In this document: one piece after another, positions 1 to 64,000 of the stretch | How positions within the stretch are numbered: the first letter of the stretch is position 1 | How the letters are laid out: every line of letters starts with the position of its first letter | Virus record (IMG/VR): IMGVR_UViG_3300028048_000075 | Coordinates: 32,001-96,000 of that record | DNA length: 64,000 nt | Direction: 5' to 3' (one strand) | Source: a virus | Lineage: Duplodnaviria > Caudoviricetes | Position numbers and translations under genes: made by a program | Notes under the pieces: model-generated | What the model saw: only the letters and a program-made list of their open reading frames with translations | Database searches by the model: none | What the model was told of the DNA's origin: nothing

Positions 1-251
1 TATTATTATCATTAAATATGATTTTAATGACGAAACAAAAGATTTATTTTCAATATTATTTTTATTTACAGAATTTTATGAATTCAAAGATAATAAATGT
101 GTTTATTGCTATAGTGATCTATATCCGGACACTCAAAAATATAAAGAGATAACAAAGGAAAAGATAACATATGTTTTACAATAACTGAAGATAACTCTTC
201 GATTAATTTTTTAAATAAAGAACTACAATTTTTTATAGAAGGAGATAAGAT

Positions 252-812
252 ATGGCTGAAAAAATAATCATTAACCATGCCGAAGAAAATGAAGAAGAAA
301 AGACTTACGAAGAAAACAAAAAGCGTTGGACAAACTCTAGAAAGTTTCATAAACGCAGATTTAAGAAACCGTTTGAAGTTGAAGTGACTTTGGTTGAAGG
401 TGCAACTACTCTTCAGATGCCAGAACGTAAAACTTCCGGATCTGCAGGATACGATTTGAAAGCTTTTGGGGATTTTGTAGTTCCAGTAGGAAAATCAGCT
501 TTGATTTCTACAGGTGTAAAAATGAAAATTCCATATGGAAATCTCGGTTTCATTACACCAAGATCAAGTATGGGCAAAATACTTGTAACAATACCCAATA
601 GTCCAGGAACTATCGATTCTGACTACAGAGATGAAATTAAAGTCATTCTCTTCAATCAGGGAACAGAAGCATTGAAAATCGAAAGTGGAGATAGAATTGC
701 TCAGATCATTTTTATGCCTATTCGTATTGGTAATCTTGTGTTAGTTCCAGAACTTTCACCAGATGCATCTAATGATCGTACTGGCGGTTTTGGTTCCACT
801 GGCGTAAACTAA
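252..812 (+). CDS. dut: trimeric dUTPase with charged N-terminal extension
   Basis: Motifs SAGYDL, RSS, GTIDSDYR, GDRIAQ, RTGGFGSTG; GGAG RBS. Confidence 0.95.
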   Translation: MAEKIIINHAEENEEEKTYEENKKRWTNSRKFHKRRFKKPFEVEVTLVEGATTLQMPERKTSGSAGYDLKAFGDFVVPVGKSALISTGVKMKIPYGNLGFITPRSSMGKILVTIPNSPGTIDSDYRDEIKVILFNQGTEALKIESGDRIAQIIFMPIRIGNLVLVPELSPDASNDRTGGFGSTGVN

Positions 813-817
813 ACAAT

Positions 818-847
818 AAAGGAGGCTAATCATTAGCCTCCTTTTTT
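818..847 (+). terminator. intrinsic terminator
   Basis: aaaggaggctaa / ttagcctccttt stem followed by T-run. Confidence 0.75.
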
Positions 848-880
848 ATATTAGAACTTAAGTATATAGGAGATATTGTA

Positions 881-1837
881 ATGAATACAGAATTAAAATC
901 TATGTTACGACAACGTTTTGCGTTAGGTATACTGTGCGCAGCACTTGTGCCAGCATGTATTTTATTTGGTTTGATTGGTGCTCGTTTGGGTACTAATGCT
1001 GATAATTGGTATATGTCTATTTCAGACACATATTATGCCAATTCAAAGATGTGTATGATTGGTCTATTGTTTGCAACAGGAATTTTCTTTTTTACGTATA
1101 AAGGATACGATTGGAAAGACAGACTCTGTTCAATTGTTCAGGCTTTCTGTTGTATGGGAATCATCGCATTTCCTTGTAAAGGTCCTGATGCTGACGCTAG
1201 AGTTGGCCTATTTAGTGCAGTTGCAAGAGAATCTAATAAAATTCATCTTTTCTTAGCGACTCTACTATTTGTAACATTTGCTATTAACGTCCTTTGTTTA
1301 TTTACTCTTGGCAAAGGTGAACCTACAAGTCAGAAAAAACGTAGAAATCGTATTTATCGTATTTGTGGTATTGTTATTGTAGCATTTATTGTTGTTCAGG
1401 CGCTTTGTGTTACAGTTCTTAAGGGACGTATTCCATCTTGGTTGCCAACCACTCTCATTAACGAATTCTTTATGCTCGAAGCTTTTGCATTTGCATATAT
1501 CGTAAAATCTGAAGCTATTAAGAGTTTTAATGATGGTTATGAGAAAGTAAAGGTTGTTACTAAGACAGAATATGTTGAGGTTGAAAAACCTGTTCCTGTT
1601 CCTGTTCCTGTTCCAGATGACGACAAAATAAGTGACGTTGTTATCGAAGAACCGACAGAACCAGAAGAGCCAACTATCGAGGAACCGAAGGAAGAAGAAA
1701 AACCTGAAGAAACTCCTACTGAACCTGAAAAACCTGTAGAGCCTGAAAATGTTCCAGAAAGTGTTATTGGATTCTTCCAGAAAATCGGTATCAGTATTGA
1801 CGAAGCTCTTGGTAAACTTTTCAGAAAAAGAAAGTGA
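881..1837 (+). CDS. multi-pass membrane protein (DUF998-like) with Pro/Glu-rich C-terminal tail
   Basis: About 6 hydrophobic segments, SISDTYY and YKGYD motifs, PVPVPVP/EPTEPEEP tail. Confidence 0.65.
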   Translation: MNTELKSMLRQRFALGILCAALVPACILFGLIGARLGTNADNWYMSISDTYYANSKMCMIGLLFATGIFFFTYKGYDWKDRLCSIVQAFCCMGIIAFPCKGPDADARVGLFSAVARESNKIHLFLATLLFVTFAINVLCLFTLGKGEPTSQKKRRNRIYRICGIVIVAFIVVQALCVTVLKGRIPSWLPTTLINEFFMLEAFAFAYIVKSEAIKSFNDGYEKVKVVTKTEYVEVEKPVPVPVPVPDDDKISDVVIEEPTEPEEPTIEEPKEEEKPEETPTEPEKPVEPENVPESVIGFFQKIGISIDEALGKLFRKRK

Positions 1838-1841
1838 TAGT

Positions 1842-1910
1842 ATGAATTGTGAACTTCTTATCATCTTATCAGGCATTTTGGTCTGTTTGACAGTTTTGAC
1901 TTTACAATAA
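1842..1910 (+). CDS. possible 22-aa hydrophobic peptide MNCELLIILSGILVCLTVLTLQ
   Basis: ATG 4 nt after upstream stop, ends just before a hairpin; weak RBS. Confidence 0.35.
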   Translation: MNCELLIILSGILVCLTVLTLQ

Positions 1911-1944
1911 AAAAATCTCCGGAGCAATCCGGAGATTTAATATT

Positions 1945-2238
1945 TTAATCCCATTTATGAGGACCAGATGGAGATCTAATCCCTCTGGATTTTAAGTATC
2001 GATGTGCATGTTGTGCACGTCTTTTACACATAGCTCGATTCCGTTCCGCACATTCTTTCTCAACTTTCCATTGAGGTTTTACATAACGGTAATCGATACC
2101 TCTACTGTTTCTAGCAGAATCGCGCAATTGTTGGTTATGAACATTTTCATCATAAACTGCTTCTTTATATTCCCAATATGCACGATCTCTATCACTACTA
2201 CTCATCAAATCTGTAGATGCCATAGATATATCCTCCAA
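1945..2238 (-). CDS. hypothetical basic protein
   Basis: ORF; GGAGG lies upstream of the internal ATG at 2223, the likely start. Confidence 0.6.
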   Translation of the reverse strand: MEDISMASTDLMSSSDRDRAYWEYKEAVYDENVHNQQLRDSARNSRGIDYRYVKPQWKVEKECAERNRAMCKRRAQHAHRYLKSRGIRSPSGPHKWD

Positions 2239-2309
2239 AAGTAAATTTATATTATTTTTTATACTTATATATTATTATTAATGAATACACTATAAATGGA
2301 GGAAAATTA

Positions 2310-2633
2310 ATGGCTAATAAAAATATTCTTAAAATGCCAGATGAGTATTTTCAGAATGTTAACAACGATGAAGATCTTTTGACTAGTGAAGAAGAAAATG
2401 CTAGGAGAGAAGTGGCGGACTATATGGAAAACCATTACATGGAAGAGTGTAGAGATGACTATAACAAGAATTCTTCAACTTCTAAGAAAGAAGAAGAAAA
2501 GAATGATCCGTTTATGACAGGTCTTGCTGTAGTCTGTTCCGCTGCACTGATTTCATCAATTGTTGGAGGAATTTCAACTTTCTTTACAAATAGGAAAGTT
2601 AATAAATTTCTCAAAGAACAGAAAAACAAGTAA
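2310..2633 (+). CDS. acidic protein with C-terminal TM helix
   Basis: GGAGG RBS, early promoter motif at 2265. Confidence 0.75.
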   Translation: MANKNILKMPDEYFQNVNNDEDLLTSEEENARREVADYMENHYMEECRDDYNKNSSTSKKEEEKNDPFMTGLAVVCSAALISSIVGGISTFFTNRKVNKFLKEQKNK

Positions 2634-2718
2634 AGCAAATTGAGAAAAAAGAGGGGATTTGATAATCCCTTCTTTTTTTTTATGACTATTTAATATAACA
2701 AAAAGAGGTGTATAAGTT

Positions 2719-2928
2719 ATGAAAAATCCATTTAAATCTGACGTTGTTAAAATGGTTATTATGCTTTTAACATGTGTTTCATTAATTGTAATCATAGTTT
2801 TACATAGTTTTGGAATAATTACTGAATTCGTTAAAGATGTTTCTATGCTATGTGTAATTTTGATATTGTTTTGCTTTTTGATATATGGAATAAAAGAATT
2901 TCATGATTTTAAAGACAAAAATGAATGA
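2719..2928 (+). CDS. small 2-TM membrane protein
   Basis: GAGG RBS, two hydrophobic segments. Confidence 0.65.
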   Translation: MKNPFKSDVVKMVIMLLTCVSLIVIIVLHSFGIITEFVKDVSMLCVILILFCFLIYGIKEFHDFKDKNE

Positions 2929-3022
2929 TTTTTATAAGAAGGAGTTTTGCACTCCTTCTTTTTTATTTATATATTATAAAAATGCAAATTACAACAAAAT
3001 ATCAATAAAGGGGTGTTATATT

Positions 3023-5428
3023 ATGTCTGAAGCTAAAGCTGTCATTTATGATGATGATAATATTAAAACTTTGGATTCTATTAGTGCTATACGATTACGT
3101 CCAGCAATGTATGTTGATGGAATTGGAGAGTCTGGTTTATATAAGATCGATTGCGAAGCTGTTCAAAACATTTTTGATGAATATTTGGTTGGAAGATGTA
3201 CATCTTGTAACGTTGAATATAACTCATCTACAGGATATATGAGAGTTGAAGATGATGGCGCTGGAATACCTATTGGTAAAATAGTCGATATTTTCACTAA
3301 AGCTCATACTGGTGGAAAGTTTGATAGAGAAGCATATGAGATAAGTTCAGGCCAGAATGGTGTTGGCAGTAAGGCGATAAATGCTCTTAGTAAAAGTCTT
3401 AGAGTTGAAGTTTGGAGAACAGAATATGTCGATAGGAGTGATAATAAAGTTCTTCCTAAGCATGCTGTTTTACAATTTGAAAAAGGTCGTCTTAAAGATG
3501 AATTCTACGAAGATGTTCCAAATTCCACAAAACATGGTACGCTTCTTGAATATTATTCTGATGATGAAATAATGAAAACTAACGTTAGAAACGTTAGAAG
3601 ATTTGCAGATTATTTGAATATGAATTCTTATTTGCTTCCAGGAATTCATATTTCATATACCGTCGATGGTAAAGAAAATGTTTTCTATCATGAAGGTGGT
3701 ATATCGGAATTATTCACAAATCGTTTTATAAAAGAAAAACATGTCAAAACTATGTTCGACCATATAGAAGTTCATGGAAATGAACGAATGTTTAGTTTTG
3801 ATATAGTATTTTCATATAATCCTATAAATACTGGAGATTCAAATATTGTATCTGCTGTAAATGGAAATAACACTCCATTACATGGAGTACATGTTTCTTC
3901 ATTTAGAGCTGGTGCAGCATTAGCACTTACAGATTATTTGAAAGAAAACAGTGATTTGATACCGAAATCTTTGAAAAACGTCAATATTTCCGGAACTATT
4001 GTTGGTGACAATATAGTTGCTGTTGTTTCTGTAAAGCACAGAGAACCATTGTATAGTGGTCAAACTAAAGAAGCATTTAAATCTGATGATGTTCAAGAAC
4101 CAATTAAGCAAACTACACGTAAAGTATTTGCGAAATGGTTGAGAGATAATCCTCAGGGCGCTAAGAAATTAGTTAGCATGATTATTGATTATGCTAAGTA
4201 TGAAGAAGAGAGAAAGAAACTTAAGAAAAATCTTATTGAATCTAAGGTAGCTAAAAGTGCTTTTGCTGCTAATGGTGTAGATCCTACGAAATATACTACT
4301 TGTAGAAGTAATAATCCTGAAGAAAGAGAACTCTTTATAGTAGAAGGAGACTCTGCTGGTGGTAACGTAGTACTTGCACAAGATCGTGAATTCCAAGCAC
4401 TTTATAAACTTACTGGTAAGATTCTTAACGTTATTAAATCAAACACAAGTAACTTGAGTAAAGTTATTATGGAATTGGTGAAAATTCTTGGTATGGGATT
4501 ACCTACTAATGGAAATCCTCCTAATTATAAGAATTTACAATACCATAAAATAATCATATTGACTGATGCTGATGATGATGGTGCACACATCGCTACACTT
4601 CTATTGGCATTCTTTTATAGATTCTATCCAAAACTTATTGAGGATGGAAATGTATTTATTGCTAATCCTCCGATTAAGAAACTCACAATGTCTAATGGAA
4701 AATACTTCTATATTCATACTGAAGCAGATTACAGTAGACTTATGAGAGAATTCATTTCTGAATCATTTGAGTTAATCAGTGCTAAGAATGGATACGTCAT
4801 GTCAAAAGGTTTCTTTGAGGAATACATTTATCACATTCAGGGATATGATAACCTTATTGAAAACCATGCACATGCATTAGCGATCGACAATGATCTTCTT
4901 GAGCATATTATAATTAATATCAATATTCTCACTCAGTGTAGTGATAATAGAGAAGATAAGTTTAACAAAGCTTTTTATAAGAACACAGGGTTCTATGTAC
5001 GTAAAATGGTTGGTCAACCTTATTACACATTTGATAAAGGAACTTATCATGCTAACGTACGTATAGATAAGAATTTTATAGATCATCATTTTTATGAGAT
5101 TGCTGACAAGCTTAATGAAATCATGTATTACGGTTTATCTTTAAGGGGAAAACGCTCCGGAAAAGTTTACCGTGGTACAATATATTCTCTCATGAAAGTT
5201 ATGAATGGAATACTTGGACCTAAAGTCGATATCAAGCGATTTAAAGGTCTTGGTGAAATGAGTTGTAGAGATCTTACAGAAACTACGATTAATCCTACAA
5301 AGAGATTGCTTACTCAAGTGAGAATGTCTGATGCAGAAAAAGCCGACAGAGCTATGCAAATCTTCATGAACGACACTTACATAAAGTATAAGCGATTATT
5401 CTATGCTGGAAGGATCGATTTTGACTAA
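3023..5428 (+). CDS. gyrB: type IIA topoisomerase B subunit (GyrB/ParE-like)
   Basis: IRLRPAMY, DDGAGIP, HTGGKF, GQNGVG, VEGDSAG, TDADDDGAHI, RFKGLGEM; start moved to the ATG after the GGGG RBS and early promoter. Confidence 0.93.
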   Translation: MSEAKAVIYDDDNIKTLDSISAIRLRPAMYVDGIGESGLYKIDCEAVQNIFDEYLVGRCTSCNVEYNSSTGYMRVEDDGAGIPIGKIVDIFTKAHTGGKFDREAYEISSGQNGVGSKAINALSKSLRVEVWRTEYVDRSDNKVLPKHAVLQFEKGRLKDEFYEDVPNSTKHGTLLEYYSDDEIMKTNVRNVRRFADYLNMNSYLLPGIHISYTVDGKENVFYHEGGISELFTNRFIKEKHVKTMFDHIEVHGNERMFSFDIVFSYNPINTGDSNIVSAVNGNNTPLHGVHVSSFRAGAALALTDYLKENSDLIPKSLKNVNISGTIVGDNIVAVVSVKHREPLYSGQTKEAFKSDDVQEPIKQTTRKVFAKWLRDNPQGAKKLVSMIIDYAKYEEERKKLKKNLIESKVAKSAFAANGVDPTKYTTCRSNNPEERELFIVEGDSAGGNVVLAQDREFQALYKLTGKILNVIKSNTSNLSKVIMELVKILGMGLPTNGNPPNYKNLQYHKIIILTDADDDGAHIATLLLAFFYRFYPKLIEDGNVFIANPPIKKLTMSNGKYFYIHTEADYSRLMREFISESFELISAKNGYVMSKGFFEEYIYHIQGYDNLIENHAHALAIDNDLLEHIIININILTQCSDNREDKFNKAFYKNTGFYVRKMVGQPYYTFDKGTYHANVRIDKNFIDHHFYEIADKLNEIMYYGLSLRGKRSGKVYRGTIYSLMKVMNGILGPKVDIKRFKGLGEMSCRDLTETTINPTKRLLTQVRMSDAEKADRAMQIFMNDTYIKYKRLFYAGRIDFD

Positions 5429-5435
5429 ACCCAAA

Positions 5436-5479
5436 TTTGTGAGAAATTATTGTAACATATAAATATAATTTCTCACAAA
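5436..5479. repeat. 15-bp perfect inverted repeat enclosing a late-type promoter motif (AACA-N6-TA, 5454-5465)
   Basis: tttgtgagaaattat...ataatttctcacaaa. Confidence 0.7.
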
Positions 5480-5586
5480 GGGTTCGTTTTTGTACACCAG
5501 ATGTTCGAAGGGTTTTACTTTAGAGCATTTTGTTAAGAACATTTGGTCATTTTCGATTTTACAACTCTTTTTGAATTTTTGTAGAG

Positions 5587-5812
5587 TTTAATTCAGGATT
5601 CCGGAATAGACATCTATTACCCTTTGCATGGTAGGCGGATGCGTCGGCTGAGTCTCGAGACCGTAGGTTGATGGTCGGGATCCTGTTAAAATTAGCACAT
5701 ATCCGGTAATCGAGCAATTATCGAGTGTGCGGGGGTTTGGAACTTGCTCCTCTAGACCTGACAGCGGGGCGTCGACACAATTATCTAGTCGATGCTCCGC
5801 TATTTATTTTTT
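5587..5812 (+). ncRNA. unidentified multi-stem structured RNA with putative kissing loop
   Basis: GC-rich island; helices 5594-5603/5676-5685, 5695-5700/5725-5730, 5733-5741/5751-5759, 5763-5776/5788-5801, all with G-U pairs on the + strand. Confidence 0.7.
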
Positions 5813-5909
5813 AAGCCTATCCACTTTCATGGTTTATGTTTTACCGGAAGTGGAGATTTTATAACTAGATTTTCTCCGTCATCTAGTCAAAACTATAGAT
5901 TTTTTTTTC

Positions 5910-6009
5910 GTCGGTTTGGTTTAGTGGCAGAACGCCTTGTATACTTGAATAGTTACTACACTCCTGTTTCAAGTTTGAGGAAACATATGTTCGATTCATA
6001 TAACTGACA
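5910..6009 (+). ncRNA. tRNA-like RNA with extended anticodon arm (possible intron-containing tRNA)
   Basis: Acceptor GTCGGTT/AACTGAC, D arm GTTT-AGTGGCA-GAAC, T arm ATATG-TTCGATT-CATAT; 36 nt between anticodon-stem strands. Confidence 0.7.
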
Positions 6010-6011
6010 AA

Positions 6012-6094
6012 GTGAGCCCAAAATATAAAAAAGAGATTCGAGTCCATCCAATAAAACGATCTCCTGCTGAAGACAGCACAATTTTGGGTTTCAC
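6012..6094 (+). ncRNA. structured RNA candidate (three-way junction)
   Basis: Closing stem gtgagcccaaaat/attttgggtttcac; inner gagat..atctc and tgctg-aaga-cagca hairpins. Confidence 0.5.
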
Positions 6095-6135
6095 GTTTTG
6101 TAAACTTTTTGAAAGGTTGTTTACATTATCATTCG

Positions 6136-6171
6136 AATGGACTGGATATCTGTCCAGTCCATTTATTTTTT
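6136..6171 (+). terminator. intrinsic terminator ending first ncRNA block
   Basis: aatggactgga/tccagtccatt stem plus T-rich tail. Confidence 0.7.
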
Positions 6172-6203
6172 AAAATACAAAGTATATAATAATATATTTG
6201 TAA

Positions 6204-6276
6204 GGGATATTAGCTCAGTAGGTAGAGCAACGGACTGTTAATCCGTGTGTCGATGGTTCGATCCCATCATATCCCG
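6204..6276 (+). tRNA. tRNA-Asn(GTT), no encoded CCA
   Basis: Canonical cloverleaf, anticodon loop CT-GTT-AA, GGTTCGATCCC. Confidence 0.93.
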
Positions 6277-6279
6277 AGA

Positions 6280-6493
6280 CCGTATTGCGGAGTTGGCATA
6301 TACCAAGTGGATTGGAATTTTGTGCACTAGAAAAATTCTTATGTTTAATATCAGGTAATACTAGGTAATTCGTGCTGATAACTAAACGTAAAATAAAATC
6401 CCGCCAATGGCGATGAATACGGAACCCCGGATCGAAACTTTGGTGCGATAACGAATGACAGGGCCCTTTAGTCATTCGAAGTCAGTTTCGATT
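6280..6493 (+). ncRNA. unidentified structured RNA between tRNA-Asn and tRNA-Lys
   Basis: Long-range ccgtatt/aatacgg; nested helices ggaatttt/aaaattct, tatcag/ctgata, atcgaaact/agtttcgat, cgaatgac/gtcattcg. Confidence 0.55.
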
Positions 6494-6499
6494 ATTTTT

Positions 6500-6572
6500 G
6501 GACTTTTAGCTCAGACGGTAGAGCAACGCCCTTTTAAGGCGTGGGTCGCGGGTTCAAATCCCGCAAAGTTCA
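6500..6572 (+). tRNA. tRNA-Lys(TTT), no encoded CCA
   Basis: Cloverleaf, ACGCC-CTTTTAA-GGCGT anticodon arm. Confidence 0.92.
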
Positions 6573-6640
6573 TTGACCACGATAGAGATAGTGTAGAGTT
6601 TAAAACTTTTCCGAACCATTATCTTAGTAGTGGTCTTTAT

Positions 6641-6713
6641 TCGGATGTCGACAAGTGGTAAGTCAGTGGTTCTTGGTGCCACTATTCCGTAGGTTCGAAT
6701 CCTACCATCCGAT
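6641..6713 (+). tRNA. tRNA-Gln(TTG), atypical C33
   Basis: U1-A72 acceptor TCGGATG/CATCCGA, loop TC-TTG-GT, GTAGG-TTCGAAT-CCTAC. Confidence 0.8.
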
Positions 6714-6783
6714 ATTTGTACTAATGTGGATTCACATTGCTTTCCGGCTACATTTTGGTACAACCATGAAATTTTCCTCTTTT

Positions 6784-6819
6784 GGGTACACAGGAGTTTT
6801 CTCCTGTGTATCTTTTTTT
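6784..6819 (+). terminator. intrinsic terminator ending tRNA block
   Basis: tacacaggag-tttt-ctcctgtgta plus T7. Confidence 0.8.
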
Positions 6820-6866
6820 CGTTCACAATTTTTGACATTTGAATATAACTGAAGAAGGAAAACAAT

Positions 6867-7526
6867 ATGAATAAAAAGAAAAGCTTATTCACTATTGTTA
6901 CATGTAACATGAAACCAAGACAAATGGGAAAAGAACTTAGAAAAATATTTGCACAAAGGTCTCATGAGTCAGATCTTTCATTCATGCAAAAGAATTCTAA
7001 AGAACACAAAAATTTAAGAGGGAATCAATATATTCTCCAAATAGATAATGGACGTAGTGTAGAGAGTTATTTCTTTACAGTATATAGTAGTCAGAATGGT
7101 TTCTATTTAATGGACAATAAGGAACTTAAAAAATTTCATACTGAACAGAATTGTCTTAAATATAAATTAGCAAAAACTTATCTTAGAAACCATAAATCAT
7201 CAGAATCGATACGTTATACATGTATCAAATCTAATGAACGATTGGTTTCTGGTGATATTTTTGATGTGCTAAATAACGGATATACTTATGGCAAGAGGGT
7301 AAATATAATGGCCAATACTACAGAAACTCTTAAAGAAAAACCATATAATAGGATTATCCAATTGTATGATACACTTAAACAATCTAGAGAAGTTGGAGTA
7401 TATGCCAGTTCTTTAGGAGCATTTGGTGAAGAAAATCCACATATAATTGGTGGATATATACTAAATGAGAAAAAAGAAGAATTAGACCCAAGTGAGGATA
7501 ATGACGATGGAACCAGCGAAGATTAG
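6867..7526 (+). CDS. hypothetical protein (late promoter)
   Basis: ORF with AAGGA RBS, GACA-N6-TA at 6834. Confidence 0.7.
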   Translation: MNKKKSLFTIVTCNMKPRQMGKELRKIFAQRSHESDLSFMQKNSKEHKNLRGNQYILQIDNGRSVESYFFTVYSSQNGFYLMDNKELKKFHTEQNCLKYKLAKTYLRNHKSSESIRYTCIKSNERLVSGDIFDVLNNGYTYGKRVNIMANTTETLKEKPYNRIIQLYDTLKQSREVGVYASSLGAFGEENPHIIGGYILNEKKEELDPSEDNDDGTSED

Positions 7527-8244
7527 AGCAATTCGTAAAAAATACGAAAACGAGATGATCGAATTTTACGATGATATCGATCCTACAGGATATAATTCTG
7601 AAAATTTTAAAGAAATGATGAAAAACATGAATGACAGAGATTTCATCAATATGTGTAAGACTATTATCACTAAAGATGATGTAAATTTCAGTCTCGATAT
7701 AGATCAGTTGGAAAAAGGACCTGGTGAAATCACTTTGGAAAAGATAAAGAATGTTGCAGAAAAACACAATATACCTTTGGTAGAATATGTATTTATGCCG
7801 TTCCGTAATCCAGATGGTGAACCAATGTGTACATTAACAAGAGTTCCTATACTCTATACACAAGTACGTCGCTTCTTCCAACAGATGCTACAACACAAAA
7901 ACTCCATTTCTAACAGTAACTCAAAAACTAATCCTTTGACAGGTCAGGTAGTTAATGAAGATAAAACTGCTTCTACTACTAATATTCAGACATATGCGTT
8001 GACAATTACTAACCGTAATGCTGCATTGAAAGAATATTTGGGTCCAAGATCTGATGATCCTGTAGCAAAGAAAGACATGCTATCACAGATTGAAAACACC
8101 GGTTCATTCAGACTTGCAGATACAGTTACTCAAACCCATAATAAACAAGCAATTAATACTGCAGAAGTATTTGCAAAAGCTGCTGGAGTATCTATGAAAT
8201 TTGCTGGTGACGATTATGGTATAGATACAGAACTATTGAATTAA
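7501..8244 (+). CDS. RNA polymerase beta C-terminal fragment, probably virion RNAP
   Basis: LTGQV..EDK and LKEYLGPRSDD resemble beta region I (LxExLTxKSDD); in a late-promoter operon. Confidence 0.78.
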   Translation: MTMEPAKIRAIRKKYENEMIEFYDDIDPTGYNSENFKEMMKNMNDRDFINMCKTIITKDDVNFSLDIDQLEKGPGEITLEKIKNVAEKHNIPLVEYVFMPFRNPDGEPMCTLTRVPILYTQVRRFFQQMLQHKNSISNSNSKTNPLTGQVVNEDKTASTTNIQTYALTITNRNAALKEYLGPRSDDPVAKKDMLSQIENTGSFRLADTVTQTHNKQAINTAEVFAKAAGVSMKFAGDDYGIDTELLN

Positions 8245-8266
8245 AAACGATTACCAAACATAATAA

Positions 8267-8394
8267 TGTGTTATACATTCACGTGAATGTGTGGCCATGA
8301 GAGAATCTGTGATTCAGTGATGGTTGGCATGCGCCGAATCAGTTCATCTCGCGTAACAAGAATGGTGAAGGTGGCTAAATGCCACCTTCATTTT
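8267..8394 (+). ncRNA. candidate small RNA with own promoter motif and terminator
   Basis: AACA-N6-TG at 8257; GC-richer hairpins; terminator tgaaggtggc/gccaccttca 8366-8394. Confidence 0.45.
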
Positions 8395-8397
8395 ATA

Positions 8398-10059
8398 TTA
8401 TTTTTCTTTAAGACATTGTAGTGCAATCCTTTGAACAGGTTCAAGAATTTCTTTCTCTGTTTTACCCATTTTCTTATTTTCTGCACGAGCATTTACAAGT
8501 TCAAGATAATATTTTCTCCAGAAACCTTTATTTTCTTTCTGATCTTTAATTATTGTTTGATCAGCATGCTCTATCATTTCGAAAGTCTTTTTAAGTTCTT
8601 CTCGCTGCTTAGTTGTTAGAGTTTTATTATTCTCAAGTTCATAAAGCATTGCATTGTATAATGATGCGTTTCTTTCTGCAGCGGCACCATGCCTATCATT
8701 TATACTAATACGTCGTATATTTTTATAACGGGAATAGATGTTCATAAGTCTAAATATACCAAGTTTATTAAAACCGACATTCTCATATTTTTGCCAGTCT
8801 TCGATATATTCTACTTCTGGTCTAAGATTATCCATATAGGTTTCTGCGCCATAGCCATATGAAGAAGCAAAAATATCGGCAAAATATTCCCATCTTTGTA
8901 AAAACGTTGCATTTCTAATATTTTTCATATTATAATCAGTTAATGAAATCGTGTATGCTAAATTAGTAGCCATAGCAACCATATTAGCATTAATAGAATA
9001 TATTATACGTTTGAAGAATGACCGGCTATCTTTGTATTCTTTTTGCTCATTTGATAATCCACGTAATTTCAAGTTTTCGAGTTTTGCTTTATCTTCATTC
9101 GACGTTTTCTCGATAAGTTCTTTTCTAAATCCTGAACCTTCAAATTTACCAAGGTCGTTAGATAGTAGTTTAAATACTGTAACACAACCTTCATCATCAG
9201 TTAAATCTGCTCCATTTTCATTGTTATTTTTTTCTTCGATCATGTCTTCCATCTTTTTAGTAGAAGAATTATTAATCTTTTTGAAAACGTTTTTAAACAA
9301 TCGGAGTCTCAATGCTGATGAAATATTAGATATGATTTTTAAAGGAGAAAACAATACTGCAAAAAATAATGATATTCCTCCAGAAAATGTGCCAGGTTTT
9401 AAAGGTTCATATCGATCCATTTGTTCATCAATAAGACTTGCAAAATACATATCTGCTACTTGTTTATACGTTCCCATTACACCAATCTGAAAGCAATGAC
9501 CGAGTTCATGAAGAACTGTTCCGACGATTATATCTACGTCACGTTCTCTAAATAATCCGACAGTTAATCTTATTCCGAGGAATTTTCCTTTTGGATCTAC
9601 GTATCTATATCCGGTTTTGGTTATAGCAATATCTTCCAATTCTTTAATTTTGCTAAAAGAAAGATATTCTTTTACAGTTCCATCGGGTTGTTTTCTTTTT
9701 ACAAGAAACTCTGAACCACTTATCATCGTGTATGCGTCAGCATTTATGCTATTACTTGGTTCCAAATGAATTTCGAGATATTCACAATTTAATTCCTGTT
9801 TAATGTCATTTGCCATCAACTGACATTTCTTCCAAAGTTTATCGATGGTAGATTTGTCAAGTTTCTTTCCATTAGCATTTTCGATCATTAAATCTGCTTT
9901 TATAGAAGCAACGTGTTTTTTGATAATAAGTGGTAAAGGAGATTCTCTACCAAAATATACTTCATTACTTCTACTCAAACCTGGGAAAAAATTATAAGGT
10001 TCCATTTTTTCTTCAGAATGAATATTGTAATTTTCGTTAAAATCGTTTAAAGTACGCAT
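8398..10059 (-). CDS. zinc metallopeptidase-like protein, probably virion-associated
   Basis: INAD, VLHELGH, EYFADIFASSYGYG; late motif on - strand at 10081-10092. Confidence 0.75.
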   Translation of the reverse strand: MRTLNDFNENYNIHSEEKMEPYNFFPGLSRSNEVYFGRESPLPLIIKKHVASIKADLMIENANGKKLDKSTIDKLWKKCQLMANDIKQELNCEYLEIHLEPSNSINADAYTMISGSEFLVKRKQPDGTVKEYLSFSKIKELEDIAITKTGYRYVDPKGKFLGIRLTVGLFRERDVDIIVGTVLHELGHCFQIGVMGTYKQVADMYFASLIDEQMDRYEPLKPGTFSGGISLFFAVLFSPLKIISNISSALRLRLFKNVFKKINNSSTKKMEDMIEEKNNNENGADLTDDEGCVTVFKLLSNDLGKFEGSGFRKELIEKTSNEDKAKLENLKLRGLSNEQKEYKDSRSFFKRIIYSINANMVAMATNLAYTISLTDYNMKNIRNATFLQRWEYFADIFASSYGYGAETYMDNLRPEVEYIEDWQKYENVGFNKLGIFRLMNIYSRYKNIRRISINDRHGAAAERNASLYNAMLYELENNKTLTTKQREELKKTFEMIEHADQTIIKDQKENKGFWRKYYLELVNARAENKKMGKTEKEILEPVQRIALQCLKEK

Positions 10060-10208
10060 AAAAACCTCAATAATTCATTATATTTTAATGTTTTTGCCTC
10101 TAATTTATTAAAAAACGCGTAATATTGAAATATAGCTTACTACGTGTATTGTGCGCTTAATTTATTTATAATTATATATTCTATCTATAGAAAATAGGAG
10201 GTCCCATT

Positions 10209-10676
10209 ATGGCTGACGAAAATGTGAAAGAATCACAGGTCACTGATGCTATTCCTGAAGGAATGATTGTTGAAGATGGTGTAGTTATTCAGGACGCACC
10301 AGTAAGAACTAAGCGTAAGGTAGAAATGCCAGAATCGTCAGATAGAGAAACTAACGAAATACTTAGACATGCTAGACGTCCTAGAGGTGTCGCCAGAGTT
10401 GATTCCAATGGAGATTGGGTTGGTGATGAACCGGACAATAGCATCTTTAAAAGCAAAGATTTTCTTGATGCGTTTGGTAAAGATGCTGAAACGTTTATGA
10501 ATCAGAGAAGAGGCCCAAAGAATATCAATGTAATCCACGTTGATTCAAGACCTGCTGATACAGGTAATCCAAATGTTTTGAAGAATATTTCTAAACCGGC
10601 TGTTCCTACAAATATTAAAGAAGCTCCAGCTATGCCAGTTATTGGAAATGTTCCTAGAGGGCCCGAAGATTTTTAA
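10209..10676 (+). CDS. hypothetical, largely disordered early protein
   Basis: GGAGG RBS, early motif at 10172. Confidence 0.75.
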   Translation: MADENVKESQVTDAIPEGMIVEDGVVIQDAPVRTKRKVEMPESSDRETNEILRHARRPRGVARVDSNGDWVGDEPDNSIFKSKDFLDAFGKDAETFMNQRRGPKNINVIHVDSRPADTGNPNVLKNISKPAVPTNIKEAPAMPVIGNVPRGPEDF

Positions 10677-10707
10677 TTATATATGTTATTAATAACAGGA
10701 GGAAACC

Positions 10708-13248
10708 ATGGCCAGGAATTTTGATGACGACGAATACGAAGACATCAAAGCTATGTACAAACCCGGAAACATTAGTGATATATTCGAATCTGATGACGAT
10801 GATTATGAAATCGACGAATCTTCAGACAATGAAGAAGATACCGATGATGATTACGAAACAGATTTCGATAGTGCAGAAGAAACTGCATCCATTAATGAAA
10901 TTGTGAATCCAGAAGACAAAGTCGTTGAAGAATCTGACGATGAAGAAGATTTTAATCCGACTGAAGAAATTCTTAATGAATCTGAAAACGAAAGCACAGA
11001 ATCATTAGAAGAAACAACTGAAAATGAAAAGCCTGTAGAAAGCGGAGAATTTAATCCGCTCGTTAATCAGCCAGAAGTTGTAGAAACTAAGGTTGAGGAA
11101 AAAGAAGAAGAGTCTGAAGAAGAAAAAGATGAATCTGAAAAGACTTTGAAAGAAATTGTAGAAGCAAACGCTTCAATTGAAATCAAATCAGTTTTGGACG
11201 ATGTTGAAAAAGATCTTGAAGAAGAAAAACCTGAAGAATCCGAACAAACTGCTCCAGTTGAAGAACCTAAAGAAGAAGTAAAGGAAGAAAAACCTGAAGA
11301 ATCGGAACCTATGGAAGTCGATGTGGAATTGACCAATGCTATCATTAAATCGGAAAATGATACACAACGTGAAGCAGAAGTCAAAAGATTTCTAGTAGAA
11401 AACTTCAGAACTACTCTTAAACATTATTATCAGACTTACAAAGAAAATGATCTTGTAAGTTATATTAACCAGTACATAAACCAAGACGAATATCGTGAGA
11501 AATTCAAAGAAGCGTATATTACAACTTACGCAAGGTATTCATCCGCAATAGACTTTGGCGAATTAAACGCAAGTCAGGCACTTTGGGTTGTTGCTGCAGG
11601 TAGATTTGCTGATGAAATTGAATTTGACAAATCTTGGGGTAACATTAAGTCTGAAGTTGTGAATGAAAAAGCAGTTCTCGATCCTTCTAAGGTTATCGAA
11701 GATGAAACTATTCGTACAACCAGAGAATATCAGAGAATGCAAAATGATCGCATGTCTCAGTATAAAATCGACAGAACTGTATTTAATATTACAGATTCTG
11801 AAGATGAAGAAAACTGTTCGATATTTGCTGATAAACGTACTTTGATGAAGGATTTCTATGACTCAGAGTTCTTCAATATTCATTCTGAAATAATGGCAAG
11901 TGACAGATTTGCTGATATGAGTAAGATTGAATCAAAAATCATCATTAATGAGGAAACTTCTTATATTCCGATTATCGATTATAGTACAGGTATTCGTGTT
12001 GTTTGTATCGATACAAATGATACAGATCAGTACAGATTGAATCCGATGATGATAAGTCGTAACGTTCCGTTCAGCTACAAAAATGCGATCTATAATATCG
12101 GATTAAAAGTTCGTATTCTCTATAGTGATGATTGTAAGAATCGTCCTATGGCAGTCATATGTGCTTTGAAGAAACTCATCGCTTACAAATATATTAAACC
12201 CAGATATAAGATTAAGTTGAATCGCAATTATGTTATTGCGTATACAACTGAAACTCGTTGGGTTGAATTGTTTGAAAAAGGTGACCCAGATTCACATAAG
12301 CCGGAAAGTTCACCATATTATACGTCCAAACCTGCTACGATGGCAATCGGTGTAATCATTCTTGACCTTAAGAGTGAAAAAGACAAGAGAGCTATTCGAA
12401 GACATCAGATTGAACGTGATATTGGTAGGTATGAACCAGCTTCAGCAGATAATTACAATATTGAATTCGTATTGTCTGCAAGAATCGTTAAAAACGATCT
12501 TCGTTTAAGGAATCCAGCACTTCCAAAGAATGAGAGATATGTTGAATATGTAATCACTCAGTATACTGAAGCAAATCCTGTAGTAATTCTCGATGGACTT
12601 CAGGTAATTATTGCTTGTATTATTAAAGAGCACAAGAATATGTACGCTCCAGGTACTCCATATTCAATCAGTTTTGAATATGACAGAGATTCTCTGTTAT
12701 CGCCTGCAGTTATTGCAATTCTTGATACTCGTGATGGTCTTGAACCCTCTTATGGAACACGACCTAACAATATCAACATCGAATCTCAGTTCATACTTCC
12801 ACCATCAAGACTCAAGGTTTCTGGAGTATTTGATTTCGAACGTGGAAGAATTGATAAGAGATTCTTCAACCCAGTAGGTATTCAAAGAAAGTATCCTAGG
12901 GAGCTTTGGAATAACTACGATCTCGCAACTAAAGAAGGACGTATTCAGTTCATTAGAAGTCGCGGATTCGAAGAGTTCTTCCATATGCGTCCACTTATGT
13001 TTGACGTAATGCCATATGCACTTAACATGCTGGAAAGCTCAGACATGATTCAGGATATTCAGAAAGTATCTATCGATATGCTTGCTGATAGAAATAGTTC
13101 TGATAGTGAGAACATTCTCTTTAAGCAAAATGAACTCAACTATAAGAAATCCGTACAAGGAACTTCTTATGGTAAATTCCAGATGTTCTTGGTCGATGTG
13201 CTTAACTATTTCATAGACGATATGAAGAATAGGAACCAAGAAAAATAA
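10708..13248 (+). CDS. acidic-tail protein with degenerate nuclease plus GNAT-like C-terminal region
   Basis: About 200-aa D/E-rich N-terminus; C-terminal pattern resembles phage Hef-like/Mom-like fusion proteins with catalytic residues lost (by eye). Confidence 0.5.
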   Translation: MARNFDDDEYEDIKAMYKPGNISDIFESDDDDYEIDESSDNEEDTDDDYETDFDSAEETASINEIVNPEDKVVEESDDEEDFNPTEEILNESENESTESLEETTENEKPVESGEFNPLVNQPEVVETKVEEKEEESEEEKDESEKTLKEIVEANASIEIKSVLDDVEKDLEEEKPEESEQTAPVEEPKEEVKEEKPEESEPMEVDVELTNAIIKSENDTQREAEVKRFLVENFRTTLKHYYQTYKENDLVSYINQYINQDEYREKFKEAYITTYARYSSAIDFGELNASQALWVVAAGRFADEIEFDKSWGNIKSEVVNEKAVLDPSKVIEDETIRTTREYQRMQNDRMSQYKIDRTVFNITDSEDEENCSIFADKRTLMKDFYDSEFFNIHSEIMASDRFADMSKIESKIIINEETSYIPIIDYSTGIRVVCIDTNDTDQYRLNPMMISRNVPFSYKNAIYNIGLKVRILYSDDCKNRPMAVICALKKLIAYKYIKPRYKIKLNRNYVIAYTTETRWVELFEKGDPDSHKPESSPYYTSKPATMAIGVIILDLKSEKDKRAIRRHQIERDIGRYEPASADNYNIEFVLSARIVKNDLRLRNPALPKNERYVEYVITQYTEANPVVILDGLQVIIACIIKEHKNMYAPGTPYSISFEYDRDSLLSPAVIAILDTRDGLEPSYGTRPNNINIESQFILPPSRLKVSGVFDFERGRIDKRFFNPVGIQRKYPRELWNNYDLATKEGRIQFIRSRGFEEFFHMRPLMFDVMPYALNMLESSDMIQDIQKVSIDMLADRNSSDSENILFKQNELNYKKSVQGTSYGKFQMFLVDVLNYFIDDMKNRNQEK

Positions 13249-13268
13249 AAGAAGGAGAAATAAAGACC

Positions 13269-14486
13269 ATGGCGATCAATGAAAATGAAGAAGGACACAA
13301 TGTTTTTGATCCATCAAAGCGCATTAGAGCCGCTTTAGGACCAGAATTCACATCCAACCTGCAAGCTGAAGCAGCAAATAGGCTTGCAGCTGCCATGGCT
13401 TCTACTGGTGTAATTAGAAGCCCTGGTGAACTTACTTTAAATGAAGAGGAGAATAACATGAATTTCAAAGGTATGATCGGAAAAATTACTCACACAAACC
13501 CACGTGATCCTAACAATGCTGAACAGGACGTCGTATATGCAAATGAAAGGGCCGCACAGTCTATGATTGAACCTAATCCTATGGAAAAGCTTCAGCCAGA
13601 AGAACGTGCAAAGGTTCGTGGTCAGGCACTCATTAACAGTGAAAAGATCGTTAATGATATGTTTGAAAAGAAGCCTTTGATTGAAAAGCTTGTACGTTCT
13701 ACTACAGGTTTTGGTATTCATGATACTGCTGCGGATAATGCTACACATGCTATTGCTGTTGGTGTAAGAAACATTGCTGCTGCTGCAACTACAGATGCTG
13801 TAGAAACAACATTCCGTATGAAAGATCTCAAGAAGTCTGCTATTGCTACAGGTGTTTCATCTGCTATCGATTTGGCAGTTACAACTTGGGCATCAGGAAA
13901 TGGATCTCGTATTAACAAAATTTTCGATCCAGATGTTATTACATCTACAGAAGCTGCAAATATCTCTAAGACTATTGCTAAAGAAAAGCTCAAGTATGGT
14001 GCACAGCATGCACTTGCTGCTATCATTGCTCCTGCTATTCTTAAGGGTGGTATCGATAAGGTATTCGGTAGCAAGATCGAAAAGAATAATACAGCTAAAG
14101 TTCTGACAAGTTTCGGTGCACTTTCTGAAGCTGGAAAACTTACTCTCTCAATCGTCAGAAAGATTTCCGAAAAGAAGAATGCTAAGAAAGCTGCAGAAAA
14201 TTCTATCTCTGTATCCGATTCCCTCAATACTCCAGTCGAAGCTTACAACGATGTAGCAAAGCTTGCTATTAATCGTATCATCAATGAAACTATGGACGAT
14301 ACTATTCTTGGTACAGTTGCAGGTTCATTGATTGGTTATCGCTCTGTAGAATATATCGAAACTCCTAACCAGGATGTAGAAACCGCTAACAAGATTAACG
14401 AATATCTTGCATCCGTTGAGCAGAAGAAGTCTGACGAATCTGCTAAGACAACAGCTAAGCCATCTTCTACTAAGAAGAGTGCGTAA
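13269..14486 (+). CDS. Ala/Gly-rich amphipathic-helix protein, paralogue of 14528
   Basis: AGGAG RBS; shares PAI..D..V.GSKI..F.LS pattern with next gene. Confidence 0.7.
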   Translation: MAINENEEGHNVFDPSKRIRAALGPEFTSNLQAEAANRLAAAMASTGVIRSPGELTLNEEENNMNFKGMIGKITHTNPRDPNNAEQDVVYANERAAQSMIEPNPMEKLQPEERAKVRGQALINSEKIVNDMFEKKPLIEKLVRSTTGFGIHDTAADNATHAIAVGVRNIAAAATTDAVETTFRMKDLKKSAIATGVSSAIDLAVTTWASGNGSRINKIFDPDVITSTEAANISKTIAKEKLKYGAQHALAAIIAPAILKGGIDKVFGSKIEKNNTAKVLTSFGALSEAGKLTLSIVRKISEKKNAKKAAENSISVSDSLNTPVEAYNDVAKLAINRIINETMDDTILGTVAGSLIGYRSVEYIETPNQDVETANKINEYLASVEQKKSDESAKTTAKPSSTKKSA

Positions 14487-14527
14487 TTTTGAGTTATATA
14501 TTCTGAGAATAGGAGTTAGATAGAACT

Positions 14528-15448
14528 ATGGCAGTTAAGACAGTAATTGGCGAAGATGCAATTGGAACTGAAGCATTTCAGAATGATTATCAGTTTGAAC
14601 CCTCTACAGCAGATTTCGTTGAAAATGATTCAGCGGAATCACAGCAGCAGGCTGCACCAAATGTGGAAGATCCATATGTAGCTGAGAGAAAAAGAAAGAT
14701 TAAGTCCGATGTGTTTACATTGCTTGGAACAGCAATTATCAATGCTGCTCCTTTGCTGATTGATGCAATTAAACACCACAAAGATCCAGTGCCTCATAAG
14801 GTAGACAAAGGCCAGGTAGCAAAGCTTGGAGTATCATTGGTCGTACCAGCAATTCAGGCATTCGATACAATTGTATTGGGATCTAAAATTCAGAATACTA
14901 TTGAAGAAAAGACACCATTTAAGCTGTCTGATGTTAGAAATGTTGTAAATGTCGTTCAGGCATATCCTTCAACAAAGACTACTTTGACAAACTACATGAT
15001 GAATGTGTCAAGGCAGGCTAATGGTAAGCAGCAGATTGCTCAGAATCCTGCAATAAAGACTGCAGCATATACCGCATGTGTAAATGTTGTTGCTCCTTAT
15101 GTTATTGACAAGTTCTGTGACAACAACCTTACCTTTGTTGAAAAATGCTCATCAGTTATTCCGATTAAGATCTTCGGTGGATTGTTTAAGAAATTTATGT
15201 CCACTGATGCGAAGTTGCAGCAGGCATATAACGTAGGAACGAGCTTGATCCAGGTAGCTTCTTATGGAAATAAGAACCTCAGTTCAGCAGTTCGTTCTAA
15301 TAACGGTCGTCCAAGCGGTGCAGCAAATTCATTCGGAACATTCTTGGATATTGCTCAGGACCTTGTAGGTATGAACAGAGGCAATGTCTCAAGATACAAC
15401 GATGGATATGATGGATGGAATCGGGGATCAAGTTTTAACAGTCTCTGA
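14528..15448 (+). CDS. amphipathic-helix protein, paralogue of 13269
   Basis: AGGAG RBS, early motif at 14494. Confidence 0.7.
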   Translation: MAVKTVIGEDAIGTEAFQNDYQFEPSTADFVENDSAESQQQAAPNVEDPYVAERKRKIKSDVFTLLGTAIINAAPLLIDAIKHHKDPVPHKVDKGQVAKLGVSLVVPAIQAFDTIVLGSKIQNTIEEKTPFKLSDVRNVVNVVQAYPSTKTTLTNYMMNVSRQANGKQQIAQNPAIKTAAYTACVNVVAPYVIDKFCDNNLTFVEKCSSVIPIKIFGGLFKKFMSTDAKLQQAYNVGTSLIQVASYGNKNLSSAVRSNNGRPSGAANSFGTFLDIAQDLVGMNRGNVSRYNDGYDGWNRGSSFNSL

Positions 15449-15518
15449 TAACTGACACATAATAAAATACAGAGGTAATCGAAAGATTCCTCTGTATTTT
15501 TTAATTTTTGAGGAAATT

Positions 15519-17024
15519 ATGGGAACTAAAGTACTAAGATACCAGAATCAGGAATTGATACATTACGATCAGGTACTCAAAGGTGAAGCTATAACACTTT
15601 TCAATAAGAAAGGTGTAGAATTCAAAAAGAAACACTTTGTTCCTCAAGAGGGCGGTATTTATTCTGCCAAAATGGGAGCATTAGTAGAAGATAATGCTGA
15701 TGTTAGTGAATATTCTTGTTCTCCTTCATGTAGATACCTCGTTGGTAGAATATGGGAAGGACACGAATGTCCTATATGCCATGAAATAGTCAAGAATAAC
15801 TATACCGTTAATTTTGACAAAAATGGCTGGATTAACATAGGTTCGCATAAAATTATGCAACCTGCAGCATTTGCAAAGGTTAGAGATCTCATTGGAGATA
15901 AAAATCTTGAAGACATGATTGACTTTAATGACAATATTGATCTTCAAGGTAATATTACTATTGGATCTGCAGAGTTTAATAAAAAGAAACCATTCTCCAA
16001 AATTGGTATGAGTGAGTTTTATAAGAGATTTGAAGAAATCTGTTTATTCTACGGAAAACAGAAACACAAGATGGCTGATGCAGAGTTTTTGATTAATTTC
16101 AAAAATAGAATTTGGACTTCTAAAATTAATGTACTTTCTCAGGAATTAAGACCAGCATTTATTAATTCTACTGAGAAAACATTCAGGTTCGATTCTATAA
16201 ACCTCGCTTATTCAACCATTATCAACAATGCTTCTCTTATTTCTAAAGCTGAAATTACTCAGCAATACATGAATATTAACAAATACTTGTTTACTATTCA
16301 GATGGAACTCTTTAAGCTTTATGGTCTTATTCTCCAAAAGCTTGATGGTAAAAAGAAACTTCCTAGACGTAAAATTCAAGGAACAAAAGTTTCTTGGTCA
16401 TCACGAATGGTTATTACAGCTATTACTGGACCAAACTACGGTATCGATCATGTAGCAATTTCGTATAAAGCATTTCTTGAACTCTACATTTATGAAATAA
16501 TGAATTGCTTTAAAAGAGGTGTTGCTACAGATTACTTTACCGACAAAACGTTTTATGAAATTGCCGAATGGTTAGATGTTGAAAAATATTCTAACAGAGT
16601 CCATCCAGCGATTTATAAAGTAATGAAATGGATCATTGCTAATAATACCGATGGATTGTACTGTCTGGTAAATAGACCTCCGACAATGGATCTTGGTTCA
16701 CTACAGATGCTTCGTGTAGTAGACGTTCTTCCTAATGCTAATGAATATCACATGGAAGTTCCATTAACATCTTTGGTAGCATGGAATGCTGACTTCGATG
16801 GTGATACACTTTCACTCTATAGTATTAAGGAAAAATGTATAGCAGATGCATTCAATGCAGGTTTCAATCCAAGAAATCTGATTGTTGATAAAGTTTCTGG
16901 ATATAAAGTTTATAACAGTGCATTCGGTCTACCTAAAGACTTGGCAATGTTCTTGTTCGGATTTGTTCCAGAATCTAGCAAAAATTTCTCAAAACCCAAA
17001 GAAAAGGAGTTAGTCAATGCCTAA
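15519..17024 (+). CDS. RNA polymerase beta' N-terminal subunit with catalytic motif, probably non-virion RNAP
   Basis: Zn-finger Cys cluster (YSC..SC...ECPIC), GWINI, SSRMVIT, LVNRPPT, WNADFDGD. Confidence 0.93.
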   Translation: MGTKVLRYQNQELIHYDQVLKGEAITLFNKKGVEFKKKHFVPQEGGIYSAKMGALVEDNADVSEYSCSPSCRYLVGRIWEGHECPICHEIVKNNYTVNFDKNGWINIGSHKIMQPAAFAKVRDLIGDKNLEDMIDFNDNIDLQGNITIGSAEFNKKKPFSKIGMSEFYKRFEEICLFYGKQKHKMADAEFLINFKNRIWTSKINVLSQELRPAFINSTEKTFRFDSINLAYSTIINNASLISKAEITQQYMNINKYLFTIQMELFKLYGLILQKLDGKKKLPRRKIQGTKVSWSSRMVITAITGPNYGIDHVAISYKAFLELYIYEIMNCFKRGVATDYFTDKTFYEIAEWLDVEKYSNRVHPAIYKVMKWIIANNTDGLYCLVNRPPTMDLGSLQMLRVVDVLPNANEYHMEVPLTSLVAWNADFDGDTLSLYSIKEKCIADAFNAGFNPRNLIVDKVSGYKVYNSAFGLPKDLAMFLFGFVPESSKNFSKPKEKELVNA

Positions 17025-17697
17025 AAACTTTACATTCGATGATAAACTTGTGTTAAAAACTATTAACGATGATTTCAATTTTGAACTTTGTGGGGGCACA
17101 ATGTCTCGTTACAGAAGAAAGATTCGTCCAGCAGCATATGCAAAAGATGCAATGGAAAGTCTTGCCACATCGTTCAGATTCGAGCTCGCTAATACTGCTC
17201 GCATTATTAATGAAGATATCGAAAGGTATACAAATCACTTCAAAGTGAAAGGTAATCCGAAAGAAATTCTCAGTATGATTGATGCCGACATTTCAGAGTG
17301 GAAAGAAACTGATAATGTGCATTATTATGGACGTGGATATCTAATAGATAACGTCACAGTAATTGCATCAAATCTTCGTTTGATTATCAAGGAATGTGAT
17401 AAGATTAATGAGTTTACTCAGATGGCTTATCGTGTTTCCGAACAGAAAGACCACAGATTCAACGACATTACAGCCAAAGATATTCTTGTGGATAACGAAG
17501 CGGTGTTTGGCAACATGTTTAAAGAGATTGAAAAACAGGTTCCAGAAAATATCGATGTTTACAGTCAGGAATATGGCAAAATCGTCTGCAAGAAAGTAAA
17601 AGCTTTCAAAGCAATGGCTATTTCCACGATTAACAAATACTTTGGAAAGAACTCCAAATTGGCTGATCTTGGAATTTTCGATATTGCTATTTCGTAA
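17017..17697 (+). CDS. hypothetical protein coupled to beta' gene
   Basis: AGGAG RBS, overlaps upstream stop. Confidence 0.75.
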   Translation: MPKNFTFDDKLVLKTINDDFNFELCGGTMSRYRRKIRPAAYAKDAMESLATSFRFELANTARIINEDIERYTNHFKVKGNPKEILSMIDADISEWKETDNVHYYGRGYLIDNVTVIASNLRLIIKECDKINEFTQMAYRVSEQKDHRFNDITAKDILVDNEAVFGNMFKEIEKQVPENIDVYSQEYGKIVCKKVKAFKAMAISTINKYFGKNSKLADLGIFDIAIS

Positions 17698-17771
17698 TCA
17701 ATAAATGTATTAAAGAAGGTGATGGTTATAATTATATAACCATCACCATTTTATTTTTTAGGAGGAAATGA

Positions 17772-19037
17772 ATGGTTTCGTCAGATAGAGATGAATTTAA
17801 TACTAACCATCCGGTGTATATGAGACTATATTATCTTCAGCACCTTTATAAAGTCGCTGAAAAACTTCAAAACTCAAAAGATGTTTTTCCATCAGAGTTA
17901 CACATTTGTAATTTTATTGAGCCAGTCAATTATGACGAAAAAATGGAGTCTGATTTTGAAGTCGAGCTTACGAAAGTAAATACATCTAAGCTTGACCAAA
18001 ATCTTTTATACATGCTTCATGAACTTGACGTTTTTATGGGCTTGTATCTAAAACTTTTAAAACCAACAAAACTCATAACGAAATTCTATAAAAAATACGT
18101 TATTGATCTTCTTGAAATCGATAAACGTGTACAGAAAAAGACTGTAACTGATCGTATAACTTTGGATGATCTTTTGGGAGTTATTGGTAAAGCTTATATT
18201 TCGTATACTAAGTCTCCAAATTTCTATAAAGATATGAAAAAAATTCTTGATCATCTTTTAAAGGAATCGTTGTTCCCGACATTGTGTGAAAGTCCATCAA
18301 AAAACATTCCGCTTGGAAAATATATTTTTGACGAAATATATCCAGCGGCAAAGAAATTGTATGGCGATTACACATATAACGAAATGGTGAATAGTTCATA
18401 TAGCAAACTTAGAAAGAGAATTGTTTTCAAAAATAACGATTTGCTTTATTGTTTGCTTATAGAAGGTTTAAAAATCGCCTTTGTACACAAATTTAAGTAC
18501 GTAATCATGACTTTATTGTCAAATACGGACAAATACAAAGCATTTAAACCATTTGTTGTTTCAAATCATGCTATAGTTACGAATAAGATTAGGGTATTGT
18601 ATAACAACACTACTACTATCAAAAAATATATTTCTGAACATGACAAGGTTACGAAAGAACTCACAAACACACCAGTAGATCAAACTAAGAAATTTGGTGA
18701 AATCATATCCGATTATTGTGAAAAAATGAAAGGTATTTATCACATTAAGGATAGTGATGGTATTCCATATTCTAAACATTTCGAAAATATTTGTAAGTTC
18801 AAAACGTTTGATGGAAAAGAACAGAATATGATACCAGAATACCGATTCTCTGCTTTATCTGCTATGCACAATTTGCGTAATACTTTTTCTGAGGAATTAT
18901 CAACTGAAGAAAACAAATTGGCTAACTGTTATAATTATAACATTTGTGATATAGTAGATGATCTATTTGAATCAAAAGTTTCATCTACGTGTTATTTCGA
19001 TCTTTCATTGTATATAAGAAGTAGGAGGAAAAACTAA
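17772..19037 (+). CDS. hypothetical protein
   Basis: 421-aa ORF, GGAGG RBS. Confidence 0.75.
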   Translation: MVSSDRDEFNTNHPVYMRLYYLQHLYKVAEKLQNSKDVFPSELHICNFIEPVNYDEKMESDFEVELTKVNTSKLDQNLLYMLHELDVFMGLYLKLLKPTKLITKFYKKYVIDLLEIDKRVQKKTVTDRITLDDLLGVIGKAYISYTKSPNFYKDMKKILDHLLKESLFPTLCESPSKNIPLGKYIFDEIYPAAKKLYGDYTYNEMVNSSYSKLRKRIVFKNNDLLYCLLIEGLKIAFVHKFKYVIMTLLSNTDKYKAFKPFVVSNHAIVTNKIRVLYNNTTTIKKYISEHDKVTKELTNTPVDQTKKFGEIISDYCEKMKGIYHIKDSDGIPYSKHFENICKFKTFDGKEQNMIPEYRFSALSAMHNLRNTFSEELSTEENKLANCYNYNICDIVDDLFESKVSSTCYFDLSLYIRSRRKN

Positions 19038-19039
19038 TA

Positions 19040-20476
19040 ATGAAATCAAGTGTTATCATAAATTATTCGGATATTATCAATGCTGTCGGAAAGCTGAGTG
19101 CGACTATTAATGAAGACAAACGTGATCTCGTCGAGTTCGATAGTAGTGGTAGAGATTTTTCTAGCCAATATGCTAAAAATGGTGAAAAAACTGCATTTGC
19201 AACGAAATTGTGTAAAACGATCAAATTCAATGTTGAATCAATCGTGAAATCGAATTATAGACATTTTATTAAAGAATATAAAGACGTTCTTAATTCTGTA
19301 TCAAAGTCCTATTGGGAAAGAATCAGATATGAGAATGTAAACTTCTTTTATTCTGATATTAAGACAGAAATCTATGAAACTTCGATTTCAATGTTTGTCA
19401 AAAACGTATTTAAGCATTTAGACATACAACAGATTTCTGCTCCAGAATCATGGTATTATAAAGTTTATAAAAACTTGAAAAATATCCCTGATAGAATTTA
19501 TATCAGGCATACTTTTAATGAAGCCCCACAGAAAAAGAAAAGTGTAGTGTTTACATTACATGAAATGTTAGGGCATCATTCACCAAATGCTTGTACAATG
19601 TCACTTGAACAAGATGTCGATACTGTTAATTATCCACCAATAGTCTTTATCGGAAAGATTACAAACTATCTTTTCTATTTGGAATTGGTTGATCTTGTTC
19701 GTGATTATTTCATTTATGGTAAACACAAAGCTTATTATAAAGATATCCCCGATTTGTTCAATATTCTTATACGAAATGAAACTTATATGGAAGGTTTTGC
19801 TGTAGAATACAACAAATTTGCTAACCGTGTGTCAGACCTTCTAAAGCCAGTTTATATCGAACGCAACGATTTCCGTTCAGAAATGGCAAAAGATCCGATT
19901 TGCTACAGTATTGCAACAAATGTGGCTAAGATTATTCTTAAGCAGAACAGTGTAGAAACTGATATGATTTCTTGTATGCATGTCGATCACATTTGTAAAT
20001 TGATACAAGAAGTAAAGAATATGTCTTCACCTAATATGGATCCTCGTTGTGATACATATCTTGAAGGCACCGATGATCTTGACAGATTGAATACATTCAG
20101 AATTTTGGATCTTTTCAAAGAAAAGACCAAAGCTTTCGAAGCTTATGCTGACGAAGACGAGGGGTCCAAGGATCTTGATTTGTCTCATAATCCTAAAGTC
20201 ATTGAATACATCACTAGTGATAAAAATGATCTGGATGATCCCCACCTTATCGTATTTGCGGATACAATTAAGGAAGCGATTTGGAAATATATCGAAAGTT
20301 ATACTAAAGATGTAAAGAGGATTGCACTTTGGTTGGACGATAAGATTATTTCCAAGATTTCTTACGGTTTTAGATACGATTCTGAAGAGGAATTTAGAAA
20401 CTATGTGAAGTATTTGAGTATACATGAAACAGGTTTCGATAAGTTCTCAAATCCAGCAATTGCTAAGTTATTTTAG
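19040..20476 (+). CDS. hypothetical protein
   Basis: 478-aa ORF, AGGAGG RBS. Confidence 0.75.
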   Translation: MKSSVIINYSDIINAVGKLSATINEDKRDLVEFDSSGRDFSSQYAKNGEKTAFATKLCKTIKFNVESIVKSNYRHFIKEYKDVLNSVSKSYWERIRYENVNFFYSDIKTEIYETSISMFVKNVFKHLDIQQISAPESWYYKVYKNLKNIPDRIYIRHTFNEAPQKKKSVVFTLHEMLGHHSPNACTMSLEQDVDTVNYPPIVFIGKITNYLFYLELVDLVRDYFIYGKHKAYYKDIPDLFNILIRNETYMEGFAVEYNKFANRVSDLLKPVYIERNDFRSEMAKDPICYSIATNVAKIILKQNSVETDMISCMHVDHICKLIQEVKNMSSPNMDPRCDTYLEGTDDLDRLNTFRILDLFKEKTKAFEAYADEDEGSKDLDLSHNPKVIEYITSDKNDLDDPHLIVFADTIKEAIWKYIESYTKDVKRIALWLDDKIISKISYGFRYDSEEEFRNYVKYLSIHETGFDKFSNPAIAKLF

Positions 20477-20583
20477 GTAAAATAAGCCTATAAAATTAGT
20501 AAAAGTGGCCCATTGTGGCCACTTTTTATTTTTTGTCCGAAAAAACAATACTATATACTTTTTACTATATTATGGGGTCCCTC

Positions 20584-23500
20584 ATGAGCGTAAATATTAC
20601 CGAAAATAACTACAAAGTGGTTAGAAACAACGACCCGTCTTTTCAGGCGATGAGTAGAGTCGCTGATGCAAATAATATTTATGACGTATATCAGGAGTAC
20701 ATCAAATCTGGAACCAATCGTAATGATTTCACATCCCAGTTGAAATTGTTCGATAATAACAAAGGTATTTTGAATGATGGTAAATATGTTGACATGAGTA
20801 ATTTCTTTATGGAATCTCAGGTCAGTACCTTAACAGGTACCATGAATACCGAAACGATACCTTATTTTAAATTTAAGACTAATGCAGTTCTTAGATGTAA
20901 AGACCAGAAGAATATCAATAAGACTTACATAACTAGAACAAAAACAGAATCTATTTATCAACTAAATGTTGTTACAAACAATCTGTCTGGTGAAACTGTT
21001 AGGGTTCTTCCAGATAATAAAACGAATGTTGAAGCTTCTTATAGTTCATATCCGTTACAGCGTGTTGATAGACTCGGTATATTCGAGATGGATTCTTTAT
21101 TCGTCTATATAGACGGAAAAAAGATTCCAGATAATGAAGTTTTTGTTTACACTAATAAGTCTTTTACAGATGTTTTTATTCCTGAAAAATACATACCAGG
21201 TAATATCCATGATGATAAATCTGTTATCGATACTTCTATTCATATCGATTATAGACAACCTGGTTCGGAACGATTTTATGATAGGATTTATGCGAATGAT
21301 GGTGAAACTACACTAACATTCGATTTGAAAGATTCGAAATACGAATACAGAATAAATCTTGCAAAAGAATATTCTGATAAGAATTTGTTGGTATTTAAAA
21401 ATGGTGTATTGGTGCGTCCAGTGTCTTCATCTTTGTCTGAAGATAACGTACTCACATTAGAATTCGATAAACCACTGTATAAAGCAGATATCGAGATTTA
21501 TATTCTTAATGATGTAGTATACAGACATGAAACGCCAGATGAAACCATGATGAATGTACTAGGTTCTAGTGTACATTTCTACATTCCAGACAATTATTTT
21601 GCTGATGTAAGATCTGGTCCTATACCTAAACCAGCGATTTCTTTTTTCTATAAAGGCGAAAGAGTAAACGATTCTAAGATTGTGCAAACATCTAGATTCA
21701 GTTTTGAATTTGTTATTGATCCTAATCAATACACAAGAGTTAATGTGGTTTACGGTATGAATCCTCTTAAAGAAGAGGTATATTATACTAAGAATCTCGA
21801 TAACGAATATGTTCGATTGGGCTATATCAAAACTTTTGATCCTAATGTAATTTATTATGTTAAAAAACCTTCTGCTAAATTTGAAGAAGATCAAATCGAC
21901 TTCATTGTAGAAGACATTGGTGCTAGAGTTGATGAAACTGGTTACACCATGTATGGAGATGATTATTATCTTCTCAATATGATTGGAGTTAAACGTTGTG
22001 TAGATAAGATGAAGGGTTCTTTATCTTATTCAATATTCGACGATCCAACATATAACTTAGGATTTAAAGAAATACTTTCTAAAAATGGAACACTTTTTGA
22101 TATACCTTCTGCTATAGAAAGATTTGATAATATTTCTAAGAATACTAGAACTCCTAAAGAACGTGTTATGGAGCTTATCAGAGAAAGACCTCCGTTAATT
22201 CGTAAATTACTCGAGCAGTTTAAACACAAGAGTAAAAAGATTCTGGTAATTGGAAATAAAAATGATGTTAACGTTTCTTCAGTATTTAAACTGGAGAATT
22301 CTAACGATACAGCATTTTACAAAATATACATAAACCATCTTGTTGTTGATGACAAATATTTGACAACAGTAAGAGAAAACGATCATGATGTCATAACAAT
22401 CAGCAAAGATGCTTTGAAAGAAGGTTCAAATGCTATAGAAATATTCCAATTCGATCTTTCTTATAAAGCTAAAATGTATTATCGTGATAATGTTAAGACT
22501 GGTGGATTCACTTATTATCTTAACGCTAATGGTGAGAAAATCTATCGTAAAACATATAATCTAGATGATCTTCCTTTTGAAAAAGGATTGTTGAATGACG
22601 ATATTGCTGCTATTGAAAAAGTAGCTAAAGGATGGTATGACAAACGTAATGAAGAATATTATTACGTTTATCCTGGACCTGAAAATTATGGTTGGAGAAC
22701 TACAAAATACTTTAAAGTTGTGTCTAAAACCGAATCAGAATTGACGATTGATGTTAAGCTTTTTGAAGAAGCTGATGATACAACTGGCGGTTATTTCTAT
22801 CTTTTAGCAAAGCAATATAATATTGCTGAAGATATAGTATTTACTAATGAAGATGGTTCGTATATGTCTGAAAACGACTTGTTGATACCAGTCTATTCAA
22901 GCATTACGAATTATAAGTACAATGATGCTGGAGAAAGAGTAATTGACTGTGTGGATAAGTATATTCCATACATTAATAACTCAGAACCTATTATCAGTAT
23001 AAACTCAAGAGAGCAAATCTTTGGTAAAGACTATACATTCTATAACCCAGAAACAAATAAAGAACTTACTTGTAGCTACGTTATTTTGAAACAGCAGCCT
23101 GCAGAAGGTTCTGATATTATTATCCAGTTTAACTCAAATAAAACCAATATTCTTATTGTAGGTTATGACGATTTGAATATTGATAATAGATATGGATTGG
23201 TATATCTTTCAGAATTACCATATCCTATATCTCCAGAATATATGAACATTTTCGTTAATGGTGAAAAGATGAGTGCTTGGGATATGGATATTCTATCTGA
23301 CAAACTCGTTAGATTCTATAACATCTATAGACCTATTCGTTCAATACTTATCACTACGAACTGTGAGTATAAAGACTCTGAAATGCGAGATTTCATAGAT
23401 CTTTACAAACCATCTAAGTTTGAAAAGATTCTTGAAGAAATATTCTGGAACTGTGATCCATCTAAGATTGTTGATGCTTTCCGTCCTAGTGTCGATATGG

Positions 23501-24381
23501 TATATAAGGTAAATCCTTATTATTCTGAATTTGTCGGCAAAGATGAAGAAAACTATGACAATCCGTATTATGCGGAATATATCGATAAGATTAAGCACGA
23601 CAGAAACAAATATGACGAACATTCTGTATTTACATCAATCTTCCCTTATCCACAAGTAGGAGAAGAAGATTATGATTTGAAAGTTGAAGCATATGCTAAT
23701 GCAGAAAAATTCTTCAGTGTATATAAAACCAATCACGGCTTTGTAGAGGATGTCGATTCAGTTAAACAAGCTGAAAATCCATATTCACCTGAAGATGAGC
23801 ATAACTTTATTACTGATACTCTCGAAATCATGTATCTTAACTGGTTGGCTAAGAGTGGAAAGACTAGAACTTACGGTTTCAAAGATTTGAATATCGATCC
23901 ATTGGTATTGGTATACTTCTCAGTATTTGAGAATATCATTATCAATAATCGTATTGATATCGTGGTTGATAGTTCTAGGTTCTATGACGGTCTTTATCCT
24001 GATGTAAGTAATCCAATCTTCGAATACAATGAAGATACTGGAGAAAACAAGTTAGTCTATCCTGGTGCAGATCAGAATGTTAGACGCAGAATGTTTTATG
24101 AGATGCTTATACAGTTCTTGGAATCAAGACAAGAGGATGAACCTACTTGGTATGATAGTGAAACCGGTGAAGATAAAATGATACGAGCTATGTGTGATAA
24201 CAAGTTGGCAAATATTCTTTATCCGATGGACTTTCCTCTAAATCCAGATAAGAATGGTATAAGAGAAACTGGAACTAATGTCGATATTGTTAATTATACA
24301 ACAATCGATGAAGAAAATCAAACTTTACAGGATGCGATACGTGCTGCTGAAGCATTTGGTGTTGCTCCGCCTTCTCATTAA
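20584..24381 (+). CDS. large virion structural protein (tail/baseplate type)
   Basis: Beta-rich, recurring xYIDGKK/VFKNG/IFVNG motifs typical of jumbo-phage baseplate proteins; AACA-N6-TA at 20544; start 20572 or 20584. Confidence 0.7.
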   Translation: MSVNITENNYKVVRNNDPSFQAMSRVADANNIYDVYQEYIKSGTNRNDFTSQLKLFDNNKGILNDGKYVDMSNFFMESQVSTLTGTMNTETIPYFKFKTNAVLRCKDQKNINKTYITRTKTESIYQLNVVTNNLSGETVRVLPDNKTNVEASYSSYPLQRVDRLGIFEMDSLFVYIDGKKIPDNEVFVYTNKSFTDVFIPEKYIPGNIHDDKSVIDTSIHIDYRQPGSERFYDRIYANDGETTLTFDLKDSKYEYRINLAKEYSDKNLLVFKNGVLVRPVSSSLSEDNVLTLEFDKPLYKADIEIYILNDVVYRHETPDETMMNVLGSSVHFYIPDNYFADVRSGPIPKPAISFFYKGERVNDSKIVQTSRFSFEFVIDPNQYTRVNVVYGMNPLKEEVYYTKNLDNEYVRLGYIKTFDPNVIYYVKKPSAKFEEDQIDFIVEDIGARVDETGYTMYGDDYYLLNMIGVKRCVDKMKGSLSYSIFDDPTYNLGFKEILSKNGTLFDIPSAIERFDNISKNTRTPKERVMELIRERPPLIRKLLEQFKHKSKKILVIGNKNDVNVSSVFKLENSNDTAFYKIYINHLVVDDKYLTTVRENDHDVITISKDALKEGSNAIEIFQFDLSYKAKMYYRDNVKTGGFTYYLNANGEKIYRKTYNLDDLPFEKGLLNDDIAAIEKVAKGWYDKRNEEYYYVYPGPENYGWRTTKYFKVVSKTESELTIDVKLFEEADDTTGGYFYLLAKQYNIAEDIVFTNEDGSYMSENDLLIPVYSSITNYKYNDAGERVIDCVDKYIPYINNSEPIISINSREQIFGKDYTFYNPETNKELTCSYVILKQQPAEGSDIIIQFNSNKTNILIVGYDDLNIDNRYGLVYLSELPYPISPEYMNIFVNGEKMSAWDMDILSDKLVRFYNIYRPIRSILITTNCEYKDSEMRDFIDLYKPSKFEKILEEIFWNCDPSKIVDAFRPSVDMVYKVNPYYSEFVGKDEENYDNPYYAEYIDKIKHDRNKYDEHSVFTSIFPYPQVGEEDYDLKVEAYANAEKFFSVYKTNHGFVEDVDSVKQAENPYSPEDEHNFITDTLEIMYLNWLAKSGKTRTYGFKDLNIDPLVLVYFSVFENIIINNRIDIVVDSSRFYDGLYPDVSNPIFEYNEDTGENKLVYPGADQNVRRRMFYEMLIQFLESRQEDEPTWYDSETGEDKMIRAMCDNKLANILYPMDFPLNPDKNGIRETGTNVDIVNYTTIDEENQTLQDAIRAAEAFGVAPPSH

Positions 24382-24412
24382 GAGAAATAAAAAAACTTAT
24401 AGGAGATAAACA

Positions 24413-26320
24413 ATGGGTGATGCGAGTCCTGAACGTCAGGCGTATTCCGAAGTTGGAACCGAGGGATACAAGGGACGATTTGTTGCAAATATTTCAAATA
24501 TCAGATTGTTTAAAAGCAATCCATACATTATGAATCTCAGTGAATCTGAGAAAGAAACACTTAATGCCAAACTTCTTACTCCTTATCAAGGTGAAATGTT
24601 CTATGACGATGATTATAACATTTATGTAGTCAAAGTCGGAAAAGATCCTATTACTGGAGTAACCACTTATACTTATATTTCTAAGACCAAAGATACAAAT
24701 TCTAAGTTAAATTACTATGAATCTAAAGGCGTTCTTAATCAGCTTATTAGCGCTTATAACAATGGTCAGGTTTATAAGTTCTACTACAATGTGGGAACCA
24801 AAACGATGTATCCTAATTCATCTCTGGTATTCCCATCAAATTACAATTCTTATACTGTTAGAAAACAGGAATTGAATGATGAAGCGAAGTATGTGTATCT
24901 GGCAGGAAATATTGTTGATGGTAACCTGATGGATGTTCATATTGCTATGAAAACCGTTATCGATTCTGTTAATAACACTTCTTATACCCGTATGGGAGCA
25001 GCTAAGATATTCGATAATGCTAGCCCTGATTCCCAATGGGATATCATACAGAATGGTCAATTCTATGTGGTAGACTTCTTCGATGTTAATGGAGAACTTA
25101 TCGATACTAAGCTTTTCCAAGCAGTTCAGGCTGTAACTACTTCTGTACAGACACCATCAGCAACTGTAGAAAGACTTGGTATTACGGTATTCAAGAACGG
25201 AATCGAAGCAAATGTTTCTAATGGTGTTTACGGTATTTATGCTGGAGAAGACTTGTCTAAAACTACAAGTTTTGCAATTGTAGCATACTATTCTGATGGT
25301 ACAAACAAGCTTATTACCGATAAACTTGATACAGGATATCTTTCTCGTGATGGTTGGGATGTAAATACTAGTGGTGCAGCAGTTGGAGACCAATTCCCTG
25401 TAACATTCACTTATTATCCTAATATCGATGAAAATGGTGTTCCTATTGGTCAGAAAATTCCAGAAACCATCATTTTCCAGGTAATGGAAAACACATATAC
25501 TAACCTTTATAAGGTTATTCCTGTTATGTGGTCTGATAATGCATCTGATCTTAACGTCGTTAATGGCTCTGCAGCAGTTTACAAACTCAAGGTTTATGCT
25601 ATGAGTCAGGATGGATTGCTAACCAATGTAACAAGAATGTTCTATAACACTAAAAAGAAGGTCGATGGCGTAGATTTGGTCGATTTCGAAGATTGTCCAG
25701 TTACGTACGATCCTTATCAGCAGTGTTGTATCTTTACATTCACTTCAAATCTTGCTGGTCAGAGAACAACATTCGAATTCACCCTTAGATCAAATGGTCA
25801 GGAAAAGAATCTTAGATTTGCTGCTGACTTTGGTGCTAATGATGCTGATTCTCAGTACATCTATGTATCTGCAAATGGTTCTGATGGAACTGATTATGGA
25901 TATGGTACAGATGGTCTCCTCTCTTCATTGGCTTCTACATATGGAACAAAAGAAGGAACCATATTCAACAAGATCACATACAAGAAACTTGCTTCTGAAC
26001 TCTTTATGGAGATGTTTAATAACACTACAAATGTTCGTGAAGTATACAAGAGAAGAATCAATGGTGTCGATGTATATCCTACAAAAATGCAAATCTATGC
26101 AGTTAAAGATGCTACTATTACTCCTCTTACAGCACTTACACAGATTCCAAATGCAGTAAATACTGTAACAGCATATCCATATAAAGAATCTGCAGTTAAT
26201 GCTATTCTTCAGAATGGTGTTTCTAATGATTTCATGCTGGTGAAGTTCATAACTGAACTCAATGGTGATCAGAACCTGATCAACTTCGATGTATTCAGAC
26301 TTAAAGTTCTTAATCAGTAA
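24413..26320 (+). CDS. virion structural protein with Ig-like segment
   Basis: AIVAYYSDGT Ig-like motif; in late operon. Confidence 0.65.
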   Translation: MGDASPERQAYSEVGTEGYKGRFVANISNIRLFKSNPYIMNLSESEKETLNAKLLTPYQGEMFYDDDYNIYVVKVGKDPITGVTTYTYISKTKDTNSKLNYYESKGVLNQLISAYNNGQVYKFYYNVGTKTMYPNSSLVFPSNYNSYTVRKQELNDEAKYVYLAGNIVDGNLMDVHIAMKTVIDSVNNTSYTRMGAAKIFDNASPDSQWDIIQNGQFYVVDFFDVNGELIDTKLFQAVQAVTTSVQTPSATVERLGITVFKNGIEANVSNGVYGIYAGEDLSKTTSFAIVAYYSDGTNKLITDKLDTGYLSRDGWDVNTSGAAVGDQFPVTFTYYPNIDENGVPIGQKIPETIIFQVMENTYTNLYKVIPVMWSDNASDLNVVNGSAAVYKLKVYAMSQDGLLTNVTRMFYNTKKKVDGVDLVDFEDCPVTYDPYQQCCIFTFTSNLAGQRTTFEFTLRSNGQEKNLRFAADFGANDADSQYIYVSANGSDGTDYGYGTDGLLSSLASTYGTKEGTIFNKITYKKLASELFMEMFNNTTNVREVYKRRINGVDVYPTKMQIYAVKDATITPLTALTQIPNAVNTVTAYPYKESAVNAILQNGVSNDFMLVKFITELNGDQNLINFDVFRLKVLNQ

Positions 26321-26337
26321 ACTGTGAGGGTTGGCTT

Positions 26338-28524
26338 ATGTCTTCAGAATTGCAGTTCGAATCTGTAATCGATAGGACTCAAGCGTCTAAAAATCCTGTA
26401 AACTATTATGATAGGACTGTTGTATTTGAGTTCAATACAAATGAGGTAAAGCCTATTGCTGTAACACTCGATTATTTGTATGCTAGAACCGATCACTTTC
26501 CTATCTATAGTATACAGAATTATGATAAAGCTATCGATAACAGAGTTTCTCCACCAGTAACAATGGCATATCCTACGTACATTACATCCGTCGATGTGCC
26601 AAAGAATCAAGGACACAATGTCTTTATGTTCCTCGATACTATACGTGAATTGATTTTCAAATATGGATTGAAGAACGAATTTTATAAGAACAAATATGGA
26701 AAATGGATAGATGTAAGTGCTATTCGTCCACATTTTAGCGTAAAACGATATGACGATAACATATTCAGTAGATTTTATACTGGATTGATCGATGATCGTT
26801 TTATGGACACTTCTATTTACACAAAGGTTTGTGATTCACCTACTTTTGAATGTATCAATCCTAACGATTATTTTGTGACTATGTGTCAAATTAAAGACGT
26901 CAATCGTATACCTGAAGCTATTTATATAGTGAAAGATCTTTACGATAAAAGTGGTTACACATATGACATCGGTAAGGGTGATGGAACCTTTGAATATAAA
27001 GATTGTGAAATTGAAGTTTTCACTAATGGTGAAACAGATCCTGTAGGTTCATTGAGATCTACAGTTTATCCAAGATTCACATATAAACTTGCTAACGCTG
27101 ATACAAGAGAAGTTGCTCATGGGTCATTTATAGATAACAACAGTCATCTATTTAATGATCTTCTTTTGACATTTACCGATTCTGAAGGTAATAGTTATGA
27201 GAACTTGGATAACTTGTTTATAACTGTCAATGGAATGGTTGTTGGATATAAACCTGGACCATTACCAAATCAGATATATCTTCCAGACGTAATTAAGTAT
27301 GCTTCAATGCAGATTAAAGGTGTTAAAGAAGATACAACTCTTGAATCAAAACTCGTTATCGAGAAGAATGGACTTGGTCAAAACGTATTAAATTATGATT
27401 TGGATTCAGAGTCTGCAGGTTACTGTTATGATTTCGATATTCAAATTAAACGTTGGAAAGGTGTAAACATTTCTTCTATAATAGAACCATTGGATACAGG
27501 AAAGATTTTCAAAACCGAAGATACTGATCCTAATAAGTCTTATTGGTTGACAAGAAAACTTGTTTTTAACAGAAGAATTGATAAAGATAAAACCATTCTT
27601 CTTTGTGGAAACACAATTGTCGATAAAGATTCTTGGTATGTAGATGAGAATGGCGCAATTATTCTTAAGAATATTGAAGCTGAATTCGATTATATTTACT
27701 CAGAAGTTTATAGAAACGTTCAGCAGTATCTCGAAAGTATTGTTGGACATTCTATTTCTGGTGCTCCAGATATTAAGGATTTTCTTAAAGACAATATGGA
27801 TAGTGCAGAATCTATCGATAGAGCATATGAAGCATATCATGCTGCTCTTGAAGAATGGAAGAATACAAATGGATCAGATACATATCACTATTACGCTAAA
27901 TCGCCATTTGCGGTTACTGTTGAGCAATTTAAGTATAGACAGTATGGTGTAATTGTTTTTGAATCTGCAGATGAAGAGAGCTATGATATACAGGCTCTAG
28001 AAAATCATAGGGATATAATTCTTAATAGACCACTTAGAAATAAGTTTATCAATAGAAATTGGACTCCTGATGATACAGTAGTTATGAATGGTGTAGTGCA
28101 CAGATTCGTAAATGAATACGAAGATGTGTTTATAGCCCCTGATGTGTGGTATAGACACGGTGTTTCAGACATTTTTGACGGTACAAATGCGTATAAACTC
28201 GCTATTGTTCGACATGATCGTAAATCTGACGCATATCACAGGCTTAATTATACAGAATTGCTTAAAGGACCGTTGGAAGGTGTAATTTATTACATTCGTG
28301 ATGATGAAAGAGATACATATCATCCATTCAGTGATCTTAAAGCATTCGATAAACACTACGCTGTTGTTGATGTAATTCCTGGTGAAACAATCGATAAAAA
28401 GAAACGATACTTCACTAAGGTCGGTGACGAATATGTTGAGATCCCCAGTACACTCAACGCATTTGAAGCTGGCGAAACTTACTACGTTTGTTACTTCAAT
28501 AAAGATTATTTCATCAAGAAATAA
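26338..28524 (+). CDS. probable virion structural protein
   Basis: FITVNG/VMNG motifs, Tyr-rich C-terminal modules; in late operon. Confidence 0.6.
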   Translation: MSSELQFESVIDRTQASKNPVNYYDRTVVFEFNTNEVKPIAVTLDYLYARTDHFPIYSIQNYDKAIDNRVSPPVTMAYPTYITSVDVPKNQGHNVFMFLDTIRELIFKYGLKNEFYKNKYGKWIDVSAIRPHFSVKRYDDNIFSRFYTGLIDDRFMDTSIYTKVCDSPTFECINPNDYFVTMCQIKDVNRIPEAIYIVKDLYDKSGYTYDIGKGDGTFEYKDCEIEVFTNGETDPVGSLRSTVYPRFTYKLANADTREVAHGSFIDNNSHLFNDLLLTFTDSEGNSYENLDNLFITVNGMVVGYKPGPLPNQIYLPDVIKYASMQIKGVKEDTTLESKLVIEKNGLGQNVLNYDLDSESAGYCYDFDIQIKRWKGVNISSIIEPLDTGKIFKTEDTDPNKSYWLTRKLVFNRRIDKDKTILLCGNTIVDKDSWYVDENGAIILKNIEAEFDYIYSEVYRNVQQYLESIVGHSISGAPDIKDFLKDNMDSAESIDRAYEAYHAALEEWKNTNGSDTYHYYAKSPFAVTVEQFKYRQYGVIVFESADEESYDIQALENHRDIILNRPLRNKFINRNWTPDDTVVMNGVVHRFVNEYEDVFIAPDVWYRHGVSDIFDGTNAYKLAIVRHDRKSDAYHRLNYTELLKGPLEGVIYYIRDDERDTYHPFSDLKAFDKHYAVVDVIPGETIDKKKRYFTKVGDEYVEIPSTLNAFEAGETYYVCYFNKDYFIKK

Positions 28525-28557
28525 AAAAAAAAGAAGGGCTAAATGCCCTTCTTTTTA
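28524..28557. terminator. bidirectional terminator between convergent genes
   Basis: A-run, aagaagggc/gcccttctt stem, T-run. Confidence 0.75.
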
Positions 28558-28559
28558 TA

Positions 28560-29048
28560 TTAGTTTTTAAGAACTTCTGGTTTTACAGAATAGTTGTTTA
28601 TGTGAAGATCTTTGATCATATTGGAAATATTATTAGCTTTCATCACAAGACGATCGGACTTCTTAAGATATCTTTTCTTAGCTTTATCAAACTTGACAAA
28701 CATTGTATAAGTATCCATAGGAAGTTCAACATTCAGCAATTCTTTTGCACGAATGATATACATATCGATATCATTCTTGAATTCATTATAAACGTATTCG
28801 TTTATTTCTGCACGAATGTGACGATTATAATGCTTGTATTTATTTGTAGTTACACCATTTTGACGTATATACATCAAGCTCCATTCAGGTTTGTCGTCAT
28901 CAAGTCTATCCACAATGAATTTACGAATCTTTTTCGTAAGACTCAATTCCATATTAGCGACTTTTACAAGTTCGCTAAGAGTTTTTGTGTGTCTCTCGAC
29001 TTTACCATAGCAATAATCTGCCTTTACCCTAAGTTTAATGATATTCAT
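28560..29048 (-). CDS. hypothetical basic protein
   Basis: GGGGG RBS, follows the 29833 gene. Confidence 0.65.
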   Translation of the reverse strand: MNIIKLRVKADYCYGKVERHTKTLSELVKVANMELSLTKKIRKFIVDRLDDDKPEWSLMYIRQNGVTTNKYKHYNRHIRAEINEYVYNEFKNDIDMYIIRAKELLNVELPMDTYTMFVKFDKAKKRYLKKSDRLVMKANNISNMIKDLHINNYSVKPEVLKN

Positions 29049-29062
29049 TTTGAAATATCCCC

Positions 29063-29833
29063 CTATAAAATTGATTGGATTAATGGAAATACGAAATGAA
29101 TGTAATTGTCATCTTTAACAAGAGTTACATCGCCCGTTTCCTGATAAAGATTCGGAGTATAAACTAACGAATCGTTTATATTGTATTTGTACTCTCCTTT
29201 ATGGAGTACATCAGCATAAATAGTTTGATCTTCAGACGTTATATATTTCATTCGGAGTTTACTTAAACGTCTTAAACATTCATATCTCTTTTCATCAGAA
29301 TATTCGTTACAAACACAACAAACATCCTTAAGAATTTTCTTAACAAACGGATAATCAGAAATATAAGGATCCTCAGATTTACTCTGTATTTTGATTTTCT
29401 TTGTTATTCTGTCAAAGAGAATATAGGTATCGTTGTCTATATAAAATAGACTAGTGTATGATATTTTATCTTTATTTCTAAAATAGAAATCGTCTATTCC
29501 GTTGATTGGTGCAATTTGATTGCAAATAATTATACTATCAGTCGTTGTTGCTAAAAAGTTATTAGGTCTAATTTTATTTCTTTCAAGCCATTCATTATAT
29601 ATTTCGATGGTTCTTTTACCAATGGCTTTTCTTATTTTCATACCTTCAGTTTCAAAGATCTTATTGATTTCTTCGACATATTGATCTTTGCTTAATGATA
29701 ATAAATATCCATACTTTTCTGGATCAATTTCATTCAAAATAGTAGGATAAGCCTTTCTTATATTGTATTCAACGATATTAGAATTAATTATATGAGATCT
29801 AATGTTGTTGTTGATTACTTTATAAACTTCCAT
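29063..29833 (-). CDS. small family-B DNA polymerase palm-like protein, possibly inactive
   Basis: IVEYNIRKAYPTIL resembles motif A DxxSxYPSI; LATTTDSII resembles motif C DTDS. Confidence 0.5.
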   Translation of the reverse strand: MEVYKVINNNIRSHIINSNIVEYNIRKAYPTILNEIDPEKYGYLLSLSKDQYVEEINKIFETEGMKIRKAIGKRTIEIYNEWLERNKIRPNNFLATTTDSIIICNQIAPINGIDDFYFRNKDKISYTSLFYIDNDTYILFDRITKKIKIQSKSEDPYISDYPFVKKILKDVCCVCNEYSDEKRYECLRRLSKLRMKYITSEDQTIYADVLHKGEYKYNINDSLVYTPNLYQETGDVTLVKDDNYIHFVFPLIQSIL

Positions 29834-29932
29834 GACATGTGCCCCCGGACTGAGAGTATAATATATAAACTATAATATTTTAAAGTATATTAGTATATAC
29901 GCGAATTATTACTTATATATAGGAGAATACGA

Positions 29933-31036
29933 ATGAAAGATCATTTTATTATTGAAAACCCAATGTGTAATACAATACCTAGCATGGAATTCGATTTTTA
30001 TGCTAGATTTTATGAAAATAATACTGATTGGAGAACTATTATCGATTATTCCATGGGTATCGATTTGTGTTTTACTGAAGATACTCTAGAACGTTTTATC
30101 GAAAGAATCCTTACAGCTAATACTGCTAATAGACTTCCAGAATCTAAAGCTCCACTGGATGCTTTCTTTACTATTTTTAGACTTCCAGTTTCTGAAATTA
30201 AGAACGTTATGAATAAATATTCTGATATTATCGTAAAGAAGAATCTCCCTGATACAATGTCAAAATATTACGTTCTTGCAGTATTGGAAACATTGAAAAG
30301 GATTCTCGAAATCACAGAAGCAAATGAAGAAACTTATAAAGATAAATTCGTCATTGTTGACATATATGATTCTATTGTTGGTTCAGCTTATGTGGGAATA
30401 GAACTTCCTACTGGAACTATAGCTTTTAGAGCACATTCTCTTGGAGAAAAGATCTCTAGAGAAGATGTCCAGATTTCTTTTGCAGAAAAACTCCCTGTAG
30501 CTTACACATCATTCGGACTTAATCCTAACATTTGTTGTTTCAGCGATTATATCTTCTTCCCAACTCCAGGTGCATTCCTAGCTGTCAATAATACTGGAAT
30601 GACTTTAAGTCTTGTTGGTACAGAATTCTCAGCAGAAAAAATCAGAGATTATTCATATAAAAGAATTACACTCAAATTTAACTTTGTGCCAGTTAACGAA
30701 AAGATTTATAAGAATGGCAATGAATACGAAACATTTAAGAATTTCATAGAATATGTAGAAAATGGTTCTATGAATGATCCTATGAAACATCTGCTTAAAC
30801 TTGATTTTAAGCTGGCTTCTATAGAAATCACAGTACGTGGTACAGAAGAAAAAGAAACCGCAGATACATTCAGCAAAGTATTGATCGAAACTTTGTCAAG
30901 AGAGTTTGAAACTAATCTTAATGAAGCTATTGAAAGTGGCGTTCTTTATGATAGTGATACAAAAGAAGATTCGAAAGTCATTGTATTTGATACCAATAAG
31001 ATGAAAGAAGTTCATCTAAGGCCTATTTATAACTAA
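29933..31036 (+). CDS. hypothetical protein
   Basis: AGGAG RBS, 367 aa. Confidence 0.75.
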   Translation: MKDHFIIENPMCNTIPSMEFDFYARFYENNTDWRTIIDYSMGIDLCFTEDTLERFIERILTANTANRLPESKAPLDAFFTIFRLPVSEIKNVMNKYSDIIVKKNLPDTMSKYYVLAVLETLKRILEITEANEETYKDKFVIVDIYDSIVGSAYVGIELPTGTIAFRAHSLGEKISREDVQISFAEKLPVAYTSFGLNPNICCFSDYIFFPTPGAFLAVNNTGMTLSLVGTEFSAEKIRDYSYKRITLKFNFVPVNEKIYKNGNEYETFKNFIEYVENGSMNDPMKHLLKLDFKLASIEITVRGTEEKETADTFSKVLIETLSREFETNLNEAIESGVLYDSDTKEDSKVIVFDTNKMKEVHLRPIYN

Positions 31037-31037
31037 T

Positions 31038-31799
31038 ATGGACGAGTTAGATGCAAGAGCTGAAAAGCTCGAAAAAGAAATAAAGGATTTAGTAGATCCT
31101 AATAAAAAAGAAGTTGTTGTAAACGTCGATGACGATTTACTTGATGAAGAACCATATGATGATCGTTATTTCATTAATGATGGAAATAAAGTCGAAATTA
31201 TTAAATATATTGAGACTCTTATTAGAGGTTCTTTTGAATATTCTTGGTTTATCGATATGCTTAAGAAAACACTTGATGTTAAATCTTGTGTTTTCTTTAA
31301 AGGTTTTTCAGTAACAAATGGGATGAAATTACAATTTCATCATCATCCTTTCACATTATTTGATTACACAGAAGCTGTAGTTAATAAGCTTAAAGCTGAT
31401 ACTGAAGATGGGTTTGTTTATGAAAATGATGTTGCTAGAGAGGTAGCTAGATTGCACTATAAGTTTATGGTAGGTTTAGTTCCTCTCGATCCAACTTCAC
31501 ATCAACAAGTACATGATGGTGTATTGGAAATACCTCCTGAACTTGTTATTGGTAACTATGAAAAATTCTTCGAAGAATATAATCAATGGATACCAGAAGG
31601 AACTAAGATGAAGTATACTGAATGGTTAACTACAAACCATAATACTGAACTTGAAGTTCCTAAGAATTTTAAATACAAACCAACGATAATCAATGCTTCT
31701 AATAAACAACTCATCAATAATGATAACCTGAATGCGTTATTGATAAGTGACAAACTTTCGCAAGTTTCTAATGAAAACATTGCTAAACTTTTAGGATAA
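31038..31799 (+). CDS. HNH-like His-motif protein, paralogue of 40372
   Basis: CVFF..LQFHHHPFTLFD..LH..LVPL...HQQVH. Confidence 0.6.
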   Translation: MDELDARAEKLEKEIKDLVDPNKKEVVVNVDDDLLDEEPYDDRYFINDGNKVEIIKYIETLIRGSFEYSWFIDMLKKTLDVKSCVFFKGFSVTNGMKLQFHHHPFTLFDYTEAVVNKLKADTEDGFVYENDVAREVARLHYKFMVGLVPLDPTSHQQVHDGVLEIPPELVIGNYEKFFEEYNQWIPEGTKMKYTEWLTTNHNTELEVPKNFKYKPTIINASNKQLINNDNLNALLISDKLSQVSNENIAKLLG

Positions 31800-31809
31800 G
31801 GAGCGAGTC

Positions 31810-32562
31810 TTGGAAACCCCTGAATATAAATTAGATCCTCATAGATCCGATATAGTGATTCTTTTAAAATTGCTAGGATACAATGATAACGACATAAATG
31901 ACTTGGATGTTGCCCTAAATTTCAATAAAGAAACTGATGGTCCTACATCTAGAAGAACAATCAAGGTTAATCCATTTTATAAGGCATTGCCATATGGTAT
32001 AAACGAAGGAAAAATATTTGTACCCGAAGCATACAAATTTATCGTTAACGATGATGGAGAAATTGATCTCGAAACAATTTACAATATTTGTATGATTTCT
32101 AGAAATTACTATTATTGGTTTATAATGGATTTCTATCAAAAACGTAGAGTATATGACACTTTAAAGAAATTCAATAAGAAGCCATTAATTGGTTTTCATG
32201 ATCGTTTTGCAGATTTTGGATATCTCTTCGATAAAGTTATTTCGATTGTTGACCAGTATTGTATGGATGATGTACTCGTTTTAGCATCAAAAGAACGTAT
32301 AGCCCATGCAAATATCAATGAAGAAATTCGTAAACTCATTGATCTAAATATGGATCATATTGTACGAATCGTCAATCAAATCAAAGGAATAACAGAACAG
32401 TTTGGTTCTCAATTATTAGCATCGGCTCTAGAATATACAAAGATCTTTTCATGGTTTTTAGTAAAGGATAGAGTTATTATGACTAAACTTGATGGTACGG
32501 AGTTTTTTATTAATGGACTCCCTGAAGCAAGAAATGCTAACAGACGAGAATACTCTAGATAG
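31810..32562 (+). CDS. hypothetical protein (TTG start)
   Basis: AGGAG RBS before TTG. Confidence 0.7.
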   Translation: METPEYKLDPHRSDIVILLKLLGYNDNDINDLDVALNFNKETDGPTSRRTIKVNPFYKALPYGINEGKIFVPEAYKFIVNDDGEIDLETIYNICMISRNYYYWFIMDFYQKRRVYDTLKKFNKKPLIGFHDRFADFGYLFDKVISIVDQYCMDDVLVLASKERIAHANINEEIRKLIDLNMDHIVRIVNQIKGITEQFGSQLLASALEYTKIFSWFLVKDRVIMTKLDGTEFFINGLPEARNANRREYSR

Positions 32563-32571
32563 GAGAAATAA

Positions 32572-33369
32572 ATGAACGGAACAATCATTTTGACTTATGT
32601 TGCACTGGCTTTAGTGTTCATATTGGGTATAGTTGCAATATATTTAAAGAATATTGCTACAAAACTCGAAGCAGAACTTTCCAAACTTTCTGGGCAACCA
32701 ATAGATCAATCTACAATATCGTTTGAGAAAAATTTGCTACGAGGCGCGATAGATCATGCTTTAATGAGAGCTTTGTATTATTACGGGACTATTGACATTA
32801 AATTCGATGATGAAAAATCTCCTGTAAAAGAATTATTCAAAGGTCATTATAGAGATTTAATCACGTATTTGCTTAGACAAGATATTGTTATAAATGTTGA
32901 CGATGATGGTGAAAAACGTTTGGTTCCTTTCTTCAACATTTTTATTAACAAGGTCTATTTACATTATGTTGCGGAAACTCCAGAAACTATAAAAAGATTA
33001 TTCTTTAAATATTTTTCTGGATATAGTGTAGATTCGTATTTTGAAAAACTTCGTGGAAAGCCTTCAGAAATACCATATCTTACTGACTATGTACAGAACT
33101 TTCTATGGAATCAGTTTGACGCTATTGAGCATGATCAGAAGAAGATTATGGAACGACCAGAGGTAGCCAGTTTCAAAGTCAAATTCGAAGATCTTCTCAG
33201 TAGATACGATTATGATTGCTTGAGAAAAATTTATTTAAATATATATAATGATAACGGAGACATTGACACGATTATGTCTTCACCAGGTTTAACAAAACCG
33301 GAAAACAACGTTAAAGAGAAGGAGAAAAAGAATGAGTTTTCTGTTGACTTCCATGAACAAAGCAAATGA
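32572..33369 (+). CDS. N-terminally membrane-anchored protein
   Basis: Hydrophobic residues 4-25; AGGAG RBS. Confidence 0.7.
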   Translation: MNGTIILTYVALALVFILGIVAIYLKNIATKLEAELSKLSGQPIDQSTISFEKNLLRGAIDHALMRALYYYGTIDIKFDDEKSPVKELFKGHYRDLITYLLRQDIVINVDDDGEKRLVPFFNIFINKVYLHYVAETPETIKRLFFKYFSGYSVDSYFEKLRGKPSEIPYLTDYVQNFLWNQFDAIEHDQKKIMERPEVASFKVKFEDLLSRYDYDCLRKIYLNIYNDNGDIDTIMSSPGLTKPENNVKEKEKKNEFSVDFHEQSK

Positions 33370-34873
33370 AGCATTTAGAAAAGCTGGGTCATTTGATTCT
33401 GATATTGGTACATTTACAGGATTTACTCCATTAGACATTCTGTCAGCAAATGTCGAACATGCAAATGATATCGACATTGATATTCTTAATGGTGGTTTGT
33501 TTAGTAGTCCTTATACAGAAATTGGTTTGTCTGCTGTAGGTAAAACTACTTTATGGATTCAAGCTATTGCTGGAGCTATCGATAACTGGAGAGCTTGGTA
33601 TGGACCAGTTTCGGACCTTTTGTTTTATAGTGTAGAAATGCATACTAAACCTGATCGTATTCAGGCTCTTACAGGTTGGGATGACAAAACTATGGCTGAA
33701 ACTATTCATATGGTTTCGGAACCTTGGTCAATTGTCGAAATCTATAACGATATTGCTAAATACGCTAAACAGAAACTTGCTCACAGAAAAGAACTTGAAG
33801 TTGATACCGGAGTTAGAAATATTCTTGGCGAATCTATCAAGATTCTTCCAACAACTTATGTATTGATTGACTCTATTGCAGCTGTACGTACAAAGACAGA
33901 ACTCGAGTACGATAAAGACGGTAACGTTAAATCTACTGATTCTGTAGCTGGTGCATCAAATATGGATGCTATGCAGATTGCGAAAGATAACACATTGTTC
34001 ATTAACGAAGTTAAGAAACTTTGTTCAGATGCGAAGATTTGTGTAGTAATGATCAATCACCTTGTTGAAGTTCCTGTGTTGGATCGTTACAATCCTCCAA
34101 AACCACAGCTTCCTGGTATGAAATTTAATCAGAAGGTTAAAGGTGGTTCAGAACTTCTTTATCAGTCATATTGTGTAGGTCAGTTGTCTATTCGTGAACG
34201 TATGTTTAATGAAAAGCAACAGATTTATGGTCCAAATGTTCATGGACTTATCGCTTTTATGGATTGGTTGAAGAATAAGAATGGTCCTGAGGGTGTACGT
34301 TTCCCAATGGTCTTTGATGGTAATACTGGTTATAAACCGGAGCTTACAGACTTTGAAATTCTTTATACTGAAGGATTGTATGGAGTAAAAGGTTCTCCTA
34401 TGAATTATTATCTTTCCATACTTCCTGAAGTTACATTTACACGTAAGAATCTTCTTGATAAATGTCATGCTAATCCTCTTCTTGCTAGAGCTCTTAGTTT
34501 TACAACAAGACTTTTGTTGGTAAGTAAGATTATCAATCGTGAAACTCCTCCGGATATTTCAGATTTCGAATTGGCAGACTTTGATGAAAGAGTCTTTATG
34601 ATTCTTTCACATTCTTGTGATTATCCTGGATATGTAAACTTTGGTTGGACTGTACCTTATGAGTATCAAAGAATAGCTGATGATTATAACTTTGCTATGA
34701 AACGTAGGGAAGGTCCAAACATTGGTCTTTCAGCTTCAGAAATGTTTATGTATAAAAACGATCTTATCAGTACACAGCAGGTCTTCACCGATTTTGATAA
34801 AACAATAAAAATCGGAGATGAAGAATACTGTATTTCTGATGCGGATTCTGTAGCTAACTGGAAGAAGTCTTAA
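33332..34873 (+). CDS. uvsX: RecA/UvsX-like recombinase
   Basis: Walker A GLSAVGKTT, Walker B VLIDSIAA, VMINHL, KGG, KNK. Confidence 0.85.
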   Translation: MSFLLTSMNKANEAFRKAGSFDSDIGTFTGFTPLDILSANVEHANDIDIDILNGGLFSSPYTEIGLSAVGKTTLWIQAIAGAIDNWRAWYGPVSDLLFYSVEMHTKPDRIQALTGWDDKTMAETIHMVSEPWSIVEIYNDIAKYAKQKLAHRKELEVDTGVRNILGESIKILPTTYVLIDSIAAVRTKTELEYDKDGNVKSTDSVAGASNMDAMQIAKDNTLFINEVKKLCSDAKICVVMINHLVEVPVLDRYNPPKPQLPGMKFNQKVKGGSELLYQSYCVGQLSIRERMFNEKQQIYGPNVHGLIAFMDWLKNKNGPEGVRFPMVFDGNTGYKPELTDFEILYTEGLYGVKGSPMNYYLSILPEVTFTRKNLLDKCHANPLLARALSFTTRLLLVSKIINRETPPDISDFELADFDERVFMILSHSCDYPGYVNFGWTVPYEYQRIADDYNFAMKRREGPNIGLSASEMFMYKNDLISTQQVFTDFDKTIKIGDEEYCISDADSVANWKKS

Positions 34874-34936
34874 TAAAAAAATATTAAGACTTAAACTAAG
34901 ATATATAAATCTTTAAAAGGATGGTGTAGAACAATT

Positions 34937-35116
34937 ATGGGAATCAAGTTCGATAATAAAGCACTTAACGAGAAAAACAAAGAAGCAATTAAAGAAAGCA
35001 GAAAAGCTGAAAGAAAAGAAAACGCTGAGAAGAAAGATGATTCGAAGCGTGACGATGGAACTTATACATGGAGACCTTTTGCTAATCTGAAAGCTATGAT
35101 TGGCGAGAAAAAATAA
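34937..35116 (+). CDS. 59-aa charged peptide ending WRPFANLKAMIGEKK (not in ORF track)
   Basis: ATG..TAA frame between an AACT-N6-TA motif and a hairpin at about 35140-35168. Confidence 0.6.
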   Translation: MGIKFDNKALNEKNKEAIKESRKAERKENAEKKDDSKRDDGTYTWRPFANLKAMIGEKK

Positions 35117-35218
35117 TTACTGTTAAATAATACACATTTGAATGCTCGAGTAACGTCGAGCATTCATTTATATATTATATTCGCGATTATAATCTTTATT
35201 ATATTTAGGAGAATAATA

Positions 35219-37804
35219 ATGAACAGTGCAGATCTATCCGAAGCAGAGATGCAATATCTCATCGACAAGTATTCAGGCGAAAATGCTAATAAGCTTTTTG
35301 CAACAGGCCTTTTAAGTCATCCTTATCAGTCAGCTGGTCCACGCCAGCACATGTTTTCAACACATTATGCACAGCATGTAATGCTTAAGAATCCTGAAAC
35401 TCCTAGGAACTTTACAGGTTGGGAGAATCAGTTTGGAAAATATCTTAACTCTTTTTACAAATCAGATAAGAGTTGGGAAATAGTTGCTAAGATTGTAAGA
35501 CATCAGTCATTTCCAGAAATCCAGTATTTGTTGGTAGTAAAAGAAGTCGGAACTAATAATTTTGACACAATAAAGGTTTCTCATTACGAGAAACTTTCCG
35601 ATCAGCATGGTTATCTTCGTCCATTTACTAATATGGACAACAAATTGCCAGGAAACATTATAAGTAGAGGAGATTTTGTTTATAAAGCAAATTCTCTTGA
35701 TGAATTTGGCAATTACCGTTATGGTAGAAACTACAAAGTTGCATTTCTCTTGATACCAGAGGTAAAAGATGATGCAATTGTAATGTCTGAATCAGCTGCT
35801 AAGAATACACAGTTTGATCTTATTACTAAGACTGAACTTGTAATCAATAAGAATGATGTTCTTCTTAACATTTATGGAGATCTTCAGAATTATAAATCTT
35901 TCCCAATGGTTGGAGAGAATATTTCTGATAAGGGTATCCTTCTTGCTACAAGAAAAATGGAAAAGAAGAATTTATCTGCAGACTTTACTGACATGGCTTT
36001 GCAGAATATTTATTATACTGATAATAAGTTTGGTGCTCATGGTAAGGTTGTTGATATTGATATAGCTGTTAATGATGTTGATGAATTGAATACCGATTTG
36101 CATCGTCAACAGTTAGCAGAAATCTATAATGATCAATTTAGGTATAACGAAGAAATTGTAAATATTCTTCAGCCTATTGTTGCTAACAAGAATAACAGAA
36201 CTACCGACAGACTTGAAAACGAGTTGTTTAATGCAAGAAACTACATATCACCTAATATTAAGTATTCTTCTAATACAGGTAATTTTGAGTTCGCTCATAT
36301 TACAATTTACACTTGTGAGACTCAATGTCTTACACAGGCTATGAAGACTACTAATAGATGTGGTGGTAAAGCAGTTATATCACATATATGGCCAGATGAA
36401 ATGATGCCGGTTGATGCAAATGGAACAAGAGCAGAAGTTATTGCTTCCGCTAATGGTATCCCAGGTCGTGGTAATCCTGACCAGTTATTTGACCAACACA
36501 TTAGTTATACTTCTGATGAAATTCTCAGACGTATGAAAAAGGCTAAGACACCAGAAGATGCTATAAAGATCCAAAACGATTATCTTAGTTATATGAGTCC
36601 TGAATGGGGTGAATACAACAAAGAAGTCGACAAAACAAGAACTAAGAAAGAGAGAGAAGATTATCTCAAAGCTCTTTATGAATCAAGATTGGGTCTCTAT
36701 ATGTATAATCCACCTATAGAAGGTGCTATTGGTTGGAGCAAACTTAAAGAAATTGGTCGAAAATACAATATCAAAGTTTCTAAAGTAAAGATGTCTAAGA
36801 AATACATTGTTCCTGAAGAAATCGCTGCTATGTATGACACAAAAGAAAATATCGATAAAGTCAAAGACTTTATGGAAAATTACACTTTTGATGCAACAAG
36901 TAAGACTCTGAAAAAGAAAGATGGTAAGAAAACTATTACTGAAACTTCTTTCGATCAGAATGCTTATAGCTGTGAAGATATCGGTAAGAAAAATGCTTTG
37001 AAACTTAAGAAGAAAGAGTACGAAGAAAACAAATGGGTTGATGATTATGTTTGGTCTGATAATGATGTTGGACTCGAACATATGGAAGATCCTAATAACA
37101 ACGACACAGCACTTGAAAATTATATTAATACTATTCAAGCACTTGAAGGTGAGTTCGAGAAAGATGATTTCATTCTTAATCAGACTAAGGATAAGTCTTC
37201 ATTCGATACAACAAAATCTAAAGTGTACAGAATAGATAAGAATACGATTGTAAGAGAATTTGTTAGTAAATATCCTGTAGTAATTGGCGATGTTTATCTA
37301 ATGGTTCTCAAACAAATGGCTTCGGCAGCTTTCTCTGCAAGATCATTGGGTTCTATGACTCCATTAGGACTTCCTAATAAGAGCATGAAGAAATCTGAAA
37401 TTGGTAAACCTTATGGTGATACTGCTAACCAGTTCTCTGAAATGGATAATACAGACTTAAAGAACCTAGTTGATCCAAAGAAGGTCTCTAGATTCTTTGC
37501 AGTACAGTCAACTGATCCACAAATGAGATCTGAATGTGCAGAAATGCTGATGTTTGCAGATCCTACAAAATTGCATGATCTTCCATATACGGATGATGAA
37601 ATTGCTTGTGATACTGTTCCTGCAAGACAGCTTGTAGCATATCTTTCATCAATAGGTCTTGAAATTGGTGATACTGATGAAGTTGACCCATATAAGTTCT
37701 TAGATGGTGTAAAGTATAAGTCTATTCCTGAACTGATGAAGAAAGTAGGTATAGATGAAAATAATAACCCGTTTGTAAATATTAAAGGGTCCAGAAACAA
37801 ATAA
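35219..37804 (+). CDS. RNA polymerase beta C-half subunit, probably non-virion RNAP
   Basis: RQHMFSTHYAQ, KDDAIVMSE, KTTNRCGGKAVIS..WPDEMMP, GIPGRGNP, GDVYLMVLKQ, SARSLG, FSEMD; early motif at 35168. Confidence 0.9.
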   Translation: MNSADLSEAEMQYLIDKYSGENANKLFATGLLSHPYQSAGPRQHMFSTHYAQHVMLKNPETPRNFTGWENQFGKYLNSFYKSDKSWEIVAKIVRHQSFPEIQYLLVVKEVGTNNFDTIKVSHYEKLSDQHGYLRPFTNMDNKLPGNIISRGDFVYKANSLDEFGNYRYGRNYKVAFLLIPEVKDDAIVMSESAAKNTQFDLITKTELVINKNDVLLNIYGDLQNYKSFPMVGENISDKGILLATRKMEKKNLSADFTDMALQNIYYTDNKFGAHGKVVDIDIAVNDVDELNTDLHRQQLAEIYNDQFRYNEEIVNILQPIVANKNNRTTDRLENELFNARNYISPNIKYSSNTGNFEFAHITIYTCETQCLTQAMKTTNRCGGKAVISHIWPDEMMPVDANGTRAEVIASANGIPGRGNPDQLFDQHISYTSDEILRRMKKAKTPEDAIKIQNDYLSYMSPEWGEYNKEVDKTRTKKEREDYLKALYESRLGLYMYNPPIEGAIGWSKLKEIGRKYNIKVSKVKMSKKYIVPEEIAAMYDTKENIDKVKDFMENYTFDATSKTLKKKDGKKTITETSFDQNAYSCEDIGKKNALKLKKKEYEENKWVDDYVWSDNDVGLEHMEDPNNNDTALENYINTIQALEGEFEKDDFILNQTKDKSSFDTTKSKVYRIDKNTIVREFVSKYPVVIGDVYLMVLKQMASAAFSARSLGSMTPLGLPNKSMKKSEIGKPYGDTANQFSEMDNTDLKNLVDPKKVSRFFAVQSTDPQMRSECAEMLMFADPTKLHDLPYTDDEIACDTVPARQLVAYLSSIGLEIGDTDEVDPYKFLDGVKYKSIPELMKKVGIDENNNPFVNIKGSRNK

Positions 37805-37835
37805 TTATATATTATAATAATGGAGGTCGAAAGTA

Positions 37836-38645
37836 ATGTTCGAATATACTTTCTATAAGAATGCGACTCCTGCTGTGAAGGAGTCCAATGAAAAGGTGTT
37901 TGGTGAACTTGAACCGGTGTACAAAATGAAGCCAAATAGGTTTGAGCTCCCTATTACTTCAATTCGTCGCATTCTCGGTGACAACTTTTATAGGATGGAG
38001 GGGGCAGATGACATCCTTCACCTTATCGTCTTCGAGAAGGGTGGATTTAACAAAGATGATTTGAATGTCAATGTATCTAAGCTTGGAGAGAACGTTCAGT
38101 TCTTGAACTCTATCTTCCAGAGCTTCGTTGAGGTAAATTCAAATCAGCCTTTTACGAAGGAGTTTATGGAGCAACCGAAGAGTAAGCTTTGTATCACAAC
38201 ACCAACAGGTTTGCAGTCTTTCGAGATTTGTCTTAAGGACTTGTCTCCAATCTGCACATTCGATAACGCAGGTGTTGTAAACGGAATGATCAACATGAAG
38301 GAAATTGTTGATGTATCCGAACAGATCAACAAGGCTCAGCGTGACATCGCCAGTGTTCAGAAGACTGGAAATGTACAGGCTATCGAAGCTTTGCAGAAGA
38401 CTCATTCTGAATACGTTGAGCGCTACAAGACTCTGCAGCTTCAGGTTATTGAAAAGTGGCATGAAATCATCAAGGGTTATATCGAAGATGAAAACGTTAC
38501 AGATGTTTTCGATGTATCTCTGATTTTCAGTGCACAGTTCACAAATCCAAAGAATAAGGAAACCATTAAGGCTACAAGCATTCTTAGCTATCATGATGGT
38601 GCTTCCGACAACGTGAACAAGCTCAAGAAGTTGTTCAACGTCTAA
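37836..38645 (+). CDS. hypothetical early protein, likely highly expressed
   Basis: GGAGG RBS, early motif 37805, shift towards AAG/GAG/TTC/AAC codons. Confidence 0.75.
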   Translation: MFEYTFYKNATPAVKESNEKVFGELEPVYKMKPNRFELPITSIRRILGDNFYRMEGADDILHLIVFEKGGFNKDDLNVNVSKLGENVQFLNSIFQSFVEVNSNQPFTKEFMEQPKSKLCITTPTGLQSFEICLKDLSPICTFDNAGVVNGMINMKEIVDVSEQINKAQRDIASVQKTGNVQAIEALQKTHSEYVERYKTLQLQVIEKWHEIIKGYIEDENVTDVFDVSLIFSAQFTNPKNKETIKATSILSYHDGASDNVNKLKKLFNV

Positions 38646-38709
38646 AAATCTTAAAAGAGGGATGAAAAGGATGTCATCCCTCTTAGTTTCAAAAACATGG
38701 GAGGATAGT

Positions 38710-38919
38710 ATGGGTGTTTTTGATTGTTTGTTAACGGTAATAGCATTGTATATACTACTATCGTATGCGTTGGGTTTCATTGCTGCAATTAGATATTTCT
38801 ATTTGAAGAAATTGGAGAAATCTGGAAAAGATGTTCCAGTTCTTGAAAAAGAATATCTAAAGCATGAAATAAAAATATTCTTTACCTGTACATGGGTAAT
38901 TGGATTAGCTTATAATTAA
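38710..38919 (+). CDS. small membrane protein
   Basis: GGAGG RBS, hydrophobic N-terminus. Confidence 0.6.
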   Translation: MGVFDCLLTVIALYILLSYALGFIAAIRYFYLKKLEKSGKDVPVLEKEYLKHEIKIFFTCTWVIGLAYN

Positions 38920-38934
38920 AAGGAGTGTTGTTCG

Positions 38935-39399
38935 ATGGAATTCGAAATGAACTCAGATGGAAGCATCAAGGTTGTTGGAGATACAAAGGATATCAAACAG
39001 CTTGACAAGAATTCAATTTCAAGTCTGCAGGAATTGGCCGAGAAGTATTACGATACGACTAGGGCAAAAGCAGACGAATCCTTTAAGAAGAACATGGAGT
39101 CTTCCATAACGATGATCAATAACCTTTCCGATGCGAAGGTAAGGATGATCGAAGCTGAAGGTGAAGCTATCAGGAATCGTCGTAAGAAGTCCTTCAAACA
39201 GCTTTTGGAATTTGGAACAGTCATTGGTGGAATCTATGCTGGAGTTAAGATTGCTTTGGCAATTAAATCTCATTTTAAGAAGGAAGATGATTCATTCGAT
39301 CTTGGTATCAACAGTGAAGAATCTCCTATAGAAACACCAGAAGATGCTCCAAAAACCGTGCTCAAGCTTGTTGATACAAGCAAAAAGAGCAAGAAGTAA
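38935..39399 (+). CDS. coiled-coil protein with single TM segment
   Basis: AGGAG RBS; FGTVIGGIYAGVKIALAI. Confidence 0.7.
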   Translation: MEFEMNSDGSIKVVGDTKDIKQLDKNSISSLQELAEKYYDTTRAKADESFKKNMESSITMINNLSDAKVRMIEAEGEAIRNRRKKSFKQLLEFGTVIGGIYAGVKIALAIKSHFKKEDDSFDLGINSEESPIETPEDAPKTVLKLVDTSKKSKK

Positions 39400-39508
39400 G
39401 CAAAAAAAAAAACTTAACAAAGAAAGGAGCTTCTAGCTCCTTTCTTTTTTTTTAGTTACATATTATATTAATGAAAGGATTTATATAAAATTCAACAAGG
39501 AGGTTATT

Positions 39509-40255
39509 GTGGTTGAAAATAAATATTATAAAGCGGTATACAATTTCGTACCGGTTTGCAAAAACAAATTATTTGAAATGGATGAAGGTCTAAGAAAGAC
39601 CGACAGAGATTTCAAAACAATATTGGCCTATGCATCTAGGCCTACAGGATTGAAAACAAATGGTGGAAGGGATATAAAATTCTCTTATATTCCATGGCAC
39701 AATGCATTTTTGCAGTCTACTGACAATGAAGATGCAGATTACTTCCGTGATCTGTGTTGTCAGACAGGAGCTATGGCTTTCATAATGTTTAACAAAACCA
39801 AAAACGAATATGATTATATAGTCGCTTTGAATAGCGATGTATATGAACGTGTTTGTTATCCATTGTATAGATTAACATTGGCCCATGAAATGGGTCATGC
39901 AATTTGCGATCATGCTTTCGTTGAAAACAATGATAAACGTAGCATCGATCGTGAATTAGAGGCGGATGATAATGGGTTTAAACTCATATCATCTTATTTT
40001 AAAGATGATAAAAACATCTTTACACCAGATATGATTAGTTCGAAATCATTCACTTTCAAACATATCTTAGCTGGTGCATCTATGGCTTTCGGAGAAAAAG
40101 GTCTGGATCTTATCATGAAAGAATATGGTAAAAAGGATCACTTCGAATTGTGTAAGGAGATTTCTTCATATATGCTTAATTTGGATCCAGATTTGACAAA
40201 AATCGAAGATGGAGTCAGATCAAAGAATTTTGAAGAATGGTTAAAGGCATCATGA
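39509..40255 (+). CDS. HExxH zinc metallopeptidase-like protein
   Basis: TLAHEMGH...ELEADD; GTG start with GGAGG RBS. Confidence 0.7.
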   Translation: MVENKYYKAVYNFVPVCKNKLFEMDEGLRKTDRDFKTILAYASRPTGLKTNGGRDIKFSYIPWHNAFLQSTDNEDADYFRDLCCQTGAMAFIMFNKTKNEYDYIVALNSDVYERVCYPLYRLTLAHEMGHAICDHAFVENNDKRSIDRELEADDNGFKLISSYFKDDKNIFTPDMISSKSFTFKHILAGASMAFGEKGLDLIMKEYGKKDHFELCKEISSYMLNLDPDLTKIEDGVRSKNFEEWLKAS

Positions 40256-40371
40256 TTTGAGGTTAACTGTAGAAACCTCAAGTCTGATCATATTAGAACG
40301 GGTTCAGTGGTAGAACCCGTTCTTTTTTTTTATCATCGTCGACATTTTTATATAACCTAAAGGAATGAAAA

Positions 40372-41094
40372 ATGCCTAAAACTAACGAAAAATCGGTGGC
40401 TGTATCAGAGAAAATGGTCAATTTGGTATCAAAAACCACCAAAAATGGAAATATAGTAATATCTATGGAAGATTCAAAATACTATTATTTACCTTTTGAT
40501 AAATCTCCTTTAGATATATCAGACCCTAAAATACGAAATTCTTTTATTAAATCCGTAGAGAAACTAGTAAGAACTAGTAAGTTATATAAAAAGTATATTA
40601 ATTATCTTAAAGCTGATGTTGGATTAACGCATTGTGCAATATTTGGTAATATCAAATCCGAAAAAGGTGATAAAACTAAAATTGAAATGCACCATGGTCC
40701 AATATTCACATTGTATGACTACGTATCAATAGTTCTCGAAAAACATCTACGTGAAAATGCTAACGACTTAAATACTTTCGATATAGCTGCAGAGGTATTG
40801 GATTTGCATAAAAGACGACTGGTACAGACTGTGATGTTATCTGAATCTGTACATAAGTCTATGGATAACAAAAAACTTGCTCCATTCATTTCTCTTGATA
40901 TGACATTTGGAGATCTTAAAGGTTTTGTTATGGAATATGGTAAGTATTTCTCTCCACAAAATAGAGCAGATCTTAAAAATTACTTTGCACATTACAAGTT
41001 TAACCTAGAAAATAACAGGTTAAATATGTTTAAACCTATATTCACCAAATATGATATTAAAATGGTGAATAGCAAATATGAGGTTCCATCATGA
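40372..41094 (+). CDS. HNH-like His-motif protein, paralogue of 31038
   Basis: CAIF..IEMHHGPIFTLYD..LH..VMLSESVH; late motif at 40341. Confidence 0.6.
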   Translation: MPKTNEKSVAVSEKMVNLVSKTTKNGNIVISMEDSKYYYLPFDKSPLDISDPKIRNSFIKSVEKLVRTSKLYKKYINYLKADVGLTHCAIFGNIKSEKGDKTKIEMHHGPIFTLYDYVSIVLEKHLRENANDLNTFDIAAEVLDLHKRRLVQTVMLSESVHKSMDNKKLAPFISLDMTFGDLKGFVMEYGKYFSPQNRADLKNYFAHYKFNLENNRLNMFKPIFTKYDIKMVNSKYEVPS

Positions 41095-44000
41095 GTTTTG
41101 AAGCAGTCTATAGATCTAGAGAAGGTGCTAGAGAAATAACAAAAATTGCCAATTTCATAGGCTCATTAGTTATAAAGAATGAATATGAGGCTCAAAGATA
41201 TGAAACTTCAGAATCTCTATCCTCATATATAAAATATCATGGAGCATATACTTCTACAGATGCGTTTGCTGATTACGATTTGGAATTTAGAAGAGGTCAC
41301 AAAGATGAAGCTATGCACATTATGAATGGTTTTATTAAGAACTATCATTTTGATATAGCAACATTGAATACTATGACTGAATCTCGAGTTAAATCGTTAC
41401 AAGAAGGATATGACAAAAAGATTCCATTGTATCAGGATTATTTGAAAGCTCTTCGTATTGCTCGTGTAGCATATAGTGAAGAAATTAATCCTTATTATAG
41501 ACAATTTATGGGAAAGGCTCCAATAGGTGAAGAACCTGTCAAAATCATTAATAAAGATATGGATGATGACGGTTTTACACAAGTTACAGATTTGAGTCAA
41601 TATCCAGATCCCAAATTGATCTATTATCGTAAAGAAATCGATGAAGCGGGTGATGTTCATTGGTATATTATTGGCTATTTAGCTGGATGGTATAAAGAAA
41701 CTGAAGATGGTTCATTAGTACCTATAGCAGACAATTTCTATTATCTTAATACGATTTATGTCGATACATTGACTAAGACCAAATATCCCAAAACATTTAA
41801 CTATTATATTCTTCAGAATCATATTGCTGAAGTAATTGCTGCAAATCCAGATAAACATTATTTAAGGTTTGTTGGAGAATCTTTATCACCATTTTATTTG
41901 AGAAACCTTGAGAATTATGGTATAATTAAGTATGACGATAAGATATTGAGTCCTACTGAGTTGCATTATTTCTTTAAGGCTTACGATAAAGCTAGAAAAC
42001 AAGTTTTGCTTGATTATATAAATGGTTTCGATTCTAAACAACCTTTGTATAACCTCTTGATGATTCAGAATCTTCTGTATTATACTGTAATTAACTTTAC
42101 TAGTACATATATAGAACGTTATTCTCTTGGTATTTATACTGAAGAGAACATGAATGATATTCTTGAATCTTATGGATATAAGAGTCTTGTTCATATACAA
42201 GATTTGACTATTAAACAAAGAGTTGTTAAAAACCTTAATGAACTTATTGCAAATAAGGGTAACAACTACATTCTTGATATAATTCTTGAAAAGATTATTC
42301 AGGACCCAGATACAGAATTAAAACGTTACTATCTGGAAAAGAAATATAGAACTAGTGAATACGATAATGAAATCGATATCAATACTTCTGCTGGTCTAGA
42401 AAATTCTATAGATCTTGTATTCCGTGAAGTTCCAGTTACAGAACTTGATACAACTTCAGTTACTGCTGATTCTTATAAGAATTATGATCAGTTTGTTGCT
42501 AGTGATGATCTTTGGGGAGGTATAGAACCCGGTGATTCACAATCGATTAAAGAAAACAAGAAAGAGTATATTAAGAAGAAATTAATTTCTTCTAACTTTA
42601 ACTCAATTCTTGTAAAATACATAACTCTTACGAAATCTATAGATATCGTAAATGCTCAACGTCAACTACGTGATCTTGTATATCTTATGCTTTGTTATTT
42701 CCATGAGCATAAATCTGAAGAATTCTTTAATAAGAAAATCGATTTTGATAAATTCTCTGTAACTCCAGCTGCTTTATTTGGTGCTCTTTGTTGGTTACAG
42801 CAAATGAAGTTTTCTAATGAAGTTGCTCCTATGGCTGATGAAGATAGACGTGATCCTGTAGTTAAAAGAACATTCTGTGACGATGCCGACATTATTCAAT
42901 ACGACAAAACAGTTATTACAAGTTCTGTAGTATTTAGAAAAATGGGATCTTTGGCTGTCGATATGAATATTCTTCAGAATAATACATTCGTTATTGATGG
43001 TAAACCAGTTGTTATATACGATATTTCCCCAGAAATTGGTTCTTGGAAAGTTATAGATTTCTTAAAAGAGAATCCAGATATGCTCGAAGGAATTAATATC
43101 GGATTGGATGGAAAACGTATAGAAACTACTAGACTTACTGACCAATACGATGAATATGGAAGACTCAAAGAAAAAGGTGTAATGTCTTATGGTATATCTG
43201 CTCCAGATGGCTATAAACATTTGAGCGCTTATCAAGAAGAGTTGGAAGATTTCTTAGTAAGATTCCGTTATTTTAAAAATGGAGTAGATCTAGGAGATGC
43301 AACACTCGGAACAACATTCTCTGAATTAGTGGAAGACTATAAAACCCAATATCCTTCCTTGATTAATGCTATAACTGAGAAAATGAAAAAGTCTTATGAT
43401 TATAGAGAATATCAAGCTTGGGTATATATGCTTGAGCAATCACAAAGAAATAATTCTATAGATTTTATCTTTAAGGGTTGTGAAAGATATACAGATTATC
43501 TCAAACTTATGGAATCTGAAGGGTTAATAGATTACATTTACACAAATGTTAGAGTAAACAATAATAAACTTAGACTTGATGATGTATATGCTGTTCAGGA
43601 AACAATCAACAATGCATTTAAGAGTTGGGTTTATAATAACTTCTCTAAACTCATTTACCAAGTAAATGATGGAAATAATGACGAATCATCTTCAGAAGCT
43701 TCTTATGTAAATGACATGAAACTTTTGTTTGATGAATTTTTGTCAGTTTTCTCCCAGTTGTATACTGTAAACTACAAATATACTTTTGGTGATAAAGAAA
43801 AGAATGCTGATCAAATTCAGTTATTCTATAATCCTGTAAACTATTGGTATAAGGACAAACTCGTCGATTACATCGGTGTAACAGACAAAATTTTCAAAAC
43901 TCAGCTTAATGATAAGACTGAAGATAAATTGTGTCTTACATATCGGTATGGAATCGATGAGAAAGCCAAAATGTTTGATAACATCAATAACGATCTTATC

Positions 44001-44216
44001 ATTATTGATGATGGAGAAACAAAAAAATATATTCCTGAGGATCAATTTAAATATGAATTTGTTGGTTCTAGAGAAGTTAACAAGGCTTATGAGCATCTTG
44101 GTCTTACTGAAAAATGTCTGAGATCTGAAGAAAGACACACTCTTTCGATGACACTCGGATTAAGAGATGCGTTTAAAATAATCTCGGATGAAGGAGAAAA
44201 AATTTATTATGAATAA
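41091..44216 (+). CDS. probable baseplate/virion structural protein
   Basis: NPYYRQFMG, NLNELIANKG, DDLWGG pattern; late operon, next to collar-like gene. Confidence 0.6.
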   Translation: MSFEAVYRSREGAREITKIANFIGSLVIKNEYEAQRYETSESLSSYIKYHGAYTSTDAFADYDLEFRRGHKDEAMHIMNGFIKNYHFDIATLNTMTESRVKSLQEGYDKKIPLYQDYLKALRIARVAYSEEINPYYRQFMGKAPIGEEPVKIINKDMDDDGFTQVTDLSQYPDPKLIYYRKEIDEAGDVHWYIIGYLAGWYKETEDGSLVPIADNFYYLNTIYVDTLTKTKYPKTFNYYILQNHIAEVIAANPDKHYLRFVGESLSPFYLRNLENYGIIKYDDKILSPTELHYFFKAYDKARKQVLLDYINGFDSKQPLYNLLMIQNLLYYTVINFTSTYIERYSLGIYTEENMNDILESYGYKSLVHIQDLTIKQRVVKNLNELIANKGNNYILDIILEKIIQDPDTELKRYYLEKKYRTSEYDNEIDINTSAGLENSIDLVFREVPVTELDTTSVTADSYKNYDQFVASDDLWGGIEPGDSQSIKENKKEYIKKKLISSNFNSILVKYITLTKSIDIVNAQRQLRDLVYLMLCYFHEHKSEEFFNKKIDFDKFSVTPAALFGALCWLQQMKFSNEVAPMADEDRRDPVVKRTFCDDADIIQYDKTVITSSVVFRKMGSLAVDMNILQNNTFVIDGKPVVIYDISPEIGSWKVIDFLKENPDMLEGINIGLDGKRIETTRLTDQYDEYGRLKEKGVMSYGISAPDGYKHLSAYQEELEDFLVRFRYFKNGVDLGDATLGTTFSELVEDYKTQYPSLINAITEKMKKSYDYREYQAWVYMLEQSQRNNSIDFIFKGCERYTDYLKLMESEGLIDYIYTNVRVNNNKLRLDDVYAVQETINNAFKSWVYNNFSKLIYQVNDGNNDESSSEASYVNDMKLLFDEFLSVFSQLYTVNYKYTFGDKEKNADQIQLFYNPVNYWYKDKLVDYIGVTDKIFKTQLNDKTEDKLCLTYRYGIDEKAKMFDNINNDLIIIDDGETKKYIPEDQFKYEFVGSREVNKAYEHLGLTEKCLRSEERHTLSMTLGLRDAFKIISDEGEKIYYE

Positions 44217-45237
44217 GAACGTTCATTTTTCTGATTCTATATATGTGAAAGATGTGGCTAATATGCCATCAACTCTTAACACAGAAGTTATCATTACAGC
44301 TAAGAACTGTAAGTCTGAAGGTTCTGTAGAACGTCAGATTTATAAGAATAAAACTGCTCTTCCTGGCAGAACAAGTCTCTTGGAATCTGTATTCCCAGTA
44401 TCTCCAAATATTAGAGATCAGCATATCTTTATTAATGATAACGTTCTTGGTGAAACAGATAATACTGGTGCTCCTATCGCTAATCCTCAGAAGATCATTC
44501 TTCCTACAGGTGTAAACGAAGGAATGCTCCCTAGAAACAACATCAATCTCTTCCGTAGAAGACGTGTAGCATATTGGTGTGCAGGTGATGGTGCTATGAA
44601 CAGAACACTTATTAGTGAGTCATATCCAGCACATATCACAAACTCAAGACTATACCACATGATTCCTTTCCGTGTAACTGGAGATGGTGGAGATAATACT
44701 ATCGATGCCACAATGTACAAAGGAAAGGTTGTCTATAACACAAACCATCCATTGAGTGGTAGAACCGCAGCATATTTTAAGAAAATCGAATTCGATGGAC
44801 TTGAAAGCGGTATCAAAATGCTTGTAGAAGGTACACCTTATACACCATCTTGGAGAGATACAGCTCCTGATCTTGATGCTGAAGATCCACAGGGTTACGT
44901 CAATAAATTCCGTGGAAATGCTAATCAGACTAACTATGTCGATATGGTTCTCAACATCAATGCTGAAGAATTTAAGTCATGGTTTAACCTTACTGAATCA
45001 ACATTGGCTAATGCTACTATTAGTGAAATTGGTTTGGTTCTTGGATATGAAGGATATCTTGGTAATGGTTCTCTAAAAGCTGTAGAGGATCTAAATCCTG
45101 ATGATCCAGAATATACAAATTCTAAGAAGATCGCTGAAGTATTCGATGCCGAGCTTTTTGCTCATCTAACATTCGATCCTTATAGCGTATCTCGCGAAAA
45201 CGCTTCAATCACGATTGAATATCGTGTATATGCATAA
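44209..45237 (+). CDS. baseplate/tail-fibre-collar-like protein
   Basis: C-terminal ISEIGLVLG...LFAHLTF...ITIEYRVY. Confidence 0.65.
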   Translation: MNKNVHFSDSIYVKDVANMPSTLNTEVIITAKNCKSEGSVERQIYKNKTALPGRTSLLESVFPVSPNIRDQHIFINDNVLGETDNTGAPIANPQKIILPTGVNEGMLPRNNINLFRRRRVAYWCAGDGAMNRTLISESYPAHITNSRLYHMIPFRVTGDGGDNTIDATMYKGKVVYNTNHPLSGRTAAYFKKIEFDGLESGIKMLVEGTPYTPSWRDTAPDLDAEDPQGYVNKFRGNANQTNYVDMVLNINAEEFKSWFNLTESTLANATISEIGLVLGYEGYLGNGSLKAVEDLNPDDPEYTNSKKIAEVFDAELFAHLTFDPYSVSRENASITIEYRVYA

Positions 45238-45318
45238 ATCATTTACTTCCTTTACTGGTCACGAATAATTTCATTGTTCGTTGTTGTCATAAAGTACTCC
45301 TTTTCATAAAATCATGAG

Positions 45319-45350
45319 GCTGTGCGAGTTCTCTCGCACAGCAATTTTAT
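45319..45350 (+). terminator. hairpin / probable terminator
   Basis: gctgtgcgag-ttct-ctcgcacagc then T-rich tail. Confidence 0.65.
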
Positions 45351-45398
45351 TTGTCATCATCGACAAATGAATATATTCGTTACTTATGGAGTTATCAT

Positions 45399-46682
45399 AT
45401 GAATGACAATGATACTTTGAAATATAAAAAACTTAAATATGAGGATATAAAAGACGTTATTGAGAAACTCAAAGATCCTAATAACATAACACGAAGTTAC
45501 CTTACAGAATTGTTTTCAAATAGACAAGGTAAACGAGATGATAATGGTAAAATCGAAGTACTTCCAGCAAGATTTAGATGTACGGATTACTTTGATTTAC
45601 CAGCTGGGGTTTTGGAAAATCAACCACAAGCTATTAAAGATACAACATTAGGCATCTTTATTTTCAATTCTCTTGTTATAAATAATGCTTTTCATGGTAA
45701 AGTAAGTTATCAAAATGCTCCTTTGAATGATGATAATCGAGATGATCTTATCGATAAAATTGGTTTGTTTATACTTAGAGATCAGATCAGTGTACAAGAG
45801 TTTGCAGTTTTCTGTAACGCTATCGTTTGGCTAGGATATCAGAACGAACTCTTTATGCCTGGAGTTTCTTTGGAATTGGTTATACCTAATAAAGAAATTG
45901 CTAAACTTAAAGTTAAACTTCTTAATGAGCATAAACATCTAACAGAACGTAAAGTTATGTCTAATGTTGAAGTTGCTGAATATGCTGACAAAATTGAAAA
46001 ACCTCTTATTGATAAAGCTAAAGAGTTGAGTGAAAACAATTATGCTGGAAAACTGTTTGATTTGGGTAAACCTACTATTAAAAACCAGTATAAAAACTCC
46101 AATATTACCAATGGTCCTATTATGGATCCTACAACAGGTAAATACAAAATAAACGTAAATTCTTACAATGAAGGAATTAACGACTGGAACTTTGATGTTT
46201 TGGCAAATAAATCCGTAATTGCATCTTATTCTCGTGGCGTTAATACTCAAGTTGGTGGTACATATGCTAAATACGTTGGTATTTTGATGCAGACTGTTGT
46301 AGCTGGTCCTAAAGGTTCAGATTGCCATACTACAGGGTATTTGGATTTTCTTGTCACAAAATTCAATAAGAGCACAATAGAGTTTAATTATGCTATAACT
46401 CCAGATAGTGGAGGTAAAGAGGTAGTTCTTACTGACACTATGCTAAATGGCTTAGTCGGAAAACGTATTAAAATGCGCTCTCCAATATTTTGTAAGAATC
46501 CTAAATGTCTTTGTAATCATTGTATTGGTGATAGAACTTATGCTCTTGGTATTAAAAACATTGGTCTTACTGGAAATATTCCATTCGACTCTCAGAAGAA
46601 TATCTCTATGAAAGCTGCTCACGATATTTCTGTAAAACCATACAATGCTAATGTAGAAGAATTTATCGCATTCGAAAAATAA
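45399..46682 (+). CDS. RNA polymerase beta' middle fragment, probably virion RNAP
   Basis: TTLGIFIFN, bridge-helix-like SRGVNTQVGGTYAK, DCHT, RSPIFC...CNHCIG; GACA-N6-TA at 45362. Confidence 0.85.
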   Translation: MNDNDTLKYKKLKYEDIKDVIEKLKDPNNITRSYLTELFSNRQGKRDDNGKIEVLPARFRCTDYFDLPAGVLENQPQAIKDTTLGIFIFNSLVINNAFHGKVSYQNAPLNDDNRDDLIDKIGLFILRDQISVQEFAVFCNAIVWLGYQNELFMPGVSLELVIPNKEIAKLKVKLLNEHKHLTERKVMSNVEVAEYADKIEKPLIDKAKELSENNYAGKLFDLGKPTIKNQYKNSNITNGPIMDPTTGKYKINVNSYNEGINDWNFDVLANKSVIASYSRGVNTQVGGTYAKYVGILMQTVVAGPKGSDCHTTGYLDFLVTKFNKSTIEFNYAITPDSGGKEVVLTDTMLNGLVGKRIKMRSPIFCKNPKCLCNHCIGDRTYALGIKNIGLTGNIPFDSQKNISMKAAHDISVKPYNANVEEFIAFEK

Positions 46683-46744
46683 TAACATAAGGTCCCTATA
46701 TCAGGGACCTTAGTTTTTTATCCTGTTAAGACCCCCCCCCACAC

Positions 46745-46755
46745 TTATATATTAT
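46745..46755 (+). promoter_or_regulatory. early-type promoter motif TTATATATT(A/C)T (representative copy)
   Basis: Also at 2265, 2967, 10172, 14494, 35168, 37805, 47800, 52097, 62572; variants at 39456, 50906; all intergenic, upstream of RBSs. Confidence 0.75.
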
Positions 46756-46782
46756 AATAATGAAGGGTATAGGAGGAGTATT

Positions 46783-47430
46783 ATGCCTGAGAAAGAACTT
46801 AAAATGATCGTTAGTAAGACGATCAATAGCAATCGTTTCATCGCATCGATTGCATACGGTCTCACTATGGGATTGTGGGGCCGTTATTATGCGGAGAATC
46901 TGAGTTTCGTGTGGACCCAGACTCAGATTCTTGTTATGTTTGTTGCTGGCTATATAGTTAACGATTTGGCTAGCAAGAAAATGACGTTCCGTAAGTCCAT
47001 ATTTTACATGCGGAATGTTCTGGGCTTCATGGTCAGATTCATTGACCTGGTTACGGTTATATGGTTTACTGTAACTCATAGCCCAGCAGTACTTTTTATA
47101 GGAGACATTGTCTCCTGTATATTCAGTGAAGTGGAGGCCATAGCCTGGACTGAAATGCACTCAGCCACTTTCACTGGCAATTTTAGGGCAGAGCACTCGG
47201 CCCGGAATCAAAAGGCCGGCAACCTCGGAAGCATAATAGCTTACGTAGCTGCTACATTGATTGCGTTTTTCATCGTTGGTGAAAAACCGATTAGTGAGGA
47301 AATATTATTAGTGACACAATACATCATGGTCGTGGTGTGCTATGTCATTTATTTCCGCGGTCTTAAAATCTTCAAGCTCACAAGGCCTCTTGTTGAGGCC
47401 ATGTGGGCTGAGAAGGAAAAAGAAGTGTAA
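46783..47430 (+). CDS. multi-pass membrane protein (half-MFS-like), GC-richer than flanks
   Basis: About 6 TM segments; AGGAGGAG RBS; early motif 46745; own terminator at about 47432-47462. Confidence 0.65.
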   Translation: MPEKELKMIVSKTINSNRFIASIAYGLTMGLWGRYYAENLSFVWTQTQILVMFVAGYIVNDLASKKMTFRKSIFYMRNVLGFMVRFIDLVTVIWFTVTHSPAVLFIGDIVSCIFSEVEAIAWTEMHSATFTGNFRAEHSARNQKAGNLGSIIAYVAATLIAFFIVGEKPISEEILLVTQYIMVVVCYVIYFRGLKIFKLTRPLVEAMWAEKEKEV

Positions 47431-47504
47431 GAAAGAAAGGGGCTTCGGCCCCTTCTTTTTTTATTCTCTTTTGTACATACCCATATACATTTTTGAGGTG
47501 TTTT

Positions 47505-47798
47505 ATGAACGGATTTGTATCTATTTTACTTAAAATACTTGGTGTTATAATTGATGTACTTGGTGTATTTACTCTTGCTCTTATAATACTCGTAATACTT
47601 TATAAGATTTTTGAAAAAGGTATTATGAAAATGCGTGTTAAGAAGTATGCTAAAAAATTGACAGAAACAAACTTTATGCAAGATTTAATGGCTAAAATGA
47701 CTGATGAAGAACTTGAAAAGATCAAGAAAAACAATCATGCTGAGACAACCATAACATTGGATTTGACAAATATGGAAAAGAAATCCGAGACCAAATGA
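47505..47798 (+). CDS. small membrane-anchored protein
   Basis: GAGG RBS; long hydrophobic N-terminus. Confidence 0.65.
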   Translation: MNGFVSILLKILGVIIDVLGVFTLALIILVILYKIFEKGIMKMRVKKYAKKLTETNFMQDLMAKMTDEELEKIKKNNHAETTITLDLTNMEKKSETK

Positions 47799-47832
47799 CT
47801 TATATATTCTAATATTAATAAGGAGTAATATT

Positions 47833-50247
47833 ATGGCTAAACAAGAAAAGCAAAAATCTGAGTTTGCATTTAATATTCCTGATGACTTTGTAGAAAATTT
47901 TGATAATTCAGAAATACATAGAACCATTAGGGATAACAAGAAGATTTATGCATTAACGACATTTGGTCGTGCTATACCATATTATAAAGATGGCCTGATT
48001 GAAGCTTACAGACGTGCTTTGTATGATATGATTGATAAGAATATTCGATTTAAGAATAAGACTGTAAAGTCTGCTCTTATTGTAGGTGATATTATTGGTC
48101 GTTTTCATCCTCATGGTGACGCTGCAGCATATCAGTCTATTGTAACATTGACACAACCTTGGACAAACAATTACCCGCTTATTTATGGTGGGGATAGTAA
48201 CTTCGGTAATGTTTTGGGAAACCCAGCTGCTGCATACCGATATACAGAATGTAAAACTTCAGAATTCTTCGATGACGTTTGTGAAGAAATCAAAGAAGAA
48301 TATGTGGACTTTATGCCTAACTTTGATGATAGTGCTAAAGAAATTTGTTACATTCCGTTTAAAGTCCCCGTATTATTGGTCAATGGTTCTTATGGTATTG
48401 CTGACTCATATATGACATCAATCTTACCACATAATCTTAACGATGTTATCGATATCTGTGAAAAGTACATAGCTAATAAACAGATTAGAAACGAGATTCT
48501 TGTGGATGGTTTCTATCCTGATTGTCCAAACTATGGAATAATCACCAATAGAAACGAGATTGAAAGATGCTATAAGCTTGGAACACCAGCAAATGTCAAA
48601 ATGAAAGCAACTATGGAAGTCAATCGTGAGGAAAATAAGATTATTATCAAAGATCTTCCTTATGGTATGACTGAAGCGGATGTTATAACCACACTCAAAG
48701 GTTATTATGAAAAGAATCATGCAGTTCTTAGCAAAGTTTTAAATATTATAGACATGAAAACTACCAGAAATGGTGAAATGTTTATTGAATTTGAAGTCTT
48801 GTTTGATAAGAATGCGAACATCCTTGAAGTTGCTAAAGATCTTGAACGTTTCTGTTTGTCTAAAACTGTTCCTATCAGTATGATTAATTTTGATGGAAAA
48901 TTCGTTAAACGAGTTTCTATTAAAGATTTGATTGCTAACTGGTATGATACATTATACACGACAAAACACAGAAAACTCGGATATCAAACATCGTTACTTG
49001 TTAATGAAATCCATATTCTCGAAGGTAAGTTGAAGATCTACGATCATATCGATGAAATCATTGAGTATGCTAAGAAATCAAAGTCTGACAAAGAATTCAT
49101 GGAATATCTTTCTAAGAAATACGGTCTGACATTGATACAATCTAAAGCAATCATCAATATGCGTATTCAGCAATTGAATGCAACATCTAAGGATGAAATT
49201 ATTGCACAAATTGCTGAGAACAGACGTAAGATCGATGAACTTGATGAAAGAGTTATGCATATCGATGATGAAATCGTTGCGGATCTCGAAAAGCTAAGAA
49301 AGAAGTATGGAAGACCAAGAAGAACAGTAGTACTTGAGGATTCAGAATCAAGTTCTAAGAATATAACTTCTATTCCTATGAGTAATGGAATGATTCTTTG
49401 GACGAATAATCAATACGCTGTGTTCGATTTAAATGCTGTACTAAATGGTAAAAGTTTGATAAATGGTGTTAAGACTTGTAAAGTAAATGGTCGCAATGTA
49501 AAAGAAATTATTGGTGGTCACAATGTTTATAAGGATCTTATAGCCATTCTGATATTCAATAGAGATGGTACTGCTAAGAGAGTTAATGTCTCAGATTTGG
49601 TTGGTATCAACAATTGGATTTCGGTATCAGACGAACCGATGATTGTGGGTGTAATTCCTATTTATTCTGAAGATGACAAGTTCATTTGTATATCTGATCA
49701 GAATAAAATAAAGATCTCATCTGTAGCAGATTTCAATAGTAAACAGTCAATAAAAGCTGGTGTTATGAAATGTGTACAGAGAGTAGATTCAACAAAGGAT
49801 TCGTGTTTCATACTCTGTGAATCAGGAAGATATCATTATATTCATATAGCTGATATTCCTGAGTTAGGAAGAACAGCTTCAGGAGTTATTCTAAATATTC
49901 CTGATAATGAAAATGTCTCGATGATACAGATGGAACAATTCACAGATGATATTGGTATAGCGTCTATCACAGATGCAGAAGGATACACATATATCATCAA
50001 AATCGAACAGGAATTACTCGAAGAAACCAATAGAGCGAACAAAGCTAAGAAATTGATGGATTTGAGTGATTATACGTTTACTAATATTTGTGAAGTGAAT
50101 ATTAAAGATAAAGATGCTAAATGCATTTTAATCGGAAAGAATTCTACATCACAAGTCAACATGAGTAACATTAGATCTGGAGATCTTGCAAGGATACCGA
50201 AGAAAGTTCCGATATCTATTGTTGGATTGGTCACTTACAAAATTTAA
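47833..50247 (+). CDS. gyrA: type IIA topoisomerase A subunit (GyrA/ParC-like)
   Basis: DGL...RR, KSA.IVG, FHPHGD, catalytic AAYRYTE, LLVNGSYGIA, PHNL; CTD blades (LGRTASGV). Confidence 0.93.
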   Translation: MAKQEKQKSEFAFNIPDDFVENFDNSEIHRTIRDNKKIYALTTFGRAIPYYKDGLIEAYRRALYDMIDKNIRFKNKTVKSALIVGDIIGRFHPHGDAAAYQSIVTLTQPWTNNYPLIYGGDSNFGNVLGNPAAAYRYTECKTSEFFDDVCEEIKEEYVDFMPNFDDSAKEICYIPFKVPVLLVNGSYGIADSYMTSILPHNLNDVIDICEKYIANKQIRNEILVDGFYPDCPNYGIITNRNEIERCYKLGTPANVKMKATMEVNREENKIIIKDLPYGMTEADVITTLKGYYEKNHAVLSKVLNIIDMKTTRNGEMFIEFEVLFDKNANILEVAKDLERFCLSKTVPISMINFDGKFVKRVSIKDLIANWYDTLYTTKHRKLGYQTSLLVNEIHILEGKLKIYDHIDEIIEYAKKSKSDKEFMEYLSKKYGLTLIQSKAIINMRIQQLNATSKDEIIAQIAENRRKIDELDERVMHIDDEIVADLEKLRKKYGRPRRTVVLEDSESSSKNITSIPMSNGMILWTNNQYAVFDLNAVLNGKSLINGVKTCKVNGRNVKEIIGGHNVYKDLIAILIFNRDGTAKRVNVSDLVGINNWISVSDEPMIVGVIPIYSEDDKFICISDQNKIKISSVADFNSKQSIKAGVMKCVQRVDSTKDSCFILCESGRYHYIHIADIPELGRTASGVILNIPDNENVSMIQMEQFTDDIGIASITDAEGYTYIIKIEQELLEETNRANKAKKLMDLSDYTFTNICEVNIKDKDAKCILIGKNSTSQVNMSNIRSGDLARIPKKVPISIVGLVTYKI

Positions 50248-50306
50248 AATTATAAGGGTAGTCGATGACTACCCTTATTTCTATTCTACAGGAGGAAAAA
50301 GGAATT

Positions 50307-50858
50307 ATGGATGTGAAACGCTTGATAATCGATCTTAACAACATGTTTTTGCGTATAAACTTTTGGGATGATGGAAACGTTATAGCTTTTAGCTTTAAAT
50401 GCGATTTCTTTGATAAAGCTTATATAGACAAAAATAACCGTATAAGGTTCAATATCAAAGAATGTAATAGTGGTGAGTTAATGTTGAACCTCTCCACAAG
50501 AAACGCAGAAAACGACAACAGCGAGTTCTTTGAGATTTCAAGAAAATACTTCAATGATAATCTTGCAAATCTCGTAAAAGATTCTCTTAGGCATATGCTC
50601 AATGGGGAACAGCTTATACCTAATCCGTCTGTTGAAGCTGCTTACAAGCTAAAGTCAAGACCTAAGAATAACAATCATACTCAGAGAGTTCGCAATCTCA
50701 ATGTTGGTATTTATGGTCTAGATCCTGATGGATACAATATCTGGTGTCCTACTGGTGAAAACCTATTTGAAGAATTGGAAGATTTTATGGAAATCCCTAG
50801 TGGTGATTTCATGGATCTTCCACAGAATGCTGTACAACTTGAGTTAGATCTCTTCTAA
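50307..50858 (+). CDS. hypothetical protein
   Basis: GGAGG/AAGGA RBS before ATG 50307. Confidence 0.7.
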   Translation: MDVKRLIIDLNNMFLRINFWDDGNVIAFSFKCDFFDKAYIDKNNRIRFNIKECNSGELMLNLSTRNAENDNSEFFEISRKYFNDNLANLVKDSLRHMLNGEQLIPNPSVEAAYKLKSRPKNNNHTQRVRNLNVGIYGLDPDGYNIWCPTGENLFEELEDFMEIPSGDFMDLPQNAVQLELDLF

Positions 50859-50959
50859 AATTAAAAAATAAACGCTCGATTTGATATTGGGCGTTTATTT
50901 TTTGTTTATATATTTTACTAATAGCATCGAGACTAAGTATTATATAATAGGAGAATAAT

Positions 50960-52087
50960 ATGAGACTTAATTTTGGAACAGGAAGAAGTACGTTCGGCAT
51001 GACTACTAAAGATGTGCCAGGAATGTATAAATTACACAGATTTATAGTTCTTTCAGAGATTTCTTCAAACAGTGTACCGAATATCTTGGATATATTCTTC
51101 GGATTATTTCCTGGAGGTATAGATTGCGTTGATGAATCTTCTAAGAAAACAAGAGTTATGGTAATTAATAACTCTGAAGTACATGGAACTTATTATGGAT
51201 TGCGGGATTCTAGAACTAGAAACGTATTTATCCATCATGGAATGGCTGATTGTTCAGCAAATGAAATTCAAGGTGATACACCAATATTCTTCAAAGACGT
51301 TGACTGGAACGTTATTGTTGATAAACCAGATGAAATGGAAATGGCCGTTTCACAAAATAAATGCTTGTCAGCAATGGGTGAAGTAAATCTTTCTTATGAT
51401 TCGGAAGTATCTGGAGATAATATCTTTAGACCAAACAGTGGTAGTAAGAAGATATTGATTCCTACACCGGAATTCTATGACGAAAAAGATATGGTTCTTG
51501 TAGGTAATCGTGAAGAAAACTACATGGATATGATATATGACGCAAAAGAGAAAATCTGGGAAACTCCGGATGATTCTAATATACTCAGCAATATGTATAC
51601 TCTTACATTGAATGATCTTATTGATGAAAATACTAAGATTTTCAGATTAAACATTAAGATCGAAAATTTATCGTCATTTAAAGAATTTGATGAAACTTCA
51701 GAAACATTCAATAGTTTTGTTGAAGAACTTTGTGCTAACACTAAATTCGCTCTTGAAAAATCAGGTTTCTCGTCAGCAGAGATTATTTATGACGGAAAGA
51801 ATGGTTATAATGTAACTAATCTTAAAACGTATATGAATCTTACTGATATTGAGAAAAGAATCAATTACATGGGTTTGTGTTATGAACTCGATTCATTGAA
51901 TGAAGCTGGTTTGTATGGTAGTAGAAATGATATTAGCATTATTATGACACTCAACTATAGTAATATTCACGTTAAAATAATCGATAAGATTATTGACAGA
52001 AGAAATTCTGAAAATACTACAGATTCTGACGTATTAGGATTGTCTCAGATGTTAAGAGAAAGTACAGCGAATATGTACATGTCATAA
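50960..52087 (+). CDS. hypothetical protein
   Basis: AGGAG RBS, early-like motif 50906. Confidence 0.75.
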   Translation: MRLNFGTGRSTFGMTTKDVPGMYKLHRFIVLSEISSNSVPNILDIFFGLFPGGIDCVDESSKKTRVMVINNSEVHGTYYGLRDSRTRNVFIHHGMADCSANEIQGDTPIFFKDVDWNVIVDKPDEMEMAVSQNKCLSAMGEVNLSYDSEVSGDNIFRPNSGSKKILIPTPEFYDEKDMVLVGNREENYMDMIYDAKEKIWETPDDSNILSNMYTLTLNDLIDENTKIFRLNIKIENLSSFKEFDETSETFNSFVEELCANTKFALEKSGFSSAEIIYDGKNGYNVTNLKTYMNLTDIEKRINYMGLCYELDSLNEAGLYGSRNDISIIMTLNYSNIHVKIIDKIIDRRNSENTTDSDVLGLSQMLRESTANMYMS

Positions 52088-52129
52088 ACGTTTCGCTTAT
52101 ATATTCTCTATATAATAAGGAGTGTTAGT

Positions 52130-53302
52130 ATGAATATAACTGCGAGAACTTGGCAAAAACCGAAAGAGTATGTAGAAGCTGGTAAAGGTTTTGCCGAAGC
52201 TGGCATTTTAGATGCACACAGATTTTTCTATATATTCTTTTCGTATAATGACATCGATGACTTTAAAAATAACCGATTGGATCCAAAAGCAATATACTAT
52301 GGAAAAGCAATTCAAATAAATCTTTCTATCTCTAGAGGTGGTAAAGATAATGTTGATGTAGCTCCATGGTTTAGAGGTTCAGATAATTCGACGTTCATGA
52401 GTATAGGAATGTACATTTATGACGTTATTTCTGAAGGTAGTATTACAGATCTTTCTGGAGCACAGTTCATTCTTAAAGAATCATTGGTGTCTTCAACAAC
52501 AAATGATTATGATTTGAAGAAATCTATGTTACTCGGAGCATCAATGTATTCTAAAGATCTTAGGGATAAACCTGAGAAATCGATATATTTGGCAAATAAC
52601 ATAATGGAAGATCATCCACCAATTCCAGAACCAGAGTATTACACTATAAGACAACAAGAAGTTGAAAATGGTGATATATTCACAATATTGGATCTCGGAA
52701 CTGTTATAACTCGTTTAGGTCATGAAATATTTGATGAAAATACTACATTTTCGATAATGGATATGACCGAAATGAATGCTATGGAACCAATTCTCAAGAA
52801 TAAAATATATGAAGCGAGAAATACCAAACGAATGAGTGACTACAAAGCTTCTATATACGATTCTACAGAATTATCAGAATATACATTGTATGAAGATTTT
52901 GCAAGTATGCAACATGGTTATACTTACATTTATGATACAAATCTTGGTGTAAATATAATCAAAAACAACAAATCGTTTATGCCGTTTGTAAATCATCAAT
53001 TCAAAGATAAACTTCAGGAAGATCTTGAAGGAACTTTGAGAAAAATTAAGATGTATGCTTCTGAAGTAGAAAAAGAACTTGGTCCTATGAGATTGATGTT
53101 TACTCCATTATATTATGGAGATAAAAGTAACGTCTATTTCAAAGATTGGAAAGCTGACAATCAACCGGTTGTTAAGGATTCTATTGGTCTTGATAGTGGT
53201 ACTAAGTTGGAAAATGAAGTAGTTAATTGTTGCTCAGAAGAATATGACGGATGGGGAGCAAGAGATAAAATGGTTCCACCTGATGGTGGATTGTATGATT
53301 AA
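52130..53302 (+). CDS. hypothetical protein
   Basis: AGGAG RBS, early motif 52097. Confidence 0.75.
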   Translation: MNITARTWQKPKEYVEAGKGFAEAGILDAHRFFYIFFSYNDIDDFKNNRLDPKAIYYGKAIQINLSISRGGKDNVDVAPWFRGSDNSTFMSIGMYIYDVISEGSITDLSGAQFILKESLVSSTTNDYDLKKSMLLGASMYSKDLRDKPEKSIYLANNIMEDHPPIPEPEYYTIRQQEVENGDIFTILDLGTVITRLGHEIFDENTTFSIMDMTEMNAMEPILKNKIYEARNTKRMSDYKASIYDSTELSEYTLYEDFASMQHGYTYIYDTNLGVNIIKNNKSFMPFVNHQFKDKLQEDLEGTLRKIKMYASEVEKELGPMRLMFTPLYYGDKSNVYFKDWKADNQPVVKDSIGLDSGTKLENEVVNCCSEEYDGWGARDKMVPPDGGLYD

Positions 53303-53311
53303 GGAGGATTT

Positions 53312-54280
53312 ATGGCATACAGAACCAAACAATTTAACATCCTGTATAAGGAGTACTTGAAACCAGTTATGGATTTCGTGGGAATCACAACCTCTAATGA
53401 CCCAGGTTGTGGTCTCATGAAATATATCGGTTGTGACAAAAAGAATCCAGAAGGAAAAGCTGTACCGACATATTTTGTCAATCAGTTTAATAACAACAAG
53501 ATCTATACGTTAGTCAGATCTCAAGACGAGTTCATTAACTATAGATCTCGTAAAGATGATTTGGAATACTTTAATCCATTTGTGAAGTACAAGAATGCAT
53601 TATTGCTTTTGCTTATGACAACTCCTGTTATATACGAAAAGGTCGTAGACAGGAGTTTTTGCCAAAATGATGATGGTGTAGATCTCGATATCGTAAACGT
53701 AATTGTAGACGATGAACTTGCTATCACTCAGGAAGAAATTCTTAATCACGTTAGAATTCTTCAGTATCCGTTACGTAAAAATATGTATGACGAATCGATA
53801 TATTCGTATGGTGTGGAGTTCTCTACAGATACAATGAGCTTATGCGATTCTGAGCTCATAGAAGGTATAACAAGTTCTGAAGACAGCAAAATATTGGCAG
53901 TATTCATGTTGATCTTTAGGATTATGGCAAGATTTGAAGAGCCATTACCTATTCTTACAAAAGCTTGTGACGGTTCTTTTGAAAGACTTCGTGAGATGTT
54001 TGTTGATACTCTTACAAAGTATGAGAAAGAACGTGAACTTAATAGAAAAGATATTAAGAAACTCAAGATCGAAACTGAAGTTGATGTATATCAGGGTGAT
54101 GAACTTGAACTTCTTGATTCTAACGAATACGAATCTGTTTCAGATGCATTGGATAAATCTTCTTCTCCTGAAGATGAAGAGCTAACAAATGTTACTAATA
54201 TTACAGACAAATACAAAGAAGTTATTCCTATCATCGATAAAGAAAGCGATGACGATATGCTAGAATTGGATTTCATCTAA
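53312..54280 (+). CDS. hypothetical protein with acidic C-terminus
   Basis: AGGAGG RBS; ends DDDMLELDFI. Confidence 0.75.
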   Translation: MAYRTKQFNILYKEYLKPVMDFVGITTSNDPGCGLMKYIGCDKKNPEGKAVPTYFVNQFNNNKIYTLVRSQDEFINYRSRKDDLEYFNPFVKYKNALLLLLMTTPVIYEKVVDRSFCQNDDGVDLDIVNVIVDDELAITQEEILNHVRILQYPLRKNMYDESIYSYGVEFSTDTMSLCDSELIEGITSSEDSKILAVFMLIFRIMARFEEPLPILTKACDGSFERLREMFVDTLTKYEKERELNRKDIKKLKIETEVDVYQGDELELLDSNEYESVSDALDKSSSPEDEELTNVTNITDKYKEVIPIIDKESDDDMLELDFI

Positions 54281-54364
54281 TACTAAAGAGGGCCTTGTGC
54301 CCTCTTTTTTTGTTTGACAAACTAATATATCCTTATAGGATAAAAATAATAATAGGACTGTGTT

Positions 54365-55495
54365 ATGAACAAAAAACTTGCTATACTTATTACATCTTTG
54401 GTTTTGAGTTTTGTACCTATTGTGGGATATTCTGATCAACAACCTGGTAATAAAGATTACAATTCTACCGAGTATACAATGAATTACTACACGAATAACG
54501 CTGAATATGGTGGAGCAGAAAAGGTTTATCAAGCCGATATATCTGGAGGAAATGTCCAATACATTAGACGTGATGAATCGTTATACGACTCCGTATTTGA
54601 GGTTTTGAAAAATAACCTTTGGTTCGTAGTGGTAGTTTGTGTATTGGTAATAGTTGTAATGTATTCGATTATTCTATTATTCGTTGGTATTTTTAAATGG
54701 TTAGGAAAACGATTTGAGCATACCGAATATTTAGAAATAGGAAAACTCAAAATAAAAAACAGGAATTATAAACCTGAGAATACAAATAGTCAAGACCAAT
54801 CATTTAATGTTAGAACTTTTGTTACAATGCTTGATATAATTCTTTCAAATGAAATGAAATTGGCTATTACTAAAACTATGGATATCATGAATACTATTCA
54901 TTCTATTGAAAATATTTATGATTCTCAGTGTGAAAGTATATTTCGAAATACCTTCACTACACTTAAAAATGAATACCATGAACGATTAGTATCTTATGCT
55001 TCTGAGGTTACAGGATTCACAATGGATTCAATCCACAGAACTAGGGAATATTTTTTTATTTCTGATATGTTGCATTCTGCAGAAATATTCTGGATGGATC
55101 AGAGTAAAGATATTATTAGTCGTAATGGATTTGTTGAAATTGTAGATGATAAACGCAGATGTGGAGAATATATTAAAGAACTTGAAGATTGTATATGGAG
55201 ATCTATAGATATCCGTAAACTTGAAGCTACAGTTCTTAAAAAGAAAGATATTGACGAAATCTTGATTGATATCATGAGAACGACTTCTTCTCAGCTAGAG
55301 AATATGTTTATGAGACTTGGTTCTCTTAAAAAGAGCATGTTGTCTAAGAAATCTGAGAAAATGTCTATCGTTGATAAAGCAATTTCCACTAGTGTAGATA
55401 CGACTTTGAATAATATCAAATACAGATTCTTTGGTACAGGTTTGAATCCTGAGAACAATGAATCTGGAGAAGTCGCAAATACAGCAAATACATAA
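54365..55495 (+). CDS. membrane protein (signal peptide plus TM), late
   Basis: N-terminal signal sequence, TM at about residues 85-112; GACA-N6-TA at 54316. Confidence 0.7.
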   Translation: MNKKLAILITSLVLSFVPIVGYSDQQPGNKDYNSTEYTMNYYTNNAEYGGAEKVYQADISGGNVQYIRRDESLYDSVFEVLKNNLWFVVVVCVLVIVVMYSIILLFVGIFKWLGKRFEHTEYLEIGKLKIKNRNYKPENTNSQDQSFNVRTFVTMLDIILSNEMKLAITKTMDIMNTIHSIENIYDSQCESIFRNTFTTLKNEYHERLVSYASEVTGFTMDSIHRTREYFFISDMLHSAEIFWMDQSKDIISRNGFVEIVDDKRRCGEYIKELEDCIWRSIDIRKLEATVLKKKDIDEILIDIMRTTSSQLENMFMRLGSLKKSMLSKKSEKMSIVDKAISTSVDTTLNNIKYRFFGTGLNPENNESGEVANTANT

Positions 55496-55539
55496 TGACA
55501 AATGGGGTTTTATACCCCATTTGTATATTTTGGTCCATC

Positions 55540-55551
55540 GACAAAACTATA
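55540..55551 (+). promoter_or_regulatory. late-type promoter motif (A/G)ACA-N6-TA (representative copy)
   Basis: Also at 5454, 6834, 20544, 40341, 45362, 54316, and on - strand at 10081-10092 and 61660-61671. Confidence 0.7.
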
Positions 55552-55586
55552 TACTTTTCGAAATGGTTATTACAAAGGAGTAAGTT

Positions 55587-58500
55587 ATGGGCGTTTATAC
55601 ACATAGCGCTTCGAGAGCAATATACGAACAAGAAATAAAAAAGGTTGGTAGTAACTTAACACATAGCGGTTCTAAAGCGATTTATCAACAAGAACTTGCA
55701 AAAGCTTCCAGCCAATATACACATAGCGCTTCAAAATCGGTATATGAACAAGAATTAGCCAAAGTTACTAATAAATATACACATTCTGCTTCAAAGTCAG
55801 TGTATGAACAAGAATTGGCTAAGGCTACTAAAAATAACAGTACAGTTTCTAATGCTGCATCGACGTTTACTGGAGGTGGCGGATCATCGGGAACTTATTC
55901 GTCTGGTGGATCGTCTGGATCAAATCTTACCGCTAGTTCTTCTGACAATTCCAACTCTAATAATAGTAGTAGAAGTGGTTCAAAAGCTAGCGAAAGTGGT
56001 AATGGAGAAGCTAAACCTATAAATAACGTCTTATCAAATTATGATAATGAAGTAGTAGAAACTGAATCTGGATCTTCTGGTTTTGCATCAGGTTTATTGG
56101 AAACTTATAAAAATGGTGGAGCTCAAGGTCTCGTATCCAATCTTACAACTTCAGTAAGTTCATATCTGAATGATAAAATACAAAGTTTGAATAAACTTGC
56201 ATCAGGATTTGCTTCTGGAATGCTCGATAAACTCGGGCTTTCTAAGTATCTTGACAAGTTTATGGAATTTGGAAACAAGTACTTCGGCGATGTAATGAAA
56301 ATGTTGGGAGACATGAAAAATGATGCTCTTAGACAATTACAAAATGCCGCACTTAACTATATTTCTAACATAGTTGAAGATCTTACAGCTAACCTACTTT
56401 CAACAGTATATATTCCAGATTCTGTATTTAAACTGACTATCGAAGGATTATATAAAGCTGGTGCAGACCTTGCTTATAATAGTCATTATCTTCGCGATCA
56501 TTGTCTTGCTAGAGACTGGAACGAAACGTTAAAATATGTTGATGAACAATATGGATTGGATTATTCTCCAGCTTATGACGAATTGATTGCTGATGTAGAA
56601 ACATGTTCTCATGGTTCATGTTGGAAGAATCTTCATTATATTTTCGGCAAAATGTATGATCATTACAAATATATTGTAAAAGAAATTGGTAAGAATACTA
56701 GAGAAGTTGAAAAGATTATTGGTGGAGATATCTCCTCTCTTAATGAAATGACCGATGAAGAATTCAATACGAGATTTGATGATGTGACTATAGCTAAGAT
56801 AGTTGCTTTACAAGGTATAATAGGAGATCTTACAAGAAATAAGACTCTTATCGAAGAAACTATGGTAAAAGGTCTTAAAGATCTTATTGTGTATTCATAC
56901 ACATATGTAAGAGCATCTGATATTCGTAAATTCTTTACTGATTATCCAGAAATTTTGAAACCAATGTATTATGGTTCAACTGATAACAAATATAATCAAA
57001 GGTTTGCATTCACTGGTAGCGATATTGAAATAATGATGCCTATGCACGGTGATCATAAATTGACCGAAGCCGATGAGGCAATTTTGAATGATGTAAACTC
57101 TCATATAAATGAATTAAGTGCTGCTGCAGATGAGGCTTCTAAAAATGCTACAGAATATGAACTTAGAGCTAAAGAAGCTGGTTTTTCTTTAGAAGATGGA
57201 TACACTATTGAAGGTGCTAAGAATAAAGCAGCTGCATCAATATCTACACTTAGAAAAAACGTCAATCAAAATCAGAAAGACAGATATGGAACTCTTAGTA
57301 GAACAGCATTAACTAAAGGTTCCAATGGTGTATATAAAGCTTCTATGGCAAGATACACGATGAAGAACTCTAAGAAAGACAAAGTCAAGTATCGTAGTAA
57401 GGATATTGATGATGTACTTGAAGCTACAATGACTTATGATAACACTTGGGTAGATCTTAGAAATAAGAATATCAAGACAATTTATGTTTTGCTTGCTAAT
57501 GAAACTATTTTTGGTTCAGAAATGATGGTCAATAAAGCTTTTTATGACCGTTGTAAGATACCTACAGCCACAGTTCTCAAAACTAGTCTTGATAAAGCTA
57601 GAGGTATTCTTGGAACTTCTATGCTAGTTCAATCAATGTTTGATCTTTCTGATGCAATTGATGGTTCGGCATATAACTACACCAAGAGTGTTGAAGATTA
57701 TTTGTTTGATCCTTCTGTTAACCGTAGTGCAGATAGCTTAGCCGAAGTTTTTGGTGGTGCATGGAAACTTACTTTTGAAGAATTGAATGAACCTGATATA
57801 AAAGATCTTAAAATCACAGGTGATTTGGTTGAAGGCGAGATTGTAAATCCTCAAGATGTTGCTTCAAATCATGTTGTAAATAACAATACTCTTGAAAAAA
57901 TAAATAAAATGCTCGATGCTAACTTGGTTGCTAAGAGAGCTATAGTTAATATCTTACGTTTTGCTTCAAATATTCCTATGCTTAATCGTAGAGATATAAT
58001 TATAAAATGGCTCTATTTCTTTTATAATGCTATGGTTTCTAAAGGAATCGATCAGGCTATTAGACAAAGAACGTTATCATCATTGGTTTACTATGTATTT
58101 GGTAAGAAAGGTATTACCGATATAAGTGAAATCAACGGCATATTCGATTATGCTACTACAGAGTCATTGAATGATAATATTAAAGTTTTGGCAGCAATTA
58201 GTAAACTTCAGCTATATGAAGAAGCTATGAGACTTGAAGAAACTGAGTTTAAGACAACTATTATTAAACTCTATAAGCTTGCTGTGGATATGATGGCTAG
58301 AGAAGTTGAAGACATAGGATTTATCAAATCTCTATTCAAATACGATAAAGAATATTTGAAAACGTTCTTTAAAGCATCTTTCTATAATGAAGTTGATTTC
58401 TTAAAGAGTATCAATTCTAGAGATAATCTCTTGTATGGCATTTTCTATCCACATAAAGATAATCTTACAGAACATTTCGACGGTTTTGATAGAACTGGTA

Positions 58501-60662
58501 TTTTCGGTTATAGTGATTCTCTTAAAAGAATTCAATTCACAAATATCATTGATGGTGACTGGTTATCTATAGCTGTAACCTATAATGGTACTTTCTTTGG
58601 TGGTTCAGATTTTGCTGAAAAACACGGAATTAAGATTCTTGATGAGAGTACTGGAACTATTGTGGATACGAATATTACTACAGGTAACTGGGTAAGTATA
58701 TTCGAATATTTTAAGACTACATTCTTTATCAATTCTGATGATCAATTATATTATTGGAATGGATCGGATGTTGTATATACTGGTATAGATCATATTAGTG
58801 ATTGGGAATTTAAAACCATTAAAGAAATAAGTTTGATTCTTCTTTGTAGTAAAAACAATAGTGGATTCAAATATTTCACTAATTCCAGATTTAATGACGG
58901 ATCTACTAGTGGTTCTGGATGGAAATGTCAAAAGATTCCTGGCGGACATATAGTTTATCCTACTAAGAATCCTGGATATCCATATGCTATAACTACTTCT
59001 AAAGCATTCAAAATGCTTAATGGATTCGATACTTACACTCATTTTGCTAATATTACTCACACAATGAAACAAACTGTTAATCCTCCACAAGGTGCTACAA
59101 ATCCTGATGGAACACCAGTTAAACCGACAGTAACTTATACATATACGTTATATTTGTTTGGTGGAACTAGAAACAATGGTATTCTTACTTATAAGAGTAC
59201 ATCGGGATCTAGCAATAAATTCCAGTTTGAAAAATCTAATCCTGAAACCAGATTCGTAGATGCTGTAGGTTCTTCAAGTCTTGCAATACCTATGAATCTT
59301 ACTAATACAACAATTTGTGTAGTTACTGATAATAAATTCGTAGATGTTGATTTTATTATAAGTCATGCTTCTGAATCTACTGGTGGAATAGCTCCTGTAT
59401 ACCCATTGGATGAAGATGATTCTTCCACATTACGTCAATTTACATCGATTACAAAGTATCAAACTTGTAAATCAAAAGTTTTCTTTACAGATTCTACAGG
59501 ATCTGGAAACCAGAATTATTATATCGATTTTGGTACATCTACTGTAAATGATCTTGATGATTCTATAGATTTGAATTCTGGTGTATTCTATGAGTTTGAT
59601 CCTAATGATACTTTGTATTGGAAACGTAATGATGGAAAAGGTGTATATAAATTTACAAATAATTCTGTTGTAGCTATGATTGATGGTGCAGACAATGATC
59701 TTACCGGATGGGAATTAACCTATGCCGGTGGAAGATTGTATGCTACAAATACATTAACCGGAAAAGGTGTTAGAACTATTTCTGGAAACAAATTGGTTAC
59801 AACAAATATCGATTCTGGATTCTGGAAAGTTGGAGCTAGCGATGCGAAAGTTTTTGCAATGTCGTATAATAACACTAATAAAGGTATTAGATATTGTAAT
59901 AGACTTGCTCCTACTATAGAATTTATCGAAATACCTGCAGAATGCACTAAATATGGTGATATTGGCGGATTCGCATATAACAGTAGTAGAGGAATAATGT
60001 ACTTCGGAGAAAACCGTTCTGCACTCATTCTTAACGTTGGTTCTATACCATATGACGTTGACGGATTTATATTCCCTCTATATGAGTATGAATTACAGAA
60101 ACGACTTTCTGAAATCATCAGCAATAAGCTTGTAATTTTCTCTAATATTATTCTATCATTACTTGAAACAAATGCTTTGTTAGACGATATCTTGAATATT
60201 CTTAATCCTATTATGGACGATATGGACGACTTCTATACATCTATGCTAGTTTCATCAAATCTCTTCAGTAATCTTTTGTCTTATGCAGAAGCTAGATCTG
60301 AATTCGATATCGATGATCCGTATGCATTGGATGGTATCTTAACAGATTTCATACTAAACTACTCTTATAATAAGAATAGAAATGATACTACAGCATCTTT
60401 CTATGCTTCATTAGTTGATAGACATGGTGTTTCTGGTTCAGGTCCTACAAATAGTAGTCTTGAAGAAATTATGGCTAGATTTAATGCTGGTCTTATTAAC
60501 ATCAAAGTCTTCTCTAATGTAACAATGGCTGAAAAAGATGGTAAAATGCAAGAAGTTTCGTTGTTAGACTCTGTTGGTGGAGACACTACAGAATTTAATA
60601 AAAAATACAATTGGAGAACTCTTGAGTTCATGAATTGTGACGAAAACGGAGATATCTATTAA
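55587..60662 (+). CDS. 1691-aa probable virion protein: N-terminal 20-aa repeats, helical middle, beta-propeller-like C-terminal part
   Basis: GACA-N6-TA at 55540; recurring TNIxxGxW blade-like motifs. Confidence 0.7.
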   Translation: MGVYTHSASRAIYEQEIKKVGSNLTHSGSKAIYQQELAKASSQYTHSASKSVYEQELAKVTNKYTHSASKSVYEQELAKATKNNSTVSNAASTFTGGGGSSGTYSSGGSSGSNLTASSSDNSNSNNSSRSGSKASESGNGEAKPINNVLSNYDNEVVETESGSSGFASGLLETYKNGGAQGLVSNLTTSVSSYLNDKIQSLNKLASGFASGMLDKLGLSKYLDKFMEFGNKYFGDVMKMLGDMKNDALRQLQNAALNYISNIVEDLTANLLSTVYIPDSVFKLTIEGLYKAGADLAYNSHYLRDHCLARDWNETLKYVDEQYGLDYSPAYDELIADVETCSHGSCWKNLHYIFGKMYDHYKYIVKEIGKNTREVEKIIGGDISSLNEMTDEEFNTRFDDVTIAKIVALQGIIGDLTRNKTLIEETMVKGLKDLIVYSYTYVRASDIRKFFTDYPEILKPMYYGSTDNKYNQRFAFTGSDIEIMMPMHGDHKLTEADEAILNDVNSHINELSAAADEASKNATEYELRAKEAGFSLEDGYTIEGAKNKAAASISTLRKNVNQNQKDRYGTLSRTALTKGSNGVYKASMARYTMKNSKKDKVKYRSKDIDDVLEATMTYDNTWVDLRNKNIKTIYVLLANETIFGSEMMVNKAFYDRCKIPTATVLKTSLDKARGILGTSMLVQSMFDLSDAIDGSAYNYTKSVEDYLFDPSVNRSADSLAEVFGGAWKLTFEELNEPDIKDLKITGDLVEGEIVNPQDVASNHVVNNNTLEKINKMLDANLVAKRAIVNILRFASNIPMLNRRDIIIKWLYFFYNAMVSKGIDQAIRQRTLSSLVYYVFGKKGITDISEINGIFDYATTESLNDNIKVLAAISKLQLYEEAMRLEETEFKTTIIKLYKLAVDMMAREVEDIGFIKSLFKYDKEYLKTFFKASFYNEVDFLKSINSRDNLLYGIFYPHKDNLTEHFDGFDRTGIFGYSDSLKRIQFTNIIDGDWLSIAVTYNGTFFGGSDFAEKHGIKILDESTGTIVDTNITTGNWVSIFEYFKTTFFINSDDQLYYWNGSDVVYTGIDHISDWEFKTIKEISLILLCSKNNSGFKYFTNSRFNDGSTSGSGWKCQKIPGGHIVYPTKNPGYPYAITTSKAFKMLNGFDTYTHFANITHTMKQTVNPPQGATNPDGTPVKPTVTYTYTLYLFGGTRNNGILTYKSTSGSSNKFQFEKSNPETRFVDAVGSSSLAIPMNLTNTTICVVTDNKFVDVDFIISHASESTGGIAPVYPLDEDDSSTLRQFTSITKYQTCKSKVFFTDSTGSGNQNYYIDFGTSTVNDLDDSIDLNSGVFYEFDPNDTLYWKRNDGKGVYKFTNNSVVAMIDGADNDLTGWELTYAGGRLYATNTLTGKGVRTISGNKLVTTNIDSGFWKVGASDAKVFAMSYNNTNKGIRYCNRLAPTIEFIEIPAECTKYGDIGGFAYNSSRGIMYFGENRSALILNVGSIPYDVDGFIFPLYEYELQKRLSEIISNKLVIFSNIILSLLETNALLDDILNILNPIMDDMDDFYTSMLVSSNLFSNLLSYAEARSEFDIDDPYALDGILTDFILNYSYNKNRNDTTASFYASLVDRHGVSGSGPTNSSLEEIMARFNAGLINIKVFSNVTMAEKDGKMQEVSLLDSVGGDTTEFNKKYNWRTLEFMNCDENGDIY
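55596..55835 (+). repeat. four in-frame 60-bp tandem repeats
   Basis: (Y/L)THS(A/G)S(K/R)(A/S)(I/V)Y(E/Q)QE(L/I)xK x4. Confidence 0.85.
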
Positions 60663-60697
60663 AATATAATAAGGGTGGCTCAATGCCACCCTTATTT

Positions 60698-61642
60698 TTA
60701 TTCGATAAATGGATCTGCTGTAATAACAACAGCATCTTTATATTTACCAATAACATGCAAGAAGTTTTCAATTTCAGCAACTGTGAATGTTCTTTCTGTG
60801 AAATAACGTTTCCAGTCTGTGTAATTGATTCTCCAAGTTTCGGTATTCTTTTCTTCTGAATGGTAAAGTTCAATAAGTTTTTCGATATCAGCAAGATCGT
60901 TAACAACAAATATCTTATTCTTAATCTTCTTGTTATCTGGATTGAACGTTGTAATTCTTCCAGGATTAAATACATCGTTGACAATCTCAGTAACAACGTT
61001 GATGTATTTTTCATAAGTCTTAAGATATTCGTTGTATACAGCATTCTTAAACAACAATGGCCAGTCATTAACGCCTTTATTCTTAATAACGCTTGTGAAT
61101 TTGACAATAGCAGAACGATAATCTCCAGCAGTAGCATATGAGAATACACTTTGGTGTAATTCGTAAAGAATACCAAGCATATCTTTTTCTGTAAGTTTTT
61201 CGTACTTTGTGTAGGTATCGAAAATGTCTTCAAGTTCGTCAGGATCATAAGAACCAATCTGAACATCAATAATGCTATCAACATTTACGACATGTGTCGA
61301 AATTGAAGACATTGCGCTTTTAAGCTGAGTTCCATCATAAATCATTCCAGGGAAACCGGAAATATCCCAACCTACAAAAGCCCAAGTGTTTTCTGAGATT
61401 TCATAAGCTTTCAATACAGAAATGTGTCTAGCTTCACCAATTCCGACACTATATGGAAGACGCTTATTATAAGCGAGTTCATTATCATCGTTATATTTTT
61501 CGATCTTTCTAACAAGATCAAGTGGTGAAGAAATACCTTGAAGTAGCGTTTTTACAATTTCTGGATTGTAGGTGTTGATTTTAGTGGAATCAAGTTCCAC
61601 GATGTCATTGATAGTATAATATCCATTATGCATAATGTGCAC
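60698..61642 (-). CDS. hypothetical protein (late promoter)
   Basis: AGGAG RBS; GACA-N6-TA on - strand at 61660-61671. Confidence 0.75.
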   Translation of the reverse strand: MHIMHNGYYTINDIVELDSTKINTYNPEIVKTLLQGISSPLDLVRKIEKYNDDNELAYNKRLPYSVGIGEARHISVLKAYEISENTWAFVGWDISGFPGMIYDGTQLKSAMSSISTHVVNVDSIIDVQIGSYDPDELEDIFDTYTKYEKLTEKDMLGILYELHQSVFSYATAGDYRSAIVKFTSVIKNKGVNDWPLLFKNAVYNEYLKTYEKYINVVTEIVNDVFNPGRITTFNPDNKKIKNKIFVVNDLADIEKLIELYHSEEKNTETWRINYTDWKRYFTERTFTVAEIENFLHVIGKYKDAVVITADPFIE

Positions 61643-61749
61643 TCCTAATCTATTGATTATATTAAAATGTCTTGGCTAACCAATCACATAAATTTTTAAC
61701 TAAAATTTAAACCACACAACTATATAATTTGTATTATATAGGAGAAATT

Positions 61750-62565
61750 ATGTTATGGATAAAGAATTCAAAATTACGAAAAAGCATATTATTGCTTGTT
61801 GTATTACTATCGTTCTTTGTATCGGGTCTTTCTGCGCAGGCAGGTTCCTCAGATTTAGAGGAATTTCAGGAACTAGCCAGCAGCTTATCGACGGAGTCGT
61901 ACTTAGCAGAGAAACAGCAGATAAACTTGCTGATGAGCTTAATATTGCAAGAGCTTCACTCAGCTCCTCAGAAAACTATGGACAAACAATCCTTGAAGGA
62001 ATTGGAGAATTACGAAAAGCTAGTGAAGTCGGAAGATTATGCTCAGATGCCATTAAGTTATCAATTGAAAGAGATGCGGAAAACAATGAAAATCTACTCA
62101 AAGCTCGAGGAGACTATTTCGAATCAGTCGACTACGCTATCGAATTGGCAACTCAACGTGCTGAACTATATGAGCAAATTGTTCGAACATATGAACAGGC
62201 TGTCTTTTATAATGGAAAAAATAGTAACGAGTCAGAACCAGGACATGGGGTTGGCAATTAACGAATTAAACAAAGCGTTATCAGATGTAGATTTTTTACA
62301 AACACATCTTGCTAGTATGGAAATATTAGCAAGAAAACAAGCTGAAGAAATTGCTGCGTTAAATAACCGATATAAAGGATTAAAACGAGTTAGAATTGGA
62401 AGTCTTTGTATTGGTGGTGCTAGTTTGTTTATCGGTGTCACCGGTTATTTTGTACATAAGACTGATAGTTCTGAAGAACTCGGTAAAATGATGATGTATG
62501 CTGGTGCTACAGCTTTAGGATGTAGTGCAGCAACATTTGGATTAAGTTTTAGCATACCTTTTTAA
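61750..62565 (+). CDS. signal-peptide coiled-coil protein with two C-terminal TM helices (outer gene of nested pair)
   Basis: MLWIKNSKLRKSILLLVVLLSFFVSGLSAQA; helical body; Gly-rich TM hairpin. Confidence 0.65.
   Translation: MLWIKNSKLRKSILLLVVLLSFFVSGLSAQAGSSDLEEFQELASSLSTESYLAEKQQINLLMSLILQELHSAPQKTMDKQSLKELENYEKLVKSEDYAQMPLSYQLKEMRKTMKIYSKLEETISNQSTTLSNWQLNVLNYMSKLFEHMNRLSFIMEKIVTSQNQDMGLAINELNKALSDVDFLQTHLASMEILARKQAEEIAALNNRYKGLKRVRIGSLCIGGASLFIGVTGYFVHKTDSSEELGKMMMYAGATALGCSAATFGLSFSIPF
61755..62261 (+). CDS. type II membrane coiled-coil protein nested in another frame (i-spanin-like)
   Basis: KKHIIACCITIVLCIGSFCAGRF anchor plus heptad-rich body; same GGAG RBS. Confidence 0.65.
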   Translation: MDKEFKITKKHIIACCITIVLCIGSFCAGRFLRFRGISGTSQQLIDGVVLSRETADKLADELNIARASLSSSENYGQTILEGIGELRKASEVGRLCSDAIKLSIERDAENNENLLKARGDYFESVDYAIELATQRAELYEQIVRTYEQAVFYNGKNSNESEPGHGVGN

Positions 62566-62602
62566 AGATACTTATATATTATATTACTGTAGGGAGGATT
62601 CT

Positions 62603-62764
62603 ATGGATGCAGTGTACCTAGAAGATATTTTGTCAGCAAAACGTGGATCTGAAGAAAGAAAACATGCTATTAACAGAGCTAGAGCTTATGTTAATGAAAA
62701 GTATGGAATAGATCTAAAAGATCCTACGAAGTTTCTTATTCAAAATATCGAAGAATCTAAATGA
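62603..62764 (+). CDS. 53-aa early peptide (not in ORF track)
   Basis: GGAGG RBS, early motif 62572. Confidence 0.6.
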   Translation: MDAVYLEDILSAKRGSEERKHAINRARAYVNEKYGIDLKDPTKFLIQNIEESK

Positions 62765-62826
62765 TGGTAATGGTGGAGAGTTTTCTCTCCACCATTAATA
62801 TTTGTTTTCATATTAAGGAGTATAAT

Positions 62827-63348
62827 ATGAGAAACCGATGTGACTGGAACGCAGTCATCGAGGACATTAAAGCAAATGCTGGAAAATATTCTCGAATGGA
62901 TATTTGCGAAAAATATAACATGACTTATTGGGCTTGTACACAATATTTTCATCATCATGAAAATTATGCTAAGCTCTTAAGACATGTTGACAATATCAAG
63001 GTGGATCGCAAACGATTTAAAGAAATCGTTGAGCAGAATCCTAACAAATATTCTGTTGACGATCTCGCAGAAATGTTTTCTGTATCAAGATCTGCAATTT
63101 TCAATTTGATACGCAATGACCCACAGATTACAAAATTGAAAGGTTTGATATGTATATCGTATAGTCATCCAAAGTTCGATTGGGAAACTATCGATAAACG
63201 TGTTTTGCCAATAATTTCGCATTTGAGGGTTACGGATGTCGCGGATTATTATAACATCCAGTTTGCTACAGTTCACAAGCATTACGAAATGCTCAATGTG
63301 ATTGACAAATTTGGAACGGATATTATCAATCCGCTGAATTACTTGTAG
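62827..63348 (+). CDS. tandem HTH-repeat protein (3 units)
   Basis: DWxxIxxDI...KYSxxDIxxKY-type units; AGGAG RBS. Confidence 0.65.
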   Translation: MRNRCDWNAVIEDIKANAGKYSRMDICEKYNMTYWACTQYFHHHENYAKLLRHVDNIKVDRKRFKEIVEQNPNKYSVDDLAEMFSVSRSAIFNLIRNDPQITKLKGLICISYSHPKFDWETIDKRVLPIISHLRVTDVADYYNIQFATVHKHYEMLNVIDKFGTDIINPLNYL

Positions 63349-63379
63349 TGTAATGATAATAATACTGTAAGGAGGTATT

Positions 63380-64000
63380 ATGGAAAAACAAAAACGTGAT
63401 TGGAAAACCATTGAGGATGATATTAGAAATCATCCCGGTGTTTATTCCAAAGCTGATATTACTCGTAAATATCAGTTAAGGAAATTCGAATGTCAAGTAC
63501 ATTTCAGATATCGTCTTGAGTTCGAAGATCTGTTTCGCAACGGGTACGAAAAGTATGACTGGAAAACTGTCGAAGAAGACATTAGACAGAATCCAGGCGT
63601 ATATTCTCGAATGGATATTTGTGAAAAATACAACATTTGTAGAACAGCAGCCATATCCCATTTTAAAAAGAATAAGGAATTCAAACCTTTGCTTTGTGTC
63701 AAAAATCGTAAAGATCTTAGATATGATTGGCAAAGCATAGAGCAAGATGTTAGAGACAATCCTAACAAATACTCTTTTGCAATTATAACTAAGAAATACG
63801 GCATGACATTTTCAGCTTGTATAAATCACTTTAAACATTGTCCAGAATTAAAAGAATTGATTTTGGACGATTCGACGTTCCGAAAGTACAATTGGAAAAT
63901 CATCGAAGATGACATTAAAAGTTGTCCTCGTGGTGAATATTCGATTACCGACATTTGTAAAAAATACGGAACAACGATTACAGCGTGTTTATCACGTTTC
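63380..64000 (+). CDS. tandem HTH-repeat protein (at least 4 units), truncated by window end (not in ORF track)
   Basis: AGGAGG RBS; MEKQKRDWKTIEDDIRNHPGVYSKADITRKY..., open to position 64000. Confidence 0.75.
   Translation, partial: MEKQKRDWKTIEDDIRNHPGVYSKADITRKYQLRKFECQVHFRYRLEFEDLFRNGYEKYDWKTVEEDIRQNPGVYSRMDICEKYNICRTAAISHFKKNKEFKPLLCVKNRKDLRYDWQSIEQDVRDNPNKYSFAIITKKYGMTFSACINHFKHCPELKELILDDSTFRKYNWKIIEDDIKSCPRGEYSITDICKKYGTTITACLSRF

Follow-up and report, generated by a model that had tools for sequence, protein, structure and literature searches.

Genomic setting and predicted fold of the RNA

The DNA analysed here (hereafter the window) is a 64,000-nt stretch that corresponds to bases 32001-96000 of a 129.6-kb IMG/VR virus record with an estimated completeness of 46%. 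Included in the gene content of this phage are split multisubunit RNA polymerase beta subunits, UvsX, and topoisomerase II. Because the RNA polymerase beta subunits are nearest to those of the Bacillus phages AR9 and PBS1 (30% identity), we assign the source, on gene-sequence grounds, to the AR9/PBS1-like jumbo phages, with the bovine gut as its habitat. The sequencing runs that contain the stretch are bovine-gut or gut metagenomes and belong to 15 studies.

The RNA lies 160 nt past a gyrB-like gene, and is the first element of an ORF-free island of 1.4 kb in which genes for tRNA-Asn, tRNA-Lys, and tRNA-Gln follow 390-830 nt downstream. Its G+C content (about 50% over 5587-5812) stands out from the roughly 31% of the genome. 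One copy each was found in the window's own genome and in a 263-kb relative, these being the two large records searched. As for the island, its counterpart in the relative L140 is 94.5% identical to that of the window, though the GyrB proteins are only 76% identical, and it therefore moves between genomes as a cassette.

When folded as the plus strand, 5587-5812 gave a free energy of -83.4 kcal/mol with a z-score of -3.91, and none of 200 shuffled sequences folded equally well. The minus strand (z -1.20) was not better than chance, and the numerous G.U pairs in the fold make sense on the plus strand only. The individual parts are listed in Table 1. Here, domain 1 is predicted as a three-way junction with a closing helix (5594-5603/5676-5685) and two internal hairpins rich in G.U pairs, while the terminator consists of a helix (5763-5776/5788-5801), a loop (5777-5787), and a U-rich tail (5802-5812). 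The 5' side of the core (AAG or UAG) is single-stranded.

A sequence-only reading of this stretch had preceded our analysis, and all of the structure that it described reappears in the computed fold. This includes the closing helix and internal hairpins of domain 1, as well as the two adjacent hairpins, which occupy the same positions and expose the same loops. The complementarity that it noticed between GAGCA and TGCTC in these loops also checks out, as does its 14-bp terminal helix with two G-U pairs and a U-rich tail. Moreover, it had recognised no signature of RNase P, SRP, tmRNA, or group I introns, and our cmscan of the whole window against the 4227 families of Rfam 15 at gathering thresholds likewise returned three tRNAs only.

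Table 1. Features of the RNA locus (window coordinates)
Feature	Position	Strand	Remark
Promoter-like box AACA-N6-TA	5454-5465	+	In 13/13 homologues; equals AR9 late consensus
Variable leader	5466-5593	+	Hairpin ~5493-5549; unconstrained spacer ~5554-5583
Accessory 5' domain (domain 1)	5594-5685	+	Predicted fold; present in the window's lineage only
Core hairpin H1	5695-5730	+	6 bp, 3x1 internal loop, 7 bp
H1 apical loop L1, CGAGCA	5711-5716	+	Predicted fold
Kissing helix, L1 strand GAGCA	5712-5716	+	Pairs with 5745-5749
GG linker H1-H2	5731-5732	+	Within GCGGG, invariant in 13/13 aligned sequences
Core hairpin H2	5733-5759	+	9 bp; closing pair G.U
H2 loop L2, ACUUGCUCC	5742-5750	+	Predicted fold
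Kissing helix, L2 strand UGCUC	5745-5749	+	Complementary to 5712-5716
GAC linker H2-terminator	5760-5762	+	Consensus RAC; GAC or AAC in 13/13
Intrinsic terminator H3	5763-5812	+	14 bp including 2 G.U; covariation

A conserved 3' core in related phages

To find the RNA in other phages, we reached relatives through the neighbouring gyrB gene or its protein in IMG/VR, in metagenome contigs, and in a collection of 5.8 billion proteins. Most of them came from Logan, ENA, and JGI assemblies by GyrB look-up, and few were in IMG/VR. In the intergenic DNA of these relatives, we noticed the same architecture in the same place, in which a long and then a short hairpin precede a terminator, yet in unrelated sequence. 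A BLAST search with the element against 50,697 GenBank phages gave no match, and when the island was compared with the relatives by BLAST, only the near-identical lineage was found, even at a GyrB identity of 77-80%. Since BLAST is thus blind beyond near-identical copies, homology was shown with a covariance model. Two sequence patterns were also tried in IMG/VR and set aside, of which one (ATGGTTT..TTTTACCG) met 117 loci, essentially all by chance, and the other (TTTTACCG..AAACGATATAT) met 23 loci, with the RNA on one already known contig only.

The covariance model was seeded on one lineage and extended to six sequences (model R2), none of which is of the window's type. It nonetheless finds the window copy at 5691-5811 with 31.6 bits and an E-value of 4.6e-6 in 194 kb, along with L136, L140, and L141 of the same lineage. 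Matches in other lineages include L122 (1.7e-9) and L003 (2e-6), and later L149 and L148. Elsewhere in the window's own genome and in the 263-kb relative, and anywhere in AR9, the model hits nothing but terminators, and a homologue in AR9 is not detectable with this covariance model. As well, no core motif lies near gyrB on the partial contigs of L123, L126, L143, L144, L145, L150, and L179/L180.

Given that the model matches the window at 5691-5811, the conserved unit is the 3' 120 nt. By this sequence comparison, it consists of the 3' half only (5691-5812), with H1, GG, H2, RAC, and the terminator in this order. Domain 1 is identical in L136, L140, and L141, except for one U inserted in a loop. 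A 5' domain is absent from L139, L002, and L142, a larger one is present in L003, and in L137 and L149 an unrelated multi-helix domain takes the place of domain 1, which we classify, again from comparing sequences, as a lineage-specific accessory. Accordingly, the sequence-only proposal of a single unit of about 220 nt does not hold, with only the 3' 120 nt being shared. Its 5' boundary in the window's lineage fares better. In a metatranscriptome contig, eight substitutions fall within 5554-5583, and then none until 5782. This crowding and its abrupt stop indicate that the constrained part of the RNA begins near 5585, in keeping with that earlier boundary.

More sensitive Rfam searches gave no family for the RNA. 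With E-values up to 10 over 5400-6200, only chance-level hits were obtained, the best being U7 with 17 bits against a threshold of 34, and no match was found for the homologous loci of L002 and L003. We conclude that the RNA constitutes a genuine and conserved family in AR9-like jumbo phages of the rumen, and one that fits no Rfam family. A large catalogue of unnamed candidate structured RNAs drawn from IMG/VR exists (PMC10690425), and the motif may be among them.

Covariation of the stems and the fixed junction

For covariation analysis, we used a model-guided alignment (A9) of 13 sequences, which fall into seven sequence classes, with several being near-identical. Core alignments made with MAFFT were structurally wrong and were replaced by model-guided ones. 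In A9, 96.4% of the stem cells are paired versus 59% in shuffled alignments (none of 500 as high), and changes on both sides are found in 33 of the 36 stem pairs. Such pairing figures are inflated, A9 having been fitted to the structure, though the margin is nonetheless large. In fact, sliding the stem partners by 1-3 columns lowered the pairing to only 32-49%.

Each helix of the core contributes to this outcome. Thirteen of the 15 pairs of H1 have changed on both sides among the 13 sequences. In H2, all cells are paired and seven of eight pairs have changed on both sides, and in H3 every one of the 13 pairs covaries. Even within the window's own lineage, a compensatory double change from G-C to A-U in the upper stem of H1 is among the few core differences of L140. 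More conspicuously, the junction of the three helices hardly changes. The closing G-C pair of H1 is invariant and is followed by GG, all within the invariant GCGGG, while the closing pair of H2 is G.U in all 13 sequences, and the opening pair of H3 is A-U in 12 of 13. Across classes, H1 measures 13-15 bp, H2 8-9 bp, and the loop-loop helix 5-7 bp. H1 of L142 is made of 15 uninterrupted base pairs and has no bulge. For L003, the minimum free energy fold has a larger H1, with the L1 strand in one of its internal loops.

Pairing between the loops of H1 and H2

In the window, a 5-bp Watson-Crick match like that between L1 and L2 is reached in 1.3% of loop shuffles, so that, taken alone, it is suggestive and not conclusive. 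It is the homologues that carry the loop-loop (kissing) helix beyond chance. Here, the covariance model contains no loop-loop pairs, and the alignment is for this reason neutral toward the kiss. The cognate loops (Table 2) pair over 5-7 bp in every class, with G.U pairs counted in L149 and L003, whereas L1 of one class matches L2 of another over only 1-2 bp. On fixed alignment columns, 92.3% of the kiss cells are paired versus 70% in shuffles (none of 500 as high), three of the five kiss pairs have changed on both sides, and slid controls are 39-49% paired. For five of nine representatives, moreover, the observed loop match occurs in 0.08% (L139) to about 1.4% of loop shuffles.

Table 2. Pairing strands of the two loops (5' to 3')
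Sequences	L1 strand	L2 strand
Window, L136, L140	GAGCA	UGCUC
L137	UGAGCA	UGCUCG
L149	UGAGCG	UGCUCG
L139	UAACCUA	UAGGUUA
L002, L121, L124	UAACCC	GGGUUA
L142	UAACCC	GGGUUG
L122, L148	AACCC	GGGUU
L003	UAUCCCA	UGGGGUA

Individual replacements can be followed between the classes. At one pair, L002 has C in L1 and G in L2, and L139 has the matching U and A. At another, the A in L1 and U in L2 of L002 correspond to a matching U and G in L003. Between the GAGCA and AACCC classes, three paired positions differ. In L140, the substitutions in L2 are on unpaired 5' nucleotides and leave UGCUC untouched. A loop complementarity not conserved among homologues had been named beforehand as grounds for refutation, and the complementarity is in fact conserved through compensatory changes. 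From this comparative evidence, we consider the loop-loop pairing to be under selection and the contact to be functional. As the loop sequences are free to change while still matching each other, they are not aimed at a third molecule, and it is the pairing itself that is selected.

The layout of the two loops is similar throughout. In L1, the pairing strand is flush with the 3' side (0-1 spare nucleotides) and leaves 1-2 spare nucleotides on the 5' side (five in L122). The same flush 3' position (0-1 spare nucleotides) is seen for the pairing strand of L2, with 2-4 spare nucleotides on the 5' side. H2 and the kiss together amount to about 14-15 bp (9 plus 5 or 6, or 8 plus 6 or 7; 13 in L122), and H1 to about 15 bp.

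The transcription unit

AACA-N6-TA occurs upstream of the core in every one of the 13 copies, with N6 varying (e.g., TATAAA, TATTTA, and ATAAAA). Its distance to the core is 39-62 nt in the short forms, about 205-226 nt in the lineages of the window and L137, and 313 nt in L003. In AR9, late promoters recognised by the non-virion RNA polymerase read AACA-N6-T(A/G), in which the last A or G is the start site (PMC5312081). Judged by this likeness of sequence, the RNA is probably transcribed late by the phage non-virion RNA polymerase from AACA-N6-TA. Transcription in the window would then start at about 5465, some 225 nt upstream of the core, and yield a primary transcript of about 345 nt. With a core of 120 nt, the whole predicted RNA would measure at most about 350 nt. 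At the other end, H3 with its U-run is a terminator of generic design, shared with other transcription units of these genomes and of AR9. L122 and L148 have no clean U-tail. Two other promoter candidates were dropped. A scan for sigma-70 promoters gave only weak 9-of-12 matches and is not relevant to a phage with its own RNA polymerases, and the conserved TTTTTGTAG, immediately 5' of the RNA, is not preserved in L140.

Three studies provided metatranscriptome contigs over the element, though contigs give no ends, strand, or abundance. In run X11, the sole contig in this region (1026 nt, 4981-6008, depth 112) spans the RNA, with the rest of gyrB left bare, and run X19 has a contig of 534 nt (5223-5757, depth 58). 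RNA libraries can contain DNA, and uncovered parts of the stretch in RNA runs carry no meaning. Given the limits of contigs, we take the cover as a hint of expression only.

A kiss within or between molecules

In our preferred reading, the locus encodes, in single copy, a structured small RNA that stands alone, is transcribed late, makes its loop-loop contact between molecules, and serves as a scaffold. To this reading as a whole we assign a probability of about 0.5. The intermolecular part of this reading follows from A-form geometry, reasoned by hand, in which the loop anatomy and the 2-nt linker suggest a kiss between molecules, as a dimer or an oligomer, and not within one. Coaxial kissing complexes have a loop-loop helix that is stacked on both stems, with the deep groove bridged by a short 5' connector. 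The anatomy of L1 and L2 would correspond to this same layout. When stacked on one another, H1, the kiss, and H2 would make up a rod about 30 bp long that has the bases of the two stems at opposite ends, and, with these being joined by GG only, the kiss would most easily be made between molecules. If the kiss were stacked on H1, the base of H2 would end about 12 bp too high for one molecule. If instead it were stacked on H2, the lengths would fit (15 versus 14-15), but the single spare nucleotide of L1 would be unable to span the kiss. Alternatively, L1 of one copy could pair with L2 of another to give a closed head-to-tail dimer, a ring, or a chain, of which the closed dimer of two equal rods would be geometrically self-consistent. 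The RNA might then act as a self-assembling scaffold or a sequestering particle in the tRNA and small-RNA island of the phage, and the 5' domain (5594-5685) could be a lineage-specific appendage on the assembled RNA.

In its most specific form, the proposal would make the 120-nt core a minimal natural self-assembling RNA, in which reciprocal L1-L2 kisses produce a dimer, ring, or filament with the terminator and the 5' domains facing outward. We put this forward tentatively, as somewhat short of an even chance. If true, the core would be a small, independently evolved counterpart of the ROOL and GOLLD nanocages and of the phi29 pRNA ring. In terms of size, RNAs under 200 nt are able to build oligomers and filaments (10.64898/2026.07.01.735769).

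The closest competitor has the kiss within one molecule, with the kissing helix on H2 forming a rod of 14-15 bp beside the 15-bp H1, and thereby a compact globular fold with a binding site for a phage or host protein or for a ligand. A precedent is the X/Y/K element of enteroviruses, where a 6-bp kiss between adjacent hairpins is stacked on the shorter one (PMC9189406). Neighbouring hairpins kinetically favour pairing in cis, the length of H1 is about that of H2 plus the kiss in every class, and the invariant junction (GCGGG, G.U, and RAC) is what a fixed tertiary core would be expected to have. The constant sum of H2 and the kiss fits a defined rod length, and fits this competitor equally well. 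Still, with only 1-2 spare nucleotides 5' of its pairing strand and 0-1 3' of it, L1 cannot reach back along a 5-7-bp helix unless the kiss is stacked on H1. With stacking on both stems, their bases would be about 30 bp apart and yet be joined by GG only. Bulges in H1 might permit bending, though the continuous 15 bp of H1 in L142 offer none to bend at. The long arm of the enterovirus element, in comparison, has a large loop and long connectors, which we count against the cis arrangement here. We see an intramolecular kiss as a serious but less likely alternative, and on this geometry lean towards trans. If the kiss did form in cis, the RNA would represent a new compact fold with an invariant junction, probably a protein-binding site.

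The sequence-only reading had taken the kiss as a tertiary contact in a tertiary-folded functional RNA (ribozyme, aptamer, or protein scaffold). Of this, a conserved structured plus-strand RNA with a selected loop-loop pairing stands, and nothing specific to a ribozyme or an aptamer was found. As for the contact itself, its geometry would seem to fit an intermolecular coaxial kiss better than a tertiary one.

Other explanations of the element

Another possibility is that the element is a cis-acting leader (a riboswitch or an attenuator), in which H1, H2, and the kiss sense a signal and gate the terminator (5763-5812) before tRNA-like and tRNA genes. Its position agrees with this, as the structured domain lies directly before a terminator and at the head of an RNA-gene island. 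The C-run of the terminator can, moreover, pair with the invariant GGGG of the junction in L137, L149, and L139 (dG of -8 to -10 kcal/mol), an alternative pairing equalled by 0-7% of shuffles, and in the window the junction GCGGGG mimics the 5' strand of the terminator. However, in L002, L142, L122, L003, and the window, the alternative pairing is equalled by 24-86% of shuffles. When we looked for a conserved antiterminator with a simple duplex scan, the best duplexes were no better than shuffles in five of eight sequence types, and were at non-homologous positions. The terminator also does not overlap the aptamer-like part, the downstream elements have conserved AT-rich boxes of their own, no known riboswitch class matches, and the freely varying loop sequences speak against a fixed ligand pocket. 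A riboswitch that controls the terminator is consequently unlikely, and we hold the leader function in general to be a poor prospect, although a subtle switch is compatible with the simple duplex scan.

Cleavage at the GG linker would make the two hairpins an antisense and target pair, or else separate RNAs joined by the kiss. Plasmid RNA I and RNA II, and the immunity RNAs of phages P1 (c4) and P4 (CI), whose loops pair within the same transcript, are analogues of this kind. Separated hairpins would relieve the steric strain of a coaxial kiss, and only the loops are complementary, as is the case in antisense systems based on kissing. Yet there is no evidence for processing at the linker, contigs from RNA libraries run through it, the invariant junction with its conserved closing pairs suggests an intact three-helix junction, and it is not obvious why a lytic jumbo phage would need an immunity RNA. 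For us, this makes a cleaved pair very improbable. Least credible of all, and all but excluded, is that the loop complementarity is coincidental and the element no more than stable hairpins within a 3' untranslated region, since, even though a 5-bp match in a single sequence has about a 1% chance and could be met by a reader scanning many loops, four different loop-pair sequences stay complementary with three of five positions changed on both sides, all stems covary, and the covariance model finds the element across lineages.

Comparison with known RNAs

Phage tRNA islands keep yielding structured RNAs, with ROOL and GOLLD being RNA-only assemblies that are partly held by kissing loops. These two are phage RNAs found near tRNA islands, and form RNA-only nanocages (10.1101/2024.12.08.627333). 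ROOL was first found in rumen metagenomes, and its covarying kissing loop was first read as a tertiary contact and then proved to be quaternary, while in GOLLD a variable 5' part precedes a conserved 3' part (10.1101/2024.12.08.627333). The RNA described here likewise adjoins a tRNA island and has covarying kissing loops, and, as in GOLLD, its 3' part is conserved and its 5' part variable. In contrast, ROOL and GOLLD (about 580 to more than 800 nt) are four to seven times larger and unrelated in sequence and secondary structure. In addition, no match to their covariance models was obtained here, and for this RNA oligomerisation is predicted only. Being much smaller, in a similar setting, and of simple architecture, it has a loop contact that was mutated and compensated several times in nature. 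Its length of 120 nt makes transcription, mutagenesis, and assays for dimers or rings straightforward, and it could reveal whether RNAs of phage tRNA islands self-associate in general. For uncultured AR9-like jumbo phages of the rumen, it also opens a first way into their non-coding repertoire.

The pRNA of phi29 (RF00044) is also phage-encoded and of comparable length (120-170 nt). It has two mutually complementary loops that vary in sequence among relatives while their complementarity is kept, as found here, and a third helix that leaves the same junction. Its loops pair between molecules and so build a ring on the portal. In phi29 pRNA, the loop pair is AACC/GGUU, and several of our lineages read AACC/GGUU as well. 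Nevertheless, the Rfam model of pRNA did not match the present RNA, even with E-values up to 10. The RNA lacks a helix of paired 5' and 3' ends, with its third helix being the terminator hairpin, and has no known link to packaging. The hosts of the RNA also differ, as phi29 belongs to 20-kb phages, and those considered here have 260-kb AR9-like myovirus-type genomes with split multisubunit RNA polymerases. Overall, we regard the RNA as no member of the pRNA, ROOL, GOLLD, or riboswitch classes, though it may work like the self-associating ones.

Kissing hairpins of RNA viruses provide two further comparisons. The X/Y/K element in the 3'-end origin of enteroviruses, an origin of replication in an RNA virus, makes an intramolecular kiss of about 6 bp and is bound by the replicase (PMC9189406). 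Shared with the RNA of the window are unequal adjacent hairpins, a loop helix of about 6 bp, and a long stem roughly equalled in length by the short stem and the kiss together. Unlike that element, the loop on the long arm here would appear too small for the connectors needed. In the dimerisation initiation site of HIV-1 and in coaxial kissing generally, loops have 7-11 nt, the pairing is flush on the 3' side, and 1-4 nucleotides are unpaired on the 5' side. The loops described here resemble these in size, in the 3' flush position of the pairing strand, and in their 1-4 spare 5' nucleotides. Whereas HIV-1 has a self-complementary palindromic loop on a single hairpin, two differing loops on two hairpins are present in this RNA, an arrangement that would make the pairing directional, from head to tail.

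Exchange and borders of the RNA island

When the window and L140, a relative's locus reached through GyrB, were compared, we found that the entire RNA island, the stretch of about 1.4 kb lacking open reading frames after gyrB, is 94.5% identical (L140 2588-4034 versus window 5430-6870), though the adjacent GyrB proteins share only 76% identity. Moreover, the type of RNA found in L002 is also present in L121 and L124, and the GyrB proteins of these two are 77% identical to that of the window. In these comparisons, the RNA island behaves as an exchangeable cassette between phages. On its 3' side, the first gene encodes a protein that matches no Pfam family. Conservation of this protein extends to other lineages (28% identity, E 4e-22), and thus gyrB and this gene form the borders of the variable RNA island.

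Positions of the features in the window and in relatives' loci
Feature	Window	Relatives	Remarks
dUTPase gene	252-812		
UUAUAUAUU(A/C)U boxes	~2275-2295, ~10165-10185, 10677-10690, 14490-14505		
13-bp inverted repeat	5437-5479		immediately 3' of gyrB stop codon
Second hairpin	5820-5856	L002 ~7160-7202; L139 ~6168-6208; L137 ~6150-6192; L003 ~6925-6965	
Candidate H-type pseudoknot	5846-5892	L137 6175-6229	
tRNA-like genes	~5909-6009	L003 ~7020-7146; L124 ~6720-6800; L142 ~6228-6320; L150 ~5948-6052	
UUUUUCAUG-CUUUCCUCCUUA stretch	~6766-6785	L124 ~6843-6870; L139 ~6305-6335; L142 ~6375-6400	+ strand
First gene 3' of island	6867-7526	L139 6471-6923	

Other elements of the RNA island

In every lineage, we noticed a second hairpin lying 8 to 20 nt 3' of the terminator of the kissing RNA (the structured RNA that opens the island). 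Here, the outer stem covaries across lineages (CCACUUUC/GGAAGUGG, UUCUCUAUC/GAUAGAGAA, AAUCAAUG/CAUUGAUU, and CUAAAG/CUUUAG), and the interior is near-invariant, running from AUGGUUU through a U-rich loop to UUUUACCG. In fact, the kissing RNA itself is less well conserved in sequence than this hairpin. A candidate H-type pseudoknot consists of a GGAGA...UCUCC hairpin with ACUAGAU within its loop and the complement AUCUAGU immediately 3', and the window and L137 share 91% identity over this element, with unrelated flanking sequence.

The tRNA-like genes of the window and four relatives, none called by ARAGORN or the Rfam tRNA model, each possess an acceptor stem of 7 bp and a D-arm, together with a perfect T-arm whose loop is of the GUUCGAUUC type, while the position of the anticodon arm is instead filled with tens of additional nucleotides. 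One metatranscriptome contig stops at 6008, close to the 3' end of the window gene. Close to the 3' end of the island, the conserved UUUUUCAUG-CUUUCCUCCUUA stretch includes the anti-Shine-Dalgarno motif CCUCCU, like that at the 3' end of 16S rRNA, adjoining a start-codon complement.

Promoter-like boxes

The promoter-like AACA-N6-TA box of the window lies in the loop between the two arms (UUUGUGAGAAAUU / AAUUUCUCACAAA) of an inverted repeat, perfect over 13 bp, which is retained in L136 and L140, and not in the other lineages. Elsewhere in the window, UUAUAUAUU(A/C)U boxes are situated 15-25 nt upstream of ribosome-binding sites and resemble the early-promoter consensus of phage AR9, AAATATATATTAT-N6-G (PMC5312081). 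This suggests that the two-polymerase promoter logic of AR9 is shared by the uncultured phage of the window, despite its dUTPase gene.

Follow-up and report, generated by a model that had tools for sequence, protein, structure and literature searches.

Introduction

Few phage-encoded regulatory RNAs are understood. The c4 antisense RNA of phages P1 and P7 blocks a ribosome-binding site in trans, and the icaR mRNA of Staphylococcus aureus carries in its 3'UTR a UCCCC anti-Shine-Dalgarno (anti-SD) motif that pairs with its own 5'UTR. AR9-like jumbo phages possess their own RNA polymerases, and the timing of their gene expression is thought to be controlled mainly at promoters. To our knowledge, no regulatory RNA has yet been reported from AR9-like jumbo phages that infect gut hosts of the Firmicutes type.

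Here, we analyzed a 64-kb stretch of DNA (hereafter, the window) that comprises bases 32001-96000 of a 129.6-kb IMG/VR record (~46% complete) and is part of an AR9-like jumbo phage from the gut. Between a stop codon and the terminator of the same mRNA (45238-45342) lies an element that, judging from its sequence, is a plausible translation-blocking RNA and would be a sibling to an early RNA that stands alone and is itself firmly supported. RNAs that base-pair through an anti-SD seed are already known, as are anti-SD stretches within 3'UTRs; the sequences described here match no curated family.

The element resembles that of icaR in that a C/U-rich anti-SD stretch sits in the 3'UTR of a protein-coding mRNA in a Gram-positive-type system, with SD occlusion as the proposed effect. 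It differs in being phage-borne, of the ACTCCTT rather than the UCCCC type, and predicted only, and the start regions of its own operon do not rank among its best partners. With 3'UTR-derived RNAs of the CpxQ/SroC type and with the C-rich-seed RNAs of Firmicutes (RoxS/RsaE and FsrA), it has in common a terminator shared with an mRNA, an open seed next to that terminator and, as we propose here, pairing at ribosome-binding sites, which is where RoxS is reported to act (PMC10433868). Unlike for these RNAs, we found neither a processing site nor an internal promoter at our locus, and there is no sequence relation to them and no Rfam match; their seed is a C-run in a loop, whereas the one described here mirrors an SD together with a start codon. 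As with c4, the RNA is encoded by a phage and exposes segments whose complement is a start region at another locus of that phage, but the two share no homology, their architectures differ, and the target predicted here is not conserved.

Results

Transcription signals and genes around the element

The window has a G+C content of 33% and encodes split RNA polymerase beta-like subunits, and nearly all genes around the element lie on the plus strand. Shine-Dalgarno sites are strong in this phage, mostly AAGGAG with a spacing of 6-8 nt. The parts of the study of Bacillus phage AR9 that we draw on give TATATATTAT-N6-G as the early promoter consensus and AACA-N6-TA as the late one (PMC5312081). The early consensus is shared by the phage studied here, with five exact copies in the window. 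A motif similar in form to the late consensus, reading TCGACA-N6-TAT instead of AACA-N6-TA, is found 32-48 nt upstream of five gene starts. These include 40372 (motif at 40339-40353, plus strand, 32 nt upstream of the gene), 45399 (motif at 45360-45374, plus strand) and 55587 (motif at 55538-55552). By analogy with AR9, we consider this motif a candidate late promoter and a variant of the AR9 sequence. Strong intrinsic terminators ending operons are a further likeness between the two phages, and the same parts of the AR9 study mention antisense transcripts but no 3'UTR element comparable to the one described here (PMC5312081). A run of nine C at 46731-46740 adjoins the early promoter of gene 46783 on its upstream side, and a similar long C run (on the plus strand; G on the minus strand) occurs near 97470 in window coordinates, past the window end.

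The element forms the 3'UTR of the transcript of a 342-aa gene (44209-45237, plus strand; alternative start at 44188), which closes a plus-strand operon spanning 40372-45237. The 342-aa protein itself matches nothing in Pfam or PHROGs and has no assigned function, and its relatives carry DUF7208. The operon had been called a baseplate operon, a label whose sole basis is a baseplate-wedge family neighboring in feature space, Pfam and PHROGs having given no function; we treat it as a lead rather than a finding. On the other side of the terminator, 45399-46682 (plus strand) encodes a split RNA polymerase beta-like subunit of 427 aa (PHROG 2962, E 2e-55). Since TCGACA-N6-TAT, which we read as a late promoter, precedes both the operon and the polymerase subunit gene, both are probably expressed late.

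A long spacer with an exposed anti-SD stretch precedes the terminator

The stop codon and the terminator are separated by an 81-nt spacer (45238-45318, plus strand). This is unusual for the phage, in which the stop-to-terminator distance is at most 40 nt in 48 of 53 cases and mostly below 10 nt. The spacer is one of five length outliers and the only one with three anti-SD words. Three other long stop-to-terminator spacers, at 8245-8364 (120 nt), 1838-1912 (75 nt) and 6008-6134 (127 nt), may contain further non-coding elements.

The original prediction had placed two CAT/anti-SD motifs around a hairpin and ahead of a terminal hairpin, and all of these features are borne out in the sequence. From 5' to 3' on the plus strand, the spacer contains a distal CAT-N3-CTTCCTTT (CAT-TTA-CTTCCTTT; 45240-45253), half paired in the predicted fold; a middle hairpin of 9 bp with one G-U pair (45261-45281); a proximal CAT-N5-ACTCCTTTT (CAT-AAAGT-ACTCCTTTT; 45288-45304), predicted to be single-stranded; and a small A/U-rich hairpin, weak on its own, that abuts the terminator (45303-45318). 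The terminator itself (45319-45352, plus strand; hairpin at 45319-45342) is real: it shows the G+C-rich stem (10 bp, 7 of them G-C), the short loop (4 nt) and the T-run directly 3' that define an intrinsic terminator.

The proximal stretch is predicted to be accessible, with a mean unpaired probability of 0.91-0.97 (against 0.46-0.47 for the whole RNA) and an opening cost of 0.04-0.25 kcal/mol. Across all versions it is likewise predicted to be open, at 0.73-0.99 compared with 0.41-0.47 for the RNAs as wholes. Base for base, the exposed stretch is complementary to AAGGAGTA, which among AAGGAG-type 8-mers is the one that occurs most often at the gene starts of this phage (7 of 120 genes; AAGGAGT is found in 16), and together with CAT the stretch forms the complement of a start region.

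Taken without the terminator, the spacer folds no better than its shuffles (z of -1.0 on the plus and -0.2 on the minus strand), so the strong fold z-scores of the whole region are due to the terminator; in the sister clade described below, it is the minus strand of the spacer that folds better. We found no early or late promoter motif in or upstream of the spacer, and no processing site that could release a separate small RNA. A sigma-70-type promoter match at 45284-45312 was rejected, as the sister clade does not keep it and transcription from it would run into the terminator. When searched with the covariance models of Rfam 15, the window matched three tRNAs only, and neither L001 nor L016, the sequence that holds the stand-alone RNA described below, gave a match at E up to 1.

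The spacer is specific to two close clades that share the stretch

We then compared the locus among relatives. Within a near-identical clade (98-100% protein identity), the intergenic region is unchanged. The spacer is also found in a sister clade, at 83% protein identity, whose upstream gene agrees with the one studied here at only 53% of its 4-fold degenerate sites. In five distant relatives (L002, L003, L007, L029 and L030; 51-62% protein identity), the stop codon runs straight into the terminator without a spacer. Because it is absent from all five, the spacer is an insertion gained by the two close clades.

The sister clade retains CTTCC, CAT-N6-TACTCCTTTT, the small terminator-adjacent hairpin (longer there, with 8 bp) and the terminator, whose stem carries compensatory A>G / T>C changes in that clade and a G-U variant in L010/L011. 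The proposed double cassette with its hairpin therefore holds for the proximal motif but only partly for the distal one, of which the CAT is gone and CTTCC alone is kept, and not for the middle hairpin, which is deleted in the sister clade, where a different small hairpin is found. Across the two clades, CAT sits 5-6 nt upstream of TACTCCTTTT, and this 10-mer, predicted to be single-stranded, is identical at 53% 4-fold identity. With two lineages only, this lends modest support to a conserved seed: by a rough estimate for two lineages so diverged, ~70 aligned neutral positions would contain an identical run of 10 nt by chance with a probability of ~0.05-0.1. No further match was obtained from a DNA search of the phage collection with 44900-45700, from scanning viral contigs for the exact hairpin and terminator patterns, or from a terminator-pattern scan of metagenomes.

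The gene 3' of the terminator varies among relatives. In the sister clade (L010-L012; L025 11172-11730), one or two extra small genes of 47-183 aa, with their own early promoter, lie between the terminator and the polymerase subunit gene, and more distant relatives carry other genes at this site. Sequence comparison thus marks the site as a hot spot of gene gain and loss.

A stand-alone early RNA carries the same stretch

Approximately 1.2 kb upstream of the window lies a stand-alone RNA unit (L016:356-548, corresponding to G000:C1:30656-30848), whose sense strand is the TACTCCTT strand. The unit has an exact early promoter, a length of ~190 nt, no sense ORF and a structured body (z = -6.3), followed by a 15-nt open stretch with CAT-N3-ACTCCTT and then by a 12-bp terminator. 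The exposed TACTCCTT, the same 8-mer as in the 3'UTR, is located directly upstream of this terminator. In the sister clade's copy of the RNA, the body and stems differ, but promoter, architecture, TACTCCTTA and the 11-nt loop of the terminator are preserved; RNAalifold identifies 15 pairs in which both sides have changed, for several of these pairs inside the sister clade. A sense ORF in the sister clade copy is broken by three C-run length variants and was rejected as non-coding. Considered by itself, the unit is a strong candidate for a small-RNA gene.

In the sister clade, the minus strand of the stand-alone locus has no start codon after the SD mirror. Since the start codon is lost, the conserved object at this locus is the sense-strand stretch and not a start site. 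This sense-strand conservation is the strongest reason we see for reading the 3'UTR copy of the stretch, too, as a feature of a sense-strand RNA.

No match to the stand-alone locus came from a protein-guided search of viral contigs, and a metagenome scan with the conserved loop of the RNA returned 110 matches, all of them chance, with no true relatives. Upstream of the sister clade's stand-alone RNA is an extra block of ~330 nt, inside which the sense strand carries a variable number of 9-nt tandem AAAAYCTCY units (L018:2560-2600, and also L019-L023).

Looser look-alikes and motif statistics

Two further loci resemble these RNAs more loosely. The trailer of a tRNA cluster, after tRNA-Gln (6765-6820, plus strand), has a CAT, 6 nt and a TTCCTC-type stretch directly before a 13-bp terminator. 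In a distant relative (L028:1467-1545, from the 263.7-kb, 94% complete G001), a 10-bp hairpin is followed by a 14-nt open stretch with CAT-N5-ACTCCTT and by a terminator, 3' of a 54-aa gene and of a tRNA-like stretch uncalled by ARAGORN. Together with the stand-alone RNA, these make three elements that were found without CAT as a criterion and nevertheless have CAT 3-6 nt before the anti-SD stretch, an arrangement that base composition would produce with a chance of ~0.09 per element. Because CAT stands at start-codon spacing in all three, the look-alikes mirror a whole start region and not the SD alone. This co-occurrence is in keeping with an anti-start-region RNA, or with a site that is or once was a translation start; it is unlike chance or a plain CU tract.

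A scan for the CAT/anti-SD pattern in the 73 co-directional intergenic regions of the 129.6-kb record found 4 sites where 1.08 were expected (P ~0.03). The enrichment predicted for the pattern is therefore present but mild, and two of the four sites sit in this one spacer (P ~0.03 for a region with two copies). In the whole record, nearly all intergenic copies of ACTCCTT mirror true starts on the opposite strand or form arms of terminator stems. Among ~30 intergenic regions of the sister clade, the only other sense-strand anti-SD 5-mers are one in a hairpin stem and one at a true opposite-strand start. A raw enrichment of anti-SD words before all terminator-like hairpins proved to be an artefact of true opposite-strand starts, and the spacer analysis was used instead; a match at ~77020 was discarded because it lies inside a coding region. 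The hairpin at 5864-5887, to which attention had been drawn for its CUCC loop, does not stand out (z -0.85), and the best fold places its CTCC in a paired region.

Predicted partners are not conserved

We scanned the stretches for duplexes with all 120 start regions. The best partner of the 3'UTR stretch was the start region of gene 53312 (-24.1 kcal/mol, 23 pairs over ~28 nt, P 0.035 with flank-shuffled seeds). For the stand-alone RNA it was the start region of gene 63380 (-25.5 kcal/mol, 18 nt with one bulge, P 0.018; complementary region at window 63349-63382), which encodes a multi-repeat HTH-like protein of 466 aa. In the sister clade, the start region of the 53312 ortholog gave -13.0 kcal/mol (P 0.10), all scans inside that clade were non-significant, and gene 63380 is absent from its place, where other genes are found. 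The best partners thus beat the flank-shuffled controls in this clade, which favors pairing, but the target predictions are weak overall and find no counterpart in the sister clade. The start region of the downstream gene was rejected as a target, with 5 bp only in a hand alignment and -12.4 kcal/mol for its equivalent in the sister clade, and so were the start regions of the operon itself, which are not among the best partners.

Discussion

Our leading reading, held tentatively and at somewhat less than even confidence, is that the 3'UTR element, which is no ordinary mRNA tail, works on the sense strand as an RNA module that pairs with ribosome-binding sites through its exposed stretch. The 81-nt spacer and the terminator would together form this module at the end of a late operon, with weak hairpins, the exposed pyrimidine stretch TACTCCTTTT preceded by CAT, and the intrinsic terminator as its parts. 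The stretch would pair with the Shine-Dalgarno and start regions of mRNAs and thereby block 30S binding, and the active form may be either the mRNA tail left whole or a 3' fragment released by processing and shielded by the terminator. This phage lineage would then have a small set of such elements, of which the present one is the second and the stand-alone early RNA of ~190 nt the firm one. This preserves part of the original idea of a family of late-expressed small RNAs that block ribosome-binding sites: there is an exposed and conserved anti-SD-like stretch before the terminator, a further element with the same stretch, and a late-type promoter motif on the upstream operon. On the other hand, the set is tiny (two firm and two looser loci), its firmest member has an early promoter, and our scans yielded no conserved target.

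The same DNA can be read on the other strand. As had been described, the minus strand reads AAGGAG-N6-ATG followed by 12 codons (45290-45252), the mirror image of the proximal motif, and then AGGAAG-N3-ATG followed by 20 codons (45242-45180) that run antisense into the upstream gene, which we confirm. Real antisense mini-genes, which would require a minus-strand transcript on which ribosomes translate the 12-codon frame and perhaps the 20-codon one, nonetheless appear improbable to us. The peptides are unrelated between the clades, with 12 residues here and 19 in the sister clade, which retains the SD and ATG of this frame but has lost the start of the 20-codon one. The frames of the look-alikes (20 codons, 11 in the tRNA-cluster trailer and 5 in G001) are mutually unrelated, and the sibling RNA locus has no start codon in the sister clade. 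Every neighboring gene lies on the opposite strand, and by the promoter rules inferred for this phage no early or late motif is in place on the minus strand, which offers weak generic matches and one chance-level AACA-N6-TA at 45514. What speaks for translation is the ribosome-binding site of the 12-codon frame, canonical in sequence and spacing: 28 AAGGAG-N5-9-ATG sites occur on both strands, of which 23 are called gene starts and only 2, the spacer's included, fall in intergenic DNA without a called gene. We rank mini-genes low because the peptides are unrelated and a promoter motif of either class is missing upstream on the minus strand, and this alternative, which the original prediction itself had raised, comes out weakened.

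CAT at start-codon spacing is equally compatible with a real or a former start site on the minus strand, which counts against the RNA reading, and the spacer could also be a functionless remnant of an insertion, such as a gene start copied in inverted orientation or the 5' portion of a gene once encoded on the opposite strand and since lost. It was inserted at a gene-turnover hot spot, has all the start-region features of this phage on its minus strand, and resembles the start region of gene 53312 over ~28 nt, while its middle is unconserved and its fold at chance level. With a neutral divergence of 47%, a remnant would be expected to have decayed, but both clades still have an intact 10-mer and CAT; moreover, the stretch is held fixed in the sibling RNA, whose start codon is not, and it adjoins the terminator, as it does in three look-alikes. 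We consider a vestige unlikely, if a contender to be taken seriously, and even a relic would still mark a hot spot of gene turnover beside a virion RNA polymerase subunit gene. An RNA with another role is also conceivable: the stretch might be a site at which a protein binds or an RNase acts, determining how stable the operon mRNA is at its 3' end, or it might be a decoy that mimics the 3' end of 16S rRNA, in which a hairpin is followed by the anti-SD. The recurring layout of a hairpin, an open CU-rich stretch and a hairpin would suit such a role, as would the lack of a conserved mRNA partner in our scans and the fact that the stretch is one C away from what we take to be the canonical anti-SD at the 16S rRNA 3' end. 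However, CAT at start-codon spacing in three look-alikes favors the mirror of a whole start region over a mere CU tract, and we know of no protein that binds such a stretch; we judge these other roles to be rather improbable.

If the element does pair with ribosome-binding sites, it may belong to a broader scheme, which we put forward as a speculation and regard as doubtful. The lineage would run a small set of RNAs that mirror whole start regions (SD and AUG), one early and stand-alone, the others on the tails of a late operon and a tRNA cluster, and these would mask AAGGAGT-type sites of chosen phage or host mRNAs to exert timed translational control. The 3'UTR element and the stand-alone RNA would provide two short, easily mutated elements with which to test the pairing. 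If true, an RNA that mirrors the strongest ribosome-binding site of its phage, and that is carried both by an early stand-alone RNA and by the tail of a late mRNA, would point to control at the level of translation.

Follow-up and report, generated by a model that had tools for sequence, protein, structure and literature searches.

Tiny viruses offer well-documented cases of long, conserved dual coding on the same strand, which is explained there by genome compression. The overlapping genes D/E and A/B/K of phiX174 (PMC8227390, PMC3494269) share with the locus described here, a pair of genes designated A and B, a long overlap on one strand; both frames are functional in phiX174, and both are under selection at the A/B locus. 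As in other overprinted pairs, the avoidance of stop codons shapes the codons, and the constraint on both frames is measurable (PMC4316641). The A/B pair differs in that it is located in a dsDNA phage of 130–400 kb, has one ribosome landing site, and has un-nested relatives. Closely spaced start codons are known from phage lambda, in which S105 and S107 begin at two starts in one frame and differ by two residues. At the A/B locus, the start codons also lie a few bases apart behind one Shine–Dalgarno (SD) sequence, and two membrane proteins would be made in a fixed ratio; however, these proteins are read in different frames and have no sequence relationship to each other.

Embedded spanin genes (lambda Rz/Rz1 and T7 18.5/18.7; PMC6139136) represent another gene inside a gene, on the same strand and in a different frame. 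Both of their products are targeted to the envelope, and one small partner combines an N-terminal anchor with a helical domain; both features are predicted for the A/B pair. Several gene architectures occur in the wider group in both cases; however, Kongari et al. (2018, PMC6139136) found embedded and separated members together in no spanin family, whereas both occur in the A/B family. In contrast to the lambda Rz/Rz1 type, the gene embedded in the A/B pair is that of the anchored, i-spanin-like protein, and its partner A is a protein of 271 aa with a predicted SPase-I signal and a C-terminal hairpin instead of a lipoprotein of about 60 aa. The A and B starts use one SD, whereas the inner gene of an embedded spanin has its own; the A/B overlap is about 500 nt, with neither linkage to a lysis cassette nor sequence similarity. 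The unimolecular spanin gp11 of phage T1 has an N-terminal secretion signal and C-terminal hydrophobic anchor(s), as predicted for A, and needs a lipobox and a lipoylated Cys (PMC6139136). Of this layout, A possesses the C-terminal hydrophobic helices but lacks the lipobox; it is also helical, twice as long, and has the partner B.

The window analysed here is a stretch of 64,000 nt (positions 32,001 to 96,000 of the IMG/VR record IMGVR_UViG_3300028048_000075). The locus close to its 3′ end very probably represents a genuine dual-coding pair, overprinted and fully embedded, that selection maintains in an AR9-like jumbo phage of the cattle rumen. This degree of confidence concerns dual coding alone and does not extend to the function of the proteins. 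The features of the locus are listed in Table 1. The start region reads aGGAGaaattATGttATGg, where two ATGs 5 nt apart open different frames behind a single AGGAG. These starts with their common ribosome-binding site, the nesting of a 168-codon ORF in a 271-codon ORF, and the hydrophobic N-terminus encoded by the same bases in both frames had all been described in the first-pass annotation, and the sequence together with the hydropathy of both translations agrees with that description. In the ORF listing, gene A begins at an upstream TTG and has 278 aa; the length given here is counted from the ATG.

Translation signals for both frames are present in the relatives, namely, a common SD and conserved ATG/NTG pairs. 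Each of the 18 embedded loci scanned for it has an SD-like motif 4–18 nt upstream of the shared start, and internal ATGs in these loci lack an SD, save for one 4-mer in L034 and L038. In the 19 embedded loci scanned for the start pairs, the A and B starts are 2–7 nt apart. A starts with ATG at every locus, and the NTG of B overlaps a conserved Trp codon of A; the commonest form in the relatives is ATGTGG, with ATG for A and GTG for B, and the position of the B start is kept across the ATG and GTG variants. Metatranscriptome contigs from two studies span the locus almost exactly (61741–62589 and 61762–62597), which is a weak hint; these libraries may contain DNA, and the contigs are blind to the reading frame. 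Starts of RNA-library contigs are found at 61741, 61745, and 61762, and the intergenic segment 61643–61740 is present in DNA contigs only. A late-like motif proposed upstream of the genes (61713–61728) could not be confirmed: ACAACTATATAAT with up to two mismatches occurs 7 times in the window versus 6.9 expected and is thus not enriched.

Table 1. Features of the A/B locus (positions in the window)
Feature	Coordinates	Strand	Remarks
AT-rich promoter-like stretch ACAACTATATAAT...TATTATAT	61716..61739	+	Just 5′ of the RNA-library contig starts; weak hint
Shared Shine–Dalgarno AGGAG	61740..61744	+	5 nt to the A start, 10 nt to the B start
Gene A, 271 aa from ATG	61750..62565	+	Signal peptide, four-helix bundle, long helix, C-terminal hydrophobic hairpin
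A residues 1–29, predicted Sec/SPase-I-type signal peptide	61750..61836	+	K-rich n-region, hydrophobic core, LSA/QA cleavage site
Gene B, 168 aa	61755..62261	+	Wholly within gene A, +2 frame; anchor, juxtamembrane [FY]CxGRFxR, helical domain
B residues ~12–29, hydrophobic anchor	61788..61841	+	Same bases as the signal core and cleavage site of A
A residues ~37–165, up-down four-helix bundle	61858..62244	+	Encoded wholly by the dual-coding stretch; predicted
"Gene 2" of gene callers, 117 aa	62212..62565	+	In-frame truncated A, not a separate gene
A residues ~216–271, two weakly hydrophobic Gly/Ser/Thr-rich helices	62395..62562	+	Acidic loop between; basic KxxKRVR cluster before

Of the embedded-type loci examined, 22 are complete, and each of these has both frames open, even where nucleotide identity falls to about 52%. 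Among the 29 loci fetched, A is open over 263–292 codons and B over 164–191 codons wherever the locus is complete, and the remote embedded loci L030, L032, and L034–L038 also keep both frames. Stop codons in one of the frames of homologues, a check named in the first-pass annotation, were found in no embedded-type locus. In the first five loci, the third frame contains 19–23 stops, and frames A and B contain none; directly past the end of B, its frame has 3–15 stops. Within the genes of this genome, the background density of stops per codon amounts to 0.058 for the +1 frame and 0.139 for the +2 frame. When B was recoded synonymously with the codon usage of the genome, frame A acquired 8.4 stops on average, and frame B acquired 14.6 after the same recoding of A; the other frame was stop-free in 0 of 20,000 recodings in either test, so nesting of this kind is indeed very unlikely by chance, as had been supposed. 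The avoidance of stops can also be seen in base composition. At third positions of frame A followed by AA, AG, or GA codons, where T would create a stop in B, T is found at 0 of 947 sites in the overlap. It occupies 26% of the other A-frame third positions of the overlap and 33% (179/539) of the same position class 3′ of the B stop.

Constraint on each frame was estimated by the method of Wei and Zhang, which is designed for overlapping genes (PMC4316641), using six phylogenetically independent pairs. In the overlap, omega is 0.23 for A (CI 0.16–0.31, Fisher p 9e-25) and 0.37 for B (CI 0.27–0.50, p 3e-11), and both values are below 1 in each single pair. In the downstream control, omega of A is 0.18, and that of a pseudo-B frame is 0.90 (CI 0.64–1.25, p 0.67). 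Purifying selection thus acts on both frames. The diversity per codon position follows the order A3 > A2 > A1, which is predicted by neither frame alone.

Several other candidates were considered and rejected. Programmed frameshifting from B into A was discarded because A stands alone in the loci where the genes are separated and has a conserved ATG, SD, and signal peptide of its own. An alternative genetic code was also discarded; the long genes of the window can be read from end to end with table 11. The neighbouring nested ORF 60628–61284 on the minus strand (218 codons) was considered as another case of dual coding, but its homologue in L026 has 16 stops, and the ORF is therefore one that arose by chance.

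In two relatives, L031 and L033, the homologues of A and B are separate adjacent genes. In L031, B (2520–2999) is followed by A (3001–3783), and the B frame inside A contains 34 stops. The hhalign comparison gave a probability of 97.7% (E 1.8e-12) for the B protein of L031 and 96.6% (E 5e-10) for its A protein; in L033, B matches with 118 bits and the C-terminal part of A with 121 bits. The stand-alone B genes of both loci have their own start codons, with an SD-like AAGGA upstream of the L033 copy, and A is of full length in these loci and carries a signal peptide of its own. HMMs built from the overlap only still match, with 30.8 bits for A residues 31–160 (E 1e-5 at Z=1e6) and 35 bits for the B ectodomain (E 8e-7); among 298 decoy ORFs, there was no match save the two frames of the window itself.

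On the phylogenetic trees, L031 is sister to the embedded locus L030 (support 100/99 on the A tree and 90/91 on the B tree), and L033 is nested in an embedded clade (93/95 for A and 92/94 for B); both separated loci are on long branches. On A, the AU test rejects a common clade of the two separated loci (p 0.020), while the test on the B tree of an independent origin of the two separated forms gave p 0.197, with no rejection. We infer that the embedded layout is the older form and that it was un-nested by duplication of the dual-coding segment, which probably happened twice. In L031 and L033, no relic of a duplication could be traced in the alternative frames. Short resemblances can be seen in the B gene of L033, as expected from the conservation of B alone.

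Protein A is predicted to begin with a signal ending in LSA-QA and to end with a Gly-rich hairpin, as was initially described. Residues A29 and Q30 are invariant or nearly so, and the relatives, including those with separated genes, share the motif [LVA]x[AS]/Q[ED]D. The mean pLDDT of the AlphaFold2 model of A is 69.8, with blocks of 71–84 over residues 51–160; the domain encoded by the overlap is thus a confidently modelled fold. A VIA-align search with residues 31–171 retrieved generic four-helix bundles with Z 10–12, a common fold and a level below the informative one for helical proteins, and residues 210–271 matched helical TM hairpins (Z about 8.5). Foldseek gave no match at E ≤ 0.001 against PDB and BFVD, the best hit being the AhlB pore-forming toxin (E 0.08). 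The predicted topology of A is at odds with itself: given the basic cluster ahead of the C-terminal hairpin and the acidic hairpin loop, a cytoplasmic segment before the hairpin fits better than an exported one.

Protein B is predicted to have one N-terminal hydrophobic segment followed by helices, in agreement with the N-terminally anchored helical product initially proposed. The anchor is indicated by hydropathy and flanking charges, with basic residues on both sides, and a conserved Cys at its end follows Phe or Tyr (S[FY]C). The AlphaFold2 model of B is of low confidence (mean pLDDT 45.7), including the helix 9–31. Homologues of B form 112 clusters of proteins 153–180 aa in length.

Neither A and B nor their separated homologues had matches above noise in Pfam, PHROGs, NCBIfam, or PADLOC; the weak leads to SLATT_1 (16.8 bits, A of L030), JetC, and histone H3 were discarded. 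A sequence-profile search of PDB returned nothing, and all hits in the ESM Atlas were viral clusters without a name. The only hint of a spanin family was an Atlas cluster with DUF2570 in 15% of its members, whose feature score of 0.79 is at chance level. No matches were found in blastn and tblastn searches of 50,697 public phage records with the locus, A, B, P0150, P0117, and the B protein of L031, and scans of genome contigs for prophages or host clues found nothing. Judging by the RNAP beta subunit (about 30% identity), the closest cultured phages infect Bacillus, Staphylococcus, and Listeria, followed by Yersinia. The nearest cultured relatives are AR9, PBS1, and Staphylococcus jumbo phages, all with Gram-positive hosts, and the diderm host suggested in the first-pass annotation is not supported.

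As for the function, a late, lysis-associated envelope module is our tentative guess, which we consider possible rather than probable. A non-lytic role at the envelope, such as superinfection exclusion, receptor masking, or remodelling of the cell wall or membrane during infection, seems rather unlikely. It would agree with the predicted location of both proteins at or outside the cytoplasmic membrane, with the lack of linkage of the pair to lysis genes, and with the neighbourhood, which differs between relatives. Exclusion genes, however, are usually sporadic accessory genes, whereas the A/B pair has been retained by jumbo phages that diverge widely, and it is under purifying selection.

A lysis-timing pair similar to a dual-start holin/antiholin is distinctly unlikely. 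In such a pair, B would be a class-III-like holin, A an exported regulator or co-effector, and their ratio would be set by competition between the starts. The class III holin T of phage T4 has one TM segment and a large ectodomain. The predicted topologies are compatible with this scheme, the closely spaced starts with a common SD resemble the S105/S107 logic, and a core-like gene pair is kept across a wide phage clade. On the other hand, the two starts of lambda are in one frame and those of A and B are in different frames, no sequence similarity to any holin or antiholin was found, the fold searches gave only generic helix bundles and TM hairpins, and there is no linkage to an endolysin of the families searched. 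In the 130-kb record, which is 46% complete, searches for Amidase_2, Amidase_3, GH25, SLT, M23, and NlpC/P60 found no member of these families. The only candidate lysin of the relatives, with an SLT domain, is about 8 kb, 18 kb, or >100 kb from the pair, and Amidase_2 in the relatives is also far from it.

The first-pass annotation had regarded the pair as a new two-component spanin-like architecture for membrane fusion and lysis in a diderm host; in such a system, B would be the i-spanin and A the outer partner. We consider this very improbable, and a canonical spanin is unlikely to the same degree at best. B does resemble an i-spanin in size and predicted layout (150–170 aa, an N-terminal anchor, and helices), the weakly hydrophobic Gly-rich hairpin of A could be a membrane-active element, and the family includes embedded and separated architectures, as spanins do; other topologies could in principle serve as spanins (Kongari 2018, PMC6139136). 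However, the o-spanin lipobox is [LVI][ASTVI][GAS]C, with variants such as AWAC accepted (PMC6139136), and neither A nor B has a lipobox or a Cys to be lipoylated. The predicted SPase-I site of A is followed by Gln in the window and in the relatives, with no Cys at +1, so the earlier remark that no clear lipobox is present was correct. No spanin or lysis family of Pfam, PHROGs, or NCBIfam matches A or B above noise, the record has none of the endolysin families searched, the linkage to SLT is not conserved in the relatives, and the closest cultured relatives infect Gram-positive hosts; the spanin interpretation is thus not borne out.

It is extremely improbable that only A is real and that frame B is an untranslated shadow ORF caught by gene callers. 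The stronger constraint on A, its confident AlphaFold2 fold compared with that of B, and the fact that most clades have only a GTG for B, inside the ATG-TGG of A, would suit such an explanation. It is contradicted by the complete absence of T from the positions that would create stops in B, frequent as T is just downstream, by the number of stops that recoding of A brings into frame B, and by the low omega of B against its control. The start position of B is also conserved, and L031 and L033 have stand-alone B homologues.

The remaining possibility, that B is simply followed by a 117-aa gene from near 62212 and that frame A upstream is open by chance, is in line with the gene-caller annotation of relatives, with a shift of the codon-usage likelihood from frame B to frame A near 62170–62200, with positive-inside charges around the hairpin that suit a short protein with a cytoplasmic N-terminus, and with the non-conserved 218-codon ORF next door as an example of a long chance ORF, but it is already refuted by conservation, since frame A is open with its ATG, SD, and signal peptide conserved in all loci, never stayed open when B was recoded, is constrained in the overlap, and is encoded at full length in the separated relatives. 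Codon usage across 61750–62170 favours frame B over A, whereas A is the more strongly constrained frame. The short "gene 2" is an annotation artefact: position 62212 has neither an SD-like motif nor a conserved ATG, and in L028 and L030, this position lacks any ATG. In the relatives, it is called as 103–121 aa, and because gene callers systematically report B and this truncated gene, the full-length conserved A family is missing from databases. Full-length A homologues of 228–268 aa are annotated as single genes.

For the dual-coding pair, we propose the following scheme. One mRNA with one SD would offer the ribosome two start codons in different frames; if the first ATG were picked, protein A would be made, and if the second, protein B. 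A would carry a cleavable Sec-type signal, an exported four-helix bundle, a long helix, and the weakly hydrophobic C-terminal hairpin, whereas B would have a short basic N-terminus, one membrane anchor with the conserved [FY]CxGRFxR, and a helical domain. The same bases would thereby encode the signal peptide of A and the anchor of B, and then the helix bundle of A and the helical domain of B. Competition of the two starts for one initiation site would fix the A:B ratio, and it is plausible that the stoichiometry is set by the common ribosome-binding site, as originally suggested. Since both proteins would be inserted into the membrane from one mRNA, they probably act together at the host envelope. 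A broader and more doubtful proposal is that A and B are the subunits of a machine of a class not described before, which would act on the envelope in lysis or membrane remodelling in AR9-like jumbo phages that infect rumen Firmicutes. Starting two frames at a single SD would fix their ratio and co-insert them at one membrane site, and the pair would have been un-nested twice by duplication, with faster divergence afterwards.

In phages of 130–400 kb, genome compression is no obvious pressure, yet long conserved same-strand dual coding is found in them; the layout therefore probably serves regulation or assembly. Its probable purpose is to provide one initiation site, a fixed ratio, and co-inserted membrane proteins whose targeting signals lie in the same bases. 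With nested and un-nested forms in which both proteins are homologous, the family offers a natural experiment on the origin of overprinting, the mutual constraint of two frames, and the resolution of an overlap.

The nested pair proposed by the first-pass annotation, in which frame B lies inside frame A behind a common SD, is real: both frames are open in homologues and both are under selection. The source record is a linear virus contig of 129,605 bp with a G+C content of 33% and an estimated completeness of 46%; the window comprises its bases 32001-96000. On sequence inspection, the + strand at 61740-61757 reads AGGAG-AAATT-ATG-TT-ATG-G. Frame A has an ATG in every locus, and B begins at an NTG that overlaps a conserved Trp codon of A. 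The start sequence is ATGTGG in most clades and ATGTTATGG in the window; in some clades, the ATG of B sits 4 or 7 nt upstream. An SD precedes the common A/B start in 18 of the 18 embedded loci scanned.

Homologues of B form 112 clusters (153-180 aa, identity 39-96%); they come from metagenomes of rumen and gut, and their contigs reach 403 kb. In these relatives, gene callers report B and, downstream and overlapping with it, a second gene of 103-121 aa (gene 2), which is an in-frame part of A. The gene 2 frame is open back to the start of B in every fetched locus, with open lengths of 263-292 codons for A and 164-191 for B, whereas the third frame, checked in five loci, carries 19-23 stops. Both frames are likewise open in the further embedded loci L030, L032, and L034-L038. 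The internal ATGs of gene 2 lack conservation, being absent from L028 and L030, and among the embedded loci scanned no SD was found for them except a 4-mer in L034 and L038. Annotating the locus as B and a short gene 2, as is commonly done, is incorrect. A search of 1.8 billion representative proteins with the A profile gave 60 matches, which include full-length A-type proteins of 228-268 aa.

Coordinates of the nested pair, its surroundings, and related loci (window positions unless a locus is named)
Feature	Position	Strand	Remark
Frame A	ATG 61750 to stop 62565	+	271 aa
Frame B	ATG 61755 to stop 62261	+	168 aa, entirely within A
Minus-strand gene	60698-61642	-	314 aa
Chance ORF in the minus-strand gene	60628-61284	-	218 codons, +1 frame
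Divergent intergenic region	61643-61740		between minus-strand gene and A/B
Region ahead of the next ORF	62577-62602		
ORF with SD	62603		53 aa
HTH-like module genes	62761-64000		repeated modules of ~53 aa
Separated pair, L033	2554-3747		
Separated pair, L031	2520-3783		
Neighbour genes, L004	6454-6468		
Neighbour genes, L006	1235-2903		
Neighbour genes, L026	3869-5197		

In a set of 89 long genes from this genome, the stop density per codon is 0.058 (+1 frame) and 0.139 (+2 frame). With the genome codon usage, recoded versions of B had on average 8.4 stops in frame A and those of A 14.6 in frame B; in neither test was any of the 20,000 recodings stop-free. A chance ORF does occur nearby, in the minus-strand gene; it was rejected as a conserved dual-coding ORF, its L026 homologue having 16 stops in that frame, and it serves as a negative control showing the pattern of non-conservation.

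In the overlap of 19 embedded loci, there are 947 A-frame third positions at which a T, being followed by AA, AG, or GA, would give frame B a stop; none of them has T, which occupies 26% of the remaining third positions. Downstream of the B stop, T is present at 179 of 539 equivalent positions (33%), and 3-15 stops follow immediately in the B frame. Nucleotide diversity in the overlap is 0.33 at A3 (=B1), 0.26 at A2 (=B3), and 0.21 at A1 (=B2), an order that coding in one frame alone, whether A or B, does not predict. Six phylogenetically independent pairs were analysed by the site-class method of Wei and Zhang (PMC4316641) with bootstrap CIs and Fisher tests; in the overlap, omega was 0.23 for A (CI 0.16-0.31, p 9e-25) and 0.37 for B (CI 0.27-0.50, p 3e-11). 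In the control region downstream of B, the values were 0.18 for A (CI 0.13-0.23, p 2.6e-36) and 0.90 for pseudo-B (CI 0.64-1.25, p 0.67). Both omegas are below 1 in each single pair, and both frames of the nested pair are under selection. Codon usage over 61750-62170 fits frame B better, although constraint is stronger on A and A folds better; either frame may therefore be the older.

In residues 1-29 of A, a K-rich n-region and a hydrophobic core lead to LSA|QA, which is conserved in the form [LVA]x[AS]|Q[ED]D. The AF2 model of A (mean pLDDT 69.8; 71-84 over residues 51-160) predicts a four-helix bundle at residues 37-165, which scores VIA-align Z 10-12 against generic bundles, a level that is not informative. 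A long helix follows, and then two Gly/Ser/Thr-rich, weakly hydrophobic helices forming a predicted hairpin with a basic KKRxR cluster ahead and an acidic loop. Under the positive-inside rule, these charges conflict with an exported N-domain. Residues 190-253 of the L030 homologue of A (L030:1588-2394) have a sub-threshold SLATT_1 match (NCBIfam, 16.8 bits, E 0.005); this match of the C-terminal hairpin is no more than a weak lead to a possible pore-forming two-TM module. Protein B begins with a short basic N-terminus, and its one predicted anchor ends in [FY]CxGRFxR, a motif retained in the separated B copies; the ectodomain contains a conserved Cys and then predicted helices, and its AF2 model is poor (pLDDT 45.7).

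Family, structure, and Atlas searches gave no functional assignment for A or B. The pair had been read as a spanin-like system of a diderm host, but this reading fails on three defining tests, namely the lipobox, membership in a family, and linkage to lysis genes. None of the six endolysin families searched was found in the record, which is 46% complete. In four related records, an SLT domain lies ~8 kb, 18 kb, or >100 kb from the pair, and one Amidase_2 match is far from it. The genes of the phage include those for topoisomerase II and for split beta subunits of a multisubunit RNA polymerase. Among cultured phages, its nearest relatives, at ~30% identity, are the Bacillus phages AR9 and PBS1, followed by Staphylococcus and Listeria jumbo phages and then Yersinia phiR1-37. 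The gene neighbourhood of the pair varies among relatives; flagellin, Band_7, Lipase_3, and tubulin-like genes are seen near it in related contigs. The favoured reading, though less likely than not, is that the pair is a late envelope-acting two-protein module.

The late-like motif noted upstream at 61713 was not enriched. In two studies of cattle gut or rumen, RNA-library contigs span 61741-62589, 61762-62597, and 61745 onward. The divergent intergenic region is crossed by DNA contigs and uncovered by RNA-library contigs; over the flanking genes, the latter stop at 61642 on one side and start at 61741-61762 on the other. This gives a weak hint that a dedicated transcript begins just upstream of the SD. 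Two of the RNA-library contigs end past the stop of A and ahead of the SD of the 53-aa ORF, and the region there may hold either the next promoter or the boundary of a transcript. The HTH-like module genes further downstream have weak HTH Pfam matches, and a joint going back 515 at 63400/62886 reflects their internal repetition.

Two relatives carry A and B as adjacent, distinct genes. In L031, a 159-aa B homologue (hhalign probability 97.7%, E 1.8e-12, 137 columns) lies immediately upstream of a 260-aa A homologue (96.6%, E 5e-10, 211 columns); the latter starts with MKK, and its B frame is broken by 34 stops. In L033, a 240-kb IMG/VR contig, B (118 bits) and A are in the same frame with one stop codon between them. 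HMMs restricted to the overlap-encoded parts, A residues 31-160 (30.8 bits, E 1e-5) and the B ectodomain (35 bits, E 8e-7; database size 1e6 for both), detect the separated proteins. Of the 298 decoy ORFs, only the A and B frames of the window itself, which belong to that set, scored. Thus, the same bases encode both domains in one layout and different bases do so in the other; judging from these sequences, duplication of the dual-coding segment would be the only connection possible between the two. No alternative-frame relic of a duplication is detectable in L031 or L033. According to Kongari et al. (PMC6139136), embedded and separated members do not occur together in any spanin family.

The A and B trees agree. 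L031 is sister to the embedded L030 (support 100/99 for A, 90/91 for B), and L033 is placed within an embedded clade (93/95 and 92/94), both on long branches (1.4-1.9 substitutions per site for A, 1.5-2.7 for B). Monophyly of L031 and L033 is rejected on the A tree (AU p 0.020) and not rejected on the B tree (AU p 0.197). The embedded layout is probably ancestral, with un-nesting having probably occurred twice. The L033 start reads ATATGG in place of ATGTGG, a single change that drops the ATG of A and converts the GTG of B to ATG. In L033, divergence is far greater in the formerly overlapped N-terminal half of A (28-30 bits) than in its C-terminal half (121 bits). The divergence of L033 and L031 after un-nesting suggests a release of the two proteins from mutual constraint.
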